Positions 1 to 64,000 of a stretch of DNA of 64,000 nucleotides are shown in pieces. The stretch comes from Ginglymostoma cirratum (taxonomy: Eukaryota): assembly GCA_024137785.1 (NCBI GenBank), contig JAHRHZ010000108.1, positions 4,815,505 through 4,879,504 of the forward strand. Direction: 5' to 3'. The notes beneath the pieces were generated by a model. That model did no database searches. It worked only from the letters and a program-made list of their open reading frames with translations, and was not told the origin of the DNA. The position numbers and the translations under genes were made by a program. Positions within the stretch are counted from its first letter, which is position 1. Every line of letters starts with the position of its first letter.

Positions 1-185
1 TCTATGATTGTGCTTCAAATAAAAACAAAAGTGATAAAGCTTATCATTTATCACGACAACGGAAAGCAGCATAAAGTAAGAAGTTTCTCCAGTCGATAGC
101 ACATCCCACCCCAGTTCCAATGGGGTATATAAACTCTGAAGATCACAATTAATTCTCAGCAAAGTACATCATCTCCACAGTCAAC

Positions 186-1430
186 ATGCTGAAGGTACTG
201 GGCCTATGCCTCACCAGCCACTTCACCTTTAATGCCCAAATATATGAACAGATCAACGGGATACCCATGGGATCACTTATCTCCAAACTAATAGCTGAAG
301 CGGAGATGCAGAGACTTGAAAACATGGCCTTTCTGCTAATCCAACCAAAACCCTGGATACGCTATGTGGGCGACACCTTCGTCATTATTAATTGGCCCAA
401 ACTAGAAGAGACACACGAACTAATAAACAACACCCTCATCGGGATCAGATTCACCACAGAAGTGGAGAAGAACAAACAGCTCCCATTCGTGGAGGTCACG
501 GTTTAATGCAGGATAAATGGGAAATTCCTAACAAATGTACACAGGGAAGCCACACACTCTGACGAAGTACTGAATTTCAACAGAAACCACCCTAACACAC
601 ACAAATGGATTTGCGTGATAACAGTATGTAAATGGGGAACAACACACTGCAGCAGTACAGAGCTACGCCCAGAAGAAGAGTACCTCTTTCAAGTATTCAA
701 AGAAAATGGGTACTGGAAAAACTGGGTGAGAAGGTGCCTATCAAACGCACGATAGCAGGAAGATACTACACGCCCTGACACACTCACCACGCTACCTTAC
801 ATCAGGGACACATCTGAACTGATCACAAGACTCCTTCGACCACTGGGCATCAGATTAGCACCCAAACCCACATTCAACCCTCCGCCAACTGCTCAACTGG
901 CACAAAGACCCACTACCCATTATGGACAGGACCAATGTCATAAACAAGATTCTCTGCAAAGACTGCAACAAGCATTCATTGGATAAACAGGAAGGAAATT
1001 AACCACAAGGGTAGGCGAACATCAATTGGCACCAAAAAGACTCGACCAATACTCACTCATCTCCATCCATATGGATAAGAAGAACCATCAATTCGATTGG
1101 GACAACACTAGGATCCTGGTGTTGGGACTATTGGAGGCAGGATCGACACAGGGACAGGCAAAGCAGAGACAAGCACGGAGATTCCTAGAAGCCTGATACT
1201 CCACGAAGAAAGACATCAATAAACACATAGAGCTAGACCCCATATACACTCCATTGTGAAGGAAAACCGAAAGTGAGGTAATCCAGCTCAACAGACACCA
1301 GAGTTTAAAAACAGCTGGAAAAACACAACAGCGCTTCATCGGAGGTTGTATTGATGATGTTACCAAGCAGGGTAATTAAACGCCTGCGGAACAACGAACC
1401 AGCTCAGTGAGCCAACCAAGCACAACATTA
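186..1430 (+). mobile_element. Penelope-like retroelement, 5'-truncated and decayed (RT C-terminal half, GIY-YIG endonuclease, 3' pLTR)
   Basis: ORF 186-506 has PLE-type RT motifs (QINGIPMGS; WIRYVGDTF for YVDD). Broken frames downstream give C..C.KH.IG.TGRKL and AR.FLEA.YST...INKHIELDPIY. A degenerate hammerhead-like end lies at ~1351-1386. Confidence 0.85.
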
Positions 1431-2120
1431 TAGAATCATAAGAGCTCTCAGGACGCAGAGGAATGGAGCGAATCCGAGCGACCCAGAGATGGAGAAGCAG
1501 AAGAAATCTTTAGTTTTTACTCTTCGCATTATCTGACAGTTTTTTTTTCTGTTAAACTTATGCATTTATTGTCACAACCTTTAGGTTGGATTTCGGAATG
1601 CTACTTATCACCCATGCTCCGTGATCCATTAAAATGGCGGATCAAATGAGGAGGCTGTGAAAATCTTCGTGCATATCTGAACAATGTTACTTTAATTAGT
1701 TTCACTTTCCTTGCATTTCTCATTAGCTGTTCACTTCTTTGGGCTGCTTTCAACACTTGGATAAGAGCTAGGACAAGGGAGGATGGCAGACTTCCTTCTG
1801 CAAATGAAACTAGTGACATTAGTGAGCGAGGTGATTTTGAAGACAATCATTAGACGTTTCAAAGTTGCTGTTGCCTTTTTATTTAGTTTTTGTTGCACAT
1901 TGGAATTCTAATGCATGTCTCCAAATCATTAACCTTGCCGAAATGATTTGTGAATGCAGGAAGATTCACATTAGTATTGTTTCTTAAGACCAGACATCAT
2001 TCTTCTCAATTCTAATGAATGTAAGTCCAACTTGTGTAGCTGTTCTTGATTAGTCAGCTCATTCATCCCAGGAATCAGCCTATTGAGGTACACTTAAACT
2101 GAATTAAATAATGGTATATC

Positions 2121-2430
2121 AGGACGGTACAGTAGCTCAATGAATAGCTCTGTTACTTCGGCGTGTGACTTTGAGTTTTGGGTGATTGCCAGTGTGGAGT
2201 TTGTATTTTTTGCGTGGGTTTCCTCCCACAGTCTAATGATGTGCAGTTTAAGTGGATTGACCATGATAAATTGTCCATGGTGTACAGGGATGTGTGGATT
2301 AGGTTGATTAGCTATTGAAATTATGGTACTGAGTAGGGGGTTCCGTCAGGGGGTGAAGCTCTTCGGAGAGTTTGTATGGATTCAATAGGCTGAACGGCCT
2401 TTTCCCACAGTATAGGATTCTATAATTCTG
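2121..2430 (+). mobile_element. HE1-type (V-SINE-like) tRNA-derived SINE, decayed
   Basis: Core gtgtggagtttg...gcgtgggtttcctcccacagtc...gatgtgcag is shared with the copies at 5675-6030, 8055-8325, 12630-12970 and 23875-24150. Confidence 0.75.
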
Positions 2431-3512
2431 CGACCCTGCTTGACTACTGGGACTAAAACTGTTCACATTAGTTATTGAGCAGTGTCACTAAAACACTGTG
2501 AGTTTGTAACAGAATGTTTGTACTTTAAACACCAGAAATAAGGACAAAACTCCATTTACTTTCTACATTTTTGCTGCATCTCCGTATTTCCATTAAGTAT
2601 TTCTTGACCAATATACATATGTTCCCTTGCACATTTCTTCCGTCTATTTCCAACGTGCATCCTGACGCTACAAGGAAGTAAAGCATTACCAGTGCATAGA
2701 CTGATGATTAAAACAGGCTCACTTTCCAACTCACTGTTTGCAAACCTGATCATTCACATCTTTTGTTTTTCACCATATTCAATTAACTTAACTAACATTC
2801 CCTTTCTTTCACTGTACCGTAGGACTTTTGTTCTGTTTCTTTTTCCTATTATCTTATTTCATTGTTTCTAGTTTTGTTTAAAACCTCTTATATCCCTCGC
2901 AGAATAAACTCACACAAATCCAGATTTGCCCCAGCATTTACGACTCAACACTGAGAACATCATCCTTCAATTGGCTTTCCCTTTCACTTAGTGCCATTTG
3001 TATAACCATGTCTGCTATTTTTTCTCTATTGTCCTCCCGATCATGCTCCCTCCAGACTGCTATGATTTTTTCTGCGGCTTTATCCCCTGCCTGCTGTGTT
3101 GGCGCTCCCTCTCCACTTTGTTATTTTCTTTGCTGCTCTTCTCTTTTCCACTTTTAAATCAATCACGATTTCAGAATGTAGTTGTTAATCTCTCTTAATA
3201 AACACTTCAATTACTCAAATGAATGGTTAATCTGTCTGCAGTGTTATTGATCACAATTCCTCTTTAGTGTGTCAATAAATTTCACCCCTAATTATGTTGT
3301 GGAAAGTTTTCTTTTCTGAAACTCGAGGGAAAGTCCTGTCAAATGAACAGAAGAGAGTTCTTGACGTAATATTAAAGAACAATTTCTGCTCACACAGACA
3401 TCAGCAAGTTTGGTTCATGTCCATTTTTTAAACCTTGAATAGGAACTCCTGAACGACAAAACACGAAACAGATACTGGGGTAAATTCAGAAAAAGAAAAT
3501 CAAAATCCGAAA

Positions 3513-3593
3513 TACAGTGGGCAAGTCTTAAGGCTTTGGCAGAGACCTCACTGGCTTCCAAGATGATAACTTTTACCACTCGGCCACGACTAC
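3513..3593 (-). pseudogene. tRNA-Ser pseudogene
   Basis: Reverse complement starts GTAGTCGTGGCCGAGTGGT, the canonical vertebrate tRNA-Ser 5' end and A box. Length is ~81 nt, the anticodon arm and B box are degenerate, and T-rich sequence follows. Confidence 0.7.
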
Positions 3594-3929
3594 ATGGAAG
3601 CCAAACCTGTCAGTATTGCTCAAGTACAATTGTAGATCTTTACAACATTGCAAATGACCATTCAACATATCATGTCAGTGCTGGACAGCTGAAGAAACAA
3701 CTCAACCAGTCTAACTGTCCCCACACCTTTTCTTGCATACCCTGCAATGTATATGTATCTGCCTTTCCTCGTTCTTGCAGGTTTGACTCAGTCTTCCTCA
3801 TGATCCCATGCCCACGATTCATGTCTTCAATTGTGTAACCTTAATTACAATGAACATGATTTCCAATCGTCACTGAGGTCCGGTATGGCAGCGCCTGTGG
3901 AGTAAGAAATAGAGTATCTTGGAGACAAT

Positions 3930-5670
3930 AATAACTGGAGATGCTGGAAGCCGGTGTCTATCGGTATGTAGCTGGAAAAGCACAGAAAGTCAGACAGCAA
4001 AAGAGGAGCATGTGTGTGTCCATGATTCGAGTTGAAAGCCTTCGTCAGAACTGTGGAGGGGGCAGGGAGACCAGAAATCAATAAAGGGAGGACTGGGGCA
4101 TGGGGAAGGGTAGGATACTTAGCTACAGGTAGGGAGTCATTATTATCGCCCCCTGGGAAGAGTGGAGCTGATAGATGAGCAGGAAGATGGACAGGCTAGG
4201 TCAGGTCAGGTCAGGAGGAGAGGGCTGGACATGGGATAAGCTGCTGTGGAGGGAATTTGAAGCTGGTGAAAACAATAATAAGGTGAGCTTTGAAGGTGAA
4301 ATATCAAGTGTTTTTCCTCCAGTTTATGTTTGGCCTCTCTCTGACAGTGGATGAAGCAAAGTATGGGCGTGTCGCCAGAGGACTGCGAGGGGGAATTAAA
4401 ATGGATGGCAACTGGAAGGTCGAGATGGATGTTGGTTACAGATCACAGATGCTCCGTGAACCAATCCCTGAGTCTACATACGATATAGACAAGACCACAT
4501 CATTAGCAGCAGCTGGAATCGTGACACAGCCCATACCCTCCATCTTTTCGAAAACTTTCAATTCCCCGCCCACAAACATCTCATCTTCACCATGGACGTA
4601 CAGTCCCTGTACACCTGTATCACCCACACGGAGGGCTTAAAAGGCCTTTGATTCTTCCTTTCCCTTAGGCCCAACTAGCCCCTCTCCACTGACACTCTCA
4701 TTCTCTCGCTAAACTGGTCCTCACTCTCAACAATCTCTCCTTCGATTCCTCCCACTTCCTACAAACCAACGGGGTGACCATGGGCACCCGCATTAGCCCG
4801 AGATAAGCCTGCCTCTTTGAAGGATTTCTGAAATTACACCGGCACCATCCCTCAACACTTCCTCCACTATATTGATGAATGCATCAGCGCAGCCTCATGC
4901 TCCTGCAAGGTGCTCGAGCAGTTTATCAATTTCACCATCACCTTCTACGACATCCTAAAATTTAAGCAAACTATTTCTGACGCTTCCCTGCGCTTCCTTG
5001 ACTTCTCTGTTTCCACCTCCCGAAACTGACCCACCATGGACTTGCACTTCAAATCCGCTGACTCCTACAAACACCTCCTTTACACCTCCTCTCATCAACC
5101 ATGCTACGAAAAATAAGTTCTATCCCATCCTCCCAATTCCTCCACCTCCACTGCGTCTAGTCCCAGGGTGAAGCGTTTGACTACAGGACTTACCAGATAT
5201 CCTCCTTCTTTTGGAACAGTAATTTTACAGCCTTTATAATTAAGGACGCCTTCAATGGCATCTCCTCCTTTTCCCACAGTTCTGTACTCAAACCTCCTCC
5301 AGCTAAAAGTAAGAAGGATAGAGTCCGTTCATTCCTCACGTAGCAGCCTACGAACCAGCAAATCCAATGCGTCTTCCTTCGACACTTCCACCATCTACAA
5401 TCAGATCCTGCTACAAAAATGATATTTCCCCCACGACCCCTGTCCGTTTTCTGCAATGACCGTTCATTTTGGGACTCCCTCGTCGCCTCTACACTCCCCA
5501 CCAATTCCTCCACCACTGACAGGAAATTTCCCTGCAACCGCAAGATTTGCAGTACCCGCCACCTCATCTCCCCTCTCACCTCTGTGCATCGCCAAAAAAA
5601 AATCGTTTCAGATCCGGCAGAGATTCACATATACTGTATCCAACTTTACCTATTATACCCGTTCCTCTTG
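3930..5670. mobile_element. Penelope-like element with inverted architecture: minus-strand 3' end/pLTR (~3930-4500) joined to plus-strand RT-to-EN segment (~4540-5670)
   Basis: Plus-strand broken frames give FTMDVQSLYTCI.H, NN.SFDSSHFLQT.GV.MGTR, YIDECI and FQIRQRFT. The minus strand has a pLTR-type end with a CTGACGAAGG... hammerhead remnant near 4025-4050. Confidence 0.75.
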
Positions 5671-5674
5671 TGAG

Positions 5675-6030
5675 ATGTCTAGAACTACGGACAGTACACC
5701 AGCACATAGTAAACCAATGCTCTGCAAAACTTCAACATCATTTCCCTGGTTGTGTACTTTACGCCACAATTGATGAAAACAAGTGTCCCATATACCCACT
5801 GACATGCCCTGCCGACTTCAGGGATCTGTCAATAATTGCTCCAAAATAGCCAATTCACCTAAACTGCACACCTTTGGACTGTGGGAAGAAACCAGAGCAC
5901 CCGGAGGAAACCCACGCAGACAGGGGAGAATGCACAAACTCCACACAAACCGTCGCCCGAGGGTGGAATCAAACCAAGGTCCCTGGAGCTGCGAGACAGC
6001 AGTGCTAACCACTGAGCCACCGTGCCGCCA
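5675..6030 (-). mobile_element. HE1-type SINE
   Basis: Reverse complement begins GGCGGCACGGTGGCTCAGTGGTTAGCACTGCTG (tRNA head), then the V-domain-like core GTGTGGAGTTTG...GCGTGGGTTTCCTCCGGGTGCTC. Confidence 0.85.
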
Positions 6031-6562
6031 GTTTCTGGCCATCTCGCCATGTTTTCCCAAATTCCATGTGATTTAACAGACTCAATCAATCTCCGGATTG
6101 TCAAAACTTTTGCTAAAGCCCATATGGACTAAAACAACTGCACTTTCCTCATCTACACACTTGATCATATTTTCGAAAAATTCTATCAATTCTTTCAGGT
6201 GCAACCTCCCTCTGGCAAAGCCATGCTGACTTTCATAAATTAACCATTTTTTTTTCCCAAATGGATATTAAGTCTCTTCTTCAGAATGTTCTCCGATATT
6301 TTCTCTACTGCTGACGTGAGACTCACTGCTGTATAGTTTCCTGGTTCGTCATTCTCACTTTCCTTGAAAAGTGTTTGCAGAATGAGAAACAAATGTTGTT
6401 GTGCTGCCTGTTAACTCAGTTTGGAGTTGGGGAATACCCGACAACACAGGAAGTAATGGATCAAAATTAGGGGTTCAGCAGAATTATACCATTTCCTCTG
6501 CTCCTGTTGTTTTGCAATAACTGTTGCAACAACCCAAAATTCGTCTGGAGTTATAGAGACAC

Positions 6563-6644
6563 CATAGAACAAATGAGCGTTTTAAGGCGCTGGAATCACA
6601 TTCCAGATTCTCCGACAGTGTGGGTTTAAATTGCACCACTTCCA
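6563..6644 (+). pseudogene. tRNA-Leu pseudogene
   Basis: gagcgttttaaggcgctgga...ttccag...tgtgggtttaaattgcaccacttcca aligns colinearly with tRNA-Leu (GAGCGGTCTAAGGCGCTGGA...CTCCAG...CGTGGGTTCGAATCCCACCGCTGCCA). A T5 run follows at ~6654. Confidence 0.65.
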
Positions 6645-6778
6645 AGACTGGTATTTTTAATGTGGTAAAACCTTTGAGGCAGAAACTCCTGCAGATCTGT
6701 TTGAAAGTGTCTTCTTCTCTTTATTTGATCATCAACTGATACGGCTCCTGTTTCAGTAAAATGACAGGAAAGATTAAC

Positions 6779-6860
6779 AGAGTGGGCAGGATTATGAACC
6801 TGTATGTTGTGACTCGAATGGATTGTTAATCAACAGCTTTAATCACATGGCCACCACAGC
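6779..6860 (-). pseudogene. tRNA-Ser pseudogene
   Basis: Reverse complement gctgtggtggcc..gtgattaa...aatcca...caggttcataatcctgcccac matches the layout of tRNA-Ser GCTGTGATGGCCGAGTGGTTAA...AATCCA...CAGGTTCGAATCCTGC. Confidence 0.55.
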
Positions 6861-8054
6861 GATTTTTTTCCACAAATCTCACTGTTGCGGGAAGATAGAT
6901 GACGTGGAGCAAGATTCCAGCTTCACACTCCCCAATCTCCCGCTGCCAAATGAAAGAGGTCACTGCAACTTCAGTCAATTGCTTCCTGCCCATCCTTGGG
7001 ACTCAACATCCTCCAACCCGTTTACAACCCCCAAATACACCGAGCGTAACGACAGGAAGTTACAGGGAGTTGATATCCCCTCCTCACTGAACATCTGAGC
7101 AGCATTTACACAATCTACAAGTGACGATCGGAAATTTAAAAAATCTACCTATTTCATTAATGTTCCCAATGCCAAAATTATTTGCTTTATTTAAAGATGA
7201 CTGTCATAAATCTGATAACGAGGTTTATGGAATTTGTATGAGGGATGAACTTGTTTCCTATTGTTTATGCATAAGGTTCGTGATTCAGTTCAATCAACGC
7301 ATTCAACACAAAATGCAACCACGTCTAAATGTAACATGGATAGTAATAGACTACAGGTCAAATGCACAGAGCAGACACAGCTACATAGAAGATTAAGCAA
7401 TAGTTGTGCTTGCACTGCCTACTTTGTAGAAGCAACCGGCCTAAAATTATATGTTCACTCCAGAAAAGATTTGTTCGCGTCGGACTTCACAAATAACATT
7501 ACAGGACTTTTCTAGCCTTATGCATGAATGAACTACTTACCTCAATTCCTTTCATTTTCTTTGTCTTTCACCATAACAGTGCATTTTCCTGGTCATCTTT
7601 CCAAACATGGGAGAACAAATGCAATTTACCTGAAAATTGAGTTAGAAACATATATTTACAGGAAGTCTGTGATCAAAGCTGTTACCATTTCCATCCTGTC
7701 ATGACTGCCCCAGTATATTTGTGGTTTGATCTACGGATCTTGACCATATAACTATGCTCAGAGAAACACAACATTTCAGCAGATCTGCTAGGAGAGAGTG
7801 TGGAGAACCTATTTGCTGAGATTCAAGATCCTCCAAGCCGGACCAAACTTCCAAACTATAGGCTTGGATAAGACAAAGAGATTATATCCTGATCACTAAA
7901 CATTTGCGTAGGGTATACTGAAACGACGAGCGACAGATTTTGATTTGATCTGATCTATAATTGTTAGATGTACTGAGATAATGTGAAAATTCATTTTTGG
8001 CGTGCAATCTAGTCAAATATTACCTTGCATATGTACATCAGGGTAATAAAGCAC

Positions 8055-8325
8055 TGAAGTGGCTCTGTGGTTAACACTGCTGCCTCACAGTTCCAGGGAT
8101 ACATATTCAATGATAGTCTTGGGTAACTGTCCGAGTGGGGTTCTCCCCGTGTCTGTATTGGTTTCCTTCGGGTGATCGGGTTTCCTCCCACAGACCAAAG
8201 ATGTGCAGGATAGGTTGATTAGCACGGTTAACGTGCGGTATGGCGTCTGGGTGGGATGTTCCTCCGAGGGTCAGTGTGGACCTGACGGACCAAATTACCT
8301 ATTTCCACTCCGTAGGGATGCGAAG
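8055..8325 (+). mobile_element. HE1-type SINE, decayed
   Basis: gtggctctgtggttaacactgctgcctcacag head plus ttctccccgtgtctg...gggtttcctcccacagaccaaagatgtgcag core. Confidence 0.75.
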
Positions 8326-9719
8326 AGTGCAGTATTAGAGTGTTACAAGGTCCCAAATTAAAAGCATACCCAATTCTTGAATATTTCCCTTTCAATAATA
8401 CTTTGTCATATTTAAAGAATATCGTGGGACTATGAAAATTAACACATTGAATTTGCCTGAGGAGGTGGCTTGTTTCCTCCTGTTTGCTGGTCAGATTTGT
8501 GATTCCGTTCAATGAGCAGGTTCCTCTGTGAATGAGACAGTTAACAGGCATGTAAATAACGTGTGATATGATGGGGAGAAACAAGAGAATGGCACTAGCT
8601 AAGATTCTGATTCAGAGAACCAATGCAGACACAATGTTCTGAAAGTTGCCTTTCACGATGTGAGAATCCTGTAATTCTTTGAATTTGCTTAAAAATGCTC
8701 TTTTTTGTTTCTGGAGAGTGTACCTCAATAGCTAACTGTCTATAAAGTGCAAAGAACATTGTCTCGTGAAATATATCTGCCCTGGAAATTCCCCTCGGGG
8801 CCTTTTGTGTTCCAATAAGATCACCCCCACTATGTTATACTGAAAGCTTACCTAATATTTCAATCAATTCATCAGAGGAATCAAACAAATGGATTTCTTT
8901 TCAAGGGTATTCGACACCAGCATATTATTTCCTGATTGCAAGGTTATTGGGGAAGGTGCAAAAAATCTCTATCAAATATTTCATGCTTTTATAGCAATGT
9001 TTGTTGGGAACAATTCAGGGATTTTGCTCCAATGCAGCGTATTACATGATGGACAGTCAACGTGCAGAAAGAGCCCAATCACCTTGCCATGCTGCTTTGA
9101 AACAACAATTATGATTGAATGATCAGGAGTGATAGTCGTGCCAGTCTAAACACTAGTTAGTTAAACTGTTCGATTCCCACACAGCGTACAACTTCCAAGA
9201 CAATTTCGACAGGCAGGATTTTACAACCTGTTGCAATATCTTTCTTCTCTTGCTCACGCTTTGCTCTTCTGATCTATTTCGTATTTGCACTTTCAAGCAT
9301 GAAGAAATTCGTAACATTTTCGACCAAAAACGAAAAAATACCACTCTTCCACAAGAATCTATCCAGAGCAACCACGACACCACCATGGAAGTCCCATAAA
9401 ATTATACAATTCTCCCCATTGATGCTACTGTTGCCACGTGATTTTCTCAATTTCAGCAGTTCAACTGGATGCAATTTTCTTCAACACAATGCTATGGATT
9501 AATGATATGGATAAGTCATGGGAAATGCAGGGTTACAGGGATGGAGTGAGTTTGTATGGGATGCTCTTCAGAGAGTCATCGCGGATTCAATGGGCGTACT
9601 TGCACACAGTAAGGATTCTGTTATAACCAAGCATTCAGGAAATGATATACTAATATCGAATCCCTCCGAAAAGAAATTCATTTAGTCGATTCCTTTGATG
9701 AATTGCTTGAATTATGAGG

Positions 9720-10145
9720 TATATTTACCGTATTGCAAATTTAAGGGGTAATCTTATTGAAACACAAAAGATGCCGAGGAGAATTGACACAGAAGATATT
9801 CATATCATGGTTTTACTAATGAGGCAGTTTCATGCCAGGTTATAGAGAGATTAAAGAATTGCTACAGAATAAGGGCCATTCATTTCAAGCTACGATGGAA
9901 AATAATTGATTCTTTCACAGGTGATCAATGTCTCGATTTCTCTAATCCAGAGATTGTGGAACCTACATTTCTGAAAGCATTTTTAGATAAGGTAGATATT
10001 TTTGAGCAATAAAAGAGTTGACAGGTATGAGGAGTTGGCACTAAAAATGAGTCCAGACCTGGGACAGGCAGGACGTTGTTTTAGAGAATGGTGGAACATT
10101 GTGAAGGGCTGAATGGCTGAATCCTGTTTATATTTCCTATGTTCC
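9720..10145 (+). mobile_element. Old CR1 LINE 3' end
   Basis: Degenerate version of the CR1 3' region seen at 25520-25900 and 41810-42215 (aggggtaatcttattgaaaca...gaagggctgaatggct...cctatgttc). Confidence 0.55.
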
Positions 10146-12629
10146 AATGTTCACACACTTCTGTCCCATACTGAAAATTCACGATCCTTTCCTTTTATCC
10201 TATTTTACAAAGAGAGAAATGGGGCTTCTGCTTGGTGCCTCTGCTTGCTCTGAAAGGGTTCGTAGGTACTTGATTTACAAAACTTCAAGGTTCCATTTTT
10301 TTCTTCTCATTCACCAAGAACATTGCTCTCATCTCCCACTTCTTAGCTGTGACTCTGTACAAGCATTGCTTTCTGTTTTCAGCCATTGTTCTGTGAATTA
10401 TATTCAGTGACTCCACAAGGACTACAATGTAGCCTGTCGTTCCAATACTGTATTCTAGCGACTATTTTCTTTTAGTCTCACCAGGAGTAGAGAATCGTGG
10501 CGCTCCAAATCGACTCTTACTATGTACTCCAAAGTACCCTATTCGGGTTATATTTTTACATTTGCGACTATGAAAGACTCTTCCAGTTGGTGTTCAACAG
10601 GGAAGAGTATTGATTTCCTACTGGATTTGTAGTGCATTGCGGGTGGTGATGCCAGTCAAAGTTAAGGACATACCGAGGAACTCCCTCGTGGTGTATCTAT
10701 GTGGTTGTGCCCTACGATGCACCTGTAATTTAGCAGCAACGTCACAAACACAGGAATGATGACGTTGCTGTTTGGGATAATGCTCTAAGTAACGCTGCAG
10801 TGATTAAGCCTATTTTAGGCTGTGGGTTGACGTATCCATGGACAGCTCCCACTTTGTATGCACCAGTTGTGTGATATCAGTTAAGATCTGCGAAGTGGAT
10901 TGTCAATAAATTTTCCGGCCTTTTCCACAAGCACAGATCCATCTATGGGGGTGAATGTCTCAACAGGAGTGCAATTCTGTGACTGGTGCAAAGACGAACT
11001 GGGAAGCTAAAAGAAGGAGTCCAAGTTGAAGCCATGCATCCAGGAGACACAGTGGGAGGCTGGTGACACGTTTACTTTAAGAGAGGTTACAAGACAACAG
11101 AATCATCATCAAGGATGAAAATACGGATGTAGCAGTAAAATTTGTCTAAATTTATGATCCCAAATGATGTTAAAATTGGACATGTTAAATCACAGACTGA
11201 AATCTGATTTACCAGATCTTTTTGGTTTGTTTGTTGGTTTCGTGACAATGTATTTTTCAGAACTTTAACAGCATTTCAGCATTTCAGCATTAAGCAGCAA
11301 TAACTTTGTCTGGAATAAGCAATCAAGGGCCACGTTCAATCTATTCTGCAGGAATTAAAAACAATGAGCTATGCCTGGGAAAAGGAAGAGTCAAAGATGC
11401 ATGAACAAAACTGCTTTGGGATCTGTTGGAAAATGGCTGCATTATGCTACAAGGACAGCTGATTTCCGTACAGAAGAATTGAAAGAGTTAATCATAGGAA
11501 AACTGGGTCTTCAAACAGACAGCTAATTCAAAATGTAGAAAGGAAAAAGGAAGGTACTTCTGATAATATGCCAATCTTCAGAGTTGCAATATTTTGAATA
11601 CATCACAAGTGTGAAGGATGGAAAACTGGTAGAATTATACTCCTTGATTCCTGGTGAGGAGAGCTCCAAATAACAACACTGCATAGAGTTCGCGCCCGGG
11701 ATACATTCAGAGAGTTGCACTGTTGGTTGGAATCGTACCTAAATTCCACCTTTAATCAGGTAATAGCCAATTTGAATTATGACACTTAACCTATTTGCTT
11801 GAAGGTTACTTTTTTCCCCCTATATGAAATGAAGTTCAAGTTATCATTGCAGTCTTTGACTGTCGGTGAGATTTCGTGATTATAATGGAATTAATGGTAG
11901 TTTGTGTTAATTTACCCACAATAATTTAATTTTGTTATAAAGAATCTGTGTCTCTTTGAAATACATGCACAGTCGCGCGTCATTTAGAGTAACAGCACAA
12001 CAAAAGTGCAGTATGATAAATAAACGAAGGTAAAATGTTCTAAACCAAGTTAATTACATATAACTCAAATTTAATGGTTCCAAACACACGAGTAAACGGG
12101 TTTTGATTTACACAAAAAGCACACCTTTTCAGTCGTCACACAAAGTGCCCTTTCTTATCCCATTGTAAGAGTTTGCCTTTACATTCAGTCAATTCCTAAT
12201 CTTAATAGCAGTATGCGCTATGGTGTTGACTGAAAACTTCCTTAGCTTCAAATAACCCTACCCAAGGTGTATACCAAACATTTCTGGATGGTAATCTTTT
12301 CTAAATTACTTTGATGAGGTATTCTAAAGTTAACAAATCTAAATTAACTTCCTTTCTCATGAATAAATGCTTTCCACATCTAGCTTTATCCAATATTCCT
12401 GTAGACCCCTTGACTTTAAGTTAAAATGTGTTTTCAAATCGAAGCTGTGGATCTTTCACCGAATCCAAACCTGAACAATTTCTGGAGTCTGCCTAAAGCA
12501 CACGTGTTTAATTTGTTTGTTCGTAAGTTTCGAACAATGTAAGCAGAAATTTATTTTTTATCAATAGCAAGTGTTCCTCTCAAAGTTCTTTCAAAAATTA
12601 ATGATTCTGGCTGTGGAGCTACTTATATA

Positions 12630-12970
12630 TCATAGAATCCTTACAATGTACAAATAGGCCCATTGAATCCACAATAACCCATTGATGAACATCCCATACA
12701 AACTCACACCATTCCTGTAGCCCTGCATTTCCCTTGATTAATCTATGTCACATTCAAATCGCTGAATACTAGGGGCAATTTACCTTGGCTAATCCATCTA
12801 ACCTACACATCTTTAGATTCTGTGAGGAAGCCAGACCACCCGGAGAAAACCCACTCAAACTTGGGAGAATGTTCAAATTCCACACAGACAGTCGCCTGTG
12901 GGTCGAATAGAATCTGGGTCCTTCGCATTATGAGGCAACAGTACCAGTAACTGAGACACTGTGCTATCCC
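12630..12970 (-). mobile_element. HE1-type SINE, decayed
   Basis: Reverse-complement match to the SINE core (ctaacctacacatcttt...cacccggagaaaaccca...ggagaatgttcaaattccacacagacagtcgcc). Confidence 0.75.
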
Positions 12971-13501
12971 TAAATGTTAATCGTTAAATTCCTGAATACA
13001 AGCACAAAACCGACATGCCACTATTTCAAGTATAGAAAAGATTCACTTCCAAATCCACAAACTCATAAATAAAATTTATCAATCCTTATATCTCAGTGCA
13101 TCTGTCACAACTTGAAATGCCTATACAAATCTATGGTTGATTGCAGAAACTATCCATGTAATTAGGGAAGCCGTTTCTCTGCCTTTTTTAAAGAAACTGT
13201 TGTTCGTTTAAAAACATAAGAATGTATTCTAACTCAAATTTTAAAAAAATCCAAATAGTATCACGATTGACTAGATCACCAGGTGGAAGTGGGTCACCAA
13301 CTGATATATTGAAATAATCTAACTGAAATAGAGAACAAATGTGAAGACTGCCGACTGCAAAAGATCAGTATTCTTCGCATATTCGTCAATTCACATTACA
13401 TAAAGATGTATATATGACAACATGCCAAAAGTGGGCTTGGATCTGATATGAGCATGGAGTGGACATTCTGCAATTTCAACTATGGTTCAAATTAGTCTAT
13501 C

Positions 13502-14418
13502 CTATTTCAAACGATTGAATATTTTAACGAAGAGATTCATTGGATATTTTATCCCCTTTTTTAACTCAACTCTGAATGTAGCCTGGGTCCCTGCATAAAT
13601 AAACGGGTTAATGCAGGAACTCAATAACTGAAGCATAAATCCCGTTTCTTGGAGAATAAATATGGAATTAGTAAAATCAGAAGAAGAAGGATAAGTAAGG
13701 TTTGCAATTCGCACATAGGAAATCGTTAGAAAGTATAACAAATATAATAGGATGAAATTACCCGAGACAGTGAAAAGTAAAATGGTGGACTTTCTCCTCT
13801 TTTCTACCGCTGGGTCATTCTGATTCTCTCCAATGCTCTGCGCCCGCAACTTCCTGCGGGTTCTATTAGATGCCAGAATATGTCTGACGGTCAGTGCATT
13901 GAGCAGCAATATCAGAACAAAAGGGAGACAAGGTGTTAAAATAATTCGAATCCAGTCATATGCAGCCCATGCAGGTAATGTATAAACAATGGCCTTTATA
14001 CCGCAAAACCAGGGTATATTGTCAATTACATAGATAGGTTCATAGGCAAAATATGAGACAATGTTTTTGAGACAGCTCATTACAGACACGATTCCTATGA
14101 TACGCGCAGCCACTTTCTTGGTGCAATATTTAATTTTCAGTTTATTGCAAGAAATTGCAACAAATCGATCAAAAGTGAAAACAACCGTCAACCAGGCAGA
14201 ACTATCAAGGGCAGCATAATTTAAGGCAGCACGAATGCTGCATATTGGTGTGATAAACAAGAGACTAAATGGGAAATAAATTCCAGCAACACGGTTTAGT
14301 ATAACAGACGTGAGCATCACCAGGAGATCAGTCACAGCCATGGACACCAAGTAATACGTTATACATTGAGATAGACCACATCTTCGTCGAGACAGGATAA
14401 TGATCACTGCCCAGTTAG
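13502..14418 (-). CDS. Class A orphan GPCR (GPR139-like family), exon 2 of 2
   Basis: Open frame with TM2 MAVTDLL, TM3 FTFDRFVAI, TM5 TPCLPF..ILLLN.LTVRHI and TM7 SSCINPFIY. A polypyrimidine tract and AG acceptor lie at 14419-14420, and the phase matches exon 1. Confidence 0.92.
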
Positions 14419-14659
14419 CTTCCAGAAACAGAAAGAGAAAGTGTGTAAGGACATACATTCTTTAAGAAGCGGTGATTGTTTAGTCGCATTGTAACTGGAT
14501 AAGTAATCAAGACAATGTGGTAGTATTGTTGGTTCCTAAATTCTAATTATGCCAATCACTTTTTTACAATGGAACTAAATGTCTAATGATTATCATTGAA
14601 TGATAGTCAGAAAATCCCATCTGATTCCCTAACATTCTTCATGGAACGAATACTGCCAT

Positions 14660-15010
14660 CGGGAGGCGATGGCCTCATATATTATTGCAAGAATGTTAAT
14701 CCATTAATGGTAACATTCTGGGGACCCAGGTTCGAATCCTGCCATGACACATGATGGAACGTGAAATCAATATATATCTGGAATTAAGAATCAAATGATA
14801 AACCACGAATCCAGTGTTGATTGTTGGAAAAACCCATCTTGTTCACTAGAATCCTTAAGGGAAAGAAATTGCCATCCTTACCTGATCTAACCTACATGTG
14901 TCTCCAGACCCACAGTAATGTGGTTGAGTCTTAACTGCCTTTGGGCAATTATGGATTGGCAATAGATGTTGCCTATCCAGCAACCTCCTCATCCCGTGAA
15001 TGAATAAAGA
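14660..15010 (+). mobile_element. Second tRNA-derived SINE family (inside the GPCR intron)
   Basis: B box GGTTCGAATCC and body ctggaattaag...aaaacccatct..gttcacta...cctacatgtg.ctccaga.ccacag, ending ...catcccgtgaatgaataaa. A second copy lies at ~17905-18255. Confidence 0.7.
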
Positions 15011-15316
15011 GGAACAAAATCTGTTCTACATGTCTCTGCGAAGGCACAACAATGTGTCAAGAATAAAACTACATCCAACAGACCTAGGAAGTCATCACAG
15101 TGAAATGAACAATTTTAAAGAGCCTCAAATATACCAAGAACAACGAGAAATAAGAACAATTCAAAGTAATGCATTATGTCAATAATGTCGAACTTTAGAT
15201 CCCATTGAGGTGAAAGAAGGATAGCTATAATGTGGAGAAGCATCACTGTTAATATTGGAGTCTTCATGTAGCTAAGCAATGGCTCATTAAACAACTAACA
15301 AAGTACAATTCTTTAC

Positions 15317-15386
15317 CTGGAATCCCAATTACTGCGAGGACCGGATAGTAAATAGCAAACAGCAAACCTGTCAGTATTTCATGCAT
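15317..15386 (-). CDS. Class A orphan GPCR (GPR139-like family), exon 1 of 2
   Basis: The 70-nt exon encodes MHEILTGLLFAIYYPVLAVIGIP plus 1 nt, with donor CAG/GTAAAG. Splicing gives GIPANWAVIIILSRRRCGLS and an intact 328-aa protein. Confidence 0.88.
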
Positions 15387-15423
15387 TTTGAAGCACGTCT
15401 GCAAATCATTGCAAAGTAGCGTC

Positions 15424-15432
15424 ACTTATACA
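15424..15432 (-). promoter_or_regulatory. Possible TATA-like box of the GPCR gene
   Basis: GTATAAGT on the minus strand ~40 nt upstream of the ATG. Position is the only support. Confidence 0.3.
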
Positions 15433-17904
15433 TGATGTTTCCCTCGAGAGAACTAATTAGTTTCTTCATTCTTTTATCATTAGTACAGTCAAATCAACAA
15501 GCTATTTACTGCAGGTGCTGTTTCTTTTTCTCTTTGATGGAAAGGAATGGTTTTGCTTTTGATGGTGCTTGCCTTTGAAAGAACTTCCAAGAGAATTCAG
15601 AATGGACCTATTAATATCTACCCATCATGGAAGACAGTTAAAAGTAGTGGTATTTATGAGTTATCCCGATGAGAAATTCAGATTTCTTGAGAATAACACA
15701 GTCCAGAACTAAGTTTTGTGCATAATTATAGCTGTGTTATTGCTGATTAGGTACAGCTTGTTATCAAATTTCCTCTGGACTGTGTACCCTCCTCAGAAAA
15801 TATGAGTGTTCATTCAGTTTTCTAGGATCAGTTAGGCGCTGTCGGATTCTATATGCATTGGCTTCATACTTTGTTTTAACATTCTTGACGCAATTGCCAA
15901 GGAAATTTTCAATTCATTCATTGTGGACAAGATCTGTGCACGGTGAATAGTTCCACGACAGCAACTTCATTCAGTGTGGACAGATGCATGTTCAGATCAG
16001 ACGTATTCAGTATCAACGTGTCAAGTTCAACGTTCATAAATTTTATGAAGATTGCCCTATTTCAGTGTAGTGACATTAGGCGCAATTACTGAGGAGGTGC
16101 TAATTACATGCAGCTTGTATTTTCACTCTTCCTTATGAAAGGACAGAGCTTTGTATTTCAGAAAGAAGATTCCAATCAGTGCTCAATCAGCAATGTGGAG
16201 CAGTAATTCAATTCTGACTGTTACATTGTAGACAACAAGGGAAACAAAAAGACAAATACGCCCCTTATCACAGTAGTCAACTAAGGTTAATGGTCTAGAA
16301 TGACGGTATTGTCGTTAATGCATACCTACATGGGTTCTGGTAATATAAAAGCAAAACAGTGCTTGAAGACTGAAGTGGGAAAAGCTCAAATAGAAAGACA
16401 AATGCTCTCTGAACTGTCTGACAAATGCCCATAATTTTTTCTAAAAGGGTTGCCTTGTAGCTCCACCCTTAATTATGCCAAGAGACAAATTTTCATTTTT
16501 GCTCTTACCACTAGGCATGTAACATCTTCATTGGATGGCAGATGTCCGGCCACTCTCACATCACGATTTTTATGAAGTTACCCCAGTTGTTTGTCCATGA
16601 TCCTCTCAGAGTATGTTTTGACTCGAATTGACCAGTATTTAGTTATATTTTGAAACTGTGTGCCATCCTCACGTCATCTATAAGAATCATACGTTCCTCT
16701 TGATGTTCTGGTATTCGTTTTGTACTTTTTGATATCGTCAGTGGAAACTTGTTCCAATTCTAATCAGAACACTCATTTTCAGCTGAGAGGCTTAGTTTTT
16801 GTAGTCATTACTAACAGCTAAAGTAACTGATAATTGTGCAGTGGGCTAGTTAAGCTCCTGGATATCTTGAAACCAGTTCGTTTTACGTCAAGTCCCTCTT
16901 GTTTTTTTGTACCAAGTAGACGTCCCAAAATGAGTTTGGAGCACATTATTGCCATTAGCTACGTTTTGTAGTGTGAGTGCCAGATCAACATATTGAGCAA
17001 GGTATCTATATCTACAGCTACACCCATACATAAACCTATATAATATGCTTTATGCCGTTTTTCAAAAAAACTAAAAAAATGCCATGAAAAAATTAATGCT
17101 GACATAAAGGTGACAGTTAACGAACTATAATTAGCTACTTTCAAGAGCACAGCTGTGGTATAATTCTTCAATAATAGGGAGAGTAGAGTGTCTTCTTGAA
17201 CATCGGAAAACCAAATTTTAATATAAACCAGTGCACCTTGGCCTTTGAATGTTAAGTCTAAAACATTAGTCTGTTTCTTTCATCCTGTTCAGAAGCCCCG
17301 GTTTATTTCTTTGTCAAATGAAGATAGGTAATTCCACGTGATGCTGCAATATCAAGAACTACATTGGCTATAACATAAGCAGAATACCACAATATCAGAG
17401 TAATCTCAAGCCCCTACAGTCCAGTGAACAGATCCAAGCCTATCCAACCTTTCTTCGTAACTCAAACTCCCAATGTTTCTACATTGAATAATATTTCTGT
17501 TTACTCACTTCCACGTTAACATTTACAGTATTGTATCAGCCATAATCATTGAATAGTACTGACTCAGATTTATCCATCTTAATTTCATTTAATATTCTCC
17601 AGTTTGCTATCAAGCGATCACATCACCCATATCAAATAGCATCAGACATGGAAAGAAAATACTCCTGTTCTCGCCATATCTGTACCCATTATGAGGCTAT
17701 TTCTTAACTGTGTTTCTATGTCTAAAGACTTAGTTACTCGCATACAAACAATTATCATGTTTCTTTTTCTTTTCATTTTACTCACTTTAGGTGGTATCAA
17801 TATCATGACTCTATCCGAATTGTGTTAACGTCAGTCTTTCCAAGGGGCAAGAGTCAATACTTTGTTAATTTAAAAGATTTTTTTCTTTAAATTGACACAT
17901 CAAA

Positions 17905-18255
17905 TGGAGTGGCATTTATTAACCCTGTATTGTTAACCCAACGAAATCCCAGGTAATGTTTTGAAAACATGAGTTCAAATACCGCCATGGCAGGTAGTGG
18001 AGTTTGAATTCAATAAAAATTCAAAAAGAAATGTAGATCTGGCACTAAGAGTCTAACTATGACCATGAATCCATTGCCGATTGTATGGAAAACCTATCAG
18101 GTTCGCTATTGTCGTTTAAGGAAGGAAGCTACCATCTTCACCCGCTCAAGCCTACATGTGGTTCCAGACCCACAACAATGTGGTTTTCTCTTCTCAGCCT
18201 TTTGGGTAACATATGCAGACCTAACAAATGATGCGCCCATCACGTGAATGAATAT
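17905..18255 (+). mobile_element. Second SINE family copy
   Basis: Colinear with 14660-15010 (gttcaaataccgccatggcag...cctacatgtggttccagacccacaacaatgtgg...catcacgtgaatgaata). Confidence 0.7.
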
Positions 18256-19194
18256 GAAAGAAAATTTATGATAAGCAGTTTATCAAATAGTGCAGTTGTA
18301 ATTCTACTGAATTACATAAACAACATTACTTCTAATTTTCATTTGCACCTGTGGATTCCCTATCTCTACTTTCTAGCCGAAATTACTTCGTCTAATTTAA
18401 TTTTATACGTTCTATATCATTTGAGGGTCCTGCGGATATTGAGAGTAATTTGAAATATTCTGGTAATATCTTTAAAGCAGAACTCATTTTTAGTTGATTT
18501 CAGTAACAAAGTGCTTTGCTCATTCTGTTTCTTAGTTGCATTCTACTTTTTCTTTTTCTGAGACAAATTGATGAATCATTGTGCATGTTTTTATTTCACA
18601 AATCTCAAGGATCATTGTCGCCTGCCATTCTTTTCTTTTCTGTTATTAATTAATTTGTGTCTCTTCAAAGGGACTTTCATTTTTACTTTTCTTCGCTGCA
18701 TTGACACCACTGAATTTTTTATTTGCATATGAGAAAGGAAAAGTCCCAAGAATTTATTTAAAATTCAGTTGACTGTTCCATTTAAATGTTCTATTATACC
18801 AACACATGTCCATCAAAATATAATCCCTTTTATTTATGTGTCCAAAGTTATTCATTTTTAGAGAGAGACGATTAGTTTGATGTGACTTCCATAGGTAATG
18901 AGAGGTCAACTGATTAATCGTTTTCAAGGTGATTTGCTTGATCAGGCATTGTTTTGGATAGCAAGGCAATATGTTTATCTGGAAACCCATTAATTAATGT
19001 TCTTGCCCGAAATGGGTACTAGTCTGTCCGCTGCGGCCGAAGTAAAAAGAAATAAGGGAGAAAATTCGGAGGTCATTTTGCAGTTCTTGAGCAATAAAAG
19101 GTTCTTGTTATAAGTGATTACTTTTATTTCCATTTCTCTCACAACTGTGAAATTTACCAAGGAAATCCAATGGAAGATGTATCGCTCAGTGCTT

Positions 19195-19262
19195 CTTGTG
19201 ATTGGACGAAGTGGTTAAGGCAATCAACATGATATTGGAGGTATTGAATCCAACTTCTGACA
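19195..19262 (+). pseudogene. Possible tRNA-Leu-derived fragment
   Basis: Contains agtggttaaggc (A-box-like) and a 3' gaatccaacttctgaca similar to tRNA-Leu GAATCCCACTTCTGACA. The middle is shortened. Confidence 0.35.
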
Positions 19263-20269
19263 ATCAAGGTCAAATTCAATCTCTACTTTAAACATGATCC
19301 GTCCTACTTGATCCTCAACTAAACAAAAGGAACGTCTTCCAGACGCATTTTTTCCCTCCTACATTAACCCGACAATATCGAAGAGATTTGTTGCATGAAA
19401 CGGTGCAGTAATTAGCCCAGTTTCCTTTTTGCTTACTTTCTGCATGCTCCGTATGGAGTACATATGCCCTAGGATGCGTACAAGGTCAAAACTGGAGGAA
19501 ATAAAAAAAGGTGCCTCATGATCTGTGCGGCTGGAAGTCGTTAGAGAAATGGCGAGTGTTGAAGATATGGAGGGATTTTAAGGCAATAATGACAATTTCT
19601 TCCAAAGGCATTCATTGGCTGGAAGGCCGTACAGGTAAGTGAACACAGGAGTGAGAACGTAAAGGGGAATGCTCAGATTTAACACACGTGAGCAGTGGTT
19701 TGAATGAATTCTTGTTTATGGAAGTTCCCATTTTGATCACAGAACAATTGCAATATAAAACGTCTCCCAACTTGAAAAATCCACATTAAACGTTACTTTG
19801 TGTTTTCCCTCATGCAGTCAAGTTTGCATCAACGTCAATACTATTCTTATTTTAATGGGTGAGATATAGCTTTGGTTCCAAATTTGTAAGATGCATTATA
19901 CCAACTGCCGTTGTGAGGGCGATTTAAATAACATCAGAAGAAGTGGCGTCATCATCAGTATATTTTCCATTATCAGGAAAATACAGAAATTTGGTTGTAT
20001 TTTACTTTGAAAAATCCACAATTCTCCATGTGGTGATTCTGTTGCCCTGAATTATTGTTTGTGGAAATTTCTCAAAATCAGAGTCAATTTGACTATCTTG
20101 TAATGATTGCACTTCCTAACTGCTTTCGTGAAAAGGAAATAATTTTTGTTATGATTCCATACCGAGTGATGCGTCACTGAGATTAGACACTGTTATAAAA
20201 TGGGCAAACTACAAACATATGCAACAACATAAGAATTTGATTTTGAAATTTATAATTTGTATAATTTTA

Positions 20270-20740
20270 ACAAATTAACAATCAAACTTCCTAAATGTTT
20301 GTGATTCTGTAATTCGTTCATGAATTCTTCTGTTTTCCTGCATATATGAATGGGTTGACACAGGAATTAAACCACTATTGAACATAAAGCCGCTTTCTTC
20401 CAGAAAAGAAAACAATCGATTTATCAAAACTTGAAACTGAGGAGTCACTGACTTAAAATCTAAAATAGAAAAACAATTGATAAAATATAATAAATGAAAT
20501 AGAACAAATCTACCTGGCTTAGGAAAAAAAGTACAATAGATAATGTTCTGCTCTGCATCGCTGGGTGATTCTGATACTCTCCTTTATTCTGTTTTAATGA
20601 TCTCTTGCTGGCTTTGTTCACTTCAGGGATGTGTCTGACTGTGACAGCATTGAGCACTACAACAAGGATGAATGAGATGGGAAGTGTCAAAATGCGATCT
20701 ACCCAGCCAGACACAGCACATGCAGGTGACGGTAAAATTT
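20270..20740 (-). pseudogene. GPR139-like GPCR pseudogene fragment (TM5-TM7 only)
   Basis: WVDRILT..SFILVVVLNAVTVRHI...GEYQNHPAMQSR..SIVLFF and EESGFM...NSCVNPFIYAG are colinear with the C-terminal half of the intact receptor, with frameshifts. Confidence 0.8.
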
Positions 20741-20779
20741 TTTTTTTTTTTTTTGCTAAACAGCCAGTGTTTTTGTTTA

Positions 20780-21110
20780 ATTGTGAACCTAAGTTCAAAT
20801 CGTTTTTCAATGATGTCAGATATAGCGTTTGCCTTCCTAATTTCTTCCTGCATCGGCCTGTCGACTTTAATTGACTGGTGTAAAGGCACACTCAGCTCCC
20901 CTTTTGTATCCACATTTGGCAATCTTTCCTAATTTAAATAAAACTCTCCCTCTCTATTTTTCACAACGAAGTGCATAACTTCACATCTATGACTATCTTC
21001 GGCATATGCCCATTCTTGACCCCTCACTGAATTTCTCTAACTCAACTTGAAATGTCAAAAATTTGCCCTGTTATTTTCGATACTATCTTACCTCTTGAAA
21101 CCATAACAGG
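20780..21110 (-). mobile_element. CR1 LINE RT fragment, old
   Basis: ORF 20623-20922 reads ELSVPLHQSIKV...EIRKANAISDII.KRFE, a decayed form of the CR1 DLGV.VH.SLKV..QV..A..KAN.ML.FI.RG.E motif. Confidence 0.6.
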
Positions 21111-23009
21111 AAAAGAAAACTGTGCATGCTAGAAACCAGAAACAAATCTTGAAATTTCTGAGAAATAAAATTCTCAGAAGGTCACGAAGCTTCTGTGGAG
21201 AGGAAAAAGACTGAACGTTCCGTTTCCAGCAAACATTCAGTGACCAATCAAGAGTTAAAGAAGTGTCACCGAAACCGAAACAATAACTGCATTTTCTTGA
21301 CAAATGCTGCCAGTTTTATTTTTCAAAATTTATGCTGTTACTTCACAAAACAGCGACACTTCTCTCCGAGATTAAGATTTTGAAATGTGCAATAAAGCAT
21401 GACACAAAGTGGAATTTGAAATCGGTCATCAAAGTACCGTGAAAGAATTGGAAACGCGCTCAAAAGAATTCAAAATGTTCGATATGCAAAGAAAACGTTC
21501 CAAAACTATATTGTAGAAGATATTTGAGAGTTTAATTAAGACAAGAGCCACCATTACATTTGTCAAATATATAAAGCAGGACAACAGGAGAAGTAAATAT
21601 GCACTTAAAAGAAAACACAGTCTGCAGATGATCATATACTCACAACTAACTTCACGACTTTATGAAAATTACACTTTTAAAATTTGCGATAAGCTATCAG
21701 ACAGAGGGGTGTAAACATAATACTTTACAGTTGATGGGTCACAGTCAACAATAAAAAAGTTAATTTTTCTTTGAAATCGATAAGCAAATCTGACTAGGAT
21801 AGTAGAGTTACATGAACTATGAGATACAAGTCTAACAACTAACTCCAACAATAAAAAGATCAGTAATACAATGCATTAAATAGACATCCTCAAAATAAAG
21901 GTGAACAATTATCGATGGGGCAAGAATCAACGGGGCTCAGATTGTACAATGACTTGAAAGGGATAGTGTGATAGTGTGTTTTTGTTTAACGAAAGCTTCT
22001 TGACATGACCTGGTATCGCATGAATGATGCGGCATCTGCAGCCCTTCAGAAATCCTCTTCAGCTGTCAATGAGACTGAATTCTTGAGATGCTGCAGGTCT
22101 TCTGGAGGAGATATGCCCACACTTCGCTGTTTCAAAGGAAAGGCAGAAATTGATTCAGTGCAATAAAAGAATGGCCACCAGGTTACAGTGCAGAATGGTG
22201 TGCACCTGGATGGAGAACTTGGAGGTGCTGGTGTTCACAAGCATCTACTACTTTTGTCGTTTTAGGAGGTAGATTTGTAGGTTTAGAACGTGCTGGTGGG
22301 AGAAGATTAGTGAGTTGCTGTAGAACATCTTGTAGATGGACGTATCTTCCACAGTTTGTTAATGCAGAAGAGAGTAAATGTTGAGATTCGTAAATGTGAT
22401 ACAAAGTACACTTCCAAGGATCAAAATCATTTCACCTACTCAACAGTAAGAAAATTATCCTACGAAGATATTTTGATATTTCGTGATCAGTAACGATGTG
22501 AATAATGCAGGGGAGTTGCTTTCACACAAAAATTCTTTTCAATTTGTCAGATGTGTGGTATTATTTGACTATACCACAGAACTTGGCACGATTTGAGAGA
22601 CCTAGAATACTGAAACAATCTCTACCCAGAGGAAAAAAAGTTGGCAAAATACAGTTTCTGGCTGAGAAATGGAAAGTAACACTCATAACACAACTGTGCC
22701 AGGAAAATGGATTTAACCATCTATTGATGTTCAGTGTTATTTCCATCATATCGTAGTAAAGTTATGTAAGAGACAAGGAATTATGCAGGGAACATGTCAA
22801 TTCCTCTCTTCTTAATATGGTATTTGCAACCCTCAAGGTTGAAGTCATGAGTTTGGTAGAACGGCCTTCACTTTCTTCGATGGATACAACTACATAAATG
22901 CTCAAGAAGCTCAAAAGAATCAAGCAAAAAACAAAACAGACTGTTGGATTGACAACTCTTCTGCGACCAAAGCATTGTCTCCATTCAAGAGTCACATATG
23001 CCTATCTAA

Positions 23010-23240
23010 TAGCCGCTTAAATGCCCCTACTGAGGCCGACTACACTACCATCTCCGACAATGCATTCCACGCTCCTACCACTCTCTGAGTAAAAAACCTA
23101 CCTCTGACGTCTCCCCTATATTACCACTACCTCCACTAACTTTAAAACTGTGCCCCTCGTTATAGCTACCTACACCCTAGTGAAAGGTTTTTGGCTGTCC
23201 ACTCTATCTATATCTCTGATCATTTTGTACACCTCTAAAA
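23010..23240 (-). mobile_element. CR1 LINE 3' fragment
   Basis: Reverse complement of the CR1 ORF2 end (gtgtacaaaatgatcagagatatagatagagtggacagcc...actcagagagtggtaggagcgtggaatgc). Confidence 0.65.
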
Positions 23241-23874
23241 CCTGGAGTCACTGTGAGAATCTACACTAACAAACATTTCAAGTAATGGAGAACATTTTTT
23301 TAAATTGAATGAATTTATCACTGCGGAAAGGAGATCTATCACCTTGATCGTCAGAAATTATATTATCATGGGGAAATAAATACAAGTAGAATTCCGAATT
23401 TATGCAGTTGTAAGAAAAGCTTCTACCTAGAAAATAATAGTACTAATCACTAATAAACAAGCAACATTTCCAAAAAGGGACTGTGGTGCTGTTGTGAAAC
23501 AAGCATTGCACTTCTGCAGTAGACACATGCACTGTAATTTGGGATATATTACAACATGTTAATGGAGGGAATCAACCCGTTCAAGAATAATCCAATTATT
23601 GCATAGAAAGACATCAGGAGCACGGAAGAATAGTTACAGCGAAGAACAGTCGTGATGTCAGAAAGCATAATGATTTATCTGGAATTCTCATGTATAACGG
23701 AGTGGGAAAGTAACTGCAAACAAAAGTCCTGTTGGCAGTCCGTGAATTTTTATGAGTAGCTCTCAGAATGATGAGCACATTTGATATAGGGATCGTGAAC
23801 ATGCAAATCTTCGTGCACATCAATGGAGGGTTTTGATCTTCAGTGAAGGGGGAACTGCCTGGTTTTTTGTGAAA

Positions 23875-24150
23875 TATCATAGAATCCCTACAGTGTGGTA
23901 AAAGGTCATTTGGCCCAATGAATCCACCATAGCCCATTAAACGCATCCTAGCTATCCCCACTCCACTCTATCCTTATAGCCTTGGATTTCCCATGGGCAA
24001 TCCACCTAACCTGCACATCTTTGGGTTGTGGGAGGAAATACAAAGCAGACACGAGGAAAGTTGTTAAAACAGTCAGCTGAGGGCGGAGGCAAACATGTCT
24101 CCCTGGCGCTGTGAGATTATAACGCTAACCAATGAGCCACGTGTCGCCCC
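23875..24150 (-). mobile_element. HE1-type SINE
   Basis: caatccacctaacctgcacatctttgg.ttgtgggaggaaa core and catagaatccctacagtg tail on the minus strand. Confidence 0.75.
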
Positions 24151-24289
24151 TAATACTAGAATGCTAGAAGAAAGTCAAAAAGTAGAAAGTCGATTTTCCT
24201 TCACCCAGCATGGCTGCAGAAACAGTCAAGGTGCTTGATATCTTCCATTTTCTAAAGTAAAACAGCTACTTCATTGGCACCACATTTAA

Positions 24290-24625
24290 ATAAGAGACAG
24301 TGCATACATTCAACAAAGCTCCTTAGACATTACTTTAGAGCTCACAAAATCTTACACCTTGAAGGATAACGGTAGTATGTGCATCAAAAGGACAGCTAAT
24401 GCAAGTACCCTTCCAAGCATTCACCGTCCTGACTTTGAAATATATTGGCAATCATTCCATTTCGTTGACTGACAATCTAACTGCATTGTCTGACCACCCA
24501 CTGCACATATGCTGCAGTAGATCAAAAAGGCAGCTCACCATCACATTTTTGACAGCAGCAAGCAACGAGCAATTAATGCTGGCTCAGCAAGAGACTCCCG
24601 TATTCCGTGAATGATTTTTTTTTTC
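24290..24625 (+). mobile_element. Old LINE 3' end (CR1/L2-clade) sharing its tail with the second SINE family
   Basis: ggcagctcaccatcac...gagcaattaatgctggc...ccgtgaatga followed by a T-run. Related minus-strand pieces lie at ~22180-22400 and 36070-37160. Confidence 0.5.
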
Positions 24626-24669
24626 TTCTACTGTTACACTTGGAGTAGAATCGTTCTGTCAGTCCGATG

Positions 24670-25904
24670 AATTCGATGATTTCAAAGTCTTGGATTAGTG
24701 CCTGGGAGTATGACGTTATTGCGATCACAGAGACTTGGTGGAAGGAAGGGGATGATTGGCAACTAAATGTCCCAGGATATAAGTATACTGCAGGGTGTTT
24801 CTAGCTAGGTGGATAAAGAACTGGTTGAGCAACAGGAGACAGAGAGTAGTAGTTGAAGGGAGTTTCTAGAAATGGAGAAAGGTGACCAGTAGTGTTCCAC
24901 AGGGATCAGTGCTGGGGCCACTGTTGTTTGTGATATACATAAATGATCTGGAAGAGGGCATAAGTGATCTGATCAGTAAGTTTGCAGATGACACGAAGAT
25001 TGGGGGAGTAGCAGAAAGCATAGGGGATTGTCAAAGAATACAGGAGAATATAGATAGACTGGAGAGTTGGGCGGAGAAGTGGCAGATGGAGTTCAATCCG
25101 GGCAAGTGTGAGGTGATGCATTTTGGGAGGTCTAATTCTAGAGCGAACTATACTGTAAACGGAAGAGCCTTGGGAAAAGTTGATGAGCAGAGAGATCTGG
25201 GAGTTCAGGTCCATTGTACCCTGAAGGTGGCTGCACAGGTGGATAGAGTGGTCAAGAAGGCATATGGTACGCTTGCCTTCATCGGACGGGGTATTGAGTA
25301 TAAGAGCTGGCAGGTCATGTTAAAATTGTACAAGACTTTGGTTCGGCCGCAGTTAGAATACTGTGTGCATTTCTAGTCGCCATATTACCAAAAGGATGTG
25401 GAAGCTTTGGAGAGGGTACAGAGAAGGTTTATGAGGATGTTGCCTGGTAAGGAAGGTGCTAGCTATGAAGAGAGGTTGAGTAGGTTAGGATTGTTTTCAT
25501 TAAAAAAAAGGAGTTTGAGGGGGGACCTGATTGAGGTCTTCAAAATCATGAAGGGTATAGACAGGGTTGATAGAGATAAGCTTTTTCCCAGGGTGAGGGA
25601 TTCAATAACGAGTGGTCACGCGTTCAAGGTGAGAGGAGAAAAGTTTAAGGGGATACACGCGGGAAGTACTTTACACAGAGGGTGGTAGGTGCCTGGAACG
25701 CGTTGCCAGCAGAGGTAGTAGAGGCAGGCACGGTAGATTCATTTAAGGTGCGTCTGGACAGATGCATGAGTAGGTGGGGAGCAGAGGGATACAGATTCTT
25801 AGGAATTGGGCGATAGGTTTAGACAGTGGATTTGGATCGGCACAGGCTTGGAGGGCCGAAGGACCTGTTCCTGGGCTGTAAGTTTTCTTTGTTCTTTGTT
25901 CTTT
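24670..25904 (+). mobile_element. CR1 LINE, internally deleted (EN fragment joined to RT C-terminal half and 3' tail)
   Basis: YDVIAITETW...DWQLNVPGY (APE), then VPQGSVLGPLLFVIYINDL...SKFADDTKIGG (ORF 24882-25376). Ends in a (TTCTTTG)n tail. Confidence 0.92.
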
Positions 25905-28099
25905 GAATTCAATCACGATGCATTTACCAATGGCATTTACAATTTAAAACATTAACTTTACATGTTTTGCAAGCATTAGGTCTGCATTGTTAAAGGTAAT
26001 ACTTATGACCCGATTTGAACAGATAAGAATGTTTATATTCATAAAGGCACAGTGCTACCTTTGTACATGCCTCAGCTCATACCTCTTCGCATACCAGCAA
26101 TAAGGCAACAATTCTTTATAATTGGAACCAGTAGATTTGCGAAATTCTCGTGCAACATCATTCACTATAGCCATTTTCAATGCAAAAAGTTGACAAAAGA
26201 AAATTATTTCTGGAAGTTCTGTCTTTATTTCAAGTTAGAAATCTGAAACACAAATAAAAAAATGGAGAAACACAGTAGAGTTGAAGAACCGCCATATCAG
26301 ACTTGGAAAGTTAACATTGTTTTTGTCCATATAGATGTTGTCAAACCTGATGGGGTGTTCCAGCAATTTCTATTCTTGTTTTAGTTCAAATTTCCGGTAT
26401 GTACAGTATTGAGACGCAGTCTGGGAATTAAACGCCAACTGTGGAGACTAACCACAACCCTTATCCTTTTCAATTCACTTTCTGTTTTTACCACTAGGAG
26501 TTACCACACAAGTGATCTTGACTCAAAGCTGAGACAAATCTGCAAATCTCACAGTAAGTTTGAGTTGTTGTTATATTTTCAGTCAATGCAGTCCTTATCA
26601 TGTGATTTTAATTTCTTCTCGAGTTAAAACAAAAATCGGAAAAATGAGAAGCGCTGTAAATGACTGAAGCACAGAAAAGGTGACAAATTGCATCTGTTCA
26701 CTGTCAGTCTGCTCACTGTTCATTTCAGCAGCAACAGAAGCTCATAGTTTTATTAATGCACGTTAGCCATTACTTATAATGTTAAAGAGTGACTAATTGC
26801 AAGATGTGCACCAAAACACAGTCAAAGGATACAGTAATTGAAACAGACTGCTTAGAGATTCGCTTTGTATCAGTTTTCTGATAATGGAGGAAGTACCCAG
26901 TGAGACGAGAAAACTGAAGCTCAGTGTGGTAATGGTGAAATTTCTCTTTCCCCATTAAATCGGGAAAAGAGAGTGGTGACATGTTTAATATTCAAATCCC
27001 ATTGATTGGCTTTCCCCACTTCCCGTTTTTAAGTACGTGCCTGCAAATTAGTGAGTTTTCTGAAAAAAAAATCTCCACTACTACATTCCGACTTTCACTT
27101 AACGAACACTTTGTCAGCATTCAGGAGATGTTCACTCTGAAACCGAGGATAATGGGAAAAATTGATGACATGCCATTCTCTGGGTGTGTGCCTCTTCTCT
27201 TTCCATTGTCCTTGGGTGGACAAATTTCTGTGTTACCAATGTGGTTCAGTGAGCATCTTTTTACATGTGAAACTTTAGTCACATTCTCTGCATTGTGTAA
27301 CACTGAAATGTTCCACAGGAAAGAAATATCGGTTTTAAATGGATGCAAGAGGAGACTTGCCTCTTCCATTGCGGGCATTCTGTGAGATAGTGACTTGAGT
27401 GAAACTCAATATCTGAGGCTTCTTGACAGAGTAAATGTGGAAAGGATGGTTTATCCAGTGGGATAACGTAGAATTGGAAGTGACTCATCAGAAATAAGGG
27501 CACGCCTATGTATAATCGAGATAGCGTGAGATTTAATCTCACACATGTCCCTAAAACTTCATAACTTTCTGACTGAAAAGGTACAGACGATACATACATC
27601 AAATATTAAAACAAAACATAGGTTGGATTTTTGCTGAACGAAGGACAAAACATTATGAACCGAAAGTTGGATAGTGATTTTGTGGTTATAATCAGATCCA
27701 GTTTCGATGGGCCAAATGGCCCACTGCTATGCCCTTTTAATTTGTTCAAATGTTCTGGTCTTCATCTAAAATTGAGACTTTTTATTCTTGTAGCTGTATT
27801 CCAAATAAGATGGTGTTACAAGAGGAAACATCTTGTAACTGTACACCTATTTATGTCTCGTTCAGGAGAGAACGGGTTTCAATGGGATCACATCCCATTC
27901 TTCCAAACACCAAATGTGCATCATCAAAATGTGTGTCCTCATGTGATAAGTTTTTGTACCCAAAAAATAGTTAACTGAAACTTCATCAACCGTCTAAAAG
28001 TCTTGAAATTCTGGGGAAAATCAATTGGTATGGCAAGATGTGTGAAAAAAGTTAACATTTTGAATGCAATTACGCACCTTCTAACAAATTTAAATTTCT

Positions 28100-31000
28100 T
28101 GTGACCATGCTGTCATGTTAAGAGATTATGTGGCCCTTTTTACTACGAAGGTAAATCGTAAGGCAGAGGGACAAGCTGCCTACTGACAACCGTTCCAGTA
28201 AGCAGTTTATAAGACCTTAGTTTCCCTGAAAGAGCATGGCGACCTCTCACTGATCCAGATTTCTGGCTTTTGGTTTATTAAGTAACACCAGAGCTATTGG
28301 GGTTGCAACAGAACTGGAAGCTTTAGTAAATGTCTCATGGTTACTACTCACTGTGGATTTTCTCTTGACGTTTTTCTTCTTCCTGGATTGGAGAACTGCA
28401 TATGACAATCTGTGTTTGAATATGCATTTTTTTTGCCAAGTGGCGCATTTATGAGAGTTTACTATATTGGAACAGTTAATTAGTAACAGTTACTGTATCT
28501 ATTGTTCTGTTAAGTTTTTCAAGGGAGTTAAGTTATCCAAATCTCCTCTTTCTTTGACTATATTTTAACGACTGTGTCGAACTAAATTATCTCTTCCTTA
28601 GTATCGAGTGGTTGGATCAGTGGCAATGCATCTGGCACAGAATCTTCACATTTTCCGTTAAACGTGATGAAAAAATATAGTGTCTATTCTACTTCCGTGA
28701 AATATTTTGAAGAGGATTTGTCTGGTCCATAATAAACTAGAAGCTCTTGTCGTGATCAAAATCCCTAATTCCAGGTTGTGTTTATGCTTCTTGCACTCAA
28801 AGTTGGTGAGTGGTAGATGTTGCTGTCTTTGGTTTTGGGTGTTGAATTCGTTTGATTTAAACAGGGCATGTCCTGTGTAGTAATGTCTCTATCGGTGGCG
28901 AAGAGTTTTCTGGGAGTGGTTGAAGTCAATGCAGGAATTTTACAGAAAGTGAACAAAGCAAAACTGTTGGAATTGACGGTCCGGCTGGAGTTGACTTTTC
29001 CTTTGTCCGTGTGAAGGGAAGTTATTTGTAACAGTAGCTCTGCATTATGATTTCCAGAAATGCCATCAAAATTGCATTAGAAATGATTAAATTTCATATG
29101 GAAATAGAGCAGCTTGAACATGTAAAGGAATTGAAAAGTTTTGAATTACGACTAAAATCAGAGGCAGAAAAACAGGACAGAATTGCACAAACATGGGAAA
29201 GCAGAAAGAGAGATAATTCAGACTTTAGAAGTTTGCAGTTGGAGAGGAAAGTCGACTTAAAAGGCTGGAGTTGAAGGTAGAATTTAGACTTAGTGAGGAG
29301 GATAGCGATTATGAGCAAACCCATTGTAGCCCAAAGTCTTTTGGAGCTCTGTTTCATTGTGTCTAAGAGTTTTCCAAATTCAGCCAGAAGGATGTAGAAG
29401 CCTTTTTCATTATATTTTAGAAAGTGGATAAACAAATGAAATAGCTGGTGAATTTGTGGACTTTGTTAACTCGAACAAGGTTAGTAAGTACAGCAAGTGA
29501 CGTATTGTCATCACTGTAGTGGAGGAATCTGGAGAGTTTAAAGTGGAAAACTTTCATCTTACGTGCAAATGAGCCACTGCGAGAATTTTACAGGCAATGT
29601 TTCAGGAATCTATGGAAGAAATTTATCACATCTATGCTGAGTTTGGAAGAATAAAGAAAAATAATTTCGATAGGTCGATAAGGGAATTGAAAACAGAACA
29701 AACAGATGACACTGTTAGAGAGGCTATTATTTTGGATGAGTTCAAAACATTTAGTTTCTGAAGCAGTGACAACCCATATGGAAGAGCAGAGAGATAAAGC
29801 TGCAAGAGAAACAGCTTCAATGGCCCATGATTACGCATTGGTTAATAAATCGATGTTGGGTTCTGACATCACTTTCAATCTGTGAGGGACAGAAATTGTG
29901 GAAAAGAGAACTCCTTAGGTAGTAAGGAAAAGGAGATATTATTTAGATAACTATAGTAGTTTACCACTGGATAAAAAGGAAACCCATGCACCGAAAAGGG
30001 ATGTAAAAAAGCTCAGAGATAGTTGGAACTGCCGATGCTGGAGAATCTGAGATAACAAGGTGTAGAGTTGGATGAACACAGCAGGCCAAGCAGTATCAGA
30101 GAAGCAGGAAAGCTGACGTTTCGGGTCTGAACCCTTCTTCCGAAATGGGGGAGGGGAAGATGATTCTGAAATAATTAGAGAGAGAGGTGGAAGCGGATGG
30201 AAAATGGATAAAGGAGCAGATAGTTGGAGAGGAGGCGGATTGGTCAAGGAGGTGGGGATGGACCCAGTAAAGGTGAGTGTAGGTGGGGAGTTAGGGTGGT
30301 GTCAATGTGGACTTCACAAGCTTCAAAGTGGTGTCCAAGCCTCTGCCTGGTTTCCAAGATGTAGAGGAGGCCACATCGGGAGCAACGGATACAATCTTCC
30401 ACATTAGCAGATGTGCAGATGAACATCTGTTTGATGTGGAAGATTTTCTTGGGGCCTGGGTTAGGGGTGAGGGGAGAGGTGTACGGGCAGGTACAGCACT
30501 TTCTGCGTTTGCAGGGAAAGGTGCTGGGGGTGGTGGGGCTTGGAGACTGCTTCGTGGAACACCTACGCTCGGTTCACGACAAATGACTGCACTTCACAGT
30601 CGAGATAACACAGTTGTGTGGTGTACATCGATGATCTGGTGATTTTCAGTCACACATGCAAAGAAGATTTTCAGAATCTGCTGGCATTGTCACATCGACT
30701 TCAGGATTCAGGTTTAGTAATAAATCTGGGTGAGAGTGAATTTGGAGAAGCCCGAGTTACAGTCCTGTGCCATGTTGTTGGACATGGGCAGTTAACACTG
30801 CCGGGGATGTGCAAACAAAAGTTATTGGCGAATTTTCCTTACTATCGAAGAAGAGGTCAGTGCTATGTTTCCTGGGATTGAATGGATTTTCTCAGAAGTA
30901 ACATACTGAAGTTTAGCAATCTGGTTGCTCCACTGACTGACGTATTGAAGAAGTGCAGGTACTTTCAGTGGATGCTGGACTGTCAGAAGTAATGTGAGCC

Positions 31001-32134
31001 TGAAAGCTGGTTAAGCACGGCCTCAGTGCTACTCACACTTAATTGCATAAAGCTTTACAATGTGGCTATCGATGCGAGTGTTTTGGGCGTTGATAGCATA
31101 CTGTAACAAGAAGACGATGTGAAGAAGGCAAGACCAGTTTGGTACTTTTCCAGAAAATTGAATAATCATCAACAGAAATATTCCACATTTGAGAAGGAAG
31201 CCTTGAGCTTGGTGTTTGTGTTACAACATTTCAAAATTTAAATTGCCAGTAAAGTATCTGAGAGAATTCTATATACTGATCGTACACCATTAAAGATTTT
31301 GTAAAAAGTTAAACACAAAATTTCCAGATTGTTTAGATGGAGTTTATTATTGCAGTCATTCAGTGTCTAAGTTATACACGTGGCAGGACGAAAGAAAGCA
31401 ATTGCTCACTCTTTATCGTGACTTTAATGAAGAAAGACAGAAGTTTTCAATGGTGTGTTTGCATGTTTTGAGTCAATGTAATGTTTGTGCATTACAGTGG
31501 ATTTATAGACTATGACTCAGAAATTTTTTAGACGAAATCATCTTTGTATGTTGAGTTTTCTTAGGCGGGAGGCGTGACGATGGCGTCACTTTAAAAGGTT
31601 AATTTGTCCTTGTTTGAAGAGAAGTTGTAAATCAGAAGCGAGTAACTTGCTATTGAAAAGGACCTTAGTGAGCAGTTTGGGCAGCTTTCGTGTTTTTTTC
31701 TGCAGCCTGAATGGATATGGCCAACTCTCACAGATTAAGATTCATGTAATTGTTTCTTTTGTCTGTAGCATCAGAAGCTATTGGGGTCCGAATAGAGTTG
31801 GAAGCTTTTGTAACTGCCTCCTGGCTACTGCTCTCTTTGAATTTTCTCTTGATGTTTTTCGCTTCCTTGATTGGAGAACTGCATGTGAGCACTTGTCTCT
31901 GAATATACCTATTTGCCAAGGGTTGCGTTAATGGGATTGTACTATATTGGATATTTAATGAATAATAGTTACTGTAACTAATATTCTGTTCAGTTTTACA
32001 ATGGATTTTAACGATTCCAAATTCAGCTTTCTTTAGTTGTATTTTAAATAAATTGTTTAAATAAGTCGCGTTTTTTGTTTATTAACATCCAGTGGTTTGT
32101 CCATTTTGACAGGGTCTGCTTCTGGTCGGGAACA
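28100..32134 (+). mobile_element. Degraded Gypsy LTR retrotransposon, Gmr1-like (gag with SCAN-like region; RT and RNase H; central deletion)
   Basis: Diverged LTRs at ~28100-28734 and ~31573-32134 share ttggagaactgcat...tttgccaag...actatattgga...gttactgta. Gag remnants: DVEAFF, YRQ.FRN, REAIILDEFK. RT VYIDDLVIFS; RNase H AIDAS and YFSRKLNNHQQKYST.EKEAL. A purine tract precedes the 3' LTR. Confidence 0.75.
30020..30580 (-). mobile_element. Penelope-like 3' end (GIY-YIG plus pLTR with hammerhead) nested in the Gypsy element
   Basis: ORF 30244-30426 reads FICTSANV..CIRCSRCGLLYI.ETRQRLG. Hammerhead-like CGGAAGAAGGGTTCAGACCCGAAACGTC at 30115-30142 (-). Short inverted plus-strand piece at ~30542-30577. 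Confidence 0.8.
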
Positions 32135-32494
32135 CCTTGCAGATGCTGGAAACCTGTAACAAACACAGAAAATGCTACAGAAACTGAAGAGGGTCGGCGC
32201 CATCTATGGAAAGAGAAATCGAATTAACTTTTCCAGTCCAGTATAACTGTTCTCCAGAAATGCTGAGTTTATTCCGTAATCTCTGTGTTTATAAGACTAA
32301 TCTTTAGTGTTGAAAAAGCAGTGCATTTGCTTGATATCTCTCAGTTCCTCATGGGTCTTATTCAGATAGCCTAATATTGGAGATCAATGCTCAAATCTCT
32401 AATCAATTTTCACCGTCAGATAGCAAGTCTGAGTTTGAAAGGGAACTAATTGATTGTAGCAATGTTGAAGATCGCCGGTGCCACTTGATATGGT

Positions 32495-32730
32495 AAAAAC
32501 CAAAAGAACTGCGGGTGCTGTAAATCAGGAACAAAAACAAAGTTGCTGGAAAACGTCAGCAGGTCTGGCAGCATCTGTGGTGGAGAAAACAAAGTTAACT
32601 TTTCGGGTCCAGTGACCTTTCCTCAGAACGGTTCTGAGGAAGATCACCGGACCTGAAACATTAACTCTGTTTTCTCCTCCACAGATGCTGCCAGATCTGC
32701 TGAGCTTTTCCAGCAACTTTGTTTTTGTTC
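32495..32730. mobile_element. Fold-back Penelope pLTR-derived insertion with 14-bp direct flanking repeat
   Basis: ~100-bp inverted arms 32528-32629 and 32631-32731. CCACTTGATATGGT occurs at 32481-32494 and 32730-32743. Confidence 0.85.
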
Positions 32731-33476
32731 CACTTGATATGGTGACTGGCTGGAGTGAATCTACTTCCATGGTGAATGGAATTACCTAATCTGAAATTAT
32801 TTGCAGAATGTAAATTTCCTCCGTGAAACTGGTTTGTGCTGAATTCACAGATTAACTGAGTAGATTAAATTGATATTGAATACATCTCTGCTGAACTGGG
32901 CGTGATATGCTTCACATGAGAATGCAACATGTGACCAAGCTTCATTTAATATAGAGCCTGGCCTTGTGCAAGTATCCTGATATATATGTGCCATTGCACA
33001 TAGACCATGTCAGTCCATTAATGGAACGGTCCGCAGTGATAGTATAGAAAATGTAATGTTAACATTGATATACTGTTTCAGGTAAGCTTATTGTTGAATC
33101 TGATTAGCGCTTGGAAGAAGACAGCATTTGCCAACAGTAAAAATGTGACTGGGCTTCCCAAGGACAGTTGGGATTTTTGTGTTTGTTGTTCCCTGAATGA
33201 CATTAAAATCCGGGTTAAAAATTTGAAACTGCAATCATTCCGGCCTCTGTATGTATTTCACCTCAGAAAGTAATCAGATTGCATTAAGTAGGGGGATAAA
33301 GCCATTATTTTGTTCCATTAAAAAGGTACATAGCTGACGGAAAGCAGGCACACCAATCTGTTTTTGGAAAATAATTACATTGAAAAGTTTCATCCATCTA
33401 ATGAATGGCTGTCATCATGTACATTTGCAAACATTCTTTATTTAATTGAGTAATGTACTCAAAGCCTTTGATACAA

Positions 33477-33542
33477 ATGCATAGAATACCAAAGGGTAAA
33501 TGTTTGCCATTTACTATCCTGTCATTGCGTCATTAGTTTCAG
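33477..33542 (+). pseudogene. GPR139-like pseudogene, exon 1
   Basis: atgcatagaatacc...tgtttgccatttactatcctgtcattgc...ttcag aligns with exon 1 of the intact gene. It is 66 nt (frameshifted) with a non-GT donor. Confidence 0.7.
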
Positions 33543-34219
33543 GCAATTGTCAGAATTAGAGATTAGCTGCATGAAATGGCGTCGAGCCGTTGCAGTTCTC
33601 CCATTTCAACAATAACTCTACTCTTTGCTACGGATTTTTGAAACTACTTTGCTGGTAGTTCCGTAGTTCTTTTCTTCCCTTCCCCCCACCACCCCCTTGC
33701 CTGTAACTGACCATATTTCTCTTATTCTACCGTGGAGTTTTCCTACATTTAAAGTAATAATTCAGCATTTCAGATGTTGATGTCTTCTGAGCATAACAAT
33801 GTTAATGTTAAAATTCTCCAGTTTAACACTGTAATTTCTGACCTTTCCCAGTCTTTACCAGACATTTTATTTACAATTTCAGCTTTTTAATGTCACGTAA
33901 CCTTGTGACAAGTAGTACTTTATTATGTTAATTATGTGATAGAACGCAGTTTCTTATACGATTTCCACACAAAATCTAGTTCCATTGCATTGTTGCCAAT
34001 TTCCACAATCAACAATTGGTGATTGTGTCATTCTGATGACGATGAAATCCTATTGTTTTATTGAAAATGCTGAAGTCAGTTAGTTAGTGTATTATTGTGG
34101 ATGGATTTTGCTGTAAAAGCAGTTTTGTTGCGCAATTTGCATTTAGAGAATTATTGAACTATTGTCAAAGCTTAATTTGAGTATTTGGCTCTGTTATTAG
34201 TGGGAATTTATCGTACTCA

Positions 34220-35540
34220 AAGTTTTGGCAAAGATTTGCAGCTCGGGTTGTGGGTGAGGTTGTTGACTTGTTCACCGAGCTGGCTTGTTCTCATTCAGAT
34301 GTTTCATCACCATGTTAGGTGACATCATCAGTGTATCCTCCGATGAAGCAGTGTTACTCTACTCCACGTCAAATTTATACTGTTGGGTCCGTTGTGTTGC
34401 GTAGTGTCATTTCCGGTTTTGAGCTGCTTGGGTTTTTATATAGGGTCCAATTTTATGTGTTTGTTGATTACATTACCCATGCATCTGGGAATCCCTGCGC
34501 GTTCTATGTTTGGCTTAGGCTAATATGGTTATGTTGTTCAATTGAAACGGATGGCCTTCATTGTCGGAGTGTCCTGATGCTAAGGCGAGTTTGCCATGCC
34601 GTTTTGCTGCTAGTTGATGCTCATATATTCTGATGGCTAGTTTCCTTCTTGTCTGTCTGATGTAGTGTTTGTGGCAGTCGTTGCATGGTATTTTGTAAAC
34701 CACGTTATTTCTGGATGTTGTTGGAATAGCGTCTTTAATCCTTGTAAGTGTTTGTCATAGAGTGACTGTGGGATTGTGGGTCACCATAATTATCAGTAGT
34801 CTTAGGAGTCTTGTTGTCAGTTCCAATACGTTCTTCATGTATGGCAATGTGGCCAATGTGTTAGGGTGTATTGTGTCCTCCTGTTGTGGTCTGTTTAGTA
34901 GGCAACTGCGGATGAAATTGCGGGGTAATCCGTTTGTAGCGAGGATTTTGTATAGGTGCTCTTCCTCTTTCCGGCGTAGTTCCGGGGTGTTGCAGTGTGT
35001 GCTGGCGGGTTTCAGTACTGTCCTAACGCAGTTTCGTTGGTGGGTGTTGGGGTAGTTACAGTGGAAATTGTGGATTTGATCAGTATGGGTTGCTTTTCAG
35101 TCTACTGAGTTTTGGAACTCCCCATTAATCATGCTCTCAACTTTAACATCCAGATACGGAAGCTGATTATTGTTTTAGTCTATCTTTGAGAATTTAATCC
35201 CTGCAGATACGCTATTGTGGGTCTAAGGTGGGTCTCTTCTAATTTGCTACGCAATAATAGCAACCGCAGCCAAACATGGGCACGCACGAGAATTCCTAGA
35301 GGCATGGTTCTCTACTAGTAATGCAATCAACAAACACATAGAATTGGACCCCAAATGCAAACCCATACAGCTCAAAACGGGAAATTACTCTACTCACTAC
35401 AACGGACTAAACAGTATAAATTACAAACATAGTAGAATAACACTGCTTCATGGAGGATCCACTGACGATGTCACCTAGCATGGTGACGAAACGTCTGAAC
35501 GAGAACAAGCCAGCTCGGCTAGTAAGTCAACAACTTCATT
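34220..35540. mobile_element. Penelope-like element: minus-strand body (34220-35250) plus inverted plus-strand 3' copy (35260-35540)
   Basis: ORF 34515-34703 reads VYKIPCNDCHKHYI.QTRRKLAIRIYEHQLA (GIY-YIG). Both ends carry the same hammerhead-containing terminus in opposite orientations. Confidence 0.85.
35456..35500 (+). ncRNA. Minimal type I hammerhead ribozyme (Penelope-associated)
   Basis: CTGACGA-T-GTCACC-tagcat-GGTGAC-GAAA-CGTC: complete catalytic core, 6-bp stem II, palindromic ACGT stem III and GUC cleavage triplet. Confidence 0.75.
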
Positions 35541-36069
35541 TAAGGTACTGCCATCGTTGCACATATATCGATCTACTATGTTATTGGCACTATTACTAAT
35601 GATAACTTGTCACACTACTATCACCGTACATTCTATTTATCGTCTTGTTAGCAATGTGCAATTGGTTTCATTGAAAGAAAATTACCAGTACATGAATATG
35701 AATTAACTGCCTTTTCGCCAAAATTAATGTTAAACATGATCACACTATTATTTCAAACAAAATATGGATCAGTGATGTATTGTCTCTGCTCCGTGTTGAA
35801 TTTATTGCATTATTATCATGGTGTTGAGGTATATTTATTGTGTTGCTCAGTTGAAAGTTGAATAACTCCCAGAAATTATTGATTTATTTGAAGGTTTCAA
35901 CCATTTTGGCATCTCTGAACTTAACAAATTAATTTCTTGTCGAGTCACTAACACTCAGGAGATACTGACAGCATCATACACAGCTTGTCGTTTGCTTTTT
36001 GAATACTCTGAACTCACAAAACACACAGATAATTTTGTCAATTTTTCCTATTGTTCATTTCGGAAACGT

Positions 36070-37160
36070 TGGGAGCTGTTGGCTGGGATAACATTTTTAC
36101 TCCCGTCTTTGTTGTCTTTTAGAAGTTGGTGGTGAGGTGACTTCTTTAAAGACTGCAGTCTGCGTGCTGTAGGTTGAACCACCATTTCCCTTAGGGAGGA
36201 ATTTCATCCAGCAACTCTTAAGGAACAGCGATATATTTCCATGTGGTGATTGGTTCGTAGGGGTACATGCAGGTAGCGGTGTTTCTGTGTATCTGTTGCC
36301 GTTGACTTTCCAGATGGAAATGTCTGGGTGTATGGAAGATGCTGTCAAATGATATATTGTAGTGTATCGGTAGTATTCACTGCTGTTACTGACTGTCGCT
36401 GGTGGAGAGATAGAATGCTTGTGGATTTGGTCCAATCAAGCAGGCAACCTTGTCCTTCAGGATATCAAACTTCTTGAGTGCTGTTGGATCTGAACCAATC
36501 CAGGCAAGTAGGGATTACAAAATAATGCTGCTGACCTATGCCTTTTAGATGCTGGAGAGTCTTTGGGAAATCAGGAAGTGAGTTGCCCGCCACAATTTCC
36601 AGCCTCTGTCCTGCTCTTTTCACCATTGTGTTTAATGTAGTGAGTCAATTTAACGGTATCCCTCAGCATGTTGCTATTAAGGATTCAGGAATGGAAACGC
36701 CATTGGATATCAACGGGTTGTGGCTAGATTATTTTCTATTGGAGATGGCCATTGTCTGTTAGTTGTGTGTCGCAAATATTACTTGCCATTTATCGGCGCA
36801 AGCCTGGATATTATGAAGATCTTGTTGTCATTAAACAGGGACTCCTTCAGTATCAGACGAAAAGTGACTAGTGTTGAACATAGTGCAATCATCAGCAAGC
36901 ATCCCCATTTCCGATTTTAAGATGAATCAAGGTTGTTGATGAAGGTGGTGGGCCTAGGCTACTACTCTGATGATCTCGGTCAAGGAAGTCCTGGCATTGA
37001 CATGAGTGACCTCCAATAAACACGACCAACTTCCGATGTGTCTGGTATGATTCCATCCAGAGATGAGTTTTGCTCTGATACACATTGATACTAGTTTTCC
37101 GAGGGTTTACTTAAAGCCACACTCGCTCGATTGCAGCCTTGAGGTCAAGGGCTGTCACTG
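36070..37160 (-). mobile_element. Old CR1/L2-clade LINE 3' portion
   Basis: Reverse complement includes a decayed QSSSLGP RT motif and the same 3' tail as 24290-24625. Confidence 0.55.
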
Positions 37161-37969
37161 TCACCAGGCATTAAACTCGTTTCTTTATGTTTGGTTTTGT
37201 TTTGTACAATGGTTTTGTTTCAAATATCTACTGCAGGATGAACACGATCAATTATTTCAGTGGCAGCGATGAAGGGATGCATTTTCTCATAAGTTCTTTC
37301 TTCAAACCAAAACTCCTCATCAGTCAGTTCCCGTGGCTGAGATCAGTAAGAAAGATCTGCGTGACTATTAGCTGAAGACCTTAATATTAGCATTGGCTTT
37401 CACTACCGAGTTAACATTTCACTTGCTAAGTCAGCAGAAGTGGGAGTTGTTCATTGACATGCTTCTCTTTCTGTTATTTCTTATCAATTTGATTGCCAAC
37501 TTTCTCAGAAATGAATAATTCCCCAGCTCATCTTTGTGCAGAGTCACAGAGGATTCACATTAAGGTGTAAAACTAGTCTTGGTAGTTTAGAGTAGTAATG
37601 TTATTTGGTTTGGTAAGCATATTTTCCAGTATTAATTTGCTGCTATGTTGTTGTTCGTTAGTTTTTACACGAACTCTTTGTATCTTGGAGTTTTTGAACC
37701 ATTCTTATTCTGAGTTTGTCTAACTAAAATATTCTCCATCAATATGGCAGTGATCGAAATTATTATTTCTGACATACGCTTTAAGTGTAGAAATTGTTGT
37801 TCATAGTAGAATGTGTAGATATGACCTGAACACAGTTTTGGCGATGTCAGTAAAATGGGAAATGTCGTTAGGAATTAATTCATCATCATTTATGCTCTTA
37901 GACTAGTTGACACAAATATTGCATCATTCACTATCCATCATTCTCTCTGTTTGTCCTTCTCTCCACCAG

Positions 37970-38870
37970 CTAACTTCACAGCGATTGTGATTTACTTTTT
38001 GCAGAAGATGCAGTCTATCTGAATGCATCATCTGCTACCTGTCCATAACCGTGATGGATCTCCTGGTCATAGTCAAGATTGTGACATTAAACAGAATTGT
38101 TAGGATTTATTTCCCAGTCAGTTTCCCGTCTATCACTGAAGTATGCAAGCTCCTTTGAGCTCTTTTTTTTTTAACCAGAGACGGTTTTGTGTGGATAACA
38201 GTCGCTTTCACTTGTGATAAATTTGTGGCCATCTGTTGCCAGAAGTTCAAAGTAAGATATTTCACAGGAAAGACAGCTGGATGGATGACAGGAAGCGTGT
38301 CGGTACTGTTCTGTCTATATTTAAAAAAAACTATTTTAATTTATATATAAATCTTTACAAGAGATTAATGATGTACCCTGGTTCTGCAGTGTAAAATTAA
38401 TAGTTTCCAAGTCACATGCATGGGTCCATATGACTGGTAAAGTTTCATTATAATCCTTATTCTCCCACTCATTCTGATTTTACTGCTGAGTACTTTACGT
38501 TTCAGACACATCGTAGCAGTTAATAGAGACTGCAGGAGATTCTGCTTTCAGCGTATCGGAGAGCGTCAGACTAACCCAGAGACAGAGAAGTGGAGAAAGT
38601 TCATTATTTTCCTCTTTGTGATCCCAGAAAGGTTCGTCCTCTTATATTCATTTTTTTTAATAATGATCCTACATGTGTGAATCGTAAATCTGCTTTAGTT
38701 CTCAGATTCTAATTTCACTCAATACACATTGTTTCTCGAGGAATGCAGATTTATTTTTCAACTTTTGCGTTTTTGCATGAACCTATTTGTTTAAGTTGGG
38801 ACCCACAGTAAATTCAGAACTCATATAAGTACGGGATAAAATATCTCTTGAATTTATTAACTAAGTAATT
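37970..38870 (+). pseudogene. GPR139-like pseudogene, exon 2
   Basis: Acceptor ttctctccaccag/CTAAC, then NFTAIVI..RRCSLSECIICYL, MDLLVI, IYFPVSF, VAFTCDKFVAICCQK, DVPWFC, LPLILILLL and GTHSKFR, with multiple frameshifts and stops. Confidence 0.85.
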
Positions 38871-41139
38871 TAACATTTGAAGATAGGAACTATCCCTGTG
38901 AAATGTACCTGTTATTATTTATATCGCACACAACTCCTGCAAGGGACTCTGCCTTTTAATATAGGACACAACTTACAAATCTCATAAAGTATAAGCAATA
39001 CTCCATCTTCACTCACTTCAGTCCGTCCCATTGAATTTCCTATTGTTTCGGCCACTCTGACTCAGATTTAGTCATCAGCCTAAAGCGTACTATCGATCAA
39101 CAAAGATTTGCAACCAACACTTTCCGAGTCATGAAGGAAAATGTTTGTTGATTTGTTTCTTTGTTTTCTATGTTAATTCATTCATCCATTAGTGGCAAGT
39201 ATTATTATAAAGAGCAGCACCACTTTACTGTCCCTAATTTCAATCCACAAGCCTAATGTCTAGTTGCATCCAGTGTTTGGATGACCCTGTTAGAAAATCA
39301 TATTTGCATGCACGTCCCTGGAAGTATGTTTTATTCATTCATCTATATGGCCTGCCCTTCATTTACATCTCACAATTAATAAATCCCTGCCCTGTCTCTG
39401 CGCCTCCCAGCTCCAAGACTCATCCTCACCAAGTGAGTCTTTTATAAGAAAACTGGTTCTAGTTCATATACTTTCTGAAGTTCGTTAGCTGTCCTGTCCT
39501 GAAAACAGATATATTTCTATTTTCAACTCGTTTAAAAAACAAAGATGTTTTCATCAGTCTGTCCATTATGAGGCCCTAGACATGGATTCTGCAAGCAGTC
39601 ATTTGAGACTCAATGTACAGTGATTGCAAATGCCTCAGCAGTGCCACGTATAAAATGGATATTTAGCCTCAGAGGGGCAATAATCATATCGTGACAAAGC
39701 CTGGATCAGTAGACCCTAAACCTTCAGTCCCTAATAAGGTTACATGAATAATATGATGCACGCATGAGCTCCAAACGTTCTGGTCTATTCCAGGTGCTTA
39801 ATTATGATCCAGCAATGCAACCATCTGGCGAGGTGAAATCAGAAGACGTATCTGACCTACTCTGCGATCATCACCCATACATCCTTTACTTTGCAAATCA
39901 AACTCATCCTTCCACAACTCGCTAAGAAGAACCATAAATCTGACACTGAAACTGAACCAGCTGGAGGAGAAAATAAAGGGCATTTTCAGTGAGTCCAGGG
40001 TCAATTACTTCTCTGTTATGTGGCACTGTAGTGTCCCTCGTGCTTTTGTCAGTATTAATTTGTATAAGTAATGGTGTCAGCACTGTAAAGTAGATGTTAG
40101 CCATGTACTTACCGGTATTTCATCGCATTCCAACTCCTGACTAGCTTCCTATGCTCTCATCTGCATGACCATCTACTCGATGTCTCCTCAACCTTGAAGA
40201 GACGATATCTCTAACTAATTCCAGCCCTAAAAGCAGACTTCAAATTAAATCCCTGCTTCATAACTTCCTGAGCACCGTCAATGCTTATGTGGAACAGAAG
40301 GTTAACAAACAGTAAAGCAGAGCTCGGAACACGCTATAATAACCTGTGATCTTACTGAAAGCCTTAGAAGCCTCGAAGGGCCGCATGACCAAAACTTGCT
40401 CCAAGATCCACACACCAGGAAGTTTACATATGCTTCAAACCCTTTCCTGATCCTCTGTAACACTAGTTTTCAACTACTTCAAAGAAACGGTCAGATTAGA
40501 GAGATAACACAACACGAATAAAAACAATGGTTCTGCAAAGGCGATATTTCAAAAGGTTGAATGTAAAGCAGCCTTATTGACCAATGCCCTACAAATCAAC
40601 AATCAAATTTGATGAATCTTTGCAACCCACTTGGCTTCTTACTGTTGAAATTCAATGCTGACAGCTGTAGACATTCTGAGAATCGTTTAAACAATGCTTC
40701 AATTTGGGTGCAAATACTGCTGGAGCATGTTTTTGTTTAGTGATCACACTTCAGCTTCACTTCAACACTGAAAAGTGGAAGCATTATTAGGTTCCATATT
40801 TTCCAACGTAGAAGATGAGAATGAGACTTGCAACCTTTCTGAAACTTTTGAAATTCTCTTCCTGAAGAATCCTCCAGATTATTGAAGCAGAAGCTAAATC
40901 CAGAATGTACACAAGCGAACTACCACTGCAGGGATTCAACATATCTTTCAAATTTAGATTTCCATGGGCAAAGGGAAATAAACTTTGCTTCTAATTTTCC
41001 TAAAAGTTTTGCTGAGGTTTCCTTTTTCCGAATTCAGCTAAAATTCTGAATCATCAGATGGACCATATTAGACATTAACCTGTGAAAATAATTGACAAGT
41101 AACCATATGCTTCCTTCAAACTCTAGTTAAAATAATCTG

Positions 41140-42215
41140 GAAAATCGTTAACGTGACACCGTTGTTTAAAAAGGGAATAAGGCAAAAGACGGAAAGTTAC
41201 AGGCCCATTAGCCTAACCTCGGTCCTGGGTAAGATTTTGGAGTCCATTGTAAGGGATGAGGTTACTAAATATTTGGAAGTGTATGGTAAAATAGGGCAAA
41301 GTCAGCATGGTTTCATCAAGGGCGGGGGGGGGTCATGCCTGACAAATCTGCTAGAATTCTTTGTGGAAGTAACGAGCAGGGTGGACCAAGGAGAGCCAAT
41401 GGATGTTACCAAAGAAGACCTTTGACAAGGTGCCGCACAGGAGGCTGCTGAGTAAGATAAGGGTCCATGGTGTTAGAGGGTAGGTGCTAGTATGGATAGG
41501 AGATTGGCTGTCTGGTGGAAAGGAGAGAGTAGGGATAAAACAGTCTTTCTCAGGATTGCAGCCAATGACAGCTGGTGTTCAGCCAGGGTCAAGGATAAAA
41601 GCAGGGATGTACTACTGAGGCCTTATAAGGCTCTGGTCAGGCCACACATGCAGTATCGTTTGCAGGTTTGGGCCCCATTCAGGAAGAATGTACTGGCCCT
41701 GGCGCAGGCTCAGAGGAGGTACACAAGAATGGTCCCAGGAATGAAAAGCTTAACATATGAGGAACACTTGAGGACTCTGGGACTATACTCATTGAAGTTT
41801 AGAAGGATGAGCGGGGTCTAATTCAAACTTGTAGGATACTGGATAGCCTGGACAGAGTGGGTGTTAGGAAGGTGCTTCCATTTGTAGGAAACACTCGTAC
41901 CCGAGGATCCTAAGGCACAGCCTTGAGTAAAGGGAAGATCTTTTAGATTGGAGATAAGGAGAAATTTCTTCAGCGACAGAGAGGTGAATCTATGGAAATA
42001 ACTACCAGAGAAGGCTGTGGAGGCTAGGTCATTGAGCACATTTAAGACTGAGATCGATAGGTTCTTGATCATCAAGGGAATCTAGGGTTACGGGTATAAA
42101 GTGGGAGAATAGGGCTGAGGAACTCTTCAGCCATGATTGAATGATGGAGCAGACTCGAGGGGCCGAATGGCCTATTTTCTGCTCCTATGCCCTATGGTCT
42201 TATGGTCTTATGATC
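41140..42215 (+). mobile_element. CR1 LINE, decayed with internal deletions
   Basis: TPLFKKG..QK.ESYRPISLTSVLGKILESI...QHGF.KG.SCLTNLLEFF and YKALVRPH. Ends in a (TATGGTCT)n tail. Confidence 0.9.
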
Positions 42216-42822
42216 TAATCAATAAAATTTCTCTTTTAATTCAAAAGATTTCTAAACAGGACAATGTTCACCATTTCTGTTGACAGTCCATGAATATAGA
42301 CATTTATTCCTAACAGGAGTATCTTCGTTTTGAATCCTCCAACACATCCTTTTATATGAGCGACACTTGTCATACTTTACTCCTATTGATTATTCTACTG
42401 TTTGATCTCGAGTTAATATGATTGTTTCGACTTCATCTCTCCATTCTGTTTCTGCATTTCTCAGGTAAACGTGATATTATTTGGTTATTTAAAAGTAAGC
42501 TCAAGCACAAACTATGTTTAATGTCAGTGGAATTTCAATGTTTTCTGCTATTAATTCCCACTCTCAGAACAAAAACTATTTTCTAGCCGTAATTTACATT
42601 TAAAAATGCTAAATGTGTCTCATATTCTGACTTTCTTTTCCTATTGTTATGTTTAATTTACTTGTATTTTTTGCCTAATCATCTATGCTGTCATAAATTT
42701 GCCGAAATTTGTACTTACTTGCTTTTAATATAATGCCATCCTTCCAGTCCTTACTTTGCCACTAATGATACATTTGCTTATCGAACTTACCTATCTAATG
42801 GAATTGATACTCATTGAAAAAG

Positions 42823-43448
42823 TTGTCATTGCGAACAAAGAACATTTATCACACCTGAACCAACATAACCCTTTATGAATTGAAGTGTACACATTGCATT
42901 TTCTTGCAGCTTACCATTGAGATATCAAATGCAGCCTATTTATTCTCTACAGTCTTGTTATGTAACCTTTTTTTCAAGTAACACTGCAAGTGCATTCATG
43001 TATGTTAAGTAAGCTTTATTTACGATTACAAGATGAGTTATTAAAACAAGGCTACGGGATCACTTGGAATGAGATATTGAATTCATCCCGTTTTATTGTG
43101 CATTACATTGATGATAGAATGTTGATGTGTTGTTTTCTTGTATCTATGTTTAAGGAAAGTGTACTGAATACACTTGTCCAAAATTGATGGATATTTTGGC
43201 GGTATATTTTCCACAAATCAGCATTATGGCTTAACTTCTAATCGATTCTAATGTGCAGCTGTTTTCATATAACACCCACACAATTGTTATCTTTTCTTTG
43301 CTGCTGCTTAGCTTTTGGGGAAGAATAAAAAGCTCATTCATTTTGTCATTGCGAACAAAGAACATTTATCACGCCTGCACCAATATAATCCTTAATGAAT
43401 TGACGTGCACACATTGCATTTTACTGCAGCGTACCAGTGAAATATCAA
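42823..43448 (+). repeat. Local ~106-bp direct duplication (42823-42928 and 43343-43448)
   Basis: Both copies begin TTGTCATTGCGAACAAAGAACATTTATCAC and remain colinear with scattered substitutions. Confidence 0.85.
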
Positions 43449-43934
43449 GCAACCAAGAATATGCAGATCCCAGGCATAGGTGCTTTGCAAACATTAACTA
43501 TCATAGTTAATGCATCACATCAACTTACTTGCATTTGGACTGCAACTTATCCGTCCTGTTATGATTCTACATGGAAAAAAGTAATCATTATCCCTTTCTA
43601 TTTTAACAAATTTCTGTACCCTAACATTACTTACAAATGCATATTAAGGATTACCTTTCTGCTGAAGAGTTAGAATTAGCAAGACAAGTCCTGCTATTTT
43701 ATCTCAGCATCCTGCCTTGAATACCATAGTAGAGAAGGAAAGAAAAGTGTTTTCAATTGAAATGATTCTAAAATGGCAAGGTGGTTATGAATGATGCAAC
43801 CTTGGGATTAGGAAACAGGGAGTGATACAATTGTATTACAGAGAGAAGTAATTTGGCAAAGCGCATTTCTTTGAACTAAAAGTAGTGATTCGTTGATAAT
43901 AGTGATATTTGAACTGTTGTAAACAACATGAAGA

Positions 43935-45175
43935 GGGAGCCGCCGCCATGTCCACCATCTTCCTCAAACAAGGATTCCATAACACTGTTATTGTCAGGAT
44001 GGTCAGCCGGGCCTGACCAATCTCCTACAAGTCAGCCTCACTCCTTATCTCCTCTCCTGCAACAGCGACAGGATCCCACTTGCTCTTAAATACCATTCAA
44101 CCAGTATCCAGAGGATTGTTAACTGCCATTTCTGCCACCTCCAGCGAGGTATCACCACTACGCGTATTTTCCCCTCACCTCCCTTATCATTTTTCCACAG
44201 GGATCCTTCCCTCCGGGAGATTTTCATCCACTCTTCGTTCACTCCCAATACTCCATCATAGTTTCCTGGCACCTTCCCCTCCAATCACGGAATAAAACAA
44301 CACCAGTTCGTTTACTTCCTCCCTGGTCAGTATCCAACGGCCAAACAAACCTTTTAGGTGAAGCAACGCATTATCTGCACTTCAAGCAATCTAGTCTACT
44401 GCTTCTTCTGCTCACAATGTTGTTTCCTCTACTGCTTCACAGAACACCTTTGTTCTTTCTGCAAGAAAGAACCTGCGCTTCCAGCTGCCCAGCACATTAA
44501 CACACCAAAGATAAAAGGTACTGCAGATGCTGGAGAATCCGAGATAACAAGCATGGGGCTGGATGAACACAGCAGGTCAAGCAGCATCATAGGAGCAGAA
44601 AAACTTGATACTATGATGCTGCTTGACCTGCTGTGTTCATCCAGCACCATGCTTGTTATCTCACATTAACACACCAATCTCTTCCCTGGTCAACATCTCT
44701 GCCTCAAGAATAATGCAGTGCTCCAGCGAAGCTCAGTGCAATCTGGAAGAACGGCCCTTAAATTTCCACGAGGGGACCCTGAAGTCCTCTGGACTCAAGT
44801 TAGAGTTCAATAACTTTAGTGGTTGAACTCTTCCATTTTCTACTCCCAACGCCAGCGCACCAGGCCTTGTTATCCCATAGTCAGCTATTGTACACAATCC
44901 ATTGTAAACTACTAACAGTCCCCATTAATAGTTATTCAACCTCCGAAACAGACCGTTATCCATTCCTTTGTCTGTCCAAACTTCCTGGCTCGTTGGAGTC
45001 TATCATTCACTCGTTTCACCGTCCCACTACCCTCTCTTCTGCATGTAAGCTGAAATTTTCCTAGCTACCATCATTTCTGAGGTAGGATCATTTGACCCAA
45101 AATATTAATTCTGGTTTCTCTCCTCAGATGCTGCCAAACCTGATGAGCATTCGAAACAATTCCTGTTGCTGGTTC
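43935..45175 (+). mobile_element. Penelope-like element 3' portion (RT thumb to GIY-YIG to pLTR), decayed
   Basis: KQRIICTSSNLVYC..CSQC..LY (GIY-YIG N-terminal part). Degenerate hammerhead end ctgaggtaggatcatttgacccaaaatattaa near 45077. Confidence 0.75.
44509..44661. mobile_element. Short fold-back pLTR-derived insertion with 16-bp TSD, nested in a Penelope element
   Basis: 52-bp inverted arms 44541-44592 and 44611-44662 (one mismatch). CACATTAACACACCAA occurs at 44493-44508 and 44662-44677. Confidence 0.85.
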
Positions 45176-45989
45176 TGGGTAGCTGATTCACAATAATTCT
45201 GTTTATTTCCCTTGAATTTGTTGCTGTTCCCGCAACCTCCATCAAAGCCGTTTCTCTCCTGACGAAAGCAATGCAAACTAGGTTGTGCTGCATCACCAAC
45301 AAGCCATACAGAGAATCAACAATTTAAACTAATGTTTTGGTGTATCACTCAGTTTTGGTAAACTACATTCTCTGACATCGTTTATCCTCCTTCAGACATC
45401 CAAGTTTGAATGTACTATTTCAGTTTTAAAATTTAAAACTCGAAAATTTTTTTTTAAATTTGAGACAAATCAAACAAATAGTTTTTAAGAATAAGTTATA
45501 TTTATTCTGACAAATGGGCAGGAATCTTCTATCATTAAAACTAAGCATTGCCAACTGCAAAAATGGCGCCTCACTCGTGCCCTGCTGCCTGTTGCCCCTA
45601 ATAAAAATGGCGGACTCGGACAGGCACAGGATTTGTGATGAAGCTGGTAGCCTTCGAGTCGTGTGGGGTAAACGTGAAATCAGGAGGTTCTTATTTGAGA
45701 TTTCTGCTTCCGCCAAAATGTTCAAGGAGAACACCTTTCCACTCTTTAGGTCTCTCGGCGCTTTCTTCCTGTCTCATTGGTGAACTAACCGCAAAGAAGC
45801 CAGTGGACCGTCACCGAGTCACTATTTATTTCCTCATGCAGTGTATACTGGCTGTCACCATCCAGTTCTGAGTCAGTCACCTGACCTGAGGAGATTCTAA
45901 AACCCCTGTTTCCACAGTAGTGCTCGTTCTCATCCACAGCATGTATTGTGAGTGTTTAAGTGCAGGGATTCAGTACAAACATAATTAAG

Positions 45990-48900
45990 GAAATTATTTT
46001 ATTCAATACTTCCACCATCATGAAAAAAATTCATGCAGGCAGGGAACACGTGACAAGAAAAATCCGATAGGGGCAACTCTTACATGAAAAAGAACTGAAG
46101 GGGGTGGAGTGGGGATCAAAACAAATTGAGTTGGAGGAGAAATAAATGACTCCACTCACTGCAGTGCAATCTTTAACATAATGGCGTCGAGAAAATTGGT
46201 AACATAATGGCGTCGAGAAAATTGGTAGGCACCATGTGCTACTTTTCCAAGAACATCCGGCCTCAAGCATAGTCGCAGGAGAGTGTCAGGCAGTTAGCCG
46301 AAAGGAACCCTACCAAGGCTTGGTTCTGTTTATAGCCAACTGACTAGGACCAGGAGCAGACCCATGAGGAGATCCTCTGATCCGCACATACTCTTCCGTC
46401 CCAGATGCCTGAAGATCAGGACTGTAGGGCTGAAGTGCAACTAAAAAAGGGCAAAAGATTCTTCAGTAATGAAGAAGGGAGTGGAAACACCCACAACTAA
46501 TGTACACGGGGTCTACGGGCTCTACAAATAAACAGTTGGGCTGGGAGTCCATGAACTAGCACAATCTGCAGTTATAGCAGACTGCTACATTCAACATGCA
46601 CCACATAAGATCTCTGAGGGAAAGAGGGAGGCCACCGGTATAGTGAGCACTCTTTTTGGGATCCCCACCACCCAGAGGTAAATAGACATGCTAAGTCGTG
46701 TCTGGGCGATTTATGAGGAAGAAGAGGTAAATGGTGTGCAGCAGTCTATAAATATCTGCTGTCCTACTTCCATAAAGGACATACAACATATATCTCGGAG
46801 GTGGCTCAAGTTATAGGACACAGGCGCCCATGGGCGGTACTGGCTAGTTGGGGCAATGTGAAATTACTTCCAGGCAGGGGCATGTGCTGACGGATTCCAA
46901 TGTACACCTGGTGCACGACATCGGGTCCAAACACTGACATTATAAGACGTTGAATGGCAGGGATTGGGAGCAGAATGTCTACCGCAGCCCAGCATGCCAA
47001 TTTCTGCAGCAGCATCCATACCAGGACTAGACACCCAGTACACCCCTGATTCTGCCACGGCCCTCCCTTCTGTCAGTCACCCAAACCAGCAATTGAGGAA
47101 GTTGGGAATTCATGAGCAACGGCTCTCTGACTCTAGCCACTTCTCCTGTTAGTTAGGCACGGGTAGACCAATTCCAGAAATAGATCAGGTACTGTTAAAA
47201 GACAGGCAACTTTCTGAGGATAACATGCAAACCCCCACGGTTGATGACCAGCAGCTGCGTGTTGTAAATGAGGCTACACACCTGACAGAAAAGATATATT
47301 GCCAGGGCTTACCACCTTTGCAGAGAGTCAACATGAAGGTATTGCTGAAAGCCACTGTCTGGGGGCGGACACACACCAGCGACAGACCACTCTTCTTAAC
47401 AGGGAGGCTCCAAAACAGTGCCGTGAACCAGGACAGCTTTATGATCCATAAGAAATGAAACAGCATCATCTAGATATCAGGGACCAATCCAGAAGGATGG
47501 AACAAAAGGACGAACCTGTACCACAGCATGAAGGCCATCAACGGTTCAGGACTTGACACCTGTAAGATAACACTTGGAGCAGTCATATCAGGGGACTAAG
47601 TGAGCCGAGTCTTTGGCCCCTGGTTCCTGTCAATTCGCTGGCCAGGATTTCTCAGTTAATGTAGGCCTCCACATCGAGCAGATTGACAGTACTCCAGCTG
47701 AACTCCCATAAATCCTCCAGCAGAATATCCATTACTCCCACCCCCCAACAGGACAACCAGGAGACTGAAACATCTGGCAAAGTTGATCTTTGTGGAAGGC
47801 ATTGCTGAGGATACTAATTGGCATTCACGTTCGTCCCCAGTTCAGCCTGGTCAGTGAATATGAGAAGCATGCTGTTGATGTAAGCTAAAAGAACCATGCC
47901 CGTGCACGGCCCACACAGAGCCAGTCCTAACAACTTCCTCTGCAAAAGATACAGGAAGGGCTCAATGCACAGAGAATACAGTTGACCAGACAAGGGGAAG
48001 CCCTGACACACATCTCTCCCGAAGGGAAGGGGAGTCGTCAGGAACTTTTAACTTCTCCAGAGACTCTGTGACAGTGTACAAAGATTGTATACGGGTGACA
48101 AACTGTGTCCCAAACACGAATGCTCTCAGATTCCCGAACAGATACTCGTGACAGACCCCATCAAATGCCTTCTCCTCTTCAAAGGACAGGAAGGCAATCA
48201 ACAGACCAGTTCTCTGACAAAGATGGATCAGTTCCTGGACGAGATGGACGTTGTCGTGATTCTTACAGCCAGCACAGCATGAGGCTGATCAGTGTGGGTC
48301 ATGTGGGCCAACATTGATGCTAGATGAGAAGAAAACATCCTGGCCAAAACTTTGCAATCAATGCTGACGAGGGAGACCGGAAACCAGTCTTTGAGAGAAC
48401 TAAAGTCCCCTTGCTTTTGCAGCAGCATGATATCAATCCTGCATCAAGAAATGGGATAGCTCTCTGGACAAGCAACATTTCACCAGAACCCGCACTTACT
48501 TGCACTCCCAAATCGTCCCAGAATTCTCTGAAGAACTGTGCGGTCAGCCCGTTCAGCCCTTGGGACTTTCACCTTGAGAGTCAGCTGGGGACTCTGGTCA
48601 GATGCTCTAAAATAACGGTAACGTCGACGTTCCCAAGGTCCTTTGAGCTGACTTGTGGCACATCTTCCCATAAAAGTCTATGAACATCCTCATTGAAAGC
48701 ATCCAGAGAGAACAAAGACATGCTGGTGCCCTACCTATCTGTGAAGCGGGACCCATAGTTGGCCAGCAGCGCAAGTAGCAGCTGAAGTGTGCCAAATCTT
48801 TTTCTCAACGAGTAGAAGGGGGAATCGCCGTTATTGTCCTCGGGGAGCCAAACCCTCGACCTCAGGTATGCATTCTGGAACCAGACAAATGCAGGTCTCT

Positions 48901-51830
48901 GGCCTTCTTCTCTTCATATGAATCCCCATCCCCACCCACCCACTCACACCCACCCCTCCCCCATCTCCGCTGGGCCAGGTCCACACCAGGCTGAAGGAGA
49001 GGTAACTCCAGGTGGAGCAACTCCTTCTGCAACTCCCTGAACCTAGATTTTCGTCTCATTATCTACCCCATCACGTACTATTGACAGAAGATGCTGCCAT
49101 GATGTCAAGATGTTGCCCAAGATCAACCATAGCCTCAAGTAGGGAAAGATCCTGCTTCCATTTTCAGCCAGTCCAGAACCAATGAAGCAACTGCTGGAAC
49201 AACTCCAGAAGCTGTTTGTTACTGTATTAACACAGAGAGTGAGTCCGGGGACCAAAATGAAGGAGCTCTGCCCACACAAGGTGATGGCCTGTGCATCGCA
49301 GCTGCTGCATGGAGGCCACTGCAAAGCAGGATGGTACACCCGTGAAATGTACATCAGTCGATCTTCGACACTCCGATCCCAGGCCTCACAATAGTGAAAA
49401 TAATGGTGTCTGGATGCATACTTTGTCAGACATACACCAGGTCGAAGAACTTGATTAAATCCTGCAACCTCCTCCCCAACGCCAAACTAAGCAGGACACC
49501 ACCGTCGTCCTATCCTCAAGCGTGCAGTTAAAATTCCTACAACTCCCCCCCTACCCCGAGGAGGGCACACTGGCCTTTGTTGATAGAAGTGAACTCAGTG
49601 AGCACGACTATATCGAATCTTGTTTACTTCAGCCCAAACAGACGGATGTATATGTTCACAAATCTTAGCACTGCATCCAACAGCTGCAAGGTCAGATGAA
49701 GCAAATGGCCTGGCAACAGATCCTTGACCCCTAAGAAGTCTGGCTGAAAGTCTGCGGCCAGCAAGATAGCCACCCCAAAAGAATTACAGGGAGAGGGTGT
49801 CTCACGTAAACCACTCCTTGCCAGGAGTCAGCTGGCTTCATCTTCCGAGATGGTGTGAGTTTATTGCAGGAAGAACACTGCATAATTCCCATCCCGAAGG
49901 ATGGCAGAGTTCTGGAATTTCCGTTGTGACTTCCTGTTGTCATTGATGTTGAAGCTGATGGTTATAATTGTTTTTATGACAGTAATATTGTGCAACCATC
50001 ACAATTACGGGGAGGAGTGAAGAAAGGCACACTATTCCCTTGCTTTGGCTCCAGATTCATTGAGGAGTGTCTTGCACAGGCGGCTGGCACCCCGGGCCAA
50101 ATTGGGTGCACTCTAAGCTGCCCAGGTGGGCAAAGAAAAACATATCGTATATCTTCCAGCGGCCCAGGGACAAACAGATTCTTTCACAATGACAAAGAGT
50201 AGCATAACAAAAGGGAGCTGTTCATTGAGGATGAGCGGGAGCTCGTTGGGGTGCACCAGAGAATCCAAAACCTCTCCGACGATAGCCTCTGAATCACCCG
50301 CAGCACCCACCAGACAACATTAGCTCACATCCAGGCAGTCTGGTTTGGCCAACGTCCCCTATCTCCCAGAGTGAGGGCTGGTCCAGAGCCGCTAGCTGGC
50401 TTCAACATTCTAGTGACAAACCCCGCTGAGCCACCAGCAGGAACCCTCATTGATGCACTTCATCGGGTGATATTGTGGGCCTGGGTTATCGGGTGCCAGA
50501 GAATCAGAGCTCCTCCTCTTTCTCAAAACCGGGATACTTGGAACCTGCTTAGGGCCAATACATCCGGGAAAACAGTCTTGGAGGGAGGTGTGAAGAAAAT
50601 ATCTTCTTCCTCTCCAACGCTCGAGGACAGAGCAAAATTTACATTTACAGTGTCTTCACAACGGCCTGTGCAGAGCTTCGGGTTTTCCCGGGTGGCCAGT
50701 GGAGCTGCAGCAGCGGTACGGCCCACTGAAACTCCCACGGCTTGGACTGGCGAGGCCACAGCAAGATCAGAGCAGGAGGCGCTCTCTGCTCACCCACGGG
50801 GGAGGAACTACACCTGAATTCGACAGCAGGAAAGTCCTACCCCTGCAGGGAGTGGTGCCTCATTGCAGTGTTCGTGGTGGTGGTGGTCTCCTTTCCAATG
50901 CCAGCCCTGGTCTTCTCGGAGCTTTCAGGCCCTCCCTCCAGCTTCTTGAGAAATACTATTGACTGGGCGAATCTTGGGGTGAGGCAAAGCTGAGGAAAGT
51001 CGCTAGTGTCATTTCTGGACGCACTTCTGACCTTCCAGAATCAGGTGAGAATGGGCTTGACAAGCCTTTGCCGCCGGCTTGGAATCTCCAACTGAACTAT
51101 TGTGGGACAGGGGTTTGGAGGGGATCTCACGAATTTAGGTAAGGTGGGGGGTGGGGGCACCACGGGATGGGAGGGCGGGTTCAGTAACATGGGGTGGAGA
51201 TGTCGAGCTTGGAATGTGGGACTGGGGTCGATGGTTCCAGATGTGGTCACATGTGCACTGTCATGCCAGGGTGAGACAAGCTGAGGTTAAGACTCGGCGT
51301 GAGGGATGATGGCAATGTGGCACAGCGGGACTTGTCCACGGTGGGGGCCTCAAGATGGTTCAGCTTCCTCCATGCTTTCTTTCCAGCATTAGGTCTACTT
51401 GCCCCTCCCTGCGAGAGGTAATAGTATCGGCCACCTCTGACTCAGCCCCCACGTCCAGTGCTCCGAGAACGGTTAGCAGGTGTGGCATTGCTACCAGTGG
51501 CCACTAGGGTGGCTTATCCGGGATTCATGGTGGGGCATTCCCTCCTCAAGTGCCCCATCTCTCTGCACAGGTGACACCATATTCCATCTGCAATCTCGAA
51601 GGTGTGGTAGGCCACACACTCACTGATCACAATAAAGATGCCTTCTCTCAATGCCTCCCAGGCCATATAAATAAACACCTGGCATCAGAATGAGTAAATG
51701 CACTTCTTACCGGGTCCGTCCATCACAGCATGATGGGTGAAAAAGCCTTCCAGATTCCCCCCAGCAACTGTAAATGGAATAGGAGGAGCCCGCTTGCTAT
51801 AAGGGTGGGACGTCAGAAATCATGGCCGTC
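45990..51830 (-). mobile_element. Tx1/L1-clade non-LTR retrotransposon, near full length, heavily decayed
   Basis: Minus-strand remnants: APE start ITISFNIN (~49965), LKDWFPVSLVSIDCKVLAR, LSFEEEKAFDGVCHEYLF and CQGFPLSGQLYSLCIEPF. A GC-richer, Pro-rich ORF1-like region spans 50000-51800, with AATAAA near 45995. Confidence 0.75.
46174..46227 (+). repeat. Perfect 26-bp tandem duplication
   Basis: TAACATAATGGCGTCGAGAAAATTGG occurs twice in tandem. Confidence 0.9.
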
Positions 51831-52444
51831 TCAGCTATGACCTCCAGATGGTAGATGGGCAGATAAATCCAATCCAGAGTGAACCTCCTGTCCATGTCGA
51901 ATAGTGAACAAATTATAACAATTACTAACAAACTGAACAATTCCCTCTTTACTAATAACTATTCCTGAACTTAATTAAATTCTGCTGTAATGCTGTTTCA
52001 ATAAACACAAATCCCACTTGTACAAACCCAAGTAGTAAGAAATTAAATAGTCTGTCAAAGTCTACGTGCCTTTCTTCTGCTGTTCTCAAGTCATCAACTC
52101 CTTCCTTCCGCTGATCCGGCTGTCAGGGATGTTTTCTCTGCGAAGTCTCCTGTGAGGACTCTCAGCGAGAATTGTCGATGTATCTTTTGTGGATAGATGC
52201 TGCTTTCTTAGAGAGCTTAACGATTTCAAGTGAGTGCTGGATTCATTTTTTTTAGACGGCGGTACGCTCTCACGCCAATTTTCAAAAACCCACTCTTTAT
52301 ATTCCTTGGATGACATTTCAATTTTATTCTCATGATATTGGTCTGAGGTTGTCAAAATCATCGGATTTAAATTTAATTGGCTTTCAATTGCTAGGTGCTT
52401 GGTTTAAATTGATTGGCTGATTCTAGCTACTTGACAAATATCAA

Positions 52445-53205
52445 AATATGCACATGGACACCGAGATCTCTCTGCTCATCCACACTACCAAGAATCTTAC
52501 CATTAGCCCAGTACTCTGTTTTCCGGTTACGCCTTCCAAAGTGAATCAGCTCACATTTTGCCGCATTAGACTCCATTTGCCACCTCTCAGCCCAGCACTG
52601 AAGCTTATCTTTGTCCCTCTGTAACTTGCAACATCCTTCCGCACTATCCACAACTCCACCGACTTTAGTGTCATCCTCAAATTTACTAACACATCCTTCT
52701 ATGCCCTCATCCAGGTCATTTATAAAAATGACAAACAGCAGTGGCCCCAAAACAGATCCTTGCAGTACACCACTAGTAACTGAACTCCAGAATGAACATT
52801 TCCCATCAACCACCACCCTCTGTCTTCTTACAGCTAGCCAATTTCTGATCCAAACCACTACATCACCCTCAATCCCATGCCTACCGTGGGGAACCTTATC
52901 AAACGCTTTACTGAAATCCATATACACCACATCAACCGCTTTACTCTCATCCACCAGTTTGGTCACCTTCTCAAAGAATTCAATAAGGTTTGTGAGGCAC
53001 GACCGTCCATAAAACCGCGTTGACTATCCCTAATCAAAATATCCTTTCTTGATGATTATACATCCTATCTCTTATAATCCTTTCCAACACTTTACCCACA
53101 ACCGAAGTAAGGCTCACTGGTCTATAATTACCAGGGTTGTCTCTACTCCCCTTCTTGAACAAGGGGACAGTATTTGCTATCCTCCAGTCTTCTGGCACTA
53201 TCTGA
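52445..53205 (-). mobile_element. CR1 LINE RT fragment
   Basis: ORF 52427-52966 reads VDVVYMDFSKAFDKVPH...SGVLQGSVLGPLLFVIFINDL...SKFEDDTK. Confidence 0.92.
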
Positions 53206-53879
53206 ATTTGGTCAGATTGTAATTATTCTCCTCTTAGGGGACTGGACGTAGTGGAGCAATTTTTCACATTGCCAGGTAAAAATTAGAATTAGAGCTGGAA
53301 TGAAACATCTTCCCGAAGACCATGGATTGTTGTGCAGCACATGTCTTCAGTTCTATTGCAGGAATGATGCCAGGGCCTATTGACTTTGTAGTATCTATTG
53401 TATTCAGTTGTTTCTTGATGCCATGTACAGAGAATCAAATAGGTTGAAGACAGACATCTCCGATTTTGTGGACATCATAACGAGGGTGATGTGGATTATT
53501 GAATCAACGCTACTGGCTGAGGATGGTGCAGATAATGCATCCTTGTCTTCTGCTGTGATGCAAAAGTTGTTCCATTATTTAGGATGCGAACATTTTTGGA
53601 GCCCTGTCCTCCAGTGCGTTGTTTTATACTCCATCACCACTTATGACTGGATGCGACAGGACTGCAGACCTTATATCTGAACTGTTGGCCTTGGGATCGT
53701 TTTGCCTTCAGTATCAGATACGAGACCTGCTGCTTAGAATGCAAGCAGTCGTGTGGTAGCCTTATGCTTTGTCATTATCTTGGCATGTCTATCTGTACTT
53801 GTCATGGAACCATAGATCGGCTTGATGGTGATGGTACAATGAGCGATTATCCCGGGCAAAAGTTACAGATGGTGGTTCG

Positions 53880-54338
53880 CTGTGTTTGACAGTCCCTGGC
53901 TCGCTCTGCGTGCATGTGTCTTCCTCTCACTCTGTATACCTGTCCTTCACTCTCTGTCTGCGCGTCTGTACATCTCTCGCTCTGTGTTTGCGCCCCTTGC
54001 TCACTCTGTGCACGTCCCAAGCTCGTTCTTTGTCGCTGTGTCTCGTTCACTCTATGCACTTGTCCCTCACTCACTCTGCGCGCCTCTCCTTTACACTATT
54101 CTCTCTGTCTCTTCGTGGCTTTCTCTGCATGTCTATCCCTTGCTCTCGCTGTTTGTTACTGCCCCTCATTCTCGCTCTGTGCGCCTGTCCTTCACTCTTG
54201 CTGTGGGAGCCTATCCCTCACTCGCTCCGTTTGTGTGTGAGTCTCTTGCTCGCTCTCTGTGTCTGTCCTTCGGTCACTCTGTGTGGCTGATCCTTGTTTT
54301 CTCTCCATGTGCTCGTCACTTAGTTCTTGGTTCATGTG
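53880..54338. repeat. CT/GT-rich low-complexity degenerate repeat (left flank of provirus)
   Basis: Recurring ctcactctcgctctgtg / cctgtccctcact units that continue after the 3' LTR. Confidence 0.8.
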
Positions 54339-54699
54339 TGAAAGAGTAAGTAAAGAGTTAACAGCACAACATCTCTGATAAGGAAGTGGACATTTCGACC
54401 GAACCTGGGGAGGAAACGCCCGCTGAAACAGCAAGATTCTGCGCGCAAAATACAACAGCAGCATTAACCTTCACCCGCTTTGTGAGACGCTGAGAACAGA
54501 TTAAAGAATTGTGGACATGACTTGGGGGGAGGGTGGCGAGTAACAGCAAATGTATATAAGCTTTGAAATCGTCTGTAATAGCTGAGAAGTTTGGTGAGGC
54601 CCCTTTGAGGTCCCTGCTTCTCCCAAAATCTTTTGCCAATAAAGCTGCGTCTAACTCACTCACCACAGAATTATACTTGGTAATATTTCACCTACAACA
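54339..54699 (+). repeat. ERV 5' LTR (361 bp)
   Basis: TG...CA ends, TATATAA at 54553-54559, AATAAA at 54638-54643. Homologous to 61708-62056. Confidence 0.92.
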
Positions 54700-54702
54700 A
54701 AT

Positions 54703-54720
54703 TGGCATAGCCGTCAGGAT
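54703..54720 (+). promoter_or_regulatory. Primer binding site, tRNA-Ser
   Basis: TGGCATAGCCGTCAGGAT is 15/18 identical to TGGCGTAGTCGGCAGGAT, the complement of the tRNA-Ser 3' end. It lies 3 nt after the LTR. Confidence 0.8.
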
Positions 54721-55212
54721 CCTGTCTACAGCCCGGGCAGCGTGGCCACAGCCCGGATACCGGGACAGGATACCGGACAGAAGTTAAGTGAGTTGAACCA
54801 TAGTATTCAATAACCTGTTGAGTGAGAATGTGAGACTGCAGTCGTTGGAATTGAGCAAAACGGACAAGGAGGTACCCGTCTCTAACACGCAGCCTTAGAC
54901 CGGTTGTTAAGAGGGGAAATCCCCCATCCGAAGGTCAGGACCCTGAAGTAGGTGTAGAGACTGGAGAAGAGGTACCTGGGATGTGACACTCAAACAGAAC
55001 GTGAGAGTGTAATGTTCTGAGACCACCGAGAGAAAATTGAACTAAGCGGGATACAGGGACTTGATCACTCCCACAACATGTATTGCTGGACCCCGACAGG
55101 AACGACCCCGAGTGAGACGCGGCCGGTGGGAAAACACAAGTAGGACGTGGCCGGTGGGTTAAACGCAGTCAAGAGATCGGGGGAGATCGTGAGTATAAAC
55201 CTATCATTTATC

Positions 55213-56533
55213 ATGGCGGGGAAAGACGATCAATGGGGACCCCCAGGGTCTCTAATTAGTCAATATATGACGGATAGACATTCACTCATTAAACAGATGG
55301 AAAAGGGAGAATGGGATCCGTCCCAGGCCGTAGAACAACAGCGAGATTGGCTCTTAGGACGGAAGAAAGTTAAGACTGAGAAAACCGCAGTCCTTTTAGT
55401 ACATCAATTGGCCTGCCTTATAGGGCAAATATTAGAGTCCAAGAGGAGGTGGACGGAGGAAAAAAATGATGCTAGAATCACGAATTGGGGAACTCGAAAA
55501 AAGGAACCAGTTCTTAGCAGAGGGTCAGTGGGGACCTCTGCCCCCATACCATCCCAGGAAAGGGCCCACTGCCCCAGAGGAGAGTCTGAGTGAGGAAGTT
55601 AACCTCGCCCCGGTAACCCCGGGCGGGACCCTGGCAGTCCGAACCGCTAGGCATCAGCCCTTCACACCAGGAGAAAGACAACAGATATTGGCTTCCCTGG
55701 GAAGGTTACAAACTAGAGCTCAAATGCTAAATTCTGGGCCGAATTAGACACTATTTGGGTGGGGCACCAATGACACTTAAGAGATATGCACCAACTTGTC
55801 CGAGCGGCTTGCCCGCAAGATAAATGGCGGTTAATGGGGGACAATTCTGGTCAGGCTGACGCCGCAGCCCAAGCGAAACACGATTACTGAGGCGGACGGT
55901 GGACTCATTCTGTAGAGCTAACAGCCCAGAGAGAGGCACAAGAAGAACCCTTTAACCGCTTTAAAGCCAAAGTCCAACGGGTCCTGGGAAATGCCCCCAC
56001 CAATTGGCCCAAAATCACAAACACAAAACAACAGAAGGGAGAAGGGGCATCTGAATACGGGGAACGATTGTTCAAGGTATATCAAGAATGTTCAGGGATG
56101 CCAGATACAGACAGTACTGATAGAGCATTTATACAGGCATTCAAAGATGGGTTCTCACCCGCTCACCAGGCAATGCTGAAGATGGGGGTAATTGCCACCA
56201 GAGATTATGACGAGTTGGTGGGATGGGCATCTGGAATTAAGGAAGGAATGGGAGAAAGACCCCCGCCCTCATTCGAATAAAACAAGAAAACTTAGGTGCC
56301 GTGACAAAGATAAAACCAAAATCTACTTGCCAAAACTGCGGCAAGACGGGCACTTTGCCAGGGAATGCAGAGCCCTAAAACAGAACAAAGAGAGGTCTGG
56401 ACGCACTTGCCAACATTGCAGCAAGAACGGTCACTCTGAGGACACCTGTTGGGAAAAACATGGTAAACCAACAACTGCAACTTCTGAAAAGGGAGACGGA
56501 CTGATGTCGGGCAGCCCCCACGGGCACGGGTAA
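55213..56533 (+). pseudogene. gag: ERV gag (frameshifted)
   Basis: Starts MAGKDDQW. MHR-like QQKGEGASEYGERLF. Two CCHC knuckles: CQNCGKTG/HFAREC (1-nt frameshift) and CQHCSKNGHSEDTC. Confidence 0.8.
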
Positions 56534-56539
56534 TAAGGA

Positions 56540-59500
56540 AAGTAGGATTTACGTGTCTGCACTAGTAGGGGGCAGACAATGTGAGATTCTGGTGAACACG
56601 GGAGCCTCCATATCCATCACTGACTTACCCCTGCCCACTACTAACTAAATGATCTATGTAAAGGGCATCAGCAGGCAAAAAAAAACCTCTGCATACTTGA
56701 GTGAAACCATTTTGGTGGAAATTAATAACTTTTATATACCAATGCGATTTTATTTGTGTAGAAATAACGAAGGAACTATCATAGGAAACGATTTGATGAA
56801 AGAGTATGAGGTACTAATAGATTGAGGGAAAGGCGAATTAATTTGGCCCCGTCCCGATGGGAGAAAGGAGAAAATGGGAGCCTATGCAAGCCGTTTGGAA
56901 ATTGTCCAAGCCGCATCTGCCACTGGACGTGATTGGCAATTGGAGGACAATGGGTTTGGTGCCATTTGCACCTCCGCCCCAAGGGTATGGGCAGAAACCA
57001 AACTAGATACCGGGCTAATTAAAATCGACCCCATAGCAGTAGGAGGCCCGGAACATAAACCACACCGACAGTACCCCATCAAACCGGAGGCAAGGAGGGC
57101 AGTTGTGGAAATTGTTGAAGGACTAGTGGAGAGGGGAATTCTCCAGGAAACCACGAGTACCACCAACTCCCCCACCTGGCCAGTGAGTAAACCTGATGGG
57201 AGCTACTGACTCACAATTGATTACACAGCCCTAAATAACGTCACACTGAATTTGCACCCCATCGTGGCCAGCCCTTCCACAATCTTGAATGGGCTGTCCC
57301 CGGCCCACAAAATCTTTACTGTACTGGACATTCTGGTCTATCCCACTCCATCGTGGCTCCCAAGATAAGTTCGCATTTACCGTCGGGGATAAGCAGTACA
57401 CGTGGACTCGACTACCCCAGGGATTCCATAACAGCCCGGCCATCTTTCACCGGGCCATGAGCGAAACACTCAGGGAAATCGAACTGCCCCACGGCAGCAC
57501 GATATTCCAATATGTAGATGACATCTTCCTGGCCTCAGAGTCCAAACTTGTCCACCAAGAGGCACGATACTTAGTCCTGAAACACTTGGAGGACAAGGTG
57601 TTAAAGCAAGGCCGAAGAAAGCCCAAATAGGGAAAACTCAGGTCCTGTACCTGGGACATCTGATCTCCCAAGGCACAAAAGAAATGCCTGTAGACAGGAA
57701 AACCGCCATACAACAAATGCCACGACCGTGGCAGTCGGTGGTCTGACGAAAATTTTGGGCTTGTTTAATTACTGCAGAAATTTTATCCCTGAGTATGCAA
57801 AATTGGTAGAACCAATACAGCAACTGGTAAAAAGGGAGAAACCAGCCACGGATCCCATGGATTGGGGGCCTGAACAAGATGAAGCTTATACAAAACTAAA
57901 AGCAGAATTAATGTCAGCCCCAGGACTGGGACTACCTGACGCGAGTGAAGACTTCTACATTTATTGTAATAATGAGGGAGGATTCTACTCATCGGTGGTG
58001 ACCCAGATCCATGGAGACAAACAACGACGCACAGGATACTACTCGACCGCGGAAGGACCCGTGGTGAACGGTTTACCCAGGTGTATCGCCGCCGTAGACT
58101 GTGCTGCATGGGCTGTGAGGATTAGTGAGCCAATAGTAATGACAGGGAATATTATTTTACGTACCAAACACACTTTGGTAGAAATGTTAAATACAGGGAA
58201 ATTGTGGTCCGTCTCCATCATGAGAAGGGCAAAGCGGAAAGCGGTCCTTCTACCTCCTACCAAACCTGTAATCATTTTGTGGGACTCTCGGGAGAACACA
58301 GCAGAACGCATATTAGGAGATGGTGAGCCACACGAATATGGGAATGTAGACGATGAGGTAGAAGAAAGTAGGATAAAAGATGTGCCCCTGGAGGCACCAG
58401 ACGAAATCCTGTTTGTGGACGGTTCTCAGAAATATGTACATGGGTCGCCACCAACAGGATGGGCGGTAGTTAACGCAGACCTACTAGTAGTACTAGCGGG
58501 AAAGGTAGAAGGAGTCCTATCGGCCCAGGTGGCAGAGCTAGTTGCCCTGTCCCAGGCCTTCATGGAGGAGGCAGGAAAAAGGGTTAATATTTACACTGAC
58601 AGTAGATATGCATTTGGAATTGTGCATGATTACATGACTGTTTGGGGAAGCAGGGGATTTGTTACCACAAAAGGCACCCCAATCAAACATTGACAAATAA
58701 AAGAGACCTTACTGGAGGCCAGCGAGCTCCCATCGGAAGCTGCAGTGCTGAGGGTCAAGGCCCACCAGAGGGAGCCAGACAAACAAAATCCCGAGTGCCA
58801 CATTTTTAAGGGGAACCAGGCTGCTGATAAAGCAGCTCAGTCAGCCCTGGAGACAGAGGGCATCCAACCCTTATCAGCCACATTTGCTGAGGATGGCCCC
58901 ACCATTAGTATTATCCAGCTACATGCAGACACACCTGAAGGAGAACGCGCTAGGTGGAAGGCACAAGGGGCCACACTGGACGGAAAGGGTGTCTGGAGAT
59001 TGAACGACAAGGTCATGGCCCCCGAGTGAATCCAACACACCCTCATGCAACTACACCATGGCGCGTCCCACGTGGGGTGAGATGCCATGATTACTAGCAT
59101 CAGGAAAGAATGGGGGTGGAAAGGCATGGGCAGGGACGTAGCACGATTCTGTCACCATTGCGTGACGTGTGCCCAGCACAACTCGGGCAGGCCCGTCAAG
59201 ATCAGAATGGGACACCAGCCACGCCAGAAGGGGCCCTGGGAATATATACAGATAGATTTTACGGGACCACTTCCCCAATCCCATGGAAAGACATATTGCC
59301 TGGTAATTATTGACCAATTTACCAGATGGGTAAAGGTGTATCTGACTCGGAATTGTTCAGCTAACACAGCAGCTAGGATCCTGGCTGAAGAAGTCATCTT
59401 CAGGTAGGGAGTGCCGCTCCAGATTGACTCTGATCAGGGGACCCATTTCACTGAAGGTTGGTTAAAAATCATATGCCAGCTGATGGGCATTAAACAGAAA

Positions 59501-60051
59501 TTCCACACACTCTACCATCCCCAAAGCTCGGGCATAGTGGAGCTTATGAACAGAACCCTTAAAACTTGCCTGGCGAAGGCTATGAAAGACTCTGGTAAAC
59601 AATGGACGGAGGTCCTACCTGCAATACTGATGAAACTAAGGACTACCACGAGCCGCACAATCGGATTAACCCCATACAAATTGATGGCCGGCAGAACAAT
59701 GCAACTGCCCATGTCTGTCATAACGGGGTTTCCGATGTCGGCCCACTCCGAGATAGAATATGACACTATGTGCTAGAACTAAGCGCCCAGTTGAAGGCAT
59801 TGCGCAGAACAGTGAGGGACAATCAGGAAGGACAAGATGAACAAAGGGAATTAGAGGATTGCCCCGAAGTCCCATCTGCAGGTAGCAAGGTTATGGTAAA
59901 GACCCTACGCGGGAAACCTGGGTTCACTGCCAAATGGAATGGCCCGTATGAAGTTATCATCAGTGGAGACACTTGTGCTTGCATAGATATGCGAGGGAAG
60001 GGCGTCTGGAAACATGGGTCCCAACTTAAAGAATATGCAGACGCCAATTGA
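56540..60051 (+). pseudogene. pol: ERV pro-pol (PR, RT, tether, RNase H, IN), disrupted
   Basis: PR LVNTGAS (D to N). RT QYPIKPEA, NSPTWPVSKPDGSY, WTRLPQGFHNSP, QYVDD. RNase H FVDGS, SAQVAELVAL, NIYTDSRYAFG. IN IQIDF, IDSDQGTHF, PQSSGIVE.MNRTLK, WNGPYEV. Confidence 0.93.
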
Positions 60052-60206
60052 GATCCAAAATAATATGTTTTATTCACAGAACGACCCTCTGATAGACCTT
60101 CAAGCAAGCTGATCAGGAGCGCGGGAAGTCCCACGCGGGCAGTATAGCCTTTGGAACATTGTTAACATAGAGTGATAAGATACAGTTTCACCATTTGGAT
60201 TTAAAC

Positions 60207-61659
60207 ATGTCCAAGATGATATACGTGGTCGCGGTGTTCTGTATTGTCATGATTTCAGGGGTATCGGGATTAGAGGATAACTTGTTTTACAAGACCCACG
60301 TACATCTACACGGTAATCGGACTGTGTGTTACCCACTTGCCCAGTCAGTCGAGGTGTTGTTTATAGCCACCCCTGGATGGACCCCCTTTGACCTATATAT
60401 GACAGATACGTTAGAGGCACCCTGTGTGGGCCAAACTGGTACATACCGACGACGTAAACGAGGGAGATGTGTAGAGCTGATAAACTCAAGTAGGATACAG
60501 TCCCCCAATTCTACAGGAACTCGGGAAACGAACGGCACAACATGTTCGAACCCGTTAAATTACCCTCTTTGCTTCTCAGGGCAGGGATGGGGGTGCACAT
60601 ACGCTCTAGTCCCCAAGAACGCCTCCTGTGTTCAGACCCAGTGCTCCCGCCAACATTGCCAAGTGAACAAAGGCCTCTTTCAGTGCACTTGTTATGAGCA
60701 AATATGTCTGAACGTAGCTGCAGGTGGACAGTTTATTTGTGGACAGTGCAACGGGACACATGTTAGTTCAGCCACCTGGACGTATCCATTTGATACTTAC
60801 CAAATGGTGGGGTCAGGCGGAAACTCCAGACAGCCAAGGAACTGGTGGTACAAACAGTTCATGCAGAAAAATAATCAGGAGGTCAAATGCTATCGAGACA
60901 AGAAAGGCTTTGTGTTCCTCCTCCATGGGACCTTCACAACAGCCACACCAACCCTCCCAGTCCTCTTCACAGTGTGGACAATGGGACCGTTTACTGTCCC
61001 ATGCCCCCAGAGAGAACACACCCGTAGGAAGATAGTGACCCGAGCCATGAGCGAAAAATCTGTGCAGACTGGAAGGACCCGGTAACACTGGGGTCCTCAC
61101 TTGGCTACGGGTTACTCGGGGCCCTGTCTCTTGGGGGAGCAGCGGGAGTCATTAGTGCCAAGAATAGGAACTACCTCGTCTGTGGACTGACTATCCTGGG
61201 AAATAGCACGGCAAAGGGGTTGGATGCTATAAATCGAGAACTTTCCGAGTTAAGACTCTATGTGCAGCAGACCCGGTATGCCGTCGATTACCAGTTAGCC
61301 CAGCAGGGCGGAGCGTGCACGATAGTCGGGGACAAGTGTATAACACATTTTACGGATGAATCCTATAACGTCAACCAAGCCCTTAGTGACATAAGGAAGC
61401 AGCTTGATGGCATCAGGCAAGGACCCAAAAAAGGGGGCGGTTGACTCGAATGTTTCCGAGGTGGATCTTGGGGGACATACCGACTGCATGCTCTGATTAT
61501 ACTGATTATAATCTTTCTTGCTGTGTTGTTATGGCCGTCTTTAATCCGTGCTGTAAAATTTTAACTGCGAGAATTATGTCAGGTGCAAGTGCGCGCACCG
61601 ATAAGACTGTTGAGCGCCCCTTGATGGGTGACACGGAGACACTGAAAATATGGCTGTAA
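60207..61659 (+). pseudogene. env: ERV env (signal peptide, Cys-rich SU, TM), disrupted by about two frameshifts and one stop
   Basis: Signal peptide MSKMIYVVAVFCIVMISGVSG. TM heptad and ISD-like ELSELRLYVQQTRYAVDYQLAQQGGACTIVGDKC. Hydrophobic anchor ALIILIIIFL at ~61490. Confidence 0.88.
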
Positions 61660-61697
61660 GTGGTCTAGAGGCCATGAGTACTCATGACTCTGACCAC

Positions 61698-61706
61698 AAG
61701 GGGGAA
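61698..61706 (+). promoter_or_regulatory. Polypurine tract
   Basis: AAGGGGGAA immediately before the 3' LTR. Confidence 0.8.
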
Positions 61707-61707
61707 C

Positions 61708-62056
61708 TAAAGAAGTAAGTGAAGAGGTAACAACACAACAAATCTGTTAAGGAAGTGAACTTTTAGACCGAACCTGGGGAGGACACATCTGCTGAAACAG
61801 CAAGATCCTGCGCGCGAAAAACAACAGCAGCACTAACCTTCACCTGCTTTGTGAGACGCCTGGATCAGATTAAAGAACTGTGAACATGACCTGGGGGAGG
61901 GTGGCGAGTAGCAGCAAATGTATATAAGCTTTGAAATCGTCTGTAATAGCTGAGAAGTTTGGTGTGGTCCCTGCTTCTCCCAAAATCTTTTGTGAATAAA
62001 CCTGTGTCTGACTCACTCACCACAGAATTATACTTGGTAATATTTTACCTAAAACA
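61708..62056 (+). repeat. ERV 3' LTR (349 bp)
   Basis: Colinear with the 5' LTR apart from an ~11-bp deletion. AATAAA at 61995-62000; ends ...AAAACA. Confidence 0.92.

Positions 62057-64000: not shown

Follow-up and report, generated by a model that had tools for sequence, protein, structure and literature searches.

The question raised by this locus is whether a retrovirus of sharks carried an envelope (Env) whose transmembrane subunit (TM) held an internal fusion loop between two cysteines, as in Ebola virus GP2 and the avian leukosis TM, and how such an envelope relates to the filovirus glycoprotein. The focal copy is a decayed 7.7-kb class I provirus on the + strand of a 64,000-nt window of Ginglymostoma cirratum, the window being the whole stretch of DNA analysed. 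All parts of the provirus lie on +. The 5′ LTR (TG...CA, 54339..54699) and the 3′ LTR (61708..62056) are direct repeats of each other, with 37 differences in 349 aligned bases (K2P 0.115), and the 5-bp flanks match at four of five positions. Dating by the LTR pair was dropped, since the 3′ LTR is nearer to other loci (88-90%) than to its own partner (87%), a mismatch that suggests recombination or conversion. A PBS-like element with a TGG start (54703..54720) is located 3 nt past the 5′ LTR, and a polypurine tract (61698..61707) precedes the 3′ LTR. Gag is spread over several frames with decayed zinc knuckles (55213..56533; zf-CCHC weak, E 0.016). The pro-pol region (56500..60051) comprises a protease-like motif, reverse transcriptase (RT), RNase H and integrase, interrupted by many stops and frame changes. 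Pfam matches include RVT_1 (4.5e-20), RNase_H (4.5e-12), Integrase_H2C2 and rve. The top PDB matches of the RT/RNase H frame are p80 RT chains (E 1.7e-37; foamy 2e-8), which by their name we take to be MLV/XMRV. From these matches the provirus is read as class I, its predicted RT/RNase H being nearest to gamma/epsilon retroviruses.

The env region begins with a signal peptide and a Cys-rich surface subunit (SU) with 16 Cys and six sequons (60207..61043). Its frame extends over 60171-61085 and has an ATG at 60207; position 60195, also in this frame, is a TTG. The putative SU/TM cleavage region, R-R-K-I-V-T-R (61023..61043), has Arg at P6 and P1. The TM frame (+, 61028-61444) holds the peptide quoted in the preliminary description and overlaps the SU frame, reading switching between about 61040 and 61061, where the focal copy carries a frameshift (61040..61061). 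Cysteine codons at 61061 and 61181 bound the candidate fusion loop (61061..61183), a Gly-rich hydrophobic segment of 39 aa with seven Gly; both coordinates of the preliminary description were right. HR1 with an N-x-T sequon (61202) and an ISD-like segment follows (61184..61315), a region that matches PF22307 and aligns with GP2 in hhalign. A CX6C motif succeeded by Ile, without a third Cys (61316..61342, Cys codons 61316/61337), leads into HR2 (61343..61444), at the end of which a premature in-frame stop (61442-61444) precedes the anchor. The membrane anchor and tail (61484..61660), recognized from sibling loci, lie past this stop and contain another frame change. The env of the focal copy is thus broken in at least three places (frameshift, stop, second frame change), and because of these lesions the locus is an inert fossil that makes no Env.

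The relation of the SU and TM frames was read from sibling loci. Searched with the TM frame, the genome (4.36 Gb) yielded 346 candidates and, from these, 150 scored matches, figures that are not copy numbers. The family set of 39 sibling loci consists of the best 29 after the focal copy plus ten lower-ranked ones, with long open frames as the main reason for choosing the latter. The SU end and TM run in one natural frame in 35 of the 39, which bears out the earlier proposal that the SU frame at 60195 and the hidden TM frame were once joined. Of the 39 siblings, 36 retain the opening Cys, the other three lying outside the alignment coverage, and 38 the closing Cys; where both are present, the loop measures 39 aa in 31 of 35 loci. 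Public homologs that reach the TM have both Cys and a 39-aa loop in 10 of 13 cases, the remaining three being truncated or altered there. Homologs are labelled Rhincodon (whale shark), Heterodontus (horn shark) and Pristiophorus (sawshark), and the focal SU is 85% identical over 284 aa to a whale-shark protein (P0012), so the description of the element as a shark ERV holds. This conservation in siblings and public homologs means that the Cys pair is real and family-wide, not a product of chance. Two possibly-RNA runs contained related copies, mostly 90-95% alike, none of them the focal locus. Relatives of env or RT and a reptarenavirus GP2 were not found among the viral contigs searched.

The position of the pair was compared with other TMs. 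Filovirus and ASLV loci carry labels given by the nearest named proteins for some and presumed for the rest. The closing Cys lies 45 residues upstream of CX6C and seven before the sequon in the focal copy, in 10/10 filovirus and in 4/4 ASLV loci, and also occurs at -45 in 77 ALV-type proteins, whose loops span 32-35 aa. Loop lengths are 39 aa in the shark family, 44 in filoviruses and 35 in the ASLV loci. None of 22 gamma/delta TMs has a Cys anywhere in the 85 residues upstream of the motif, and a Cys at -45 is absent from all nine readable control envs of the same genome (one of ten controls was unmatched), giving 0/31 among loop-less controls. The family therefore departs from the ordinary N-terminal fusion peptide without a Cys clamp, and the likeness in loop register to filoviruses and ASLV that had been claimed is confirmed. 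In an alignment of the shark family, filoviruses and ASLV type, each of the three groups has a Trp after the opening Cys. The opening Cys is the seventh residue of the TM if the presumed cleavage is correct, and occupies positions 9-10 in ASLV and Ebola; in the hhalign alignment to ASLV it falls out of register. The loop sequences themselves are unalignable between groups. The best 15-residue Kyte-Doolittle mean of the loop is 1.77, compared with 0.63-1.33 in filoviruses and 1.44-1.62 in ASLV. Register and hydrophobicity are the strongest evidence that the segment works like an internal fusion loop. AlphaFold2 models of a full-length public homolog (8 rows, pLDDT 33.9) and of the TM ectodomain (20 rows, 38.1) were unusable. 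Foldseek returned no match at E<=0.001 for either; with a low-confidence model, Mengla virus GP ranked first in BFVD (E 1.4e-3, TM 0.10), a result not counted as evidence.

The cysteines that usually link the subunits are a separate matter. The residue after CX6C is Ile in 37 siblings, Met in one and a gap in one (n=39), and Ile or Val in 13/13 public homologs, never Cys. Same-genome controls keep the third Cys in eight of nine cases, the other having a stop. Near the SU N-terminus, six of ten controls have C-W-V/I-C, four of them after an N-x-S sequon; at the place of this CXXC the family has N-x-T-x-C-Y-P-L, with one Cys only, the two motifs being equated solely by their position after N-x-S/T. 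In envelopes with the usual link, the second Cys of CXXC is joined to the third of CX6CC, according to a preprint (bioRxiv 2023.10.07.561363). Since both of these residues are replaced in the family, both halves of the usual SU-TM covalent bond appear to have been lost together. An internal C-G-x-C is present in six of seven full family SUs. SU Cys counts in nine proteins are 17 in four, 16 in four and 15 in one, hence odd in five; they may leave room for another SU-TM bond, another partner for the opening Cys, or a free thiol. An invariant Cys stands at the SU end, 20 residues upstream of the opening Cys. At least three other env lineages of the same genome (L031-L040) are ordinary gamma-type, with SU CXXC, CX6CC and no clamp; two loci (L034 and L035) have a 7-residue insertion in HR1. 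The cleavage region, conserved in the family, is not a canonical furin site (R-X-K/R-R) and fits the general (K/R)-X4-R convertase motif, while variants reading R-I-V-T agree with the SKI-1/S1P motif R-X-aliphatic-Z, as these motifs are given in PMC8310232.

The shark TM is likely an internal-loop fusogen like Ebola GP2 and the avian leukosis TM, with a disulfide predicted between its two Cys. The observed basis comprises the setting in a provirus, a Cys pair kept in register across the family, the HR1-ISD-CX6C-HR2 homology to GP2 and the missing third Cys. The precursor would be cut at the basic R-x4-R site, some six residues before the first Cys. Upon triggering, HR1 would extend, inserting the loop in the target membrane, and HR2 would fold back to form a six-helix bundle. 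HR1 extension and HR2 fold-back are standard in class I fusion. SU and TM were probably held together without the usual covalent bond.

Similarity to filovirus GP2 was seen with several methods. The Pfam profile PF22307 (Ebola-like_HR1-HR2) matches with 28 bits at a cut-off of 27, and hhalign of the family to filovirus GP2 gives 98% (E 7.9e-14), starting about eight residues upstream of the closing Cys; neither the HMMER nor the hhalign match covers the loop or the opening Cys. In the PDB search, the first 37 of 56 rows are GP/GP2 chains, which we read as filovirus, with a best score of 51.5 bits. Another GP2 ectodomain, presumably that of CAS virus, follows at 33.4 bits, then syncytin-1 (30.7), ASLV TM (17) and MLV (13.5); ASLV chains match the family only from HR1 onward. 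The claimed likeness to filovirus GP2 is thereby upheld, with 51 bits for GP2 against 31 for syncytin-1. Two control envs have syncytin-1 first in PDB, with filovirus GP2 scoring nearly as high, in one of them at 53.9 bits vs 55.2 for syncytin-1. Identity past the closing Cys amounts to 32% between family and filoviruses, 33% between family and controls, 22% between family and ALV-type, and 32% between controls and filoviruses. As this downstream identity is no higher than with ordinary envs, the filovirus signal, as read from the alignments, comes chiefly from the clamp and the initial turns of HR1. The HR1 start K/H-N-x-N-x-L-x-C is common to the family and filoviruses and absent from ASLV. 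The Asn of the N-x-T sequon is kept in 36 of 39 siblings; its earlier use as a parallel to GP2 does not stand, because five of nine ordinary controls have the sequon in the same place. An HR1 glycan is described for many non-mammalian envs (PMC9967133).

No comparable signal came from the SU. Its C-terminal stretch aligned weakly with Ebola GP1 155-197 in hhalign (P 0.5%, E 0.12), HMM searches of SU against GP1 in both directions gave shuffle-level scores, and the profile alignment to GP1 reached z 1.5 (16 of 200 shuffles as high), compared with z 6.9 for the ALV SU. The SU-GP1 likeness, seen by eye and in hhalign, was thus not significant in the HMM and profile comparisons. In the Atlas, the SU is near the TLV_coat and Avian_gp85 clusters (0.92-0.93) and has no Filo_glycop row.

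Three trees were computed, with rows that exclude two loci (L011 and L036) and reptarenavirus, Tapajos virus, lizard, tarsier and skate sequences. Tree 1 (51 rows, 84 columns downstream of the closing Cys) places the family as sister to filoviruses (84/54), with a long-branch warning. For tree 2, 14 ALV-type rows were added and 13 near-duplicate rows dropped. It groups the family, filoviruses, ALV-type sequences and controls, in unsupported inner order, apart from mammalian gamma/delta TMs (99/100), the alpha-type clade (97/100) being separate from the family clade (100/96). Tree 3, with ten more residues, joins all loop-bearing groups with bootstrap 30 and needs one loop-state change. AU tests rejected none of the alternatives: all loop types together (p 0.376), family and controls (0.367 and 0.371), family and filoviruses (0.325), and family beside mammalian gamma/delta (0.168). 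The preliminary description had assigned the element to a filovirus/ASLV/reptarenavirus fusion lineage. Its retroviral and shark nature stands, while a single lineage is neither shown nor rejected by three trees in three arrangements and the AU tests.

For the origin of this envelope, descent shared with filoviruses is a serious candidate, to which we give somewhat less than an even chance: the family would be the retroviral sister of filovirus GP2, and loop and ectodomain would descend from an env captured by filoviruses. The join in tree 1, the shared HR1 start and the PDB ranking point this way, as does a published analysis that places cartilaginous-fish ectodomains beside four filovirus genera (PP 0.83; PMC11521997). 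However, the join is lost once more ALV-type rows enter, core identity to filoviruses equals that between ordinary shark envs and filoviruses, the third Cys is gone, and SU-GP1 similarity stays at shuffle level, in addition to the long-branch warning. Unlikely in our judgement is convergence, by which an ordinary gamma-type env lineage of fish gained the Cys pair on its own and the filovirus rank reflects a PDB without fish retrovirus envelopes. A clade of family and same-genome controls is not rejected, the controls too match filovirus GP2 strongly, and the loops cannot be aligned; but the exact -45 register is common to two other groups and absent from the 31 controls, and tree 3, albeit at bootstrap 30, requires a single change of loop state.

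The disulfide within the loop has its own rival. A bond that spans the cleavage site from the opening Cys to the last SU Cys, as a covalent SU-TM link replacing the lost third Cys, seems quite improbable. The invariant Cys at the SU end, the odd SU Cys counts and the absent third Cys would suit such a link, yet it leaves the invariant closing Cys without its known partner, and the opening Cys enters the TM at nearly the depth seen in ASLV and Ebola. A filovirus-derived endogenous element or an assembly artefact, suggested by the Ebola-like names of the top PDB and Pfam matches, has a negligible probability. It is refuted by the proviral context, with env placed between integrase and 3′ LTR, and is further opposed by the 150 scored genome matches, the homologs in three other shark genera and the lack of GP1 similarity. 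With a clamped internal loop as the preferred reading, a bolder proposal can be formulated, which we hold to be doubtful: filoviruses may have received their entire glycoprotein (clamped loop and, judging from three faint colinear motifs, GP1 core) from a retrovirus whose nearest known fossil relative is this family, the loop being an old jawed-vertebrate retroviral feature, not a bird one, and the covalent SU-TM link having been dropped afterwards.

Among known systems, the nearest by description were reported by Nino Barreat & Katzourakis 2024 (PMC11521997): ERVs of Chiloscyllium, Scyliorhinus, Amblyraja and Leucoraja whose filovirus-like ectodomains form the sister group of ebola-, cueva-, marburg- and dianloviruses, the Chiloscyllium rows matching the GPs of Marburg and Zaire at about 1e-11. 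They share with the family an Ebola-like HR1-HR2 that takes the place of env in an LTR element of cartilaginous fish and a filovirus GP as top match, the focal family having been matched against PDB and Pfam, not NCBI nr. In contrast, that study deals with the ectodomain only, and its main text contains none of the words 'cysteine', 'loop', 'disulfide' and 'GP2'. The family motifs were not found in the readable supplements of PMC11521997, whose loci may belong to this family or to ordinary shark envs. Filovirus GP2 (Ebola, Marburg, Lloviu) resembles the family in Cys register, the N-x-N-x-L-x-C HR1 start, sequon, ISD, CX6C and about 32% core identity. It differs in its 44-aa loop without detectable similarity to the 39-aa one, and the family lacks the third Cys, has an SU that is not detectably GP1-like, and a non-canonical cleavage site close to the first Cys.

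Avian gamma-type (ASLV) Env, including the bat CHIRalphaEnv, is described as having an internal fusion peptide and two flanking Cys near the cleavage site, no N-terminal SU CXXC and an HR1 sequon, all as in the family (PMC3758190, PMC13568524). Unlike it, the family has a class I pol, a loop of 39 vs 32-35 aa, 22% core identity to this type and a separate, well-supported clade. Because its motif is CX6C-Ile and never CX6CC, and it falls outside the alpha-type clade, the family is by sequence not a member of the avian gamma-type class. Nor is it an ordinary gamma-type Env, judging from the Cys clamp and the missing CXXC/CX6CC pairing. An ALV-type Env with a 35-aa Cys loop (P0103), labelled as from the tortoise Gopherus evgoodei, is another non-avian carrier. 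In anamniotes, ISD-bearing CXnC TMs form one of three gamma-type subtypes, many of them in cartilaginous fish, and three novel fusion peptides are reported (Chen et al., bioRxiv 2021.11.23.469661). These envs are like the family in the ISD-bearing TM and two-Cys motif, but the new TM N-termini are stated to be dissimilar to the avian type, and the accessible text of the preprint describes no Cys-flanked loop.

When the avian gamma-type was defined in 2013, the Cys-flanked peptide was unknown in retroviruses outside birds, an absence from which filoviruses were suggested to be of avian origin (PMC3758190); later work reports the peptide in bat alpha-type elements (PMC13568524). With the same clamp present in a widespread class I ERV family of sharks, the avian-origin argument falls away. 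In the literature searched, which included few subscription papers, a Cys-clamped loop in a shark ERV was not described; a survey of 40 chondrichthyan genomes mentions no loop in the sections available (PMC12813294). The link between shark retroviruses and the filovirus glycoprotein is itself already published in PMC11521997, as is the envelope exchange between virus families proposed in the preliminary description. Direct sisterhood to filoviruses, published in outline, is plausible, if short of probable. The fusion loop and the loss of the subunit-linking Cys appear to be the new details, the clamp giving the weakly supported connection between shark ERVs and filoviruses (PMC11521997) an architectural character as well. 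An internal loop with an ISD, without the CXXC/CX6CC bond defining gamma-type Env, is a new combination of parts and bears on how such envelopes are triggered.

Other features of the window are of minor interest. A pyrimidine-rich array of degenerate 26-bp units is present on both sides of the provirus (53830-54330 and 62060-64000). LINE-type RT fragments are located at 52427-53023 (-; RVT_1 2.3e-14) and, recognized by likeness, at 24870-25376 (+). The segment 49930-51300 is GC-rich and contains several open frames, 80-174 aa long, of which the longest has no Pfam match. A single open frame of 319 aa (13502-14461, -) matches the rhodopsin-family 7TM domain PF00001 (E 1.3e-22) and is read as a host GPCR exon.
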